Positions 1 through 64,000 of a DNA stretch of 64,000 nucleotides are shown piece by piece. This DNA is from Selaginella moellendorffii (taxonomy: Eukaryota; Plantae; Lycopodiophyta). The stretch spans positions 972,654-1,036,653 of the forward strand of contig NW_003314308.1 of NCBI RefSeq assembly GCF_000143415.4, given 5' to 3'. Position numbers and translations under genes: made by a program. The notes under the pieces are model-generated. The model saw only the letters and a program-made list of their open reading frames with translations. It searched no databases and was not told the origin of the DNA. Each line of letters starts with the position of its first letter. Position 1 is the first letter of the stretch.

Positions 1-1320
1 TGTTCATATGTCATGCAAATTTTCTATCCTCATTCATTAATTCCCATTAGATTATTTCTTGTTATGTAAATTTACTTTTTATGTCTAATGGGTCTTGGGT
101 TTTTCACCAAATAATTTTGGATATGCCATTTCTTTAGCATTTTCATCTACAAATAATCCTAATAGGTGTTGCCCTTGACCAAAACTTTATTTGTAAAATT
201 ATCTATTTGATTTGCATCTAAGAAGCTAATTACAATAGTATCTGTTGGTAATATCTCATTATCAAGGTTGTTTATAGGATTTACACTTTCATCATCTTCA
301 TTTAATTCTTGTTGTAATTTGTTTTCTGATATCATTTGTGTGTTATTATCTATATTGTCTAAATTTTATGCTTGTTGAAACCAGTTTTCATCTATATTAA
401 TTTTATTTTTCTTATATAGTTCTATTTCTTGTAATTGTTTTATACTATTATAAATATAATTGGTTTGGCTATTCCATATTTATAATAATATTTATCAGTT
501 AATCTTCATTTCAGCTGAATTGTTATTATTTGTGTTTCTTAAAATGTTCTTGGTAGTTTATTAATTATTGGTTTAATATTAGTTGGGACATTTATTATTC
601 CTCCTTTTATGCGTTGCTGATATTGAGGTTGATTTGGTATTGTTATATTTGCAAATAAAATACATAGAGCTGGCATTTTCTCTTCAATATCATTTAGTTG
701 TTCTGTATATCGATCAATTAGATTCATTCTAATTTTTTCTGGACTTTTATATTTTTCTTTATTTGTTATGCATTAATTGCATGCATATTCTTGTTTTTTA
801 TTATATTTAAACAAAAATATTTTACATATTTTATGTGGATGTATCGGTATATCCTGTATAGCTTCATTATACATTTGTAGTGCTTTCATACTTTTTGTAT
901 TGTTCATGTTATTCATTTTCTTGTTGTTCTTTCTCTTTTATTGTTTTTTTTCTTTGCGTCTAATATAATATACTCTTCTTTTAAGTTTTCATCTGATATA
1001 GTACTCTCTGTTCTTTGTCAGAAAATATTTATTTTTTCATTTGTTTGTTTTTGTGAGTTCCAAGTTTCCATAAGTATTTTGTAAAATATTTTTTAAAGTA
1101 TGTTCTTCATGTTTTTCTTTATATATATTAATAGTTTTTATTTGTTTATTTTTATTCTTTCTTGATAAATAATAGTATCTAGAAACAATTTGTTGCTGAG
1201 TTAAATCAATATTATGGTTGAATTTTAGTTCTTTTGATTTTTTATTTGTAGATCCTTGAATTGATAACAATTTTGCATCTAGAAGTTCTATCTATTCAAA
1301 TTTTCTCTTTGTCATAATTT
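1..1320 (-). mobile_element. Decayed Helitron/Helentron-type RepHel N-terminal region (zinc-finger-like plus DUF6570-like segment), running off the window start
   Basis: Minus-strand translation through stops and frameshifts gives, in order: IQDIPIHPHKICKIFLF..YACNxC; LNDIEE..QQRIKGGIINVPTNIKPIINKLPRTFxETQIITIQLKxRLTDKYYY; ELYKKNKINIDENW; GQGQHLLGLFVDENAKEMAYPKLFG; WELMNEDRKFA. This is the motif order found upstream of the Rep domain in Helitron transposases. Confidence 0.75.
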
Positions 1321-3029
1321 TGCCCTTTATACTTAAATGCCCTTATTCCCCTTGATGTCCTTACACCCACAAGATAGCTAGGTGCATAGTTTTTTTTATG
1401 ATTGTTTAGCTGATCAAGATTGTTTAAAGAGATTCAACAATCGAACTGAATGGACTATTTTTAGCCTACTTTCAACAACTATTAATTCTCTATCTTTCAA
1501 TCAACAGCTTTGTGAAGGCTGATAATTGATAATCTAGACCAGTAGAAACAATCAAAGACCTTTTACTTCTCAATGCTATTCCGTTGAAAGCCATTTATGC
1601 CCTAAAACTATATTAAGTCTTTATTTAAATGGGCCTAAAATGGGTTTATGAGAAAAACACCAGACTTGCACATTCTTAGGTAATTGACTACCTACTCGAT
1701 TGTATTGTTTCTAGATCTCTTTCTTTTGGGTTTAATGCCACTACCTTGCATGGATTCTTGGGTCTTGCCGCTTGAGCAGCCGAATAGATCATGCAATAGG
1801 AGATTTCCGAGGGATACCTTCAAAAAGAGGGCCAATGCTTTGCAAATTCTCAAAATTCCTCAGCAAAATCAGCCAAGAAAGAAAGAACTTCATCAAAACA
1901 AGGTGACATTTTGTTTTTGTAAGTCTTTCAGGAATGGTCTTCATCTTCTTTATGCTACACCAGATTGAAGGACTGAACAGGGTGCTAGACGTGGTTAGAA
2001 AAGAGATTGATTGAAGAGAGATCTAGCACAAGGTGTGTGATCATCCCTCCTTTTTTTTTTCTTTCTTCCTTTTGTTTTTCCTTTTCATTCACATAAGCTC
2101 CCACAGAATAAGAAGCTCTAGAGTAACATCATGGCCTTGTTAGTTTTTGCAGTTGGTTTCTCAGGTTTGGATTTAGTACTTTGCCATTGGAAACGTAGAG
2201 TCTTTGCAAGTTCAAAAATTATACCAAAGGATACAAATGTAGGGATGGTGTCGTCCCGAATCCTATGAGACAACAGCTCTTCCAGTGCCTTAAACTTCTA
2301 CTTCTGCCCAAGAGAGAAGATTTTCATTATTACAAATCCGTAGTGAGAGCATCTTCAGACTCTACTGATAGTGGCAGCCTTGGACAAGGTAGCCAAGTTC
2401 AAAGAAAGTTGTTTAAAATGTCGAGCGAGATATCTACGACCAGGCAGGATGATTCCACAAACAAGTAATATTGTTCTCGCCATGGAGATTGGTATCTAGC
2501 ATGATGTTTTCAATTTACAGGGTTGGCTGTGGAAAACCCCTTGCACGTCCAATGACAAGTCCCTGAAAAGTTGATGGACTCAAAGATGGTTTGAAGTAGT
2601 TTATAACTTTCTTTCTCGTTAGGACATTTTTTTTATATACCTTGATGCAGGTTCTACTTTAAAGGATTTCTTTTGAGCTACTACAGGGTGAAGGAGAGCT
2701 CAACATCGTCAAAGATGGATATCCAAGGCCAAGAACCAAAGTGAACCTTTGATGTATGTATGTCTTCCCGTTTAACTTTCTTCTAAGCTACTTTGTTTTT
2801 CTTTTGTAAGCTATCCAGTAGGATCCAGTAGGAGCACGGTCATTTAGAAGCAAGAGCCTTAGTTTAGAGAACTACAAGTTCCGTGACAAAGAGATGTCAA
2901 AGATACAAGGACTTTTAGTGACCATGTCAATGTCTCTGAAGGTCACCCTTGAAAGACTTGACTTTAGCGTAAGTATAAAGTACTTGCAATGTGAAGTGCC
3001 ATCGCTATTAGCATTTTGTTGATGCTACA

Positions 3030-3250
3030 GGATAATATGATTTGAGTAAAAAGGTGCATATGATGAAGTTCTACCGCTAATGGTATGCTTTCTAGATTTT
3101 GTCTACTAGACAGCTTCTTCACACTTTCAAATTCGAGTCCTGGCTCAAATTTTTGATTGCTATAGTGATTTTGACTGTGGCTTTTCCAACCCTTTTGTCA
3201 AGAGCACTACAAGAGCATACATGGCTTCAAGCATCTAGTTCAAACAAATC
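3030..3250 (+). pseudogene. Possible Ulp1/C48 peptidase-like remnant within transposon debris
   Basis: Exon-like pieces read YDLSKK and QIFDCYSDFDCGF, resembling the yDS and Q..DCG motifs of C48 proteases. Very degenerate. Confidence 0.25.
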
Positions 3251-3679
3251 AACAACAAAGATGAAATTTAGAATTGCTTGTGGCGCAAGCTTTTTCACGT
3301 TCATTTTCTTGCACATTTATTGCAAGATAGGGTTTAGCATCTAGTACAGAAAGCAATACACCACATTCTGCACCCAGCTTCTCTGAAGTCCTTAAGGAAC
3401 TCTCTATCCGGATGCACAATGATCATTTTCTAGGATTCTGGTGTTAGGCATACAATGTTAACATGGTAGATTACCTGAGAGGGGCTTTCAGAGGCAGCTT
3501 GTGTTGCCATGGGATTGCTAGTTTGTGTGCTTTGAATTCTAGAAATTGTTAAGAGAAGCATTGCAAGATTTCACGAATAGATATTTGTATTATAGAGAAA
3601 ACAATTGAAAAATAAACGAGACAATTGTATCTATTTCTGGTTGTTGGCAATTTCCATGGCTGAATTGTTTGGTGTCTCA

Positions 3680-5111
3680 AAATGGACTAATATTTGCCTC
3701 ATTCAATAGAAAGAACCTTGTTGGTTTTGAAGACAGATAAACGGCAACCTTTTTTGGGGACTCCATAGCAAACTTGACCATAGACCCTTCATCCAAATTA
3801 TAAATTCTATCCACCATTTTATCATGCACTGTAACTATATTCTATCATGTCATTTGATATAATAGAACCAATTATTGTAGCTGATTTATGAGGGATGGAA
3901 TGCCCTTTACACTTTGCGCAAACAACAAAACCACCTTCTCTTTGCTCTAACATTGTGAAAGAGCAAAATGAGGAAAGGCTTTTAGCTTGAGTGAGGTTTT
4001 GTTGGTTGTCAGGGATGAAATATCCACTAATCTGTATAATTGGAAGTTAGAGTTGAAAGTAGATGTAAACAGTTTACATTACCTTGTCTTTAGAAGTGAG
4101 GCCACAGTGTGATTTATAAACTTCATTGAGCCTCTGAATTTCGATTGAATCAACTAGTGGCAAAAATAAAGTACTTCCAAGTGTTGCTAAATCACCTAAT
4201 ACACTCATGCTTTTCATAATATTAAAAAATAAAAACTTTGGCATATATCCAGCATATAAATCTGCTACAATATGATGATATTGCTCTTCATGCTCCAGAT
4301 GCATATAGAGTTGTGAAAATATCTTAGAAATAGAAAATTAAATAGGAAAAAACATTACCATAGTTACGTCCAAAGGATTATCAGAAGAAGCAATCTTTAT
4401 TTTAGGAAAAACACCAATGTTGATTACAACAGCATGTATAGCTTGTGTAGCCATTAAAGATGATATAGAAGCTCCTCTAGTTGGCTATAATCTTAATTTA
4501 ACATCAAAATCATCTTTAATTTGAATGATAGAAGAATCTATAATATAAAGAACTTTTTCTAAAGTTCCATGGTGGTAAACTGGGTTTTTCTGTAGTTCAA
4601 CCCATCTAAAGTGAGAGAATTATAATCTTGTTAATTTTTTTTAAAATAAATTACAAACCTTGTAAGTGAGAAACATTTACCAACCATAAATTTATTTTAT
4701 AATCATGCACACATGGATGAATTGCCATATATAGTTAAAGTTTGCAAGCCATGCATATCTGTACAATCCATTATATAAGTTAAGTATTTTGCACTTTGCA
4801 GAGTGTTCTTTGCAGGCAAAAACCAAATCAAAACTACAGAAAAAAATAATTTTAAAACCATATATAAATAAAATCTTTAGCTCAAGAATTTTGGTTGAAT
4901 TTGCTTTTTCAAAGACAAGTGATGCAATAGTGGCTTTTAGGATGGTCAACTTTGTCCTCTTTGCTTGTGAAACTACAAAACCAAAAAGAAATAAATCAAG
5001 AAATACTAAGGAATAAAGAGAAACCAAACCTTCATAAGAATCTGTTTCTGTAGACAAATCCTCAGCAGGTGACGATTGAACAATATCCATAGCACAATCC
5101 AAATCTGACAT
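3680..5111 (-). pseudogene. RPA70-like OB-fold ssDNA-binding gene remnant, probably Helitron-borne
   Basis: Spliced-looking pieces FDLVFACKE.., HAVVINIGVFPKIKIASSDNPLDVT and a C-terminal CSFTMLEQREGGFVVCAKCKGH..IVTVHDKMVDRIYNL resemble the RPA70 zinc ribbon and OB fold. Same strand as the RepHel remnant; plant Helitrons often carry RPA70-like genes. Confidence 0.45.
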
Positions 5112-5737
5112 ATCTATGTGATTGATTAAACAGAATTACCCCTAGTTAATTTATACTAGTAAAAATATCCAAAAATAAACTAGACTTCACTTTGAAGAAT
5201 CGAAAACAAAAAAGAATAAAAATTTGAGCTAAAGATTAAAATCTGTAACTTGCCAAACTTAGGGTTATGGTAGACAATAAACCAATTCCACAGGTGACAA
5301 ACCTTCTGAACCTTTTCAACCTTTTCATGCACTGACTCTCCTCATTTATAAACATCCTTGCCAGATACTTCTCATCATCGTCCAAGCTGAAGCTAGAAGC
5401 AGCCTGATTCTACTCCTTAGCTGCTACAATCTCCCTCCATCCATCGCTTTAGAAAAGAGGAATGAATAGGAATAGAAAGATTGTCCTCCACTGATCTTTG
5501 TTTTCTACCCACTGCCCACTCACATAATAGGGAGCCATACAGAGGAAGATCTAAGCTCCATCCATAGATGCATTCCAGGTTGATTGATTGATTCTGGGCA
5601 ATCAATCAGTACTGCCATAGTGGGTTTCTGATCCTGGATCGTGGCTCTCAGCTCAAACCTCCAGGGAGAGCCAATTCTCAATCAATTCACTAGTCCAAAT
5701 ATGATTTTTCTTGATGCTTTCCAGAGACAAGAGCAAT

Positions 5738-5960
5738 CCATTGGAGCCAGTGGACAATGCAGTGGCCGGGAACGACGATAGCATTGTGATTGATCTCGAG
5801 GGGGCACTACTCAAATTCCTGAGCTGGTTTCAATACTTCATGCTTGTCACAATTGAGGCTGGGAGGCCTCTATGAGCGCTCCTCTTTTTCATTCTTCCCT
5901 TCACGTGGATCATTGGCCACTTCGTCCATCCAGTCTTGGCTCCAGATTCTCTGCTTCATG
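5738..5960 (+). pseudogene. GPAT: Fragment of a plant sn-2 glycerol-3-phosphate acyltransferase (N-terminal HAD-like domain)
   Basis: Frame from 5738 reads PLEPVDNAVAGNDDSIVIDLEGALLKFLSWFQYFMLVTIEAGRPL*ALLFFILPFTWII, matching the DxDGTLL..FPYFMLVAxEAG..LRAL motif. A TGA replaces the conserved Arg. Confidence 0.75.
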
Positions 5961-7459
5961 GCAGAGCCCTTGGCAGTGGAACTTTGAGAGCTCCCTTGCA
6001 ATTGCCATTCTGGACATAGAGCCCAACCAATACACTGTACTTTGCATAGTTTCTTTGGCTCATGCTCCAAAAACCACATATGCTCATGATGATACAAAGT
6101 GGTTAGAAAAGTTTATAAATTATATGTTAGCAGCGGAGAGACGGGAGGAAGAACTGTATCTATATATAACTGTATATGATTGTGTACATATACATAAAGC
6201 TACTGCCACGTGGGCATAACTACTGCCACATCATCTCTACCTCTAACATTATAAACATGTAAAAAATGGAAAAAGAAACCAATTATTATTAAGGAGATAT
6301 AGTACTCACTTACGACAAAGTTAGCCTCCTTGACAGCCTCGAGGGAGATGGCACAGGCTCCTCTGGAGGCAGCAGCCATTGCCAAAGGGTACTACTGTCG
6401 ACTTCCCAGCAAAGCTTTTCTGCTCGAGAGCATCCCGAGATGCAAATCTGACTATCCTCTGGTGAGGCTCAAGGGGGACGTCCAGGGGCACTACACTGGA
6501 TCACGCGTGGTATGGCTTCAAGAAACGGGAAACTTTCCTGGACTTTGCTGGAGCTGCTCATAAGCATCAGGACGGGGTCGGGCGGCCAGAAGCTTCTCCA
6601 CTTGAAGGAGTTGGAAGATAACAAGATCAAGGGCAAGGACAACATCAAGAACACGTGCTTCTGTTCTTGACGAGGAAGAGGAGCTTGACGAGGTTGCGAT
6701 GACTCTGGAACCAGAGGAAGAAAAGAAGAAGCAAGAAAAGGCAACGGTGGATGTGAAGAAGTGGAAGAAAGCTACCACGGCTAGCATCCAGGCAACATGG
6801 AAAGCCCAGGCTCCCGCAAGCAATGCCAAGGCGCAAGGAGTGAACAAGAGTAGCAGCAGTGGCAAGCTCAAGATGGGGGGTGGAAAGCTAAGCGAGCTCA
6901 TTAGAAAAGTAATGAGATAGCATTGACTGATAGTAGTCAGCGTTAGTCCACCCTACTAACGAAAATTCGCAGCTCAAGTCACACCATGATAATCAATCAA
7001 TCCATCAGCGAGGCTACTCTCAGCCACATTGTCCGTGAAACAGAGCCTCATTCTAATGAATTCATTGATGTGCTTAAAGAATTAGTGACTACCGTTGACT
7101 GCTATGACTACTATTATCTACTACTTCCGATAAGAAATGTTATTGAAAGTTTATATTTTTAAAAACAGGAAATTAAATGTCCAAAGTGTTTGTTTGCCCC
7201 AATTCAATATCTCTCTGTTGTCTTAATGAAAAGTTGTTGTCTTGTTGCCTTGTTTGAGACTTGCAAATCATAATCTCCTAATTCAAATGCCTCCAGACTT
7301 CTCCATCGGTTATAATTTCGATTGAATACCACGGACCTGCCTTTGCCTGTTGCGGTTTAAAAAAACCGAAGTAATTTGTTTCATGAATCTTCATTCTGTG
7401 CCTGCAACCTCAAGCGTATCATCAGTCCAAAACGACCGAAAAGCGTACCTCCTTTCGCT

Positions 7460-9541
7460 CTAAGCTCCGTCGAGCTCAAGCTTAACCTCCAAGGTGGAAG
7501 GCTAGTCCAAGCAGAAGTTATACTTTAACTCGAGGCATGGAGACTGTTTACCTTGGCATCTGAGTCGTGTACACGAGCAGCCAAATGCGAACCTCCAGAA
7601 TTGGCCGAGTGATTTGCCTCAACCACGGGCTTCTCCAGATTCTCCACCTCACGGATCCTAAAAGTGCTCCATTAGTCACTTGTTCTATCTCTCAAGCATG
7701 AAGACTTACCTGTGGGAGTGCTTGTTGCCGGGCCTCCTCATCCCAAACCCGGTGATCCTTTGCATGTGCTTCTCCATCTCAGCTCGCTTCTCCGCTGCTG
7801 CCGCAAGCCGAACAACGAAAGCATCTCCAGGATCGAACACAGTGCCACGATGAGACACTGGATCCAAAGCCTGTTCCTGGGCTCTTCGATCATTGCCGCT
7901 CCGACGAGCAGCACTCGACAAGAATGGATCCTCCGGGAGAGAAGCTCTTGGCACCTTCTTGTGCTCGTTGACTCCGTGGATCGCTGCTGGTGGATCTCGT
8001 CCCAATGGCGGCGTCAGGCGGTCGTCAACCGAATCGGTAGCAGCACCATAGATTGGATTCATCTTGAGAAAAGCCGAAGGTGGCAGCCGCCTTGGAGGCC
8101 TCGCGAGTGGAGGACTGGCCACCTTTGTGCTGGGATTTAGCTGCGACGGTCGAAGGTGCTGCTTGCTCCTCTCTTGAACGAAGGAATTGAGCTTGTCCCG
8201 GAGCTCTGCGTCCTCAATCTTGCTCAAGGGAACGAGATACTCTCGCTGACTGCCGCTGCTGCTGCTGCCACCGCCAGGAAGATGGCTGCTCCCGACGTAG
8301 CGCACCAGGATGTCGTTCGCCTTCTTTCTTCTTCCCTTCACGAGTATCCAGATGCCGGTGATGATGGCCACCATAGCAAGCAGGAAAAGGACGATGCCTG
8401 CCACAAGCAGCCCCGGTGTTGCAAACGCTGCCGCTGCTGCTGCTGCTGTTGATGATGACGACCCCAGAGGCGGAGCAATAGACAAGGGGCCAGGCGGAGG
8501 CGGCGATGAAAACGTGTGAAAGACAGGCGACCCTGGTTGCCATGTTATCGTGTCATGAGCGGGCCTTGGCCACCAAGTGGTTGTCCCAGAAGAAGGTGGC
8601 GGCCCTGTATGCTCCTTTGCTGGTGGAGGTGGCGGCGGCCCAAACCTCCTTGGTCGCCAAGTGGTTGTCCCGGAAGAAGGTGGCGGCCCTGTATGCTGCT
8701 TTGCTGGTGGAGGTGGGTGCTGCTTTGCTCCTCCTCCGTGGCTGTGCTGCTTTGCTGCTCCGTGGCTTGCTGGTGGCGGTGGCGGACTGTGCTGGTGCTG
8801 CTTTGCTGCTCCGTGGCTTGCTGGTGGAGGTGGCGGACTGTGCTGGTGCTGCTTTGCTGCTCCATGGCTTGTTGGTGGCGGACTGTGCTGGTGCTGCTTT
8901 GCTGCTCCGTGGCTTGCTGGTGGAGGTGGCGGACTGTGCTGGTGCTGCTTTGCTGCTCCATGGCTTGTTGGTGGCGGACTGTGCTGGTGCTGCTTTGCTG
9001 CTCCGTGGCTTGCTGGTGGAGGTGGCGGACTGTGCTGGTGCTTCTTTGCTGCTCCGTGGCTTGCTGGTGGAGGTGGCGGACTGTGCTGGTGCTTCTTTGC
9101 TGCTCCGTGGCTTGCTGGTGGAGGTGGCGGACTGTGCTGGTGCTTCTTTGCTGCTCCGTGGCTTGTTGGTGGCGGACTGTGCTGGTGCTTCTTTGCTGCT
9201 CCATGGCTTATTGGTGGAGGTGGTGGTGCTCCATGGCTGTCCTGCTTTGGAGGTGGTGCTCCTCCATGGCTGTGCTGCTTTGCTGCTCCATGGTGTTGCT
9301 CTGCTGGTGCTGGTGGAGGTGCCTGACTGTGGGCGCTGCTGTGAGGTGGCGGAGCTCCTCTGGCCCTCCTTGGCGATGGTTTGGGGTTCGGCATGCTACC
9401 TGGAGGTGGCACTCTCGTTTTGGGCGGTGTCGCGCTCCTGTGCCCTGGACGAGGCGGATGCACGCTCCTGTGCGCAGCTGGAGGCGGCGCCCGACGAGGC
9501 GGAGACGACGGCGGCACACTCCGACGGATGATGCTAGCCAT
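7460..9541 (-). CDS. His/Pro-rich extensin-like single-pass membrane protein (no kinase or FH2 domain)
   Basis: 611-codon ORF with (HGAAKxHQHSPPP[PPA/T]S)n repeats, a hydrophobic span LLVAGIVLFLLAMVAIITGIWILV followed by KGRRKK, and a cytoplasmic tail. A GTAAGT donor near 7708 and two small downstream exons lead to a stop at 7460. Confidence 0.7.
8740..9300. repeat. Coding minisatellite with 45/51-bp units encoding HGAAK(K/Q)HQHSPPP..S
   Basis: About ten tandem units of ggcggactgtgctggtgct(g/t)ctttgctgctcc(g/a)tggcttg are visible; the array is contracted to about three in copy 2. Confidence 0.9.
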
Positions 9542-10069
9542 ATTTCTTGCTTACCGGATTCGCTTCCGAGAAACCTTTTTTTTAGGTCATGAAGGTTTAG
9601 TGCATATAAATGATTCTCGTACGGACGCATTATCTGCAGCGCTTTAAAGTTATGATGTCCAGTTTTTGCGATCATGATGGAAGCAATATCACTGTTCGGA
9701 ATCTCTTTCTTTCATTAGCACATAATGCTCATTTGGTTCTTCCCCCAAAAAAACCGGAGCTCGTTGATAAACTCTCAGGCTCAATTCTAGGAGGAAGAGC
9801 AAAGATGAGAATGGTCGTTCACCACGATGCAATGCTCCGTGCGTAAGAATTTGATCAAAATCTCCACTCTGGAAGCTCATGTTCTTTGAAAATTCTTTTC
9901 ATTGCGTTTTAGGCATCAAAGATCGTGTATTGTGACCTTATCGACACACACAAAAGACATAGCAATGGTTTTTATAGTTGAATTTGCTTTGATGGTGATT
10001 CTCAGAATCACTCTTCAATGGGCACATGGATCAGGTATGCCTGGGGTTGATGTTTACTATTTGATCATA

Positions 10070-10480
10070 GTAAATAACAACTTAAATTACCACTATATTT
10101 ATAGCTTCATTTTTGGACTTAAAATTTAGTCGTACTACATATTTTTTTGTTTATAACTATTATAATTGACTTAAAATTTAGTCACAATTAACTACTAAAC
10201 ATAACGACTATATTTTTTGTTTTATAACCATTATAAATGACTTAAAATTTAATCATAAATTGGAACTGCAAATGTCAACTTAAGAAATTTTCTAATTCTG
10301 ACTTTAAAGCTAGTAAGAAATAATGACTACTACAAATAACTGCATACTTTAACTTAAATTTATAAAACTATTGTGCTTTAAATTGTAGTTACAATATCAA
10401 TGAAAAGCTTAATGACAAAAACTTAAGTTGTATAGCAAATTAATGCAATAACTTAAAACTAAGTCGGGCTCGTGTAGTAA
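10070..10480. repeat. AT-rich element with reiterated short motif gacttaaaatttagtc (CACTA-like subterminal repeats?)
   Basis: The motif recurs near 10117, 10168 and 10239, with variants up to ~10466. The tract ends in gtgtagta, a near-match to a TAGTG terminus. No convincing partner TIR. Confidence 0.3.
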
Positions 10481-10499
10481 TGGACAATCTTGTTTGTGT

Positions 10500-13400
10500 C
10501 AGGCACATTCTACAACAATGAGCCAACTGCCTGATTGGGGGAGGATGATGCTAGTTCGAAAGGAGTACCCCCAGTCAGGATCAAGATCACCCAGTAGGAG
10601 CTTGATGCTTCATATTGGATTGTTGTCAATGTCCAGCACTGGCTGCTGAGCCCAGGTAAGCTTGATGTTACTGGGAACTCATACTCAATTGGGAGTGTCC
10701 AGCCCTGGCCATTGAGCTTGTGACACATAATCAATGCCAAAATTCTTCCACACATACGCGATCCTGCCATAGACACCTTGCTTGATGTTTGTGGAGAAGA
10801 TGTTGTAGACGTGGAAGAAGGCCTTGGCGAGGGACTTGGAATCCATGGCCTGCTTAACGTCTGGGGTGACATAGCACAACCCATCATCAGCTGAGAGGAA
10901 GCTAAAGAACCATAGCCAAACACTCACCTAGAACTTGGGGACAGCCATGAATGAGGATATGACGCTCCTTCCTGAGTGGTAGGATGATTTTCAAAGTAAA
11001 GGAAACACTTTACTGACAAGCACAAATTCTCACATCATGATGAAACAAGAAGAGCTCAATCAATGACCTATGATAACAAGATCGCTGGAACAAGAAGTTA
11101 GTATGTATATTCCAAAATACCCGATCCTTGTGATGGCCAAAAGTGTCATAATAAAAATTTAGAAGACCTTGAATGAGCAAATATATGCAGCTTTTGTTGG
11201 ATTTGATGGGGACACATTTAGCATGAGAAAAGTGAAGAATATTTAGAGCTAAATCATCGTCAATGCTCCACATATAACAATACTAATGATAAAACAAAAT
11301 GACAAACTCATATAGTTGGCAAAAACAAGGAGCAGTGAAAGAAGCACTCCTTTTTTTGGCACTTGCAATGTTTTTCTAGAAAGAACAATAGAACTCCTTG
11401 CAAGGTAATCAGACTATATTCAGAAAGTAATAAACTCCAAAACACCACAAACTTGTAAGTGAGTACTCTTTTCTTGATCAATAGTACACAAAATTCTCCT
11501 ATAGCTTGTTTGTTCATACTCTAGGAAAGCTACCTACATTAACATAGCTAAAGAGAGAAGTACCCAAGCAAAATACTCATTGCAAGGCCCTAGTCATTGT
11601 ACACTTTCTTCACCTCCTTGATACAGGCATTGTCTTTTTTGCCATAATTGCTCTTTAGTCTTGCTTTCTAGCTAGCATCTACTAGTTCAATAGCTCTTGG
11701 ATATTTGTTCCAACCTGGACTATTCAATGAGCTTGACATGAAGGACAAAACAGCAAGGAACCAACCTTGCCAATAATGTTAGGATGTTTATAGCAATCTA
11801 AGAAATCATTTTGCAGGGGCCAATTCCATCAACAACCAAAGGTAATGAACCACAAGGACCTGAATTTAAAAATAGGTTCCCATTTGTAGTAGTATTTGCT
11901 TCACAGATTCAAACTTGGAGTTGTCACTCTTGTCTGACATATACAAAGCACAAGCAACATGTATTCTCATATGACTTCAATGACTTGGTTTATAATGTAA
12001 CTCTTGCTTGCCGGAAGATAGAAAGAATAAAACACTGTCTTGAACTTCACAATCCTGAGATAGTTGCATAGACAAACATTATGGATATTTATGGAATCGA
12101 ATAAAACTTACATTTCCATCATGTATTTGGACAAATCAAAGTAGTACCACTGACCAACTTCCTCAAAATCCTAGGTACATGGTTTGTAAGCAATAATGCA
12201 TTATTCACAGCAATGATACCCACCTAATCACAAAGGAAGACTGTATCACAGCTCATCAATAAAATTCACGTATTGTTGTGTGAATCATCCATTATATTAT
12301 CCATTATTAAGAAGTAAGTTTGCAACTATACATAGAAAAGCAAAAGGCAGAAACCAAAACTATTTAGAAATTCTTTACTAATTGATGCAAGAATTTACCC
12401 ATTCAATACACCATCCAGGAGCAAACACTTGTTTGATTTCATCTCGGGAGAGCTCATCTTTGGGCTTGAGTAACACCAAATTGTTAATCATTGAGAGACC
12501 TTGATTTAACTTTCTAAATATTTCTATAATTTTGTCCACTTCTAAAAGAAAAACACACTTCTAAGAGCTTTAAAAACTACTTTTTGTTATTTGTAAAATA
12601 AGATTGGCATTATTAATCTATATATGTCAAACTATTTACTGTTGCAGTAAGAAAAGAACTCATAATGAGTATCATTTTTTAGAATAGTATGGTAGTTTCT
12701 CCCTCCTTAGGTTCTAGAAAGGATATTGAAAATATAGTAAACATGAATTGCAATGTGATTCACTCCAAGCCTACATAAAGAACAATTAAATGGTTATAAA
12801 TACTATGAAAAGAATACCATTTCATTAGTTTCCTCTGTCTTCATCTAGCAAAAGATGTTGAGAGTTAATAAGTGAAAAATATTATGAAAAATTAAATCAC
12901 TTACACTAGGGAGTGGGTTATTCATTAGCTCATCTTTGTCTTGAATAGCCCTTATGCAACACTTATGCCAATACATCTCCTAAAATGTCTAGTTTTTGAG
13001 AAATAAAATAAAATTTAAATACCTTTTTTTAGTGTCAAGGACATGAAATGCCATCCTAAAAAGAATCAACATTGTAAATAAATAGAACCAATTTATGGTT
13101 GCTTAATCAGCTTGGTAAGACTTCCAATTGTTGCTAATGCATAGGTAAAGTTGGTAGGAAATCCTGAAAATGCTTTGAGTACTTTTTGCCCCTCGAAGTT
13201 TGTGTTGCATTTCTTGGTTATCACTCAACTTAGTGTGCTTTATTGGCAAGTGGATTCTACAACTATGAGCAACTAGTGCTATTGTATTTGTAGAGTGTTT
13301 TTATTGCCTATGAGCCCACTTTTTGCCGCATACTTGCTCCTCCTTTGGCTTTTCCGCTTCTTCGAGATTTTTTAATGTTTGGATTGCATCCTCTATTCTT

Positions 13401-13560
13401 GTTTTGAAGCTCTAAAATGTCCCACTCTCAATCTTCTTGAGGAAGTCTAATAACACTCTAACCACACAAACACTTGTAATGTAATTGTGCAATCCCCCAA
13501 CATAGCCCTTTCAATCTCATTAGGGTTGGAGAAAACATTTATAGCCATCTTTATACAGTT
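10500..13560 (-). mobile_element. Highly decayed DNA transposon coding region (MULE-like zinc domain plus Ulp1-like peptidase remnants)
   Basis: Minus strand gives LHYKCLCG..KKSRRSGKAKGGASMRQKVG..IKTLYKY (FAR1/MULE-like), then ELSRDEIKQVFAPGWCIEW, GYHC, WYYFDLSK and QLSQDCEV in the W-H-D-Q/DCG order of C48 peptidases. Many stops. Confidence 0.35.
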
Positions 13561-14269
13561 ATTTAGTTTACAACATGTTAAAATTGTGTGGATATTGTAG
13601 TGGATGCAATGGTAAATTTTAGCAATATATATAAAATAAAATAAAAAACACCTGTAAACACAACTAATATGTTAGATATGTAAGGTCATAAGTTGGATTT
13701 TCTCCATAAACTTTATAGCCTTGGAGAAGAGTAAATGATTCTTACCTAGCTTAAACAACCAAATATTTTTGGTGGAGTAAACATAATAATAAATGAAAGA
13801 AAAGAAAGAAAGTAAAGTGCCTATAACATTTTATATTCTATACTTTTCTGATGTTGCCTATAAACCCAACACCAAAAAATATTGCAAATTGAACTATTTT
13901 TCTCCTCTACCTCTACTATGAACTCATGAAGTGAGGACTTAAAAACTACATGGAAAACTAATTTTATAACTATATCATGGTAGCACTAAAAAAGTTTATT
14001 TCACTTCCAATTTTATAAGTATGCTTTGAAAGAATCAATGTTATACATGGCTGAAAAACCATATGCATGTGAGATTGTTACAAAAAAGTGGTAAAAAGTA
14101 AATAATTTTTAAAAAAAAATCATTTATAAAAATTAACTATATTTTGCAAAAATTTATTCTGAGAATAAATGTGAAAATTAAAAAATAATCAAATCTTTCT
14201 GTATAATCAATTTAATCTCAGTTACTTTTTTTTTAACTTTTATATACCACCATTGGAACCATACCATCT

Positions 14270-14425
14270 TTGGTTTGCTTAAGCAAACGGTAGGGGGACT
14301 GAAATGGTAGTGAATAAACATAGAATATGCTTGAATATTCTAGAATATTCTACCATCTAACAGTTGTTATTTATTTAGATTAATCTTATAATTTATAAAC
14401 ATGTTTATAATTTATAAACTTTCTT
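14270..14425. repeat. Dispersed AT-rich repeat with palindrome gtttgcttaagcaaac; inverted homolog of 57052-57330
   Basis: The reverse complement shares aagattaatctaaat(g/a)aat, cactacca and gcttaagcaaaccaaa with two tandem units at 57052-57330. Confidence 0.7.
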
Positions 14426-14686
14426 AAACACTTTTTAGTATATTCTTTTTTCTTCTACTGCAATAAGATTAATATTGTGTTTTATAAATATGACTATAAC
14501 TTTAAATTTGTATTTAATCAATTGGATTAATAAGTAAGAATAATACTACTATTAAGCAAAGTAAATATTGCTACATGCAACGCATAGCAAATTTTTGTGA
14601 CAGCTACCTGAAACCGATATAAAAACAAAAAAAAAACAATGTATGGAAAGAAAACTAGTGTTGTGGTTAAGCTTGAGCATCTTTAG

Positions 14687-17600
14687 TAAGGAGATATAGT
14701 ACTCACTTCCATGACAAAGATAGCCTCCTTGACAGCCTCGAGGGAGATGGCACAGGCTCCTCTGGAGGCAGCAGCCATTGCCAAAGGGTACTACTGTTGA
14801 CTTCCCAGCCAAGATGAGAGCCAACTGCAAAGATTTCCTGCTCGAGAGCATCCTGAGATGCAAATCTTACTATCCTCTGGTGAGGCTCAAGGGGGACTTC
14901 CAGCAGCACTACACTGGATCACGTGTGGTATGGCTTCAAGAAGCTGGAAACTTTCCTGGACTTTGCTGGAGCTGCTCATAGGCATTTGGACGGGGTCGGG
15001 TGGCCAGAAGCTTCTCCACTTGAAGGAGTTGGAAGATAACAAGATCAAGGGCAAGGACAACATCAAGAACAGGTGCTTCTGTTCTTGACGAGGAGGAGGA
15101 GCTTGACGAGGTTGCAATGACTCTGGAACCAGAGGAAGAAAAGAAGAAGAAAGAAAAGGCAATGGTGGATGTGAAGAAGTGGAAGAAAGCTACCACGGCT
15201 AGTGTCCAGGAAACATGGAAAGCCCAGACTCCCGCAAGCAATGCCAAGGCGCAAGGAGTGAACAAGAGTAGAAGCAGTGGCAAGCTCAAGATGGGGGGTG
15301 GAAAGCTAAGCGTGCAGCTCCCACCTTGTTTGAGGCTGAGAGTAGCCTCGCTTTCAAGACCTCCAATCCATTATCCATGATGAATTGATTGATTATCATG
15401 GTGTGACTTGAGTTGCTAATTTTCGTTAGTACAGTGGACTAACGCTGACTACTATCAGCAATGCTATCCCATTACTGTTCTAATGAGCTCATTCTAATGA
15501 ATTCATTGATGTGCTTATAAAGCTGGTAAATAATTAGTGACTATCGTTGACTGCTATGACTACTATAACCTACTACTTACGATAAGAAATGTTATTGAAA
15601 GTTTATATTTTTAAAAACAGGAAATTAAATGTCCAATGTTGTTTGAGACTTGCAATATAATCCCCCAATTCAATAGCTCTCTGTTGTCTTAATGAAAAGT
15701 TATTGTCTTGTTGCCTTGTTTGAAACTTGCAAATCATAATCTCCTGATTCAAATGCCTCCAGACTTCTCCATCTGTTATAATTTTGATTGAATACCACGG
15801 ACCTGCCTTTGCCTGTTCCGGTTTAAAAAAACCGAAGTGATTTGTTTCATGAATCTTCATTCTGTGCCTGCAACCTCAAGCATATCATCAGTCCAAAACG
15901 ACCGAAAAGCGTACCTCCTTTCGCTGTAAGCTCCGTCGAGCTCAAGCTTAACCTCCAAGGTGGAAGGCTAGTTCAAGCAGAAGTTATACTTTAACTCGAG
16001 GCATGGAGACTGTTTACCTTGGCATCTGAGTCGTGTACACAAGCAGCCAAATGCGAACCTCCAGAATTGGCCGAGTGATTTGCCTCAACCACGGGCTTCT
16101 CCAGATTCTCCACCTCACGGATCCTAAAAGTGCTCCATTAGTCACTTGTTCTATCTCTCAAGCATGAAGACTTACCTGTGGGAGTGCTTGTTGCCGGGCC
16201 TCCTCATCCCAAACTCGGTGATCCTTTGCATGTGCTTCTCCATCTCAACTTGCTTCTCCGCTGCTGCCGCGAGCCGAACAACGAAAGCATCTCCAGGATC
16301 GAACACAGTGCCACGATGAGACACTGGATCCAAAGCCTGTTCCTGGGCTCTTCGATCATTGCCGCTCCGACGAGCAGCACTCGACAAGAATGGATCCTCC
16401 GGGAGAGAAGCTCTTGGCACCTTCTTGTGCTCGTCGACTCCGTGGATCGCTGCTGGTGGATCTCGTCCCAATGGCGGCGTCAGGCGGTCGTCAACCGAAT
16501 CGGTAGCAGCACCATAGATTGGATTCGTCTTGAGAAAAGCCGAAGGTGGCAGCCGCCTGGAGGCCTCGCGAGTGGAGGACTGGGCACCTTTGTGCTGGGA
16601 TTTGATAACATGGCAACCAGGGTCGCCTGTCTTTCACACGTTTTCATCGCCGCCTCCGCCTGGCCCCTTGTCTATTGCTCCGCCTCTGGGGTCGTCATCA
16701 TCATCAACAGCAGCAGCAGCAGCAGCGGCAGCGTTTGCGACACCGGGGCTGCTTGTGGCAGGCATCGTCCTTTTCCTGCTTGCTATGGTGGCCATCATCA
16801 CTGGCATCTGGATACTCGTGAAGGGAAGAAGAAAGAAGGCGAATGACATCCTGGTGCGCTACGTCGGGAGCAGCCATCTTCCTGGCGGTGGCAGCAGCAG
16901 CAGCGGCAGTCAGCGAGAGTATCTCGTTCCCTTGAGCAAGATTGAGGACGCAGAGCTCCGGGACAAGCTCAATTCCTTCGTTCAAGAGAGGAGCAAGCAG
17001 CACCTTCGACCGTCGCAGCTGTGTCATGAGCGGGCCTTGGCCACCAAGTGGTTGTCCCAGAAGAAGGTGGCGGCCCTGTATGCTCCTTTGCTGGTGGAGG
17101 TGGCGGCGGCCCAAACCTCCTTGGTCGCCAAGTGGTTGTCCCGGAAGAAGGTGGCGGCCCTGTATGCTGCTTTGCTGGTGGAGGTGGGTGCTGCTTTGCT
17201 CCTCCTCCGTGGCTGTGCTGCTTTGCTGCTCCGTGGCTTGCTGGTGGCGGTGGCGGACTGTGCTGGTGCTGCTTTGCTGCTCCGTGGTTTGTTGGTGGCG
17301 GACTGTGCTGGTGCTTCTTTGCTGCTCCATGGCTTGTTGGTGGAGGTGGTGGTGCTCCATGGCTGTCCTGCTTTGGAGGTGGTGCTCTTCCATGGCTGTG
17401 CTGCTTTGCTGCTCCATGGTGTTGCTCTGCTGGTGCTGGTGGAGGTGCCTGACTGTGGGCGCTGCTGTGAGGTGGCGGAGCTCCTCTCGCCCTCCTTGGC
17501 GATGGTTTGGGGGGCGGCATGCTACCGGTGTCGCGCTCCTGTGCCCTGGACGAGGCGGATGCACGCTCCTGTGCGCAGCTGGAGGCGGCACCCGACGAGG

Positions 17601-17968
17601 CGGAGACGACGGCGGCACACTCCGACGGATGATGGTAGCCATATTTCTTGCTTACCGGATTCGCTTCCGAGAAACCTTTTTTTTAGGTCATGAAGGTTTA
17701 GTGCATATAAATACCTTATCTGCCAGTTTTTGCGATCATGATGGAAGAAATATCACTGTTCGGAATCTCTTTCTTTCATTAGCACATAATGCTCATTTGG
17801 TTCTTCCCCCAAAAAAACCGGAGCTCGTTGATATTCTAGGAGGAAGAGCAAAGATGAGAATGGTCGTTCACCACGATGCAATGCTCCGTGCGTAAGAATT
17901 TGATCAAAATCTCCACTCTGGAAGCTCATGTTCTTTGAAAATTCTTTTCATTGCGTTTTAGGCGTCAA
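14687..17968. repeat. Segmental duplication copy 2
   Basis: Direct-orientation copy of 6290-9919 with inverted sub-blocks at 15334-15490 and 16604-17020. Confidence 0.95.
15603..17642 (-). pseudogene. Rearranged copy of the extensin-like membrane protein gene
   Basis: Same start (MATIIRRS), an early frameshifting deletion, a contracted repeat, and the TM-encoding segment inverted at 16604-17020. Confidence 0.85.
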
Positions 17969-17994
17969 GAGAACTGCTGGCCCTTTTGATCCAG

Positions 17995-18180
17995 CATCAT
18001 CGGGGAGCCAATGAGGTAGTCGGCTCCATCATCGGCCGCAGCGCCACGCTCGTCTCGCCCAGCGGCCGCTACAAGGCGAGAATGCAGCGTGACTGTAACT
18101 TTGTGCTCTTCGGCACTTACCGTGACATGAACAAGGTGATGTGGGCCGGTAAGGACACCGGATGCTCCCACTGCCTAGAA
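17995..18180 (+). pseudogene. Bulb-type (GNA/curculin-like) mannose-binding lectin domain fragment
   Basis: Reads SIIGRSATLVSPSGRYKARMQRDCNFVLFGTY..VMWA, with the QxDxNxVx(Y/F) sugar-binding motif. No ATG or signal peptide, and truncated. Confidence 0.65.
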
Positions 18181-18459
18181 ACATTTTGCCCCATTTTCCA
18201 CATGATTGAGATTCCAAATCTGATATTTACCTGGATGGTCACGCCTAGCTCAACTTCTTTTTGCACTGGGTATTTACGTTGGAGTTATAATTATTTACTT
18301 ATTGTAAAGTCTACAAAATAAATACACTAGTTATGGTATAAGTAGCTTTTTAGGGTTCTTGGGATTTTATTAGGTTGCCCATACCAGGAATATTCGTAAG
18401 CTCTTCATTGATTCTGTTTCCCAGAATATTCTTTGTGCGTTTTGGACATTCCTTGCCTT

Positions 18460-18992
18460 CTAGCGCGCAATCTGGCGCTTGGCCTGATCAATCTGTCCCA
18501 GCGATTCATCCGGGGCGCGCTGCTCGTCACTCCCGAGCTTCTCCTGCGCGGATCGCACGAGCCCTCCAGCCGCCTCGTCGTGCTCCCGGGCTACCTCGTT
18601 TGGTTGCGAGGCATGGTGCTTGCCCGAAAGCCCCTTCTTGGCGCCCTCGAATTCGTCCTTGAGCATAGCCTTGGCGTCGTCCAGGCCGCTCCGTCCCTCG
18701 CCCTCATCGTCACCTGCGCTGCCGGATTTCGCTTTCTCTGCCTGCTCATATTTCTCTTTGAGGGCCTGCTGCGCGGCGTCTAGGGGCGTTCCAACCTCGG
18801 ACAGCTCCCTGCATTAAACGAGGGATCAAACAAGAGAAAGAATCACTCTCCCTGATAGATCATTGATCACACAAGAGCTCGATAACTCACTCGGAGGAGT
18901 TGAGATCTCCAATCCGCTACGTACGCAAAGACGCGATTGTCGTCAAACAACACAAAGACAAATCAAAAGGATCTTACCTCGCCTGACGACAT
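18460..18992 (-). CDS. Small hydrophilic LEA-like protein (129 aa, 3 exons)
   Basis: Exons 18992-18978, 18916-18891 and 18808-18460 with GT-AG introns of 61 and 82 bp give MSSGERIGDLNSSEELSEVGTPLDAAQQALKEKYEQAEKAK...DQAKRQIAR. Rich in A/E/K/G/D/S, with no Cys or Trp. Confidence 0.65.
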
Positions 18993-19079
18993 GATCGCAC
19001 CGATTGATCCAGAGAAAGAGAGAGCCGCAACGAAAGTTTATGCTGTTCGATCGAACTGGTTGGCTGAGCGACACTTGGT

Positions 19080-20125
19080 TTACACCACGTGTCTAGCACA
19101 GATGACTTTTATTGACCAAAGACTATTGAGCATGCTAAATTAGCTTATATATACCGAATGTATCTCGCCCCACCGGAGAAATGTCTAGGTTAGACCAAGA
19201 GAGAGTGACTTTCCAGTGGAGTTTCGATTCGGGGAGAGATCTGGTGCTTCTTTCGCACTGGAGAAGAGAGAGCTTTGGGGGAGCGATGGAGGTGCAAGCA
19301 GCTGGCCATGGTGTTGCAATGGTTTTAAAGAGGGTAGGACAATCGCTGGGCATGGACTCGGTTATCTGTTTGCGTAGTATAAATCTGTGAACACAGTTTG
19401 CTTGTTGGTAGGAATGGGGCAGTTTAGCTTGGCGACAGTTTCTTGTCTAACAGAATGACCTCCGAGAAGTGCAAAAGACTTTGTACCAGGTCCGATGCCC
19501 ATGACCTTCATAAACAGTTAACTATTTATCTGTTCTGGGATCAAATGGCAGTCCTAACTTAGAACCCCAGGATACCCACCTATGGCTACCAGGCATAAGC
19601 GAACCTGGCATACCTTTATTGGTTCTAGAAAAATGTTCAAATGCCAGGTAAGCAATAATACCTTGTTTTTCAAATTAATAGAGTAATACTTAGTTTAGAA
19701 TATTTGTAACAAATCTGGGTCAATCCAGCCTTTGGCAGCCGTCAGATTAAATCAGGCCACGTTCTCTGCGAGAACGTGGCTCACAACTGCCAGGTTCTCC
19801 AGAACCCAACTGCCAGCTGCCAGTTCTGGAGAGAACCCTCTCATCCTCAAATAACATTATTCCACGTGTCCGTTAGCAGTAGGCCGTTCCTTAGTCGTTC
19901 TGGAGAACCCAGCTGCCAGCTAGGTTCTGACAACCCTTTCATCCTCAAATAACATTATTCCACGTGTGCGTTAAGAGTCTTGCCACAGCCCGTTAAGGCT
20001 GTGGCTCGCCTGTTCTGGACAGGAACTCCTTTTTCATACACAATTATCTAGAACTATACAGCTCATGTCACATATTTTTATTGCCAGCTATGTAATAATA
20101 CAAGTTCTTCAGACCCACGTCACAT
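19080..20125. promoter_or_regulatory. Cluster of ABRE/G-box motifs in the divergent LEA-like / PLA1 intergenic region
   Basis: CACGTGTC at 19086 and 19863, CACGTG at 19961, and two inverted ACGTGGC sites forming a hairpin at 19756-19780. Confidence 0.5.
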
Positions 20126-20504
20126 ACTTAAATACGTAAGCAATTCAGCCAGATGTTCTATTGGATATTCTGACTGGAATTATATGTTAAAAGAGCGTAA
20201 GCGTGAAAAACGTGTGAGCTAACAAACAAAACAGCCACTGTTGGCATCGACGACTCATTGATGCTACATAAACTGCGAGCAAGAGAGTTTCTCAAACCAA
20301 GTCCTCTCTTTTCTAGCTTGGAGGAGAGTGAGAGTTTACAAAGTCTAGCTAGATACTTGGTTACTCGAGTGCTTGCTCAGCTAGTTCTTAGAAAAGCAGC
20401 CGCTCGCAAGCTTTTTAAGAGTTCTCTGTCTAGATACTTAAAAGCGTGGCTACAGCGAGAGCGAGTGTTACCTTAGAATCGATCGAAAGCTTCGCTTACC
20501 CCGA

Positions 20505-21761
20505 ATGGCTCTAGCTGCGAAGTGGCGATCCGTCCAAGGTCAGGATCACTGGGAAGGCATGCTGGAGCCTCTGGACAAGGACCTGTGCCAGGAGCTCATC
20601 CGCTACGCGCAGTTCATCCAAGTGGTCTACGACTCGCTCAACAAGAACCCCGTCTCCAAGGCCAATGGCCTGCCGCGCTATGCCAAGTCGGAGCTCTTCG
20701 ACAAGCTTCACGTCAAGGCCAATTACACCATCCGGAACTTCTTCTACTGCACCACCGATCTCGAGACTCTGCTGGGCAAAGTCGTAGAGACCGTCCTCGA
20801 CTTCACGGACCCAAACACTTCTTGGTTTGGATACGTTGCCGTGTCGGACGACGAAGAAACTCGGAGGCTCGGCCGGAGGGACATCATCGTGGTCTTTCGA
20901 GGCACGCAGCAGGACATCGAATGGGCCAGCAACATACTTAACTCGTTCCACGGCCAGATAGGCAAGCCGGAGCCTAAGTCCGGCCTTCCACCGCTCCAAA
21001 CTCCGACTTCTACTCCCACAGGGTTCCTGTCCGGCCTCACCAACATTCAGCTTCCCTGGGAGAAGGTCCTTATCGCGAACCGCTGGCTGGCACCTTACAC
21101 CGGGAAGAACCCCCAGGAGCCTCTTGGTTTCGGGAAGAAGTCGGCCAGAGAGCAGATCTCCGCGGCTGTGACCTCGCTCCTCAACGAGTACAAGGCCGAG
21201 GAGATGAGCATCACTGTCACCGGACACAGCCTCGGTGCGTCACTGGCGACTGTTTGCGCGTATGATATCGCCAATGAGAAGTTGAACGTGAATCCTTCCA
21301 CGAAGAAAGTCATCCCCGTCACTTGTTTCCCTTTCGCTTCTCCTTACGTTGGCAACGAGGAGTTCAAGACCGCTGCCGAGAAGATCGAAGGCCTCCGGAT
21401 CCTGAGAGTGACCAACATCTGGGACCTGGTTCCAAAGGTGCCACCGCTGCTCTGGGGATACAGGCACGTCGGGATAGAGCTCACCATCGATACTTCCAAG
21501 TCGAGCTATCTCAAGTTTCCGACCACGGACCCTTTCGATCACCACAATCTTCAAGCGCATTGCCATCTCGTCGGTAACAAAGTGGAGCCGCTCAAGTACC
21601 ACCACTTAGAGCTTGTGAACAAATCGTCCAACCTCTTGAAGGATTCTTTAGTTCCCGGTAACTGGTGGGTGGTGGAGAACACCGACGTTGTGGTGAACGA
21701 GGCTGGGCGATGGGCACTCAAGGAGTACAACATCAGTGCGGACAACAACGAGTATAACTGA
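20505..21761 (+). CDS. Phospholipase A1 / class 3 lipase (DAD1-like, PLA1-II type), intronless
   Basis: Motifs WRSVQGQDHWEGMLEPLD, GYVAVSDDE..RRLGRRDIIVVFRGT, ITVTGHSLGASLA (GxSxG), DLVPKVP, HNLQAHCHLV and LVNK..PGNWW. Confidence 0.95.
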   Translation: MALAAKWRSVQGQDHWEGMLEPLDKDLCQELIRYAQFIQVVYDSLNKNPVSKANGLPRYAKSELFDKLHVKANYTIRNFFYCTTDLETLLGKVVETVLDFTDPNTSWFGYVAVSDDEETRRLGRRDIIVVFRGTQQDIEWASNILNSFHGQIGKPEPKSGLPPLQTPTSTPTGFLSGLTNIQLPWEKVLIANRWLAPYTGKNPQEPLGFGKKSAREQISAAVTSLLNEYKAEEMSITVTGHSLGASLATVCAYDIANEKLNVNPSTKKVIPVTCFPFASPYVGNEEFKTAAEKIEGLRILRVTNIWDLVPKVPPLLWGYRHVGIELTIDTSKSSYLKFPTTDPFDHHNLQAHCHLVGNKVEPLKYHHLELVNKSSNLLKDSLVPGNWWVVENTDVVVNEAGRWALKEYNISADNNEYN

Positions 21762-23372
21762 GAGAAGAAAGTGAGGTTTTTTCAGTGGTGTGCTATACAA
21801 CAATAACTGGAATAATGCTCAGAAATAAAAAATCAGAAGTGTTTGGCTGTTCCTTGCAAAGCCCATGTGAAGGGGCTTTATAAAAAATGACCATTGCTCA
21901 CTGTGATGAAAATATCTCCTACGAGTTTTTTGGGAGATCTTCTTCTTCCTTTTTCACGCCTGCACACAATTCTTGCAGAAATGTATTTTAAAAGCGACAC
22001 ACCTGTCTTGCAGAGTTTTTTTTATCTTTGGAACTTTTCATATCATGCTGGCACCAGCATCCTATCCTGAAATACTTCCAGATCTTTATGAAGGAGGTGC
22101 AAAACAAAAACAAGAAAAACAAAAACAAGGCAAGAGAGAACCACAAACAAAAGAAAAACCAACAAAAAAAAAAATGTATTCATAGTTTTTTTATGAATTA
22201 TATTAAAAATAGAAATTTTTAATAAAAAGCGTTGATATTTTTATATAGGGGTTTTTATATAATATTCTACACTCCTTTGAGTGTCCTGGTACTAAACCTC
22301 AAACCATTCTCAAGGTTGGATTCTCATCTTCTTGGGAGGTGCTTCTCCAAAAGGCAACCATGCAGTGAATCCATTAGGTACAAGCTCTTGATCTAACCTA
22401 TTTTCCTCCTCCCATAAGAACATCGTGAAACAGGTCGATAGATCTAACTGTGCTGCTTAGGTTTGCTCTTTCAGTCTCTCTCCAGCCTGATATGAATCAG
22501 TAGTCAAGCCTTGAGCATCATGCTCCAGTCAGTCAGCCATCTTCTTCACTCTCAGTGCGTCTCCAAGTATTCCTGGATTGGGAGTTCAGATGAGAGCTTT
22601 GGTTTCTTCCTCTCTTCGTCCCCAAGATACTTCGACTTTTCTTTATTTCAAGAGCTCTACTGACCATTGTGGCTTTCAAGCCTCTTGGAAGCCATTTACG
22701 TTTGAAAGTGTCTATTGCTAGTGAATTAGAGAAGAAAGAGATAATCAGCAAGAATGAAAACTTCTTTTATTCCTGTTATCCATTTTGGCCTTGTATGCCT
22801 TTTCCACACTTTGCCTCTCTTTCCTTCCTCTTGTTGTTCTCAAGGATCTACTAACATTCTCAAAATGTAAGAGCTTGATAGCTTACTTTAAGTTCATTTA
22901 GGCACCGAACACCTCAACATAGTTGCATTCCCTCTCACATATTTTCTTGTGGTGCTCCAAATCGTATATCATCGTTGTCAAAACCTGAGAGGAGGACAAC
23001 ATACAGTCAACGTTCATACATCACAAGCCAAAACTCTAGAAAAGTCAAGGCCTTAATATAGAATATAAATAACCAGCTTTAAGTATTAAAAAACCATAAA
23101 ATCCTAATCAATACAAACCAGATATAGAAAATCGAGCTTAAAGAAAAAACGTAAGCTTGCTCCATAGCACAGCTGGAATTTGCTTTGCTGGATTATTTTT
23201 CCAAACAGTAGTTACCACGGGTTTTGAAATTAAAAATATTGAGAAAAAGTGCAATTTGCAATTTATTGCAAAATTCCCACTTTATCAAGAACTGCTCGCT
23301 CAAGAAAGTCCTGGCATCTGTAAAATTATCATATCATATTGGATTATTAGTATGTCTCCCACACATTTTTAT

Positions 23373-23567
23373 CTAGCAGCAGTACTGTCTCCGACGGTAG
23401 TAGCATTTCTTGGGGCACTCTGGTGCATTAGGATGAACTCTGGCCGTCCCCTTCGTCATAGTTGTCACGGTGGGGAGGTCCACTCTTGCAGTGGCAGGGC
23501 CAAAGGCAGCGAAGGCCAACACCAGCAGCAGCATCAACTTCATCATCAGGGCAACCTTCTTTGCCAT
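23373..23567 (-). CDS. Small secreted Cys/Arg-rich peptide precursor (64 aa)
   Basis: MAKKVALMMKLMLLLVLAFAAFGPATA|RVDLPTVTTMTKGTARVHPNAPECPKKCYYRRRQYCC*. Clear signal peptide, TATA box (tatataaa) about 70 bp upstream, and a GC-rich island in AT-rich flanks. Confidence 0.7.
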   Translation of the reverse strand: MAKKVALMMKLMLLLVLAFAAFGPATARVDLPTVTTMTKGTARVHPNAPECPKKCYYRRRQYCC

Positions 23568-24064
23568 CTCTCCAAGCAACTCCTTCCTGTGTTAAGATCA
23601 ACTCTTGAAAGAGCACTGCTTTCCTGGCTGCGTTTATATACCTTGTCAAGTTAGTGGGCTTGGAATATTGTTGACAAAGTACACCGCAGACTAGTCATAA
23701 TATTCCAAACCCACTAAGGTGACGAGGTGTCGTTTAAGAGACGTGCACGATTCTGAACACAGGATTCAAAATTGTTTTCTTTCCAAAATGTGAGCGTTCG
23801 ATTCAGCAATGAAGTCGAAAGATTTGAGAAGAATGTACAATAATCCAGCATCTGGGAATGCTGAGGTAAGATTTGAGAAGAATGTACAATAATCCAACAT
23901 CAAACTGTCTGGGAATGCTGCGGCATTGTTGTAAAACATGATCAAGGAAATCACACCTTTCTGCGCACGCGAAATATTTAAAAAAAAATTAAAATTCCAT
24001 TAATACATTTAACAGTTAAGTCCCTCCTTAAACCCTAAACTCTGAAACCTTAGAACAGTTAAGG

Positions 24065-26623
24065 CTACTCGTAGTCGGCCGACTTATCCAGCGGGGGCGT
24101 GAGCATCCCAAACGGGATCCTCCTCGAGTGCTTCCTCCTGCGCGTGATTCCCTGCGGCGCCACCAGCGCCTCCGCCCTGAGGCTCGCCACCGACACCCTC
24201 CCCGCCATCATCTCCAAGTAGTGCTCGAAGCACAGCGGGAACGACTTCCAGTCGTAGACGGAGTGGAGCGTCCCCACCCGGACAACCTCCATCCATTCCT
24301 CGCCCGACACCTGAATCCTCTTGAGCACCTTGTGGACGCGCATCAGGTACATGTCGATCATCCCGCTGTAGCATCCGATCACCGAGCAACACTTGCCTCG
24401 CAGGAACTGCCGGCTCATTCTCGTCAGCACCACGAACAGGAGATTGTCCCCGCACTTGGTATCGTGGCTCACCAGCGGCGGGACCAAAAACTTCTTCCCC
24501 ATGTTGCGCAGGTCCGACTCGGTGGGGAAGAACGAGGCCAGGTTGCCGTCCAGCCCGACCACCTTGATGTCGTTGGAGAAGGACTTCCGGATGTTCCTGC
24601 TCGACGACTTGTGCTTGGCGGCCAGCGAGAAGATGAGCGACCAGCGCAGGTGGTAGTCGACCGTCTTCTTCACAAACGCGAAGTTGTCGCAGCAGCGGTA
24701 GTAGTCGAGCCAGCGGTACGCCAGCCCCGAGTACCAGTGCAGGATGGCGATGTCCTCCTGCGCTAGCAGCATCCGGAAGTGCGTCGGCCTCCCACCTTTC
24801 GTCACGATCTCTCGCAGCCGCAGCTTGTCCACCAGTTCCATGATCGGCATGATCACCAGCAGCCGCAGCTCGTCCGCCTTCTTCACCTTGATCGGTGGCG
24901 GGTTTCCGGTCGATCGGGCCTCCTTCTCCGCTGCCAGCCGCTCCATCTTCTCCTGCTTCTGCTTCAGCCTCGCGTTGACGCCCCCCTCAGCGCTCACCGA
25001 GTAGTCGAGCTGGCCCAGGAACTTGTCCACCTCTTCCTGGAACCTGTCGAACGCCGCGATGAGCTCCTTGGGTAGCTGCTCGCGGATCCAGGGGCTCATC
25101 AGTATGTGGCCTTTCCGGAACTTCTCGCGGATCATCAGCCTCTCCTCCTCCCTCTCGCTGCTCAGGAATCCCCGGACCATGTCCCCCGCAACGCTCTCGA
25201 ACATACGCCGGACCGTCGCGTCGCCCTGGCTCTCCGACGACGCGTTCTTCCTCGAGCGGGTGTATATCTCCACAAGCATCTCAGCGCCCAGCTTCCGAAC
25301 AACCGCATCGTAGTGGTGCTTCATCTGCCGCTTCACCATCTCGATCCGGTTCTCCACCGCTCGCATCGACTGGATGCACGTCTGCTTCCGGAACTCGGGC
25401 ATCTTGGAGGGAGGAACGAACTGGAGCTGGAAGCCAAGGAAGTCACACTGGTTGAGGGTGGCGTCCATCAGCGTCTTCCGGCCCCGCTCCACCTCCGCCA
25501 CCAGCTTCTCGTTCACGTATACGCACAGCTCGTGCTGGACCGTGAGAGCAATCTCCTTCTGGCCCGACACAGCCAGCAGCACCTCGTCGCCATAGCGGCA
25601 TGCATACAGCCTGATCTTGCGGTCGGCCGGGTCGTCGCTCTCCTCGGCGGGCGTGTTGGGAGCTGACTCTTCAGTGATTCCAATATCAGCATCCGGGACT
25701 GAGGCCCTCGCAACTTTCACTTCCTCAGGCTCCTCCGGGTTCATGCTTGCCACCCCCTCCGCCACCTCTTGGATCTTCCAGTCAAGCTTGTCCAAGTAGA
25801 TGTTGAGAAGCATCGGCGAGAGGATGGGCTCCTTACAGAAGTCCTCCCAGTGGAGATTCCCCATGTCCATCTGGAAGACGCGGGCACGGAAGAGCTGCCG
25901 GAGGAAAGCTATGAGCCTGCTGTCTTCGATGGTTTCCTCAAGGATGGCCACCAGCACGTCGAAGTTCTCGAGCGTGAAGTGCCGCTCCAGCTTCATCTTG
26001 ATGAACCAGTCAAAGTACTTCCAGCGATACTTGATCAGCCTCATAGCCATATGCCTCCCTCTTCCGGGCCTGGAAGCAAACGAAAGGCTGGAGAACCGCG
26101 GCTCGTAAACTTCCTGAAGCGCCATCCGGGTGGCCTCCATGGCGATCTTGGTCTTGAGATTGGGAAGAACCAGCGAGCGAGTGGAGTTCTCCTTGGAAGA
26201 GACGAGGACCTCCACGCAGTTGGCCTTGACGTCAAACGTCCCAATCGCCAAGTCCCTGGACATGTGCTCTATCACCTCCCGGCTAATCCCATCGGCCTCC
26301 ATTTGCTTGGCCTCGTTTCCCAGGAGAGGCCCCGAGCGCTTCTTGATAGAATTGTAAGCGGCCATTAGATTGCTGGGAGTAGCTACTACATTCCTCATCA
26401 ACAATCGATACTTACCGTCCACGAAGATCCCGTCCACGCCCTGCCGGAACCTCTCCTGGTCCACGTCCTGGAAGAGCGAATTCACCTCCCTGGCGATGAG
26501 CGCTCTGTTGCTCGGCTCCTCCTCCACGGCGGCGGCCGCTGACCAGGCCGATCGATGCGGCGCGGCACTGGCGCCGACCCAGCAGCGGCGCCATGGCGCT
26601 GCCCGCCCCGCGCGTTGCAGCAT
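24065..26623 (-). CDS. nMAT: Nuclear-encoded group II intron maturase (nMAT), mitochondrial-type presequence, intronless
   Basis: RT-like blocks EVYEPRFSSLSFASRPGRG, ILSPMLLNIYLDKLD, YACRYGDEVLL and FLGF; domain X (ILHWYSGLAYRWLDYY..LRWSLIFSLAAKHK); C-terminal CSVIGC..PLCFEH remnant; Arg/Ala-rich N-terminus. Confidence 0.92.
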   Translation of the reverse strand: MLQRAGRAAPWRRCWVGASAAPHRSAWSAAAAVEEEPSNRALIAREVNSLFQDVDQERFRQGVDGIFVDGKYRLLMRNVVATPSNLMAAYNSIKKRSGPLLGNEAKQMEADGISREVIEHMSRDLAIGTFDVKANCVEVLVSSKENSTRSLVLPNLKTKIAMEATRMALQEVYEPRFSSLSFASRPGRGRHMAMRLIKYRWKYFDWFIKMKLERHFTLENFDVLVAILEETIEDSRLIAFLRQLFRARVFQMDMGNLHWEDFCKEPILSPMLLNIYLDKLDWKIQEVAEGVASMNPEEPEEVKVARASVPDADIGITEESAPNTPAEESDDPADRKIRLYACRYGDEVLLAVSGQKEIALTVQHELCVYVNEKLVAEVERGRKTLMDATLNQCDFLGFQLQFVPPSKMPEFRKQTCIQSMRAVENRIEMVKRQMKHHYDAVVRKLGAEMLVEIYTRSRKNASSESQGDATVRRMFESVAGDMVRGFLSSEREEERLMIREKFRKGHILMSPWIREQLPKELIAAFDRFQEEVDKFLGQLDYSVSAEGGVNARLKQKQEKMERLAAEKEARSTGNPPPIKVKKADELRLLVIMPIMELVDKLRLREIVTKGGRPTHFRMLLAQEDIAILHWYSGLAYRWLDYYRCCDNFAFVKKTVDYHLRWSLIFSLAAKHKSSSRNIRKSFSNDIKVVGLDGNLASFFPTESDLRNMGKKFLVPPLVSHDTKCGDNLLFVVLTRMSRQFLRGKCCSVIGCYSGMIDMYLMRVHKVLKRIQVSGEEWMEVVRVGTLHSVYDWKSFPLCFEHYLEMMAGRVSVASLRAEALVAPQGITRRRKHSRRIPFGMLTPPLDKSADYE

Positions 26624-26684
26624 TGCATTGTCCTAAAGCCCTAAACCCCTTTCCTCGCTCCCATTTTTAGGGTTCTTCGTATTT

Positions 26685-28398
26685 TCACTCGCTGACCAAG
26701 AGGATCTTGCCCGGGGAGGCCTGCAAATCAAATCCTGGCAGCGTTGGAGCGGAGTTTCAACGATCTTGAGGCGCGTACCTTGGCGAGGCTCCTGCGGATG
26801 GCATCGTCGTAGCGCTCCAGCGGGAATTTCTCGCCCACGAGCGGCTCCATGATCTTGCCCTCGAGGAGCTTCATCACGGTGGACGCGATCTCCCGGAATT
26901 CGTGCATTGATCGCTTGTAGATCCAGCGCTTGAGGTAGAACCCCTTGACGCTGACCTCGCGCAGCAGCAAATCCATGCCCGCGACGGACACCTCCGCCTT
27001 GTTCATGGTGCCGTAGACGATGACCGTTCCCCTGTTCTTGACGCTGGCGCAAAGAATCTGGCAGGAAGGATGGAGCGAATCAGTGGAGCTGGGTCGATTG
27101 GAGAGCTCTTGCCTTTGTGATCTCGCCGCCCAGGCAATCGATGGCGGCGTGCGCGAGCTTGCCATTGGTGATCTTCTTCACCTCCTTGACAACGTTTTCT
27201 TCCTTGAAATTGATCACGTAGTCGGCGCCCAGGCGGAAGAGCTCCTCCTTTTGCTCGTTCTTTCTCACCAGATTGATCGTCTGGAAATGGAAGAAACCGA
27301 TCGATCGATGAATCGTTCCAAGAAAAAAGGAGAAGAAAGGAGACCTTGATGCCCTTGTGGTGTGCGTATTGGATATACATTCTTCCAAGAACCGAGGAAG
27401 CTCCACTCTGGATCACGTAATCGCCGCTGGGAACCTCCAGCTCCTCCGCCAGAGCATACACTGCGCAAAAGAGATCCCTCCCGTGAGGAAGGAGTCCACA
27501 AACCCATCCAAGATCTTCCTTGCCTGTGAATGGGTTGACGAAGAACTGGCAAGCCACCTCGTTGGAGATGGAGTCGGGCACCGGGATGGTCACATCGGCC
27601 GAGCAGAGGAGAAACTCCTGCCATGTCTCGGGATCGCTCCACTCGAGAATCGGGCACACCCGCTGACCCACGCGCAGACCCACCACATTCTCCCCGACCT
27701 TTTCTCCCAGTCCAATCGGGTACCCGCAAAAAAGGAGAGGAAGAACACTATGATCGTCAATGCGAAACAGAGGAAGAACACTCCATCGCCAAGTATCCCA
27801 TCGCCAAGTACCACAAGCAATCAATCCTACACAAGAAGAAGACCCAAGAAGAGATCCATCCTCCTCGATCAATCACCAGGACATCCAAGCTTCTCGGAGA
27901 TCGATTGGGTCCCAGAAAGAAGAAGACCCAAGAAGAGATCCTCCTCGATCAATCACCAGGACATAATGCCAATTCCTCCAAGCTTTTCCAGGAGGAAGAA
28001 GAAGACGAAGAAGACCCAAGAAGATATCCTCCTCGATCATTCATGCCAATCACTGCAAGCTTTTCGGATCGCGATTGGGTAGTAGCATCAAACCAAACAA
28101 CAGGAAGAAGAGGGGAAGAAGAAAGATCGATCAAACAAGCTGGAGAGCTGACGATCCAGCTTACCTCGTGGATGATCCCCATGCCCTCGAGGCCTGGCAC
28201 CGCGGGGAAGGAGATGGGCTTCCAGGTGGGGTAGAAGCCCTGCAAGCACATAATGTCGGATGGATTGACTGGGCGGCACAGGAGCTTCACCACGACCTGG
28301 CCACTCCCGGCTCGCGGCGTCGCCACCCATCCAATCCGGCACGCCGCCGCTGGATCTTCCCGGTTATACGACAGGAGCTGGATCGCCCTGTGCATCAT
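26685..28398 (-). CDS. MDR-superfamily NADPH oxidoreductase (trans-2-enoyl-CoA reductase / quinone reductase-like), 6 exons
   Basis: Motifs PVNPSDI..G.YP..PAVPGLEGMG, QFFVNPFT, VIQSGASSVLGR, TINLVR, LGADYVIN, IVYG and C-terminal GKILL. Stop at 26685. Confidence 0.88.
27830..28040. repeat. Three imperfect tandem copies of aagaagacccaagaaga..tcctcgatca within intron 1 of the oxidoreductase
   Basis: Copies are visible near 27833, 27917 and 28008. Confidence 0.75.
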
Positions 28399-28639
28399 CG
28401 CCGCCGTCTCCTCGCTCTCGATTGATCAATGCTCTTCTCTTACGATCGAAGATCTAGTTTGCGGGAAGGACGAGCTCCTTTTATAACCCAAAGCTCTCGG
28501 ATTTGTTACCTCTTATTGTTTCGCGGGGTATTAGATTATGAGCGCCATGGAAAGACCGTGTGACCTGCGTAATCCGGGAGCGTCAATCCAGCATCTTTGT
28601 ACTCAGCAGCAAAGGCGTAAAACTTTCCGTTCCAGGCGT

Positions 28640-29180
28640 GAATGAGTGAACACGACGCCCTCGCTTTGCTTTAGCATGGATCCTGTATATCAGCGGCAAA
28701 CTTTCAGGGGAAAAGCGGAGAAAAACGAAAGAACCTTTGGCTCCAAGACCACGTTTCTCACGCTCCATACTAATGGTACCGTCGCTATAGCCACAGTCCT
28801 CTCAAACAAGGATGTGCTGCCATTCGTCCACGCCCTGGCCATAACTTTGATCGTGGGAGATTGAATAGTCACGGCCCTGGCAGGGATAAGCCGACCAAGA
28901 AAAACGTGGATGGAATAGAAAGGGAGATACGTACATGGATCTTTGTATACTGACTCATAAACTTTGCAGGACTTTTTGCCATGTTCTGCTGTACCAAGGT
29001 GTGAGTGAGTCACTGATATCCAAAGAATTGCAATCTCGAGCTCCAGGACATAACTTATCTACAAGAGAGTGAAGTAATCAGTATACTTGTAGAAAAGAAA
29101 GGAAACTTGCCTCGAGCGTTTGACTGATCCACCTAAACGTGATGGATGGCTTGGAGTCTGTTAAACAACCGAGAGATCCA
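28640..29180 (-). pseudogene. Degenerate tandem duplicate of the MED15 3' exons and 3' flank
   Basis: ccaggacataacttatctac and ggaaacttgcctc (29043-29113) match 29947-30009. TIKVMARAW echoes TIKAMARAW. acgacgccct.gctttgct.tagcat occurs at both 28652 and 29257. Confidence 0.75.
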
Positions 29181-29366
29181 AAAGTATGTATAATTTCTCT
29201 AGTCAACAACATCAGCTGTTCACGCCAACGAAGTGCGTTTCTCGCGCTTCGCGAAACGACGCCCTGGCTTTGCTCTAGCATAAATACCTGTATATATAGC
29301 AGCAAACTTACATTACTCCGCGAATTACCTTCCACTACCTCATCTTGTATTAACACTGTCGTGAAG

Positions 29367-32034
29367 CTAAGTTGCTACGCAGTTCTCCCAAACGCCGATG
29401 CTGCTTAGGAAAGGACCACCGTTGCTGCTACCGCTGCTGCCGTAAATCGCCTCCGATACAACCTTTCGAGCACACTCGTCCCATGCTCTGGCCATGGCTT
29501 TGATCGTGAGAGGATGGGTATAATTACCGAGCCTCACCGCCCTGGAAAACGAGTCTCTAGCCACCACTGACAGCAAGTGACTAACGAGGCCAAAAACAAA
29601 GCGTAAAAAACATGAATGAAATGGAAAGAAGGATCCTTACTTGGAGTTTGGATCAAAATTGTCGGACATTAGAAGCGGAGGAGTCTTTGGATAAGTTGGA
29701 GGGACGAGTACTCGTAGCGGTGACAAAACGGCCTGCCATTAAGAAATATCCGACAAAGTCAAGCACCACAGAAGTAAATAAGGACTTTTACCATGTGATG
29801 TATCGTTTCTGGAATCTCAAGGCCGTTGTACGAAAATGTAAGAACAAGACCTTCCTTGCCTTCGGAGGCTGCTTCCTCAGTCCCATCCTCACTGATATCC
29901 ACGACGGTGTCGATGAGGTGGTCATTCGTGTCGCGAATTTCTTGCTCCAGGACATAACTTATCTACATGAGAGTACTTATAGCGAGGAAAAGAAGGAAAC
30001 ACTTGCCTCAAGTTTTTGACTCTTCCACCCGGATGTGACGGATGACTCAAGGTCGGCCTCGTCCCCTTTGTGGAGACTGTTCACAACGCTTCCATCCGAG
30101 GAGATTAGTGTCAGCGCAATGGAATCGAGCTGACGCTTGACCTTCTTCGCAGCTGCTGGGCCTTCCTGCGTTGATGCCAAAGCTCTAGATTGCTGACGAC
30201 TCTTTGTCAATGCAGCCAAGTCCTCCCCGACAGCTGCTCTGCAACCAGGGCCGGGTGCTGAGGCCGCGAGCTTGTCGGACAAGTTCACGACAGATCTCAT
30301 TTCCCTCACGCCTGCGCTGAGAGCTTTTGGAGACATCGTGCTAACCTGGAGTTCGATAAAAAAAAAAAAAAAAAACAAATGAGTTTGAGTTATGTAAGAG
30401 GAGAAACTAGAACTTACGATCTTAAGAAGCCTCTCCAAAGGATCGAGGCCCTTCTGGCCAAATGGAGTCCCGGGCGCTGGATCCTGCGAGCCAGCGACTT
30501 GAGCAGGACTCGGGGAAAACTCCAAGAAAGGTGACGCCGAAATGCCTGGTGTGCCAATCACTGGAGTTGCGGTGGACTGGTTGTAGCCAATCGGCTGGGA
30601 ACTCGTTATCGAGGACACAGCGGAAGTAGCCGCTTTATGCTCGGCGTCCTCGATTGGTGGCGAAGCAACCGGAAGCAACGGAGAGGGAGTCATAAACGGT
30701 GGTGTCGCCGCTTGCAAAGGCGTGCCAACTTTGACGGTAGTTAAACCTTGAGCATGCTGCTGGTCTATCTGCGGTGACAGTTGCTGGGCCAGTTGAGGCG
30801 ATGGAGCTTGCAGAATCTGGGGAGATGAAGTCAGCTGAGGCGATCCAACTTTCATCTGATTCAGCTGGTTCTGCTGCTGCTGCTGCACTCGCTTAGTCGC
30901 CATCATTCTTCGGATATCCATCTTCGAATCCTCCTGCATTTGTTGCTGCTGGTGTTGTTGCTGCTGCAGAGGAAGGACGAGGTTGGAAGCTTGCTGCAAC
31001 TTTTGCTGCTGCTGCTGAGCCAGTTGGATTCTCTTCATCTGCTGCTGCTGTAGAAGATCTTGCTTAAACACATGCTGCTGCTGCTGCTGCTGCTGCTGGA
31101 GAGGATTTAGACTGTGCATCATGTTGGGCTGAGCAGTATTCTGCCCCGGAATTGTGACAGGCGGATGCTGCACGGACGAAATCTGACCGCCAAGCATTCC
31201 TTGCTGCTGGTGCTGCTGCTGCTGAAGTTGCACTTGCTGCTGCTGCTGTTGCTGAGGGAGCTTACGCTTCTTAAAAGTCTCCATAATACTCACAATTTGC
31301 TTCTCGAAGGCTTCTAACTTGTCTAGCCTGAACTCCTTTGGAAGGTTGGTCCTCGAGGCAGATAAATATGGAATCATTCGGCTTAACACGTCCTTGTAAT
31401 GATTCAGCTTCTGTAGCTGATCTGCGGGCATTGACTGCATATAGAAAAAAAAAATGTTTGTAACAATTTGGGCCGACAAAGGCTTACCTGTTGACTTCGT
31501 GCAACAAGCATGTTCCGAAGATCGTTCATGTCAGGTAAATACTTGTCCTTGAGGTTTTGCAGCTGTAACAGAAACGATTATTTCATATTGAATACAAAGT
31601 ATGCTGTGATACATACCTTGTTCCACACCGTCTCTTGTTGGTCGATGGTAGCGGACTGAGCTGTCTGACCCGAATCAACTGAAGCTGTGAAAAAAACAAT
31701 TAAGCCCACTCGCTCTTGAAAATCCATAACAACGCACCTGAGGAAGCTTCGGACACGGCACGTTGTTGCATCATCCCGAGGGGTTGATTTTGCTGCGGCA
31801 GTGCTTGTTGCTGCTTCGGCTGAAGCATTTGTTGCTGAAGCATCTGCTGGCCATTGCTCAAGAGCTGCTGCTGGTGCAAAGCTTGAGCACTCGGCTGCTG
31901 CTGTTGCTGCTGCATGTACGGTTGTTGCTGCTGTTGCATCAAGCTTGGTTGATGCTGAGACATATTTGACTGAGGCTGAGAAAGTCCAGCTAGCTGTGGC
32001 TGTTGTTGTTGTTGCTGCTGTTGCAATGGTGGTA

Positions 32035-32065
<31 letters not shown>

Positions 32066-33229
32066 ATGGTGCTGCAACAGGGTCACGGGCGGCTGCTGTT
32101 GCGGCTGCTGCTGCTGTTGCTGCTGTTGCGGAAGTAGACCTTGCTGCGAATTAATCCCAGAAGGTTTTAGAACCATACTCGTCGGTTGCTGCTGCTGTTG
32201 CAAGCCGGGTTGCTTTTGCTTCATATGCATCCGGTAAAGCATCTGCTGAGAAGCAACATGCGGAGGTTGTGAAGATTGAGGCTGTTGTTGTTGCTGCTGA
32301 TGCTGTGGTTGTTGTTGAGGCTGTTGTTGCTGCTGTTGTTGTTGCTGTTGTTGTTGCTGCTGCTGCTGCTGTGGCTGCACTTGAGTTTGACGAGCTTGCA
32401 TCATTCTCACGGCAGCTGAATTCTGGCCGAGACCGGCAAGGTTTGCTTGTTGTCCTTGCAGGTGTGCTGGCAAGGCCGCAATGGGATTCCCTTGCAAAGA
32501 CTGATGTGGTCTGCCTTGACCACTCAGTTGGATGTTGTTGCCAAAACTTTGCGGGACTTGAGCTTGACCTTGAGCTTGTCTCATCTGTAATTGCTGCTGC
32601 TGCTGCTGCTGTTGGAGTTGTTGTTGCTGTGGTTGCTGCTGCTGGATTTGCTGCTGCTGTTGCTGGGGCTGCTGCTGCTGTTGCTGGATTTGTTGCTGGA
32701 GCTGCTGCTGGATTTGAGGCTGCTGAGGCGGCTGCTGCTGCTGCTGCTGCTGCTGGATTTGCTGGGGCTGCTGCTGCTGCTGGAGCCCTGGCTGCTGAGC
32801 ACCCATGAGAGACGAAGTCCCAGAAACCATCTGAGAAGCATCCGAGGGATTTGGCGGGGGAGCGTTGCTGTTGTTCTGGGACGACTTATTCTCTAGCGAG
32901 AGCATCTTCATGGATATCCTCCGGAGATAGTCTTGCTGAACAAGGAAAAAAGAAACTTTTCTATCATCGATCCGATCAGAGGAGCGAGGAGAAACTTGCC
33001 TGATCCGTCGCCGTCATGTAAATCTTCTCCTCGAAGCGGCATGCGATCTTGAGCAGCTCGTTCATGCCGTCGGGCGGATTGTGTGGCATATGCTTCTGGA
33101 GCGTGTCCATTCTGCCGATTACCGGAGACAAGGCCATGAGGATCAATCCAGAGAGCTAGAGGGGAGCGCTTACATTCTCTTGACGATCTTATTCCGCGCA
33201 TCGGAGCATAGGCCACTACGCCAATCCAT
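29367..33229 (-). CDS. MED15: Mediator subunit 15 (MED15a/NRB4-like), multi-exon, poly-Gln rich
   Basis: N-terminal KIX domain MDWRS..RNKIVKRIMDTLQKH..IACRFEEKIY..DYLRRISMKML; long poly-Q tracts; AAVGEDL; LIDTVV; PLRVLVPPTYP; C-terminal MARAWDECARKVVSE..GVWENC. Confidence 0.93.
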
Positions 33230-33360
33230 TGCCCTCGTCTTCTCAAACCCTAGCTAGCTCGCTTCTCCTATTTGGTAAATCTGTTGAAAACTAATAAAAT
33301 AATGTGAAATATTCTTTACATCTAAAGAATCCGGTCAAGTATCTAGGGCTTGACAGAGCT

Positions 33361-34103
33361 ATGGCGTTCCAGGGCGCCAGGGTTCCTCTCAATTGGTGGC
33401 AGCGCGCGGCCGTCGTGGCGGGTTCGGCAGTGGGAGCTGCGCTGAATCCCGCTAGGGCGGATCTCGTCGCTGCTCTGGGCGAGACCACGGGAGGATTTGC
33501 GTTCCAGCGAATGCTGGAGCGTATGGAGCGAAGCCCCGAGGGCCAGGTAGCAAGCAAATCTTGTTCTTCCTATCCATCTCCAAGCAATTCCTTTGCTCCA
33601 AGCAGAGAATTCTCGCGGAGCGTCCCAGAGTGACATCGTCGGCAATGTCTCGCGCCTGGGATCTCCCACCCAATACCTTTGGCGCCGCCTACGCCCAGTT
33701 CATGGGATCCAGGAACTTTAGCCCCGACGATCGCCCTCCAGTTCGATTTCTAGAGTCCGAGCAGCTCGCCTACGTTGCGACACGAGCCCGGGAAGTTCAC
33801 GACTTTTGGCACGTCCTCTTTAGCCTGCCCACCAGCGTCATGGGAGAGCTCGCCTTGAAAGCTCTCGAGTTCCAGCAGACCACCATGCCGATGTGTTTCC
33901 TCTCGGTTGCCGGAGCTTCGTGGCGGCTCAAGCCACACCAGAGGGACGCGCTCTTCCGGGAGTTCATCCCCTGGGCTTTCAAGGCTGGGAACTCCGCCAC
34001 GGACCTGATGTGCGTTTACTACGAGCAGCACCTGGACGAAGATCTGGAAGACGTTCGCAGCAAGTGGGGCATCATTCCTGCGCCGGCGCTACGAAAAAAA
34101 TAG
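33361..34103 (+). CDS. COQ4: Ubiquinone biosynthesis protein COQ4, 2 exons
   Basis: [16 protein letters not shown], intron 33547-33605, [38 protein letters not shown] (HDxxH..E motif), YYEQH. Confidence 0.95.
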
Positions 34104-34299
34104 TTTTTCCGAGCCTCCTCAACTCGTCAACTTCGCCCAAGCTCCTGTGAGCCTCTTCTTCTACAAGAGCTTTGGTGCTGGATAAAAGGTTGAGCAATTG
34201 CCGAAGAAACTTGCCTGTGCACGAATGGAAAAGTCATTAGAACCGGATCGCAAAAGCTCAGGTACTTACATTCTCCTGATGGACATTTCCAGTTGTGTC

Positions 34300-34680
34300 G
34301 TTCGGATCAGGTCTCTGAGAAGCCAATGTTCCAGAGGCCTTCCGGTGTCGAGGGAGGAACGTACTTATACCGATGCTCACACCGCGAGTTCCCGTTTCGC
34401 CTGGGAGTTCCACACGTTGACGTTGGGAATCTAGTGGGAAAACCACATCGAGCAACCTGAAGCTCGTAGTGATGCGACGGAGACACTGGACTTACAACGA
34501 TGGTAGAGGTGCGACTGCTTCTGCTAAGTCTCCAGGAAAGGAGTGGACTGCGCCTGTTAAGTCGGTGCGGAAGACAGCCGACGCGTGGAATGCAAGTGCA
34601 AAAAGTTCTACCACGCGGCTTCGATTTCTCAGCTCCATGGCGATCTCTTGAGGCGTGTCGGCTCTGGTGGTGAAGTCCGA
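34300..34680 (-). pseudogene. Scrambled 3' remnant of COM1/SAE2
   Basis: tcaggtctctgagaagccaatgttccag..ccttccggtgtcgagggaggaacgt matches the 3' end of the intact gene at 42513. Deletions and an internally inverted piece (AKSPGKEWTAP on the + strand). Confidence 0.8.
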
Positions 34681-35799
34681 GGAATTGAAATTTAGGTAGA
34701 AACTAACATAATATCACATTGCAACCCTATTGAAGTAAAGCCTTGCAAGAATTAATTTAGCCCAAGGTAAAAATTAAATCTTTGTCTTGAAATTATTTCT
34801 TTTTGGTCTAATTAGGATTCTTTACCTTAATGAATATTGACACAAACAATTATAGAAATGTAATTTGTGCTTAATTGATTGTGCCACTTTTATAAAGTAT
34901 TTTTCTTCTTTTTAAGAAAATATACAAATTGACAATCAAATTTAAAGTGAGATTGAATATAATATTTCATCTGAGCAAGATTGAAGTGCTAATATTGAGC
35001 AATCTTGCTTTTCCCCTCTTATTTCTCTTAAGTATACAAAGATTTCAAATTTAAATGGCTTATCATATCTAAAACCAATTTAAACTTCATAGTCAGAGTT
35101 ACTCTTTAAAAAAAAATGGTGTATATCCAAATTTTAACATAAAGCAAAAGTATTAGTACATGCAAATTTACATATTGCAATCAAAATAGGTATGAAACTT
35201 AATGTCCCTCAAGTGTATACTTAATATTCTAAGTTAATATCATTATATGTCAGGATAAGATACCAAATTATATGTATATATACTTAATGTTATAATATAA
35301 TGTGTTTAAGTTCCACACTTTAATTACTCTACATAAAGAGGATTTGAATTCTCCTTTTCTTTGAAAATGGGTGTGAGATAATGTAGTGAATGTTTATATC
35401 AAGCTTATCAATGGTAATATGTTCAATTTTTTATTGTGTCAATTTATCATCAAGGAATAGAAGGTAAAGTTTTTTATTTATCTTTTTCATTGCTAATAAC
35501 TATTAGTTTACATTTATTTATGCTTTCTTAAAAGGAAAGCATAAAAAGATTATTCTCCATTTTGATCTTATAATCACAGTCCACAATCAATATTTTATTA
35601 TGATAATGATAGAGAACTACATCAAATCAAGTGCAATATAAAAGTATTATGGGAAACCTTATTCAATCTTGCTCACCACAATACCTTAATAACTTAATGA
35701 ACATGATTACACCTTTATTTTTTGATAATATAAACTATATTAAACACTTGTTATAAGTGGGTAAACATGTGATAAAGTGAGAGTATTAAAACCAAGCTA

Positions 35800-36420
35800 A
35801 AAATCCAAGAATTGAATTCGTCCAGTATTAAACTCCTTAACCAGATGGACTGTTGCTCCTTCTGAGGCCACCGGGATTTGCCAGTGACTCGACTTGAGGT
35901 TCAAGCTGGTTCTTCCAAGTTCTTGTGAGTCGAGTAGTAAACAACGTGGATAGCCTTCTCCCCGTGGGAACCAGATCCAGCGGTCCAATTCCATTCATTG
36001 AGACGAAAGTATCCTTGTCTATCAGGGTTCACGCCCGTGAGATCCTGGGGACGACGTACTTTTGGAGCTTCTCATCCGGAGAAGCGAGTATACTTCCCAT
36101 GTAAACTTCCGGAGAAAGGATCCCATCCACGAAGACCAGCCTGATGTTCTCTTCTTCTTTGTCTTCCATGCCCTCAAAGATCATCTCCACCTGTCACCAG
36201 CGGCAGGATCTCTGAATCCTTGAGAAACTTCACGTTTGTGACTTCGTCTTTGCTGCTAGGCCACTTACACGTAACCGCGACCTCGGCCGATCCATCCCGC
36301 AAGGCTTTCGAGACGAGATTGGTCCTCCTCTCCTCCCCAGCACCCTTGCTCGCGCTGTCCTCCAGCTTCTCTGCGAGCTCTAGAAGAGCCTGCTCTCCGA
36401 GGAGCAGTAATCCGGCCTCT
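35800..36420 (-). pseudogene. SufD: 5' fragment of plastid Fe-S assembly factor SufD (ABCI7/NAP6-like)
   Basis: Minus strand gives LRDGSAEVAVTCKWPSSKDE-VTNVKFLKDSEILP, EENIRLVFVDGILSP, VYMGSI and DTFVSMNGIGPLDL, interrupted by deletions and frameshifts. Confidence 0.65.
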
Positions 36421-37123
36421 CGATCTGCTCTGCCATGGGCGCCTTCCTGGACCGGAAGGTTAGGTGCTGAAGGAAGGCAAGTTCATCTGAAATCCAGGCC
36501 TGCAAAGGGAATTCTGTTTGAGAATATTCTCCGTGAAGAACCCCGGTTCTGCCTCGTCGTGGAAGCTATTGACCTGCTTCTAGATGCGTCGTCTTCAAAT
36601 GTAAGCTCGTAGATCTAGCGCTCCCTCAGGCGAGCTCTCTTACAGGATGTGGATCGCGAGGGCCAATGATCCAGAGATGCTTGCCAAGCGGAAGAACGCT
36701 GTGTCAGTGGCGCCAAGCAGGCCTCAAAAGGAAGAGATTGCTCCTTCCAAGGCAGAGCGCGACGAGGTTAGAAATTCTAGTCGCGTTTTCTTTTCCTCAC
36801 ATCACGTATGGATTTAATCGGCGGCGAAGGATCTCCAGAAGAAGAGCATGAAGCTCGACGAGTTCCCGGAGGTGTCGGTGCTAGTTGGCTTCTCAAGGGT
36901 GCTCAAGAGCGTGCAGCACGAGAAGGAGCGAATCTTCCAGATCCTAAGTGTTTTCTCTTCCATTTTTCTCTTTACTTCTCGTGGCTTACGAATCGAGGGG
37001 ATACAGTGATCGATGCGTATCGTTTGATGCAAAGTAACAAGCGAGCGGCACATTCCAACGCACATCTCCATGCTATTCGCGACAGAAAACGTTAAGTACG
37101 AGCAGGAACAGGAGGCCGGACGC

Positions 37124-37864
37124 TCAGAGAATGAGCCTGCGAAACAAGATTCTCTGTCTGCGAGGGAAGGTTCTCGGTCTGCGAGGGAAGGTTCTCGGAT
37201 GAGAGCTGTGAGGTTCTCGGTCCTCTGTGGCAATGGGATTCCCTTGCCAAGACTGATGTGGTCTGACGCGACCACTCAGTTGGATGTTGTTGCCAAAACT
37301 TTGCGGGACTTGAGCTTGAGCTTGTCTCATCTGTAATTGCTGCTGCTGCTGCTGCTGAAGTTGTTGTTGCTGTGGTTGCTGCTGCTGGATGTGCTCCTGC
37401 TGGATTTGCTGGGGCTGCTGCTGGAGCCCTGGCTGCTGAGGACCCATGAGAGACGAAGTCCCAGAAACAATCTGAGAAGCATCCGACGGATTTGGCGGGG
37501 GAGCGTTGCTGTTGTTCTGGGACGACTTATGCTCTAGCGAGAGAATCTTCACGGATATCCTCCGGACATAGTCTTGCTGAACAAGGGAAAAAGAAACTTT
37601 TCTATCATCGATCCGATCAGGGGAGCGAGGAGAAACTTGCCTGATCCGTCGCCGTCATGTAAACCCTCTCCTCGAAGCGGCATGCGATCTTGAGCAGCTC
37701 GTTCATGGGCAGATTGTGTGGCATATGCTTCTGGAGCGTGTCCATTCTGCCGATTACCAGAGACAAGGCCATTAGGATCAATCCAGAGAGCTAGAGGAGA
37801 GCTCTTACATTCTCTCGACGACCTTATTCCGCGCATCGGAGCATAGGCCACTGCGCCAATCCAT
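37124..37864 (-). CDS. Truncated MED15 paralog: intact KIX domain, short poly-Q and novel tail (~204 aa)
   Basis: ATG and both introns are retained, and indels in the KIX exons are in frame. Homology to MED15 ends at GNPIA (~37229), followed by a read-through tail TEDREPHSSHPRTFPRRPRTFPRR..LIL*. Confidence 0.55.
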
Positions 37865-37929
37865 TGCCCTCGTCTTCTAAAACCCTAGCTAGCTCGCTCG
37901 CTCCTCCTAGTTGAATAAAATAATGGGAT

Positions 37930-38425
37930 GTCAACGCCCACCAGTGCACCTGGACGAAGACGTTCGCAGCAAGTGGCGCATCGTTCCTGCGCCGGCGCTA
38001 CGAAAAAAATAGTTTTTTAGAGCCTGCGCAACTCATCAACTTCTCTTGAGCTTTGGTATAATACCCGAAGAAACTTGCCTGTGCACGAGTGGAAAATCCA
38101 TCAGAACCGGATCACAAGAGCTCAGGTACTTGCATTCTCCTGCTCGGATTAGGGCCAATGTGTCGAGAGAGGAACGTACTTATACCAATGCCTTGACACC
38201 TGATTGTGATGCTCACATCGCGACTTCTTGTTTCGCCTGGGAGTTCCACATGTTGACATTTCATGCCAGATACGTTGGGAATCTTTGAGCAACTAGGCAG
38301 AGCTAAAGATCGTAGTGATGTGATAAAATCTCCAAGGAGAGACTGGACTTGAGGTGCAAATGCTTCTGCTAAGTCTTCAAGAAAGGAGTGGACTGTGCTT
38401 GTTAAGTTAGTGTGGAAGATGGTTG
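37930..38425. pseudogene. COQ4 3' remnant and COM1 3' remnant (block copy B)
   Basis: cacctggacgaagacgttcgcagcaagtgg..ctacgaaaaaaatag is the COQ4 end, followed by COM1-derived sequence as at 34200-34570. Confidence 0.8.
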
Positions 38426-38599
38426 AGATGACTCTTTCAATTTTGGCATACACTTGATTTTTCATTTTGCATATTGATGCTTTTAATATTAGTTTTAATG
38501 GTATTTTGATGCAAGTGTGCGTAGTTAGTTTCCATCCCATCAACTGAACATTACAATTAGTAAAGGTAAATTATTTCATAAAAGAGGACAATAATTTAG

Positions 38600-39740
38600 G
38601 GTTTCAAGAAGCTTCATAAATATTTGCATGGTTTTTGGACATTATTAAAAGGTGATTATGCTATGGTTACTTTATTATTAATGTAGAATAACTTGGTTAG
38701 TTGTACTGCTCAATAAGCTCTAAAACTTCAAATATATAATTTCAAAGTATTCATCATTTAGAAAGTATTATGATTGATGTTGATGCTTTTTCTTAAGCTC
38801 ATTTCCCTCTTTCACTCTCTTCTCATATTCCTAATGAGTTTATTATTTTAGCATCTATGGATTTTCTAGATGAGAATTCAATGCAATCAACAATTGTTAT
38901 ACTTGATTAAGTGTCCATAAAATGTGGAATAAAATTTATCTTCTATTGATAAGGTTCATGAGGCTTAAAAGGTTAAGCAGTGAATCCAAACGCTTCATAA
39001 TGGGTTTAAGAATTTCACATCATTTACTAATGCTATTTTAGCATTTACAATTTCAATATCATCTTGAAGATGACTTTCTTTATTTTGTGGAGATGGATTC
39101 TAATGATTATTACGACTAATGGTGCCTTCAATATTTATTCCACTCTTTCTCCACACTTACCATTATACTCCTATTCTAGGTAAACATATAAGATATTGTT
39201 GTATAATTGAAAAGTTGTGTACATGTTTTTATTGGCCTGAGATATGATATGATGTTATCTAATATATGTGTAATTGCATTTGGTACTAAGCTCATAAGGC
39301 TCCCCCTTCTATTGTAAAAGGACAATTAGAGTCAATTCTAATTTCTCGTTTATTTAAGTTGGTGACATTTGACTTGATGGAGCCTTTTCTATAGTTTATT
39401 GTTAGCAATAAGTATATCATTATTACTTATAACTATTTGACTCAATGGGTGGAAGTTAGTGCTTTTGCTCTCTCAAATAATAGTCCCATATTTATGGTCA
39501 AGTCATTTCACATTTTAACATCTTAATTGAGGAAATGCCATACTTTTATAAATGTTTATCATTTACAAATAGATAGTTTAGTGAAATGGCTTATTTGGAC
39601 CTTCAAATGGATAATTGCAAAGTATGTGAACTTTCAACATTCAAATTAGGATGGTTATTTGTCATTTTTTTTGTATGTATATGTCACAAGGGTATAAAGT
39701 TTTATTAGTGATTCACCATATAAAATTTTATATAACTATG
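38600..39740 (+). mobile_element. Ty3/Gypsy pol remnant (RNase H plus integrase)
   Basis: KLHKYLHG..GDYAMV..ALKLQIYNF (RNase H); VPSIFIPLFLHTYH..KH..FYWPEIxYDVIxYMCNC; FKLVTFDLMEP..NKYIIITYNYLTQWVEV; YHLQIDSLVK..SPYKIL (integrase). Many stops. Confidence 0.85.
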
Positions 39741-40959
39741 ATCCAATACTACTAACAGAGTTGAGTTTACCTTCGCAATTGCCACAAACTATCAATATTA
39801 GGTCTTGATATTAATATTTGATGAACATTCTTCCACTAATTCAAGTGGAGTTTAATAAATATTTAGTCTATGTATAAGTGGGACAATAATAATGTTATAA
39901 CTCCTATCATCATCTATATTCAAAATAAAAAATAGATGGTTTGGTATTATTTCATTTTTTAAATCTTATAGTATATAGTTTGTTTAAATGGTTTTTTGCT
40001 CAATGGAAGGGACTGTATCAAATATTGTGGCAACTTAGACCACAAATTTATAAAATTTAGTATGACATTCAACAAACCCATCCTCCAAATATTATGCATG
40101 TGCAATGACTAAAAAGCTAAATTTGAGGTACAATAACTTGAAATTGCAAATCCATCAACTTCGGTAAAGCATGCAATTATAGAAGCTTAAGACATGCTAA
40201 ATTCAAAGTACAATAACTTGAAAATGCAAATTCACTAACAAACAGTAGTAAGATCTAATTGGTGAATGAAAGATTTATCCTTAAACAATTTAAAAGATCA
40301 ACAATGTAAGGAAGAAAATACACATTCAGGATAGTTATTTTATTTAACAGTTGATAATCAATGTAGAAGTGAATATTCCCATCAGATTCTGTTACAAGAC
40401 AAGGTTCACACACTTACAACTATTTGAATTAGTGATGCAATTTAGCATTTATTTCTAGAGTTTCTTGTTTTGTGCAGAGTTAAATATATTAAAGTGGATC
40501 AAGTTAAAAATGTTGTTTTGTCAAGATTTTATGAAACTTTTGTATACATTTGCTTTAGCCACCTTTAATTATACTTTTCGATTGACACAACATTATGAAA
40601 TATCATTTTTGCTACACATTCTTCAATTCCACTTTTTTTGGGAGATGATCCTGTTTTAATAGAAGTTAATGTTATCATTACTTGTGTTCAAAGACAAAGG
40701 TGAGGACATAATTGTAGCTGTGATATTTGTTATTAGGTATATAATGAAGTTGATTAAAATCTTCCATTTCTTGCTTGGAAGCCTTGGCATCAACAATGTC
40801 TTGTTAATGTTGTTGTGGTGGGAGGTTTTACTATAGAGATTCTTTTGGGAAACAAGAAATTATATAAATAATAGAGAGTTTTTGTATGAACAAGTCATTG
40901 GCCTTTCCATCCTTCTTTTAAGAGCACTATCAAGGGGTTCACTCAACACTAGTTTATTT

Positions 40960-41600
40960 AGTGTTTATTTTCAAAGATTTTTATAACAAGAAGTTTATTA
41001 TTTTCTTTATGTTAATTGATATAACCTTGAGTTTATCTTATATTGCTTCATCTGTTGCCACATATTGCTGTTTATATTTGCATTGTGTAGTAAAGTTAAT
41101 TTTCATTCTCTATGGCAATGGTTGTATATATGTATATACACAAAATGATGTGAATTTAGTTATGTGTATTCTGTGCATATGCATGTGTACAGGTGATTTT
41201 GAGTTTGAGATTTAATCTTTGCAAGTGGTGCTAAATTAAGATTTTGACCTCATCTTTGGTATGGATTAGCTATAATGCAATCATGCCAAATGGGACTTTG
41301 AGATTTCTCCTACTTATTTCATACTTCTTTATCATTTTTTTATTTCTCTTATTTCTATTTTACTCTGTCCTTTAGTTTCAACCTTAGTTTCGATCACTTT
41401 TATTTCCTGATTACTTTCTACTATGTTTCCATCTTACTCCTCTATTTCCACTTTAGATCCCTCCAATGGTATTTGTGTTGTAGTGTTTAACTAACTCATG
41501 AAGAAGCATGCTGATCTTTTTGACCTTGATTTATCATTTGGGGCTAAGATTAGAGTATGTCATCTTATTCCAATTAGGGATGTTTATTGAATGAAAGTTT
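40960..41600 (+). mobile_element. Ty3/Gypsy aspartic protease and pre-RT remnant
   Basis: FMLIDITLSLSYIASSVA (degenerate LiDsGas.sfI), DFDLIFGMDxL..HAKWDF, and LMKKHADLF..VCHLIP. Confidence 0.65.
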
Positions 41601-41689
41601 TTATTTAGCATTGGTTACCAAAAAATATCAAAATTTTATTCACAAATGGTAAGGAAATATTGAAGAGCAATGTTATCTGAAAGTTGTGA

Positions 41690-42360
41690 AATCCTTGCCT
41701 AATCCATTCCTATCATGTAAATCTTCTCCTTGAAGTAGAATGAAAGCTCATTCATGCCATTGGGTGGATTGTGTGGCATATGGTTCTGGAGCGTGTCCAT
41801 TCTGCCGAACCAAAGAGAAGGCTATGAGGATTGAGAGCTAGAGGTGAGCTTTTACATTCTCTTGACAATCCTATTCCGCAGATCGGAGCACAGGCCACTG
41901 CGCCAATCCATTTCTCACAAACTCTAGCTAGCTCTGTTCAAAATTTGAAAAAATAATGTGGAATGTTCTTTACATCTACAGAATCTGGTCAAGTATACAG
42001 AGTATGGGGTTCCTCTCAACTGGTTCTTTCTATCCATCTCCAAGCAATTCCTTGGTTCCAAGCAGGGAATTCTCGCGGAGCGTCCCAGAGTGACATCGTC
42101 GGCAATGTCTCGCGCCTGGGATCTCCCACCCAATACCTTCGGCGCCGCCTACGCCCAGTTCATGGGATCCAGGAACTTCAGCCCCGACGATCGCCCTCCA
42201 GTTCGATTTCTAGAGTCCGAGCTATGCGAGCCCGGTGAGTTCACGACTTTTGGCACGTTTGGCCTCTTTGGCCTACCCACCAGCGCACCTGGACGAACAT
42301 CTGGAAGACGTTCGCAGCAAGTGGGGCATCATTCCTGCGCCGGCGCTACGAAAAAAATAG
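41690..42360. pseudogene. Block copy C: decayed MED15 5' exons (-) and internally deleted COQ4 (+)
   Basis: 41690-41912 matches 32995-33230 with many substitutions. 42005-42360 matches COQ4 but lacks the ATG, most of exon 1 and the middle of exon 2. Confidence 0.88.
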
Positions 42361-42512
42361 TTTTTCCGAGCCTCCGCAACTCGTCAACTTCGCCCAAGCT
42401 CCAGTGAGCCTCTTGAGCTTTGGTATAATAGCCGAAGAAACTTGCCTGTGCACGAGTGGAAAAGCCATTAGAACCGGATCACAAGAGCTCAGGTACTTAC
42501 ATCCTGCTCGGA

Positions 42513-43874
42513 TCAGGTCTCTGAGAAGCCAATGTTCCAGAAGCCTTCCGGTGTCGAGGGAGGAACGTGTTTATACCGATGCCTTGACACCTGATTGTGA
42601 TGCTCACACCGCGAATTCCCGTTGCCATCGCCTGGGAGTTCCACTGCGTCGTAGAACTTCTTGCACTGCTTGCATTCCACGCCTTTGAGTGCTTCCCTGT
42701 CGGCCTTCTTCCGCACCGGCTCGTTGAACTTGTACTTTGGCAGCTGAGCACCCGACTTACCAGGCGCAATCCACTCCTTTCCTGGAGACTTAGCAGCATT
42801 CGCGCCTCTACTAGTCCAGTCTCTCCCTGGAGATTTTAGTGTCTCCACCGCATCACTATGATCTTCAGCTCCGCCTGGTTGCTCGATGTGGTTCTCCCAC
42901 TCGATTCCCAACGTATCCGGCACGAAATGGACTGTTTCTTCAGCACGCGGCTTCGATTTCTCAGCCGCGATTTTCTTCATGGCGATCTCTTGAGGTGTGT
43001 TCAGGAAATCATCGTGAGGATCTCTGCCACCATCGTTTTCGGCTCTGGTGCTCCTCCACTTGTCCTTAGAACTGGAGGTGGTGAAGAAGTCTTTGAGCGT
43101 GCCTTTTTGCTTCCTTCTATCCGCGATGGGAGTTGCATCCTTCTTGTACCCGAAAACCTCAATCCTTGCTTCTGTTTTAGCTTCAACGACCAAGCCTTCT
43201 TTTTCCTTGCGAGCATCGCTAACTCTTCCAGGTCCTGATGCTACTGCCTCATTCTCCTTGCTACCACCAATCCCAGATAATAGCAGTTCCTTGTTATGCC
43301 CACCCGAGAATTCCTTCTGGTGGCCTGTCATTTCCTTCTCTTTGGACCGGAGACTCTCGATCCCAGATGCCACTGCTTGCTGGCGAAGCATCGAATCGTA
43401 CTTCATTTTCAAGCTACTGTACCTCGAATTCATGCTGCGGAACGCCACTCTCTTGGTCTCCTGATCCTCCAGAAGCTCGTCACGCTTCCTCTTCAAGCTT
43501 CTCACTTTGGCATCCAGATCCCTATTTTCCTGCTCAAGCTTCGCCACGGCAGCATCCCTCTCGGCCACAAGAGCCTCCTTCTCCCGCGCCAGGTCATCCC
43601 GCTCCGCCACAAGAATTTCCCTCTCCCGTTGCCATCGCCGCTCCGCCTCCTCCCAATCTCGCCTCAGATCCGCAGTCTCCGCCTCGTGCCGCTGGATTAT
43701 CGACTGCTGCCAAGCAGGGTAGAGATTCTGCGAGAACACGGCCTCTAGATGCTCAATGTGCTCCTTCGTCTGGCAGATCGAGGCCAGAAACAAGGTACAC
43801 ATGCGTTCCAGGTGCTTACCCTCAGCGCCGTGCTCTTCATCCGGCGCCATCGCTGCGCCAGAGCAAGCCGCCAT
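42513..43874 (-). CDS. COM1: COM1/SAE2/CtIP homolog (GAMMA RESPONSE 1), DNA end-resection factor, intronless
   Basis: N-terminal coiled coil; C-terminal KYKFNEPVRKKADREALKGVECKQCKKFYDAV..SRHRYKHVPPSTPEGFWNIGF (CxxC and RHR motifs). Confidence 0.95.
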   Translation of the reverse strand: MAACSGAAMAPDEEHGAEGKHLERMCTLFLASICQTKEHIEHLEAVFSQNLYPAWQQSIIQRHEAETADLRRDWEEAERRWQREREILVAERDDLAREKEALVAERDAAVAKLEQENRDLDAKVRSLKRKRDELLEDQETKRVAFRSMNSRYSSLKMKYDSMLRQQAVASGIESLRSKEKEMTGHQKEFSGGHNKELLLSGIGGSKENEAVASGPGRVSDARKEKEGLVVEAKTEARIEVFGYKKDATPIADRRKQKGTLKDFFTTSSSKDKWRSTRAENDGGRDPHDDFLNTPQEIAMKKIAAEKSKPRAEETVHFVPDTLGIEWENHIEQPGGAEDHSDAVETLKSPGRDWTSRGANAAKSPGKEWIAPGKSGAQLPKYKFNEPVRKKADREALKGVECKQCKKFYDAVELPGDGNGNSRCEHHNQVSRHRYKHVPPSTPEGFWNIGFSET

Positions 43875-44004
43875 AGCCTAGGGCTCCACTTTCCCTCCCG
43901 ATTTAAAACTTTGCCCTAAAAAGGTCGAGAGCTCGAATCCGGGGAATTTATGCAAACACATCATTCTTCCTGGAACGTCACTGCAAAGAGAGAAGAGAAT
44001 TTTC

Positions 44005-44871
44005 TTAGAATCGACCATAGCCCATGGATCCAAGTTTGAGCCTGTGCTGCAATACCCTAGCGGGAGGGACGCGATTCTTAGCCGCCTTGGCTTGCGATTT
44101 CTGCCACCATAGCTCGTCCTCGTAGCTATACTTCCCCTCGCTCTCGGGCAGCTTCGAGTTATGATCGCCCTTGGACGAAGAAGAATTCTCGGCAGCAGAT
44201 CTAAATGGCTGGAGCTCAGGCACAGGGCTCAAATTCTCCACCGCCGAGGTAGCAGCAGCTTCCGGAGAAAACGCTGGGTTCCAGGTGAGCGCATTGTGCT
44301 CGGGAGGAGAGAATCCAAGAGAGCTTGGCGGCCAGAGTCCCGGATTGAAATCCCCCAGCGGCGGCCATGGATTTCGCCCGAATTGCGGGTGCCACAGCGG
44401 AGGATCCAGGCCCCCAAATGGCCGCCTGGATGGATCATCCATGGCAGCCGCGTCGATCTTGCCGAGATGCATCTTGAGGAGGCGGAGCTCCTGGGCCAGG
44501 GCGTCGCGCTCTCTCATCAATCCCTGCTTCTCCTGGAGCCATAGCTTCTCGGCGCTGACCCTGGCCTGGAGGAGCCCTTGCTTCTCCTGGAACCACATTT
44601 GCTCCGCGATCTTCCTCTCCTGCATCATCGCGTGCCTCTCCTGGAGCCACTTCTGGAGCGATTCCTGGTGCGCCAGCCGCAGCGCCGCCAGCGCCGCCTC
44701 CGATTCCTTGACAAACGCCGGGTAGACCCGGCTGGAGAACAGCATCTCCAGGTGCTCCATCTGCTTCTTCGTCTGCGCCATGGATGCGTAGAAGAGACTA
44801 TACATCCCACCGAGCTTGTGCGCGACGCCTCCATCCCCGTCGCCCCTGAAACCATCGGACACATCCGCCAT
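44005..44871 (-). CDS. COM1-related paralog keeping the N-terminal/coiled-coil region but lacking the CxxC/RHR domain
   Basis: HKLGGMYSLFYASMAQTKKQMEHLEMLFSSRVYPAF aligns with KHLERMCTLFLASICQTKEHIEHLEAVFSQNLYPAW of the adjacent gene. Open for ~288 codons. Confidence 0.7.
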   Translation of the reverse strand: MADVSDGFRGDGDGGVAHKLGGMYSLFYASMAQTKKQMEHLEMLFSSRVYPAFVKESEAALAALRLAHQESLQKWLQERHAMMQERKIAEQMWFQEKQGLLQARVSAEKLWLQEKQGLMRERDALAQELRLLKMHLGKIDAAAMDDPSRRPFGGLDPPLWHPQFGRNPWPPLGDFNPGLWPPSSLGFSPPEHNALTWNPAFSPEAAATSAVENLSPVPELQPFRSAAENSSSSKGDHNSKLPESEGKYSYEDELWWQKSQAKAAKNRVPPARVLQHRLKLGSMGYGRF

Positions 44872-44984
44872 CGCCACAACGAACTCTGAAGAACCCTAGC
44901 AATCCAAATTCCCGCCAAAAGAGAGGATATTCTGGTTTAAATCGCGTCTCAGGCTCGATTCCTGGGACACGCACTTCTTCGCTA

Positions 44985-46674
44985 TCATTGTGTCACTTCC
45001 AGGAGCCTCTTCGTCTCATCGTCACCCGAAACTTTGTTCCTCGCCATTCTCCCGAGGAAGAAGGGGCCGGGCGAGACCTTGGCTTCCACGTACACCTTGA
45101 GGAGCGCGTTGTAGAGCTTGGCGTCGCCATAGAGACCAAACAAGCTCATGAGCTTCTCGGCCCCCTCGACGTCCCTCTTGCTCGCAAACACCGGCATCAT
45201 CCCCAGCACCATCTCATAGTCCGGCTCGATCCTCTTGTCCACAACGTACTCCATCCCTTCCCGGAGCTTCTCCAGAGCTTTCTCCGGCTCGTCCCTCGCA
45301 AGGTAGCCCGATACCAGATGGTTGAAGGGAGCAAACCACGGGAATGAGAGCTCCAGCCTCAGCTTCTTCATCGTCAGCTCGGCCTTCTCCATCATCCCGT
45401 GCTTGGCGTAAACTCCGATCATCGCGCAGTATGGCTTCTGGATGGCCTTCTTCCGCGTCTTGAGCACCTGGTTGAGTACGTCCTCGGCTCTAGAGATCTT
45501 CCCGAGAATCCCAAACGCGTTGATGGCCGCTACAAATCTCCCTGCTAGAGTCCAGCTCTCTTTGTGGATCATGCTCCACAGCTTCTCGACCATGTCCGGC
45601 TTTCCCAAGTAGGCGTACACCACCATCATGTCCGACCGTGTGGCGTTCCTCACTTTCTCGTCGTGAACATCTATCTTCTTGAGCGCTGCCTCGGCTGCTT
45701 CTTCGAGACCATCGATCGCCCCGATCCTGTTCCGGTACTTGAAGAGCAGGAGATACGTGAGAGGATTCGGTTGCCCGCCGGAAGCCACTAGATCTTGGTA
45801 GAGCTGCAAAACTTCGCGGTGCCTGTTCCTCCGGAGGAAGAGTATCATCATCACGTTGCAGGCCCTTGCGTTGTTGAGCTTGAGCGCTGTATGCCACGCC
45901 TCCGCCTTTAGCATCACATTACTCCTGGACATGGAGGCGATCAAGGCTGTCGAGACCTCCTCCGTCTTGAGCTCAGCAGGAACTCGGTCGTAAATTCGCT
46001 CGGCTTTGATAGGACTCGCGTAGCGGCACGTCAACTTTATCTGGAGTGCGTAGTCTCTGGGAGTGACTGTGAATGGCTTGTCATCAACAATCCAGTTGAT
46101 GATCTGCGCGGAGAAAAAAAGCAATCGATCACAAAAAAAACTTTTTTTTCTACGATCTCGTACCTGTAGTGCTCGGATCTGGCGCCGGATGTAGCACAGC
46201 TTGTGACAAATGCTGATGAGAGCTTCTTTCGACACCAGGTTTCCTCGAGAAATCCACGCGTGGATGATCTTGAGAGCCCGGGTCGGGCTCGCCTCCACCT
46301 TCTTCCACAGCCGATTGAACTGCTCAGGGTCCATCTCGTCGTCATCCATGGTCCGGAATTTCATCCGCATTATCGGATCATCGTCCAGCTCGTTCTTGAT
46401 TGCCGCCTTCTTCTTCACCTGCACGGCCTGCGAGAAATTCCGGGCAGCGAATCCACCCAGGTCCGACGCCGATGATTCACAGCTTCCCAATCCCACGCTC
46501 TTCGCCGCATTCAAGCAAGGAATCGTCGTGCCGGGAGATCCAAAGTGCCTGGCACAGCGCCCGGTGAGACGAGTTATCTGCATTCTAGCGCATTCCACCG
46601 CATTACCTCTGGATCGCTGCTTGCCGGCACGCCCGTAGCAATGCCCTCCCGATCACTGCTCGCCCAATGCCCAT
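44985..46674 (-). CDS. P-class pentatricopeptide repeat protein, likely mitochondrial, 3 exons
   Basis: Exon 1 MGIGRAVIGRALLRACRQAAIQR; introns 46549-46606 and 46104-46163; PPR motifs such as YCAMIGVYAKHGMMEKAE and YNALLKVYVEA. Confidence 0.88.
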
Positions 46675-46790
46675 GGAATGATCGATAAACCCTAACTCAT
46701 CCCAGCCGTTAAACTGCTCAACATATCCCTGCCGTTGATTCGCCTAGAACCCTAGGAGGGTCTCGCCCTAATCTTTGGAGGCGCTGCGCC

Positions 46791-47467
<677 letters not shown>

Positions 47468-49229
47468 GATCATCGTGATGGACTTTCTTTTTTGTTCTAT
47501 CAAAAGCTTTAGGGTTCTTGGAGCTCGGGTTTACGCTGAATATATAAAAGCGTGTTAACCACGTGGATTTAGGTTTTTGACCAGAGTTTGACCGGGCTGT
47601 AGACCGTTGACGAGGAACGGTTGGGATGGAAACGGAAAGTGGTGATAACGATAACGATGAATCTGTCAACTTTCCTGATAGTTCTTTGTCTTTTGCTATT
47701 ATACATTGGCAAAAGAGCAAGGACTCTTTTGTGGTGTTATCTATCTTGGTTCGGACTAGACGTTTCCATATTTTAAAGAGAAAGCTCGAAGTTTTCCGCG
47801 AATGCTACATTGAGAAAGGCCAAGTCCAGTACACAAAAATTGGATGCTAAGAAGGGTCCACAAACCAAATCAAATCCGACCTAAGAACTTACAGTCTTAG
47901 TGCCTTCTACACTTTACACTTTTGTGGCGTCAAGAAAAGCAAAAGATGCCAACATTCATGAGCTCAAATCAAATGGGGATGCTTCACCAAACAAGGCTAT
48001 TCACACCTAGACCCTCTTTGTCAAGAAAGAAAATGGCAAATTTCCAACCTTGCAAGTCGAAATCCCTGAGGAGTGTGTAGTAACTACTGGAAAAGAAATT
48101 TTTACGGTTCTTATTACCTTCATCGTACAGTTGTCAAGCAATCCAGATTGGAAGGAACCATTCCTAAACAAAACATAAATGCATGATCGTCCATGGATCT
48201 TTTCTATACATTTACAATGCTTCTATCCCTTGCAGCGGCTGGCCACAAGCAAAAAGCCTGTGTACTATGCTTGTTTTTCCTGTAATGTAACCATTCATGG
48301 CTGTCTTGAGTCAGGGACAAGATGAGGCATGCAAAGATTAGGTTAAAAAAGAAGAAAAGAGCGTGATCGATGTGATGTGATAGACTGCTACCTTACTACA
48401 TCATCTGGCTGAGATGGTTGTACGGAAGTAGGAATCCAAACCGGACACCCAAATTGCTACAATCCTTTCAAAGCTGGCAACCATTGATACCCATCACATG
48501 GGCCCAATCCCCGTATGCTGCCAGGCATGGGTCTCGGCGCGCTGGTACTTTTGGCCATTGGCCATTTCTACCCCAATATAAAGACCAAGTGTTTGAAGCT
48601 CACCCAAAGCCAGTGTAGTAGAGTCCATCTTCTCTTTGGTCCTCACTCTCACAATTTCCCCCTTCCCTGTTCTTCCCATTTCCCCTTCCCTCTCTCTCCT
48701 CTCACTCTCTCAATTCCTTGCATTTCCATCCATTTGCATGGTTTGTGACGCGCATTGCGCTGCTGGGACTGCTCTGCAAAGTTTGGTTTGCTAGGATTTG
48801 AGGTTGTAGAAGTGTAGAAAAGATAGAACAATCTCTTTCTCTTTCTTGTGATTTCCATAGAGCCTGCTTACCAGAGAGCTTAACTGCGAGAGAGAAATTT
48901 GTCCAGAGAGACCGGTCTATGATACAGCACGGCGACTGGCTTTACTTTTGAAAGGAGCAGTGATTTTGCTACTGTCTCCCGAGGAGTAGGCTGTTCTTGG
49001 CTGTTTGAATTGCTGGGATCTTCCATTCGAGTAGGGGTGTTGTTGTTATTTTTTTTCATGCAACTCCCTCAAGACTGACTCTTAGATCTGGTAGTAGAAG
49101 CAGGAGAGATAAAAGCGAGCACAGAGATCAAACAAGAAAAAGGAACTTAGATTCACGTAGTTTGTCTGCTTGATTAATTACTCATTCATAGTCTCTTCCC
49201 TTTTCTCTTCATCCCTTTAAGCTATCTAG

Positions 49230-50925
49230 TGAGGACCAAAGGAATGGACTTGGAGCACTCCTCTCCAGCAAACATGTCGTAAGTTTCTTTTTCTTCTTTG
49301 CAAAAACTAATGGTTCTTTCTAACGCAGTCCCCGGAAGAAGTACTCTACACACTTCCTTATGTCCTTTGCTGCTTTTGATAGTTGCCGGAAACCTCCTGC
49401 CAACATCGATCTAAGGTAACACCAGCTCTTCCAGAGCTTGTTTGGACTGAGCTCTCTATAACAGGGAGATAAACTCCGAGGTTTCAGTAGAGGAGGACAT
49501 TCCGGAATGGAGACGGAGAGCGTCGACTCCCTCTCCAAAGAATGGAAATCGCAGTAAAAATCGTCTTTCACACAGTTTGTCGGCTTCGTTTCGTTCTCAG
49601 GGGAAAGAACACTGCTCGAACCGGGAAGAGCATGTCTCGACATTCCCCACGAAGAACAGGGTGGCGAAAGATGCTACTGTGAAGGTAAGAGTGTGTTTAG
49701 TTGAGATGGAGCTCGCTTAACTTTGGATGATTTGATTTGCAGCTCGACCAGCATCCGGTAGAACCCAAAGGTCTGTTTCCACGATGTTTAGTTTACACGC
49801 TCTTCATACGTGTTTTGCTATGGCAGGGTCTAATCCTCGCCGTCTGGACTACAAACTTCGACACAAACTCACACCTCTGGAAGTTGCCAAGGTTGATAAC
49901 GAGATCAAGAGAGGAAACTTTAGCGCTTCTCCAGGTAAAACTTCTCAGCAAAAGTGCTCGAAACTCATGCGTAGAACATTGATTCTTCTCCAGGAGCATC
50001 GGATAGTGAAACTTCGACCGAGCTTTCGGACCAGAAAATAGATCTGGACACTTTGTTCGTGATAGAAAAGAGCCCGGTCCTCCCGATGCCTACGGCTCCA
50101 ACACTAGAAGAGATCGAGAAGGACATGAAGGTGGGAGGAGGAACATCAGGCTTCTTGACATGCCAGGACGTGGAGAAATCCATCCTGACCGTGACCGAGG
50201 AGCTCGGTTCTAGCAGTAGTATCAGTCCAAGAGAGCAATGGCCGGATGGAGAAGACAAGGTTGCGTCCAAGCACATCCTGTCGCTGCTCCAAAGAAAGCC
50301 TTCAGACGAAGAACACCTCGAGGAGGAGAACGTAGAAAGTTGCAAGAAGGATCTCGTCGGCGAGCTCATCTCCCAAGTTCCCATCCTTTCGAATCTGGAA
50401 GAGATGCTCAAGATAGCCAACTCCGACTCCAAACGCGACGCGAGCTTCGGGAAGCGCCGGTTGATGTACAACGACACGATCGACTCCATGCGAACTGCGG
50501 TGAAACCATCCAAGCACGACAACATAGTAGCTCCAGGAAAATGCGAGAGTTTTAGTCCAGCCACCACCTTGTGGCAAACAGCGCAACCATTCCAGCAGCA
50601 GCAGCAGCATTGGGAGACCAAGCTTCCTCCTCCTCTCGGTGGCTTACTGCGGCCACCATCGCTAAACTACTCGGCTCCTCCAAATACTTTCCTCCACACC
50701 CGGCCAGTGGCAGCAGGGATGGGGGAAACTCCTCTAGTTCCTCAGGCTCTACAGGCCCTCCAGCGGCTCGTGGATCATCAGCTCCACATCCTCAACAGCA
50801 TCCCGGGCGAGGTTACTCCAGGGATGCTGCATCAGAGATTGAGTCGGAGTGTTTTGGGTTATCCGGCCACGGGAACTCACCTCCTCCTTGCAACTTCTGG
50901 TGCTCCAGCGTATAGATTTGCATGA
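49230..50925 (+). CDS. CBE1-like (conserved binding of eIF4E) protein, multi-exon; 5' end uncertain
   Basis: KKYSTHFLMSFAAFDSCRKPP (YxxxxLphi eIF4E-binding motif near 49335), FLTCQDVEKSIL and VASKHILSLLQ, recalled as conserved blocks of plant CBE1. Confidence 0.55.
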
Positions 50926-51150
50926 GCTCTATTCTAACTTGGTGAATCAACTTATGCACAGAACTTTGTTCTTTTATAAGCTTTCATATTTATTTATCCT
51001 TTTTACTATATTTACATGTTACATTTGTAATTTAAAATATTGTTTGAGGAAACAATCATCATTAAAATTACTCATCCACCTTACAGTTGACTAGTTAAAC
51101 AAAAAATATATTAATCAATCCTGGAGAATAGAATATTCTCAAAACCCCAC

Positions 51151-53062
51151 CTAGATGCTCTCTTCTCTCTCTCTACTCTCCACCTTCTTGGCTGGAAGAT
51201 TGATCCGCCTCAGCAGCTCTAGCGATTCATCGTTTGGCCTCACGCCCGCTGCCAGCATCCGTCCATCAAACCCAAACACTGGAACTTCTGCCTTGATGTA
51301 CGCCTTGAGCAGCCAGTTGTAAACCTCGACGTCGGACCCTTGTCTCTCACGCTTGAGATCGCGAACAATGCTCTCGGCCCGCGAGAAATCCCCCTGCTCG
51401 GCCAAAACTCGCAGCACCAGCAGCGTGGTGGCACGCAGCGGCTTGGGATGCCCCAGCAAGCTCCGATCCCACGCCTTTCCATACTGTATCAGCGCGTTGC
51501 TGTGATCCCTGGCGTCGATGTAGCCCGCCACCATCGCGTGATAGATCGCGGGATGGCACTCAAACCCGGCCCGGAAGAGCTGCTTGTAGAGCTCGTTTGC
51601 CTTCTCCATGCGCCCGTTGCTCGCGTACACGGCGATCATGGCTCGGTACGACTGGATGTTGAGAGTGAACTTGTTGCCAATCTCGTTGAACAGCCTCTCG
51701 GCGCGCTCCACCTCTCCCAGCTGCCTGTATGAATCCAGCAAGCAGTTGTAGCTGCTGGACGAGAACTTCTTGAACGTCTTGAGGAGGATGGAGCGTAAGT
51801 TCTCGATCGCGGCCAGGTCTCGCAGCAGCGTGTAGATCCGCAGCATGCACTCGTAGATGAAGAGCGGCTGCCTGGACGTGAGCTGCTCATCCAGAAACTT
51901 TCGTACCTCGGCCTCGATCCCGTCAAAGCCACCGATCTTCTGCTTGGCTCGCAGCACGATGAGGTACGTGTGAGCGTCGGGAGCTACGCCGAGAGAGCTG
52001 AGCTCGTCATACATGGCGCGGACCTTGTCGTCCTCGTTCTTGCGCTTGTACATGTCGAGCATGATGTTGTAAGGCTCGACGCGAGTGATCAAGTTAAGGC
52101 TCTTCATCTCGCTCATGGTGTCCTCGGCGGCGGGGATGGCGTGCCATCTCGCGAAGACTTGGAGCATCGCCGTGTAGGCGTCCTCGGATCTCAGCTCCGC
52201 CGGCATCTCCCAGAAGCACCTGGTCGCTTGGAACTTGGAGATCCGGCCAACCAGCTCCAGAAGAAGGACGTGGTCCGACTCCTCGATCTCGAAAACTTTG
52301 TTCCTGATCATCCAGTCGCATATCTACAAGACAAGAAGAAGAAATTGTCAAAAGCACGAGAAAGAGAAGAAGAAAAATCAAGAAGAGCAAGAGAAGAAAA
52401 TAACAAGGACAAGCAAGAGAAGCAAAGGACGAGGCAAAGAAGGAAAGAAACAACAAAACTGACGAGCAAGAGAACCAAAGAAAAAGAGGAAACATAGCAA
52501 AAGAAGCAAAGAAGACGAAGAAAAATCAAGACGTGCAAGAAAAGCAAAGAAGAAGAAGAAATATCAAGAGGACGAGCAAGAGAAGCAAAGAAGAAGAAGA
52601 AAAATCAAGAGGACGAGCAAGAGAAGAAGAAGAACGAAAACTTTGTTCTAGGAACTTACTTCGCGAGCCTGCCCAAACTTCGCAGTGATCCGGAGCTTGT
52701 AGATGACGTTGAGCAAGTGCTTCTTCTCCATCTTGACGCTTTGCATGTATTCTTGGACGATTGGAAGAACGCTCCTGCGGAAAGAGATCTTCGCGACGCT
52801 CTGCCACAGCCGCAGCCACGTCGTGTCGTGGTACTCGAAACGAATCTCATGGATCCCTCTCCGGAACGCCAGTCTCGCCGCGGCATTCTTCCGATCGATC
52901 GCAGAGGTGACACTGCTGGAGGGTTGTGACACTACCCTGCAGCGGCGCGGATTCTATGAATGAAAATCCTCGCATTTTCAGTGCGCTCGATCGACCATTC
53001 GCGGCCTACCTGGAGAGAAGCGAAGCCGCGCCTCGAGCTCCTCCTCGCAACGCTGCGCTCAT
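51151..53062 (-). CDS. P-class PPR protein, 3 exons
   Basis: Exon 1 MSAALRGGARGAASLLSR (53062-53010); exon 2 ends GQARE; exon 3 begins ICDWMIR.. and carries tandem PPR motifs (YNIMLDMYKRK, YNCLLDSYRQLGEVERAE). Confidence 0.88.
52330..52640. repeat. Purine-rich (GAA/aagaagcaa) low-complexity repeat expanding intron 2 of the PPR gene
   Basis: Repeated aagaagaagaaaaatcaagaggacgagcaagagaag-like units. Confidence 0.8.
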
Positions 53063-53066
53063 TCTA

Positions 53067-53094
53067 TAAACCCTAGAGACCGAGCTAGGGTTTA
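53067..53094. promoter_or_regulatory. Inverted pair of telo-boxes between head-to-head PPR genes
   Basis: taaaccctag-agaccgag-ctagggttta, a perfect 10-bp inverted repeat. Confidence 0.75.
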
Positions 53095-53101
53095 AGCGGC
53101 A

Positions 53102-54879
53102 ATGCGCAGGGCTCTTCGCCTGGGACGAAGTGCCGCAGTGATCCACAGGTAACATAGACTCGCTTCTGCGCTCTTGATGCGATTCTTGCCCCGGCAGGAA
53201 CGATTTCTTGGTTTTCCAGCCGAAATCTTGCCTCGCGCGCGCGCATTCCACGCTGCTGCTGCATCGATCGCCGGGATTCCAGTGTAATATCAAGAATGTG
53301 GGACTCCGGATGCTCCAATCCAGGCGCTATGTGTCCGAGACCGAGGAAGAGGAGGAGGAATCGCCAGACGGCGATGGCGATTTGGATGAGAATCAAGAAT
53401 GGCCGACGGCGGAATTGCCCGGCGATTGTGTGGATGATCAGGTTCTCATCCTCTGGGAGCCCAACGCGGAGGATACTTACGTGCAAACTCTTGCCCCCCT
53501 GTGGAAGAGAATCCTGCGAGCGCTTCCACAGAGCCAGCACAACGTGGTGGAAATGATCCAGGAGTGGAGTGACAGTGATTCGCACTACTTCCGTGCTTAC
53601 AACAGCGATCGCTTGAGGAGCTATCTAAGAGTTATCATCGCAAGGCTGCGACGAAGAAGCCGGTTCTTGCAAGCTCTACAGGTGAGCTCTCGGATGTTTT
53701 TTTTCTTTCTTCTCGGTTTCTTCTACAACGAGTTTTCTCTTCACGCAGATATCAAACTGGATGTTTCACGACAGGAGATTCACAGTCGCTACGCAAGATC
53801 TCGTGATGCGTTTGTACCTGACGAGTCGATCTGGGCTTTTCGAGGAGGCCGAGAAGATCCTAGCGGAAGTTCACTTCACGCAGCGCAACGAATGGGCATA
53901 CTTGGCGCTGCTCTCCGGGTATGCTAGCAGGAGGCACGTAACGAGAGCCGAGAAGCTGTGGAGGAGGATGAAAGAAAGAGGATTGACGAGGAGCCCGCAC
54001 GGCTACAACAACATGCTCATCATGTACAAGCGGAAGAAGGTCCACTCCAGGCTCCGCCAGCTTTTCGTGGAGATGGTGCTCTCCGGAGTAGTTCCCGATG
54101 CCACGACTTTTCTGGTGATTCTCAGCGCGCGAGAACAGATTGGTGGCTTCCAGGGGATCGAGAAGCGAGCTCGTCATGCCATGGCGAACTTGGAGATTCT
54201 AAATCTCCCGTGGTTCACCATGGAGGTGGTGATGCGAGTCTACGGCTTCCTCGGTGACTTGGAAGGGGTTGAAAGGATGTGGAAGAGAGTCCAGCGGAGG
54301 TCCAGCCTCCATCACACGTCCTTCTTGTGTGCGATAGAGGCCTTCAGCATGGCCGGGGCGATGGAAACTTCCGAGGCCATTTTCCAGAAGATGGGAAACG
54401 AGACCAAGGACTCTGATCTTCAGCGGCACTACGTGATGATCGAGGCCTACTGCCGGGAAGGGATGACAGGCAAGGCTCAAGGACTGCTGAGAAAGCTGAT
54501 TGCCAAGGGTCGGTCTCCAGCACCGTTTGCTTTCAACTCCATCATCCAGTGCTTCCTGAAGGACAAGCAACTCGACCGAGCTCTGGAGCTGTTCTATGTT
54601 TCCTTGAACCGGTTTGGGACAAGGCAGACATTGGCTCTGGGACCGTCCATTCTGGGAATCATGGAAGTATACGCTAAAGCCGGAGACGTGAACGCTGCCG
54701 AGCAGATCGTCCACAAGTGCCAAGAGTGCCACTACTTTTCGGACGTGAGGCTGTACAACGCACTGCTCAAGGTGTATCTCAACTCTCAAGTCCCAGCAAC
54801 GGGCATTGAAGATCGTTTCAGGGATTGCCTGATGCAAGGCGACACTGAATCGCTAGAGCTGCTGAGGAAGGCATTTTAG
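53102..54879 (+). CDS. P-class PPR protein, 3 exons
   Basis: Exon 1 MRRALRLGRSAAVIHR (53102-53148); introns 53149-53197 and 53682-53748; PPR motifs (YLALLSGYAS, YNNMLIMYKRK, YNALLKVYL). Confidence 0.88.
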
Positions 54880-56611
54880 GGAGAGAGAACAAGGTGTAAT
54901 GAATACATCTAAAATATCTAACAGCTACCCTTAAACTTTCTCTAACAAATTTCTCTTATCCCTAAGTCAAACGCAAATGGGAATCTTTTCTTGTTTGTAT
55001 TTTCTCCATTGATATTTATTTATACGTACAATGCTCATGGAGGGTCTTGAGAACTTTGCTCACTCATTGGCCAACTCTTTCTTTTCAGATTAGAATTCAA
55101 ACTTGTCACTCCATTGCATACTCCTCTCTTAATCCACTACAGCTTTAAGGATACCTAGCCACCTTGGACAAACAATCTCCACTTCAACAGCCTTTCCAAC
55201 CATCACATTTTATATTTTTTAATCTTATACAATGCCATGTTTGATACTTTGCTCAAAGTGCACCTTAATCTTGGCCTATAAGACAAACTCACATAGTGAA
55301 GAAGCTCAAAACTTTAAATTTTCCTCTTAGTTTCTATGAAGTAGCTCTTAGTTGTTTGTGAGATGAAAAAAGAAAAATGCTAACTCAAGTTCTCTTCTTG
55401 ATATTGTTGAACAAAATATACTAGATTGGAATTGAATCTTCAACACTACCAACTTTTTATGGTTTCATGAGTGATAAAACACAAATAAATTGTGAGCTAT
55501 TAAAGCCATTTACAATGGTGGTCTAGGCAAAATTAAAGCTAGTTGTAAGAGGAGTTTCCTTTTTCACAGTGTGAAAAGTTTACATAAGCATATAGAGAAA
55601 TATATTTAAGTAAAATACTGTGATAAGCATAAGCAATTATGTTGGAATTAAAAGTTGCAAACACTTTGAAGGATGTAGAGAAGTAATGCAAATTCATTTT
55701 ATTATAATGATTAAAACGAAATGCTTATAAAAAAGTAATTCCAAAACTACAAATTTGTCTAATGCAGTAGTTTATTTGATTATACACTAAGGGACATTAA
55801 TTTCTCAGGTGAACAAGCTAGTTCATTTCAATGTTTTTATTAATTCTTTCTCTCTTATAAATAAGTTTTGAAACAATTGTTGCCCAAGTGCCTAATAAGT
55901 CTTACAAAACGTTATTATGCAATTTAGTTATTAAAAACAAGTAACACATCTTTCTGATCCCAAACTCACTATAGGATTGACATTTTGGAGTACAATTTCT
56001 AGCGAAATTAATTAGGAAACTTGAAACTGTCATAATAAAATAATGTGCAAGTCAGTTGATGTAATTGATAAATTAACATCATCTTAAGTATGAGTATATA
56101 TAACCAAATCAGTGTTCCTAGGCAACTAAGAGCAATAGTCTTTCTAGGTTAAAGAATAAAAGATATATAAAATTGGCTAAGGTATACTTTAATTTGAAGT
56201 AAAATCTACTATCAAGTGTTTTATTTTGATTGGAGGAAAATGTGGTAAATAAGTTATTATAGAAATTTTATGCACTCAACCTCTTTGATAATGTCAATAT
56301 AAAGACCCTCCCTGTAATTAGGTTATTTAGTTTTATTCAATAGAAGTGCAATATAGGTTATCCAAAAATTAGAGCACATACCACATATTTGACATATTGA
56401 AGAAGGGGTGAACTTGGAAAATTTGGACAATGGTTTAGAATTTGAATTTTTAATAGTCCTAATTTAATCATTGCTACTGCATTATTAATTTTGTGCTGAA
56501 ATATATATTGAATACAATGCATTTATTTATAGATATTTCTAGAGACTATCACAGTGTTTCTAACTTAGTGTAAGCATATTTTACAATTATCTTATGCTAT
56601 AAAGTTCAAAA

Positions 56612-56719
<108 letters not shown>

Positions 56720-57051
56720 TAAGTAAGTAATTTTTAGATATTTTATTTTATTTTATTAAAATAATACAATTTAGAATATTTATTTTTATGTGAATCTGTA
56801 TAACTCTTTTAAATTAATCTTTAGCAATTAAGACTATTAAAATATTTATAACATATTAAAAAAATTTACATGATATGGACTTTAGTTTAGTTGGTAATCT
56901 AAATATAAAACTGATAATTATTGATGAAAATTCATGTGAATCAGAATGTTAATGAAGTATGAAAATTTAAATAATTTGCTAAGCGTTGCATATAGAAATG
57001 CTTGGTTTACTTAATAGTAGTGTTATTCCTACTTATTAATCAAATTCATCA

Positions 57052-57330
57052 AAGAAAAGTTTATAATTATAACCATGTTTATAATTTATAAACACAAGAT
57101 TAATCTAAATGAATGACAACAGTAGAATATCTAAGTATATTCTAGATATATCCACTACCATACAGGTTTGCTTAAGCAAACCAAAAAGAAGATTCTAGAA
57201 AGTATTTAAACAAGTTTATAAATTATGAATACAAGATTAATCTAAATGAATAATAACCACTAGATGATAAAATATCCTAGAATATCTAAGCATATTCTAT
57301 ATATATCCACTACCAGCTTAAGCAAACCAA
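57052..57330. repeat. Two tandem units of a dispersed AT-rich repeat with an 18-bp palindrome ggtttgcttaagcaaacc
   Basis: Palindrome at 57165-57182; inverted homolog at 14270-14425. Confidence 0.7.
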
Positions 57331-57500
57331 AAAATTATAAAATAGTTTGGCAGTGGCAACACTAAACTTGTACGTTAATGAAAGTCAAAGAGGACGGAGA
57401 GGATCTTTGGTCAAACAAATAAAAATTTACAAATGCCGTGCTATTGCGTTTTTAATATTATGCTTACGAAAGATTCCACTATCGCTTTGCAAAGAAACTT

Positions 57501-58166
57501 TTAAGTCATGCCGATGAGCTCTCTCAGCTTCTGGATGAGAGCACGGTCATCAATCTGGAACGCCTTGGCGATCACGTCGTCGTTGATGGGAGGATTAGAA
57601 TCAAACACCGCCCTGGCCACCTGAGACGCCCCGGGGTTCTGGCTGTTGAAGCCAGCGAGCGCAACCGCAGGCTCCTGTCCCACATTGAGCTGGAAGTGAA
57701 TGAGTCCCCGGGGGAAGACGAAAAGATCCCCTGGATTGAGCTTTTGGGCAAAGAGCTTGTTTTCCGGCAAGGTGGTGACGAATCCGACGTAGAGGGTCCC
57801 GCGCAGGAGGAAGAGCAGCTCGGTTCCTCGGGGATGGACGTGGGGGGGATTGGTGCCGCCGGGAGCGTAGTCGATGCGGGCAAAAGCAACACCAAAGGTG
57901 TTGAGACCGGGGAAATTGTTGACACTCGCCAGGGTGACGTTGGAGCCGAGCTTGTTGTAGGTGTTCCCGGGAGTTGCCAGGAGGCTCGACTTGAAGTCCT
58001 CGGGCTTCACATCGTCAGCCGCCTTGCAGACAACGCCGTTCACCTTGATCTTGGAGCCATTATCTGCAACGCAAAAGTCCTGCAGCATGTCCTCATCGGC
58101 TGCATGCACAAACAGGATGGAGCTGATTGCTAGAAGGAAAGGTAGAACAAAACGAAGATGAGCCAT
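57501..58166 (-). CDS. GLP: Germin-like protein (cupin), secreted, intronless
   Basis: Signal peptide MAHLRFVLPFLL.., LQDFCVAD, NGVVCK, GTNPPHVHPRGTE and FVFPRGLIHFQLN. TATA box about 50 bp upstream. Confidence 0.96.
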   Translation of the reverse strand: MAHLRFVLPFLLAISSILFVHAADEDMLQDFCVADNGSKIKVNGVVCKAADDVKPEDFKSSLLATPGNTYNKLGSNVTLASVNNFPGLNTFGVAFARIDYAPGGTNPPHVHPRGTELLFLLRGTLYVGFVTTLPENKLFAQKLNPGDLFVFPRGLIHFQLNVGQEPAVALAGFNSQNPGASQVARAVFDSNPPINDDVIAKAFQIDDRALIQKLRELIGMT

Positions 58167-59162
58167 ATTGCGAGCTTGGAAAGAAACTGATGGAGCTCTG
58201 AAGAGAGGGGCAGGTATTTTATAGCCGGAGGGGAGGCGGGGTCCTTCGGATGACCTCGTCGTGAATCGTGCACGATTTTTCCCAGTCAGGTTACACACGG
58301 TGTTCTTTTCCTTTCTATTTCATATTTTAGTCTTGCTATCCGCGTGATTTGCTTTCTGTGAAGTCGTCTCTGACGTTTTCTTTTAGTATGATGAAGCCGT
58401 CAAAGTCATCTTGTCTGTGTGTAATGAGGACTTTTGTTTTGATGCTAGGAACTAGTCCTTCTAGAGACTCCGTGAAGCGTGGATTTTAAGGTGATGGTTT
58501 GACATTAATTTGCTTTCTTCTTGCAGGACATTTCTCAATCCATGCTCTTAAACTTTTCTCTAATTTCTAAATCTGCACCTATCTTCTGGCAAGCTTCTTC
58601 CTCGCTGGATTTCTCCTTCTCTACTTTTAGTGGTCTCCTCCAGCAAGTATTGCTACAAATGGATTTAATCCAAGCACATTGAGGTATCCTTATTTCTACT
58701 AAATATACGATTACACTCAGAAAATAGTTTTAATTCTTATGAATATGTAAGCTGGGTGTTCTCAAAGTTAACAATTTTCCAATCTTTGAATGTGATGGAT
58801 CAACTTTGATTTCTGTATTGAACTTTGAGTTGTACATTAAATATGGGGGTTGCCTCATCAATCACATAGGAGTACATACAATAACAACGGACAAAAGCAG
58901 CTTGCTGCTCCTGGTGTTTGCTTTGCTCTCACACAGAAACTCAATCACAAATGCCAAGTTATATTCCCAGTGCTCTCTCCACAAACAAGAAAAAAATTAT
59001 TAACAGTTCACACAACAAACCAGAAATAACAAGAAACCAAAAACACTTAGATTAGGAAATCATGTATTTATCTATCTCCAATGCCAAAGCTGATGACTTT
59101 GACATCTGGATTCTTCTGAAGACTGACCAGTGCGCCTTCTTGCAATCTGATCCAAAAAGGGG

Positions 59163-61097
59163 ATGAATAGAGCATTCGATTTTGCCGGACCTTGGGCAAT
59201 CGCAGCAAGAGTCCATCCAAGCCACAAGAAAAAATGGAAACTAATTGTGTCGTTGACGAGCGCACTCGATTGCGATTGTCCCGCCATTTGGAGTGCAGCT
59301 GTGCGATGGGGGATGTGTTTTCCCCGCCATGAAAACTTCGAAAACTTGAACCTGCCAGGACTTGAACCTCGGACGTCCCCATCATCCAACGGCCATGATG
59401 CGATGCGCGTTCTTGGCGTCCAAGAGCTTGCCGCCCTTGTCAGATCTTGCGACAATCCCAGCGATGGACGCCGGATCCACGCCCAGATCCTTCACAGCGA
59501 CCACAAGAACAGCGTCTTCCTGCGAAATCTCCTCGTCCAGATGTATGGCCGCTGCGGCTGCCTGGAGGAAGCGCGATCGGTCTTCGATTCTACCTCGGAT
59601 CGCAATCTCTTCTCTTGGAATCTCATCCTCCAGGCCTACATTCGCAACCAAGACCTGGAGCAGGCGCGATCGGTCCTGGAAAGCATGCCGCGGCAGGAGA
59701 TTGTGTCCAGCAATGCCATGATCTCGGCATACGCCGCAGCCGGGGACGTGCAGCGCGCCAAACAGCTCTTCGATCGCATCCCTGCCAAGAATTCCATCAC
59801 CTGGAACGCGATGATCGAGATGTACTCGCAGAGTGGCAATCTCGGCGACGCGGAGGCGGTATTCCACTCCATGCCGGAGCAAACCCTCGTTTCTAGCACT
59901 GCCATGATCGTGGCTTATGCCCATAACGGGCATGTCTCACGCGCTCGTGAGGTGTTCGATTCCTTGCCCCAAAAGGACGTGGTGGCGTGGACGGCCATGA
60001 TCCAAGGCCACTGCCAGAACCAGAGGCTGGATGAAGCTAAAGATCTCTTTGATAGAATGCCCACAAGAAATGTAGTAACATGGACGACCATGATCACAGC
60101 ATATGCCCAGGCAGGGCATATGGAGCAAGCAAAGATTCTCTTTGAAGATGCCCCGGATCTTAATGAGGTGGCATTTACGGCTATGATCGACGGCTACGCA
60201 TCTAATGGCTGCGTGGAAGAGGCTAAAGCTTTGTTTGAGAGTCTGCCAAAAAAAGACGTGGTGGCTTGGAACTCCATGCTTTGCGCATATGCCTTGAATG
60301 GGCATTTGGACGAGGCTCTGAATTTTTTCCAAAAGATGGCTCACCACGACGAGATCTCTTGGACGACAATGATCCACATGCTCGCCTCTAGAAACCATCT
60401 TGAAAATGCAAAGTTTATTTTCGATCAAATGCCTTACAATAGCAAGATGGCGAGCACAGCACTCCTCTCGGCCTATCTTTGGAACGGCCACATCCACGAA
60501 GCGATGAGCCTCTTCCAGGCGATCGAGGAGCGCGATGTGATTGCCTGGATGGCAATGGTGGTGGGCTTCGCTCGCAAGGGACTCCTCTTGGAAGCTCAAG
60601 TTTGGTTCGAGAGAATGCCAGAGCAAGACTTGGTCTCATGGACTGCAGTGGTGGCCATGTATGCTTCCACTGGGCATGTAACCGAGGCCTTGGAAACCTT
60701 CCATAGGATCATCCAGGAGAGCACGATGCCCGATCACATCATCTTTACGAGCGTGCTTGCAGCATGCCGCCACTCGGGTGTGATGAAAATCTCTCGGGAT
60801 TACTTCCAATCGATGATCCAGGACTATGGAGTCGAGCCCACAGGTGACCACTACTGCGGGCTTGTCGACGCATTTGCAAGGGCTGGAGAGCTGGACAAGG
60901 CTGAAGAGCTCATCCACAGCATGCCCTTCGAGCCCGAGAGTGTTGCTTGGGTCTCGCTACTGGCTGCTTACAAAGATCCCCAGTGTGGAGCTCGAGCGGC
61001 CCAGAGACTCTCGGTGTTGGGGTTGGCATCACAGTCGAATTTTTACATGCTGCTCGGCCAGAATTATATTAACTTAATTTCATTACCATTAAGTTAG
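59163..61097 (+). CDS. PLS-class PPR protein with E domain and no DYW (organellar RNA-editing specificity factor); true start uncertain
   Basis: GRRIHAQI..NLLVQMYGRCGCLEEARSVFD, many 31-aa repeats, VLAACRHSG, HYCGLVDAFARAG, MPFEPESVAWVSLL and YMLL. Confidence 0.9.
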   Translation: MNRAFDFAGPWAIAARVHPSHKKKWKLIVSLTSALDCDCPAIWSAAVRWGMCFPRHENFENLNLPGLEPRTSPSSNGHDAMRVLGVQELAALVRSCDNPSDGRRIHAQILHSDHKNSVFLRNLLVQMYGRCGCLEEARSVFDSTSDRNLFSWNLILQAYIRNQDLEQARSVLESMPRQEIVSSNAMISAYAAAGDVQRAKQLFDRIPAKNSITWNAMIEMYSQSGNLGDAEAVFHSMPEQTLVSSTAMIVAYAHNGHVSRAREVFDSLPQKDVVAWTAMIQGHCQNQRLDEAKDLFDRMPTRNVVTWTTMITAYAQAGHMEQAKILFEDAPDLNEVAFTAMIDGYASNGCVEEAKALFESLPKKDVVAWNSMLCAYALNGHLDEALNFFQKMAHHDEISWTTMIHMLASRNHLENAKFIFDQMPYNSKMASTALLSAYLWNGHIHEAMSLFQAIEERDVIAWMAMVVGFARKGLLLEAQVWFERMPEQDLVSWTAVVAMYASTGHVTEALETFHRIIQESTMPDHIIFTSVLAACRHSGVMKISRDYFQSMIQDYGVEPTGDHYCGLVDAFARAGELDKAEELIHSMPFEPESVAWVSLLAAYKDPQCGARAAQRLSVLGLASQSNFYMLLGQNYINLISLPLS

Positions 61098-61199
61098 GGC
61101 TCACATTCTTTCTATCTTTGTTCAAAGTTATGAAGAGGTTGGGGGGACATCGCCACCAAAGAAAAGCACAAAAAAGTAAAGTTGTCATATGATTCCTTG

Positions 61200-61570
61200 C
61201 TGCTACCGCCAACTTTTGAGAAGAAACCCACACTAGTGTTGGACATGGACAAGACACTAATCCATGCCCATAGCATCCCTTAGGCTCTTTAGTGGGAAAA
61301 TTATTCCATTGGAGCATTACCATGTTGCAAAGAGGCCGGGCATGGATAACTTTCTGAAAGAGATGTGTAAAATATATAAGATTGTGGTTTTTACTCAAGC
61401 AAAGAAGCCATATGTAGACAAGATCTTGGATAGGCTTGACCTAACTGAGAATTTCTTTGCCCATCATTTGTACAGAGATTCATGCTTGCCCAAGGAAGTT
61501 AAAAGGAAAAAGGTTGTGAAAGATCTTTTAAGACTAGGGTGGGATTTCAAACACATAGTGATTGTAGCCC
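61200..61570 (+). pseudogene. SCP/NIF-family CTD small phosphatase-like pseudogene
   Basis: KPTLVLDMDKTLIH (degenerate DLDET), then a frameshift, VAKRPGMDNFL..IVVFT..YVDKILDRLD..LYRDSC..VKDLLRLGWDFKHIVIV. Truncated. Confidence 0.8.
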
Positions 61571-61854
61571 AACAATGGAATTGTCGTTGTGCATTCAAAA
61601 ACAAGAAAAGGCATAAATATTATAAATTGAAAACAATAAGCAATCTGCTTAAAAAATTGCAAGTGTTGAAAATATAACACAAAAAAAGTTAGAAAAAAAG
61701 AAACTCATGTAAAGATAATGCTATAATACTGCTCACTCTAAATTGATTGTGGCATTGTTTCCATCAGGAAAACAATGTCCAATAATCATAATTAGAAAAG
61801 CATCTCCTGATTAATAGCATTCATTATTTGAGAGCCAATCGATAATTGTGATAT

Positions 61855-62770
61855 TTAAGCAGCAGTGTCATCCACAAAGAGCCAATCGATATACTTTTGC
61901 AGAGAGAATTCAACGCAGCTCTTTGCGTTTTCTTCAATCTCTGTCTTGAAATGCACCATAGACGATTATCCTTTTAGCGTGGCTTGACAAGAGTGGCACA
62001 TAGTTTGGATACGATCTCATTATGCTCACTGTTTTGTTGTCCATCCCCACCTACAAATCAAACATGGAGTGAGGAAAACAAAACGAAAACAAAGCTTGTA
62101 AACAAGAGAAGTTTATACCAGTAAGATATCTCTAGTGAATAAAACACCCCTCTCTTGAGCTCCATGAGACCAGTGGAGGATTTGAGCACCAGCAAAATGG
62201 CCACCTAAATGTAAAAGCGTGAGTCCCTCCCATAGCTGGAATGTTTTGCCCTTCCAGAACTTAACGTTTTCGTGCTGGTAAACCACCCATTTCTTATCCC
62301 TGCCGAAGTATCTACAGAGAGATCGAAATGAAAGAGAGAAACAAAGGTAGACAGTACCAATATACCGGGACACCTCCGATGTGGCATCATCTAGAAATGA
62401 GATGCAGTTCCACAGTATGTTTCCCTCTATCAAAAACATAAAAACCATTAAAAAAAAATGCACAACTGCCAGAGTCTGGATGAGAAACGCACGCTGTCCA
62501 ATTCCAAACTTTGGAAAGGTTATGATCTCGAAGACCTGCGGCTCATGCTTCTTGAAACCATTGCGAAACTGCAATCTCATCTTGCTCATGGACGTCCACT
62601 AAATCTAGAAGTCAGAAAAACTCGAGGGCAAAAATCTTAGATGGGCATACCTGGAACGAACTGGCGATCATTGGAGCAGATAATACAGGACGAAGGCGGG
62701 CCTTGGCAGGATGTTGGAGGGAACTCCACCCCACAAGTATTACAAATATGACCCAATTTTGTTACAATAC
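61855..62770 (-). pseudogene. YmaE-type metallo-beta-lactamase-fold hydrolase gene, spliced, with internal deletions
   Basis: HICNTCGVEF..CIICSNDRQFVP | WTSM..PKFGIGQRAFLIQT | EGNILWNCISFLDD | LHLGGHFAGAQILHW..GVLFTRDIL | VSIMRSYPNYVPL..VYGAF. The ISHPH metal-binding segment is absent and the last exon is frameshifted. Confidence 0.7.
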
Positions 62771-62918
62771 CGCTAAATACCTCGAGGATTTCCGACCCAG
62801 ACGAATGGAGCGTTTGCCTCCATAAGTTTGAAATCCGAGAGTGTTAACAGGATTTTCATGGTATCGTTGTAGAAAGCAACAACGTCGTGCATTGCTTAGA
62901 AACATTAAGAGATAACTA

Positions 62919-63146
<228 letters not shown>

Positions 63147-63649
63147 CTATGGTCACCTGCGCGAGAATTTCACTCGTTTAGGTCTAAATGACTTTTCTTG
63201 GTCTTAGGACAGTCGTTTGATACGTAGATCGTATAGTAGATGTGCATTTCATGTAAGACAGTGCTGTGCTTTTGGAAAGGGCTGGTTTGTCCGATCATCA
63301 ACATAACCGAAAACACTTTTTGCTGTGAAACAACTGGAAAAGAAAAAGCAAGAAGAGAGCAAACGGACAAAGAGCTTACCGGATAGTCTGCCGCTGAGAC
63401 GCTCAGATGATATCTATCGCCCAATAAACCAGCCTGCTCTCTGGGAAAGTTGTGTCCAGGATGACGAGTTTGGCTCCGGGACTACACAAAGACAAGATGA
63501 TAGAGCTGTCAATTCATGAGCTCGCTGAACATACCGAGTTCTAAACCAATGCAAACACAGAAAGAACAAGAACCCACACTACGCAAGTGATGGAGTAGAA
63601 TTTTGTATGTGCATGTTCTTCCTGCTTTAATAACATCAGTCCAATTCAC

Positions 63650-63990
63650 AGCAATTCTTATTTGTCACGCTCAAACTCCATCAAACCCGGAGGATCCACT
63701 CCCAGATGCTGTACGGTGGCTACTCCATCTTCAATCTCCTCCTAGTATCTGTGAGATCTTCTAACGAATGGCAACAACTTTCAGATGAGATTTCCTAGGG
63801 CAGCTCCGAGCAGTAGGCCAGCGATGCGCGTTCTCCGTGATCGCCCCAATCTATTGTCATCGAAGCCGAAACGGGCATCTGGATCAAGCTCAATATGCCG
63901 TCCTTGATCAGTGAATCACTTGGACCGGGATGATAAATAGCATTTGCCTCGAACGGGAATCTGGATATCTGTTTCTCTTTGGGTTATGAC
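63650..63990 (+). pseudogene. Possible decayed PPR remnant
   Basis: Fragments TAILICHAQT and SRNGHLDQAQYAVLDQxITWTGMIN. Confidence 0.35.
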
Positions 63991-64000
63991 TACGCTTCAA

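Follow-up and report, generated by a model that had tools for sequence, protein, structure and literature searches.

Angiosperm nMAT3 and nMAT4 are non-redundant nuclear maturases, possibly heterodimeric. The gene family and its division into types I and II have been published (Mohr & Lambowitz 2003 and Guo & Mower 2013, both as reported in PMC3927076; PMC10012718). The type I proteins nMAT1 and nMAT2 have no D/En domain at all (PMC3927076, PMC9321910). nMAT3 and nMAT4 have been grouped with the F10 maturases (Zumkeller & Knoop 2023, PMC10012718). In Arabidopsis, nad1 introns 1, 3 and 4 are spliced by nMAT3 and nMAT4 (PMC9321910). Eight nuclear maturases have been recorded in Selaginella, and the single type II protein among them, 'nMat6', is attributed to the same nuclear transfer as nMAT3 and nMAT4 (Guo & Mower 2013, as summarized by Brown et al. 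2014, PMC3927076). That Selaginella has one type II nuclear maturase is already known from that summary. The mitochondrial DNA of Selaginella has a GC content of 68% and about 35 group II introns, including nad1i669g2; its nad1i728g2 carries nad4L (PMC5654404).

The gene analysed here occupies 24065-26623 of the window, the whole 64-kb stretch of Selaginella moellendorffii DNA under study. It is very probably a single-copy type II nuclear maturase of mitochondrial-intron origin, and most likely a mitochondrial splicing factor. From the published description, the gene is inferred to be 'nMat6': the locus was equated by description and not by accession, and the published placement is exactly that found here. 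A preliminary description had read the protein as a hybrid of two nMAT subfamilies.

Gene structure, expression and domains

The ATG-to-stop frame encodes 852 amino acids (P0001) and is identical to a gene annotated on GL377612.1 (assembly GCA_000143415.2), within the interval 993718-1002276. On this 1.46-Mb scaffold the ORF adjoins spliced genes. A spliced ADH-like gene lies upstream, across a spacer of 61 nt. From 23981 to 26719, RNA-derived contigs of four independent studies run collinearly with the genome, and 0 joints fall within the ORF. That these contigs stem from RNA is shown by the upstream gene, five GT..AG introns of which have been spliced out of them. Two alleles of the ORF are present in RNA: seven of ten variant sites are synonymous, and the three replacements all fall in a poorly conserved insert. 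The gene is expressed, intronless and correctly assembled. The ADH-like gene and the maturase are joined in RNA contigs across the spacer, so that the maturase may be transcribed by read-through or as part of a dicistronic message. No Rfam family, group II intron domains included, was detected across the 64-kb window at gathering thresholds, and the ORF is therefore free-standing. It is nuclear and lies outside any group II intron, as is typical of type II nMATs, and not within domain IV of such an intron, the position of ORFs for active mobile IEPs. The preliminary description of an intronless 852-codon ORF with RT, X and a Cys-bearing C-terminal remnant agrees with the ORF list, Pfam, the alignment and RNA, and all motif strings it quoted are present in the protein. 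Its assignment to the nuclear maturases is likewise upheld by scaffold context, the lack of intron RNA in the window and the trees.

Table 1. Features of the maturase gene, with coordinates in the window.
Feature	Residues	Position	Strand	Evidence
Complete intronless ORF, 852 codons plus stop, type II (nMAT3/4-like) maturase		24065..26623	-	ORF list, gene-model match, RNA contigs
Presequence-like N-terminus	1-38	26510..26623	-	Composition; pLDDT; no counterpart in intron-encoded relatives
RT domain RT0-RT7 (fingers/palm), catalytically degenerate	60-402	25418..26446	-	LtrA alignment, Foldseek, motif table
YGDE replacing catalytic YADD (RT motif C)	344-347	25583..25594	-	Alignment, motif table
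Long predicted helical insert, RT7 to domain X	403-585	24869..25417	-	BLAST, predicted helices, alignment
Domain X (maturase/thumb)	586-715	24479..24868	-	Pfam PF01348, BLAST, pLDDT
Degenerate D/En (HNH) remnant	716-830	24134..24478	-	Alignment to intact HNH of Coleochaete/Calypogeia ORFs, nMAT3/4; BLAST
Short 3' UTR		23981..24064	-	RNA contig ends at 23981-24015 in four runs

The domains of the protein are listed in table 1. The first 38 residues include 6 Arg, 11 Ala and 4 Ser, with the first acidic residue not before position 34, and probably form a mitochondrial targeting peptide. AlphaFold predicts disorder over residues 1-52 (pLDDT < 50). A sequence search of the PDB gave LtrA as the best match, with residues 63-401 aligned to its RT and 610-691 to its X, and Foldseek matched the predicted model to group II intron RTs. 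Pfam reports a weak RVT_1 match at residues 146-356, and an acidic low-complexity stretch (approx. 286-335) stands in place of the RT4-RT5 insertion. Some 160-180 extra residues separate RT7 from X. AlphaFold places helices here at 410-460, 466-488, 492-503, 519-543 and 548-572, with modest pLDDT (approx. 50-75). This insert is common to nMAT3, the nMAT4 clade, a 905-aa mitochondrial ORF of Coleochaete and several metagenomic relatives; used alone in BLAST, it finds its best matches in the nMAT3 clade and Coleochaete. Domain X, where Intron_maturas2 (PF01348) matches residues 587-683 (E 5e-10), is the best conserved part, with approximately 40-50% identity to relatives and pLDDT of 80-90. The Pfam HNH model has no match in the 852-aa protein; BLAST with residues 716-830 retrieves Coleochaete at 7e-8. 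The protein thus has the type II combination of RT, domain X and a D/En domain that is kept but mutated, and its D/En remnant sets it apart from type I nMATs.

The active sites are extensively altered. RT motif A is changed from EFDI to KMKL, with loss of the Asp, and PQG is replaced by CKE. Motif C is YGDE here, YLDE in nMAT3 and Y/FMDE in the nMAT4 clade. In the D/En remnant MHH has become MYL (catalytic HH to YL) and HH..H has become HY..M; the remnant retains the Cys pair and C..H. Neither the catalytic RT triad (motif A Asp, YADD) of active mobile IEPs nor their set of HNH histidines is present. Judged by these changes to the motif A Asp, PQG, YADD and the HNH histidines, the protein is predicted to be unable to reverse-transcribe or to cut DNA. 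This supports the earlier reading of YGDE as the mark of an RT-dead protein that would act in splicing only. nMAT3/4 show these inactivating changes too, in both halves: they affect RT motifs A, B and C as well as the HNH histidines. Inactivation of RT and HNH therefore probably came before lycophytes and seed plants diverged.

Phylogenetic placement and alternative readings

Relatives were collected with phmmer, run exhaustively against 1.84 billion representatives; the 150 best matches were considered and 30 representatives were labelled. Dozens of NCBI names underlie the label of the nMAT3 clade; the nMAT4 label of a second seed-plant clade was deduced and is not a source name. By phmmer and labelling, the nearest relatives are nMAT3, the second seed-plant clade (here equated with nMAT4) and two ORFs, one mitochondrial from Coleochaete and one from Calypogeia. 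Relatives are no more than 27-34% identical to the query, and the terminal branch measures approximately 1.2-1.3 substitutions per site. Word-indexed homologue searches, with the query or with a 9-sequence alignment, are blind at about 30% identity and returned only the query and one Cinchona gene model. The nearest ESM Atlas clusters are nMAT4 (0.97), nMAT4-like (0.97) and nMAT3-like (0.96). Each half alone matched only bacterial fragments about as long as itself, either RT-only or X+HNH, which do not discriminate nMAT subfamilies; the C-half matches agree with an X+HNH architecture.

Residues 40-395 and 396-830 were placed in separate maximum-likelihood trees (IQ-TREE, LG+C20), built from sequences that did not include angiosperm nMAT1/2. 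The N half recovers a clade of query, nMAT3 and nMAT4 at 100/99 and the C half recovers it at 100/98; within it, nMAT3 and nMAT4 group without the query at 96/92 (N half) and 100/97 (C half). Half-trees of 64 rows give the same placement, with support of 99 for query plus nMAT3 plus nMAT4 in both. The next lineage outward in both half-trees is the Coleochaete mitochondrial intron ORF with the Calypogeia ORF. The query accordingly belongs to the nMAT3/nMAT4 clade and is a maturase related to these plant proteins along its whole length. Its exact branching is less firm. AU tests on 25 rows did not reject query plus nMAT3 or query plus nMAT4 for either half (p 0.15-0.23). Given the low identity and long terminal branch, long-branch effects could account for its placement outside nMAT3+nMAT4. 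The 30 labelled representatives include no nMAT1/2. P0112, another nuclear maturase of Selaginella, has no D/En and served as a rough stand-in for other Selaginella maturases; both 64-row half-trees place it at a great distance from the query. Affinity to nMAT1/2 appears, indirectly, to be excluded. RefSeq calls P0112 'nMAT3-like', yet it lies far from nMAT3 in the trees.

The hybrid reading combined an N half from an nMAT4/3-type gene with a C half, from LQFVPPS onward, of an nMAT1-type gene. Its first part holds, since the half-tree and alignment show the N half to be nMAT4/nMAT3-like. As a whole it is very improbable. Its sole support is a shift in relative similarity near residue 400, upstream of which identity to the nMAT4 clade equals or exceeds that to nMAT3 and downstream of which nMAT3 is clearly higher. 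The nMAT4 clade is much more diverged in the C half, where most windows of 60 residues beyond residue 400 are 11-27% identical, and the apparent switch near residue 395 probably reflects such differences in rate. The supposed nMAT1 motifs align directly with nMAT3: LQFVPPS corresponds to LELQAVPPS, IREQLPKELIAAFDRFQEEVDKFL to IRDQFPQELIDAYDKFQEQVDKHL, FPTESDLRNMGKK to FPTELEIRRWGDN and GTLHS..PLC to GAIHES..PLC. The C half also ends in a D/En remnant with the His-to-Tyr change of nMAT3/4, a domain that nMAT1/2 lack (PMC3927076, PMC9321910). Nothing among the 150 best phmmer matches was identified as nMAT1/2, and all strong C-half matches belong to the nMAT3 clade, Coleochaete, Calypogeia or close metagenomic relatives. 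Both halves occupy the same position in separate trees with strong support, the outcome set beforehand as refuting a recombinant, and the AU tests reveal no conflicting preference between them. RNA contigs from four studies run collinearly and unchanged through the proposed junction (approx. nt 25438), which is not misassembled. The other reading offered earlier, a relic of an ancestral architecture, survives only in the mundane sense that the gene is a single-copy sister of nMAT3+nMAT4 in the best tree.

An assembly artefact or mitochondrial insertion (NUMT), in place of a working nuclear gene, is more improbable still. The high GC of the mtDNA would fit an ORF of 61% GC amid a neighbourhood of about 40%, but the frame is intact over 852 codons, flanking intron RNA domains are missing, and a presequence-like extension unknown from the intron-encoded relatives is present. 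The RNA evidence, on which this candidate was rejected, comprises transcripts in sequencing runs from four studies, and a pair of alleles whose replacements are confined to the poorly conserved insert; a spliced nuclear gene lies only 61 nt away on the 1.46-Mb scaffold. A specific nMAT3 orthologue, with nMAT4 lost in Selaginella and the nMAT3/nMAT4 duplication older than the lycophyte/euphyllophyte split, is unlikely, though less so than either of these. A FastTree analysis of 150 representatives made the query sister to the nMAT3 clade alone, indel patterns in the insert are common with nMAT3, C-half identity to nMAT3 is the higher, and the AU test does not reject query plus nMAT3 (p 0.23 and 0.15). 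It equally fails to reject query plus nMAT4, however, and the faster C half of the nMAT4 clade, with its long branches, explains the difference in identity. The FastTree placement was not upheld under the site-heterogeneous model, and the better-modelled LG+C20 trees put the query outside nMAT3+nMAT4, with the support given above.

Proposed origin and function

The following course is proposed for the type II maturase. (i) An ORF of cobi824/nad1i669 type, carried by a mitochondrial group II intron, would have moved to the nucleus. (ii) The Selaginella gene would descend from it as sister, and co-orthologue, to seed-plant nMAT3 plus nMAT4, as in the best tree. (iii) The Arg/Ala-rich presequence would direct the protein to mitochondria. 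(iv) There, the RT-fold and domain X would bind group II intron RNA and assist its folding and splicing. Splicing of mitochondrial group II introns is most likely its only role, by analogy with Arabidopsis nMAT3/4 (PMC9321910), and nad1 introns, including nad1i669g2, are candidate targets; the sites predicted are nad1i394, nad1i669 and nad1i728.

Whether one protein does the work of two is a finely poised question, with the balance slightly against. The Selaginella gene may represent an undivided, pre-duplication nMAT3/nMAT4 that serves alone, perhaps as a homodimer, for both angiosperm proteins. If so, an undivided maturase works amid about 35 group II introns, with nad4L rather than matR in nad1i728g2, and would offer a simple system in which to ask how introns are served by a single type II maturase. 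The single-copy protein is a possible simpler model for the nMAT3/nMAT4 pair. Otherwise the gene adds little beyond housekeeping to a family and division already published. The contribution here lies in refuting the recombinant origin, in showing expression, intronlessness and assembly, and in the inactivating changes that the protein has in common with nMAT3/4.

Comparison with known maturases

LtrA of Lactococcus lactis Ll.LtrB (PDB 5G2X, 8H2H) is the best match of solved structure (sequence E 2e-23, Foldseek E 3e-16). It shares the order RT, X, D/En and lacks the insert of approximately 160 residues between RT7 and X. LtrA is an active RT and endonuclease encoded inside its own intron. The closest non-nMAT relatives are the 905-aa ORF of Coleochaete scutata (YP_009710036; 'maturase R' QIQ23010) and the 960-aa ORF of Calypogeia fissa, which align over the full length at 29-35% identity. 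Both have the helical insert and D/En, and each half-tree makes them sister to the type II nMATs. With YADD, motif A Asp and HNH histidines intact, they look like active RT/endonucleases, whereas the Selaginella protein has lost all three and is free-standing in the nucleus.

nMAT4 of angiosperms and gymnosperms (Arabidopsis AT1G74350 family) has the same architecture and dead active sites, and N-half identity to it equals or slightly exceeds that to nMAT3. The nMAT4 clade differs by an insertion of its own in the helical region and by its more diverged C half. Angiosperm nMAT3 (Arabidopsis AT5G04050 family; 'nuclear intron maturase 3, mitochondrial') is only 28-30% identical, has YLDE for YGDE, and pairs with nMAT4 to the exclusion of the Selaginella protein in the best trees. 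The latter adds the acidic stretch, 20-30 residues at about 536-565 and a basic C-terminal tail of 25 residues. nMAT3 and the Selaginella protein are each encoded by an intronless nuclear gene, and RT, helical insert, domain X and degenerate D/En are collinear between them. They share a Y-x-D-E motif C, loss of the motif A Asp, a PQG altered at Gly and replacement of the first HNH His by Tyr, and the motifs of the insert and C terminus correspond one to one.

A transcribed, intronless nuclear gene

The ORF encodes a type II nuclear maturase of Selaginella. Its composition (61% GC, 86% GC3) contrasts with a neighbourhood of roughly 40% GC. Pfam places domain X (Intron_maturas2) at residues 587–683 (E 5e-10) and detects RVT_1 weakly. 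The best solved relative is LtrA, whose RT aligns to residues 63–401 and X to 610–691. A 25-sequence AlphaFold model has a mean pLDDT of 67; RT and X are confident, and long helices are predicted with modest confidence at residues 410–572. By fold, Foldseek matches LtrA and further RTs of group II introns. RT motif C (residues 344–347) reads YGDE. The preliminary description of an ORF with RT, X and YGDE was thus correct by the ORF list, Pfam, the LtrA match, AlphaFold and motif C.

Coordinates of the maturase gene, its linked variants and the neighbouring stop codon
Feature	Position	Strand	Detail	Source
Maturase ORF, ATG to stop	24065–26623	minus	852 codons	ORF list
Linked SNP, bubble 25205–25255	25205		A>G, R473R	contig bubble, 4/4 RNA runs
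Linked SNP, same bubble	25232		C>G, E464D	contig bubble, 4/4 RNA runs
Linked SNP, same bubble	25239		G>A, S462L	contig bubble, 4/4 RNA runs
Linked SNP, same bubble	25255		A>C, S457A	contig bubble, 4/4 RNA runs
TGA of upstream ADH_N/ADH_zinc_N gene	26685–26687	minus

The stretch is present in 20 runs from nine studies, and RNA contigs from four studies were placed on 23500–28400. These cover 23981–26719 collinearly, with no joint in the ORF interior in any of the four. Five GT..AG introns of the upstream gene (minus strand) are absent from these contigs, which are therefore RNA-derived. The protein had been proposed to be a hybrid, with its junction at codon about 396 (nt about 25438). This position lies well within contigs spanning 25256–26719 in all four runs, and a misassembly there is not seen. 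The sole contig break in the maturase region falls at 25204/25256, where four linked SNPs form a heterozygous bubble, one branch being exactly the reference; the cluster suggests that there are two alleles or haplotypes and that both are expressed. Seven of ten variant sites are synonymous, and the replacements (S457A, S462L, E464D) all fall in the poorly conserved insert. The gene is expressed, lacks introns and is correctly assembled.

The maturase is called as a gene on scaffold GL377612.1 (1.46 Mb) of assembly GCA_000143415.2, its ATG 61 nt downstream of the stop codon of the spliced upstream gene. No Rfam family, group II intron domains included, was found within the 64-kb window. Given this place beside a spliced gene and the absence of Rfam families from the window, the ORF is free-standing and nuclear. 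In three of the four runs (X1, X2, X9) a single RNA contig leads from the ORF interior through the spacer into the upstream gene, with all five introns spliced (25256–28310). Such bridging could reflect read-through, a dicistronic transcript, or simply UTRs that overlap and were joined in assembly. An out-of-frame ATG (26626–26628, minus strand) precedes the start codon of the maturase by 5 nt.

Relatives and their labels

In an exhaustive phmmer search against 1.84 billion representatives, no relative exceeded 34% identity. The best matches include a mitochondrial ORF of Coleochaete scutata (905 aa), an ORF of Calypogeia fissa (960 aa), a clade named 'nuclear intron maturase 3' in dozens of NCBI records, and a second seed-plant clade with Ginkgo, Spirodela, Ananas and Erythroxylum. 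This second clade is taken as nMAT4, a label inferred because each of the two clades includes one Erythroxylum member, because type II nMATs number only two in angiosperms (PMC3927076), and because the ESM Atlas clusters nearest the query bear such names (nMAT4 0.97, nMAT4-like 0.97, nMAT3-like 0.96). MatR representatives lie farther away. No representative identified as nMAT1/2 occurs among the labelled best matches of this search.

Several relatives deserve separate mention. The Calypogeia protein (P0004/P0154, CAM6096936.1), the closest land-plant relative outside nMAT3/4, retains YADD and the HNH histidines. The contig on which it is annotated is, at 18.9 Mb, of nuclear size, and the ORF could be either a recently inserted mitochondrial sequence (mat-cobi824g2-like) or a nuclear copy that is still active. 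Another S. moellendorffii nuclear maturase (P0112, XP_024522060.1; also XP_024528727.1; 634–652 aa) has HGTQ at motif C and lacks D/En. Its RefSeq name is 'nuclear intron maturase 3-like', yet in both half-trees it sits on a very long branch well away from nMAT3, and on this placement the name looks wrong. In a Cinchona calisaya gene model an nMAT3 orthologue (residues about 56–763 of P0002, 1479 aa) is fused to a PPR protein, probably through annotation merging of adjacent genes. In the Ginkgo biloba nMAT4-clade model Gb_01717 (P0012) the domain X region aligns in scrambled form, and the model is likely mis-predicted.

Common ancestry of the two halves

The proposed hybrid joined an nMAT4/nMAT3-like N-terminal half to an nMAT1-like remainder. 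Alignment A1 pairs the query collinearly, between residues of about 60 and about 830, with nMAT3, the nMAT4 clade and both ORFs of organellar type. All motifs read as nMAT1-like have direct nMAT3 counterparts there: LELQAVPPS, IRDQFPQELIDAYDKFQEQVDKHL, FPTELEIRRWGDN and GAIHES..PLC. By BLAST, the insert alone (396–585) best matches the nMAT3 clade and Coleochaete, and the C-terminal 137 residues match Coleochaete, Calypogeia and nMAT3. Separate trees (LG+C20+F+G4) were built for residues 40–395 and 396–830. With 64 rows, both place the query, nMAT3 and nMAT4 together in a clade of 14 rows (SH-aLRT 99). In careful 25-row trees this clade has support of 100/99 for the N half and 100/98 for the C half, with Coleochaete and Calypogeia branching next outside it in both. 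The query and nMAT3/4 also share inactivating states in each half: loss of the motif A Asp (EFDI to KMKL), a replaced PQG Gly and YADD changed to Y-x-D-E in the first; the first HNH His changed to Tyr and later His residues lost in the second. Type I nMAT1/2 wholly lack the D/En domain according to reviews (PMC3927076, PMC9321910), so the C-terminal remnant is not nMAT1-like. The hybrid reading is therefore rejected, both halves belonging to one nMAT3/4 clade. An nMAT1/2 affinity is excluded indirectly, by exhaustive-search ranking, architecture and the motif-by-motif nMAT3 match. Sliding windows show much greater divergence in the nMAT4 clade than in nMAT3 downstream of about residue 400; relative similarity thus shifts there with ancestry unchanged, which would explain the apparent switch.

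The halves carry no conflicting signal. Within the clade, nMAT3+nMAT4 without the query is supported at 96/92 (N half) and 100/97 (C half); AU tests reject neither query+nMAT3 nor query+nMAT4 in either half (p 0.23, 0.21, 0.15, 0.15), so that more than one branching order inside the clade fits. With its long branch, the query may be either the sister of the nMAT3+nMAT4 pair or an nMAT3 orthologue that has diverged.

Probable function and published counterparts

In Arabidopsis, the mitochondrial proteins nMAT3 and nMAT4 are each required for splicing of nad1 introns 1, 3 and 4 (PMC9321910). About 35 group II introns are present in the mitochondrial genome of Selaginella, among them nad1i394, nad1i669 and nad1i728, which are arranged in cis; nad1i728 carries nad4L (PMC5654404). 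The query would be imported into mitochondria via its Arg/Ala-rich presequence and serve as a splicing cofactor that binds RNA but has neither RT nor endonuclease activity; any target introns would presumably be mitochondrial. The earlier suggestion of a splicing factor only gains support, as the motif A Asp, PQG Gly, YADD and HNH histidines are all changed.

This kind of gene is already known, and the query has very probably been catalogued. nMAT3/4 have been grouped with F10 maturases (cobi824g2, nad1i669g2) (PMC10012718). Citing Guo & Mower 2013, PMC3927076 gives eight Selaginella nuclear maturase loci, four of type I and one of type II, 'nMat6', which it ascribes to nuclear transfer of a mat-cobi824-like gene, the same transfer as for nMAT3 and nMAT4. 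The present locus is presumably 'nMat6', and its placement agrees with the published picture of a single Selaginella type II maturase.
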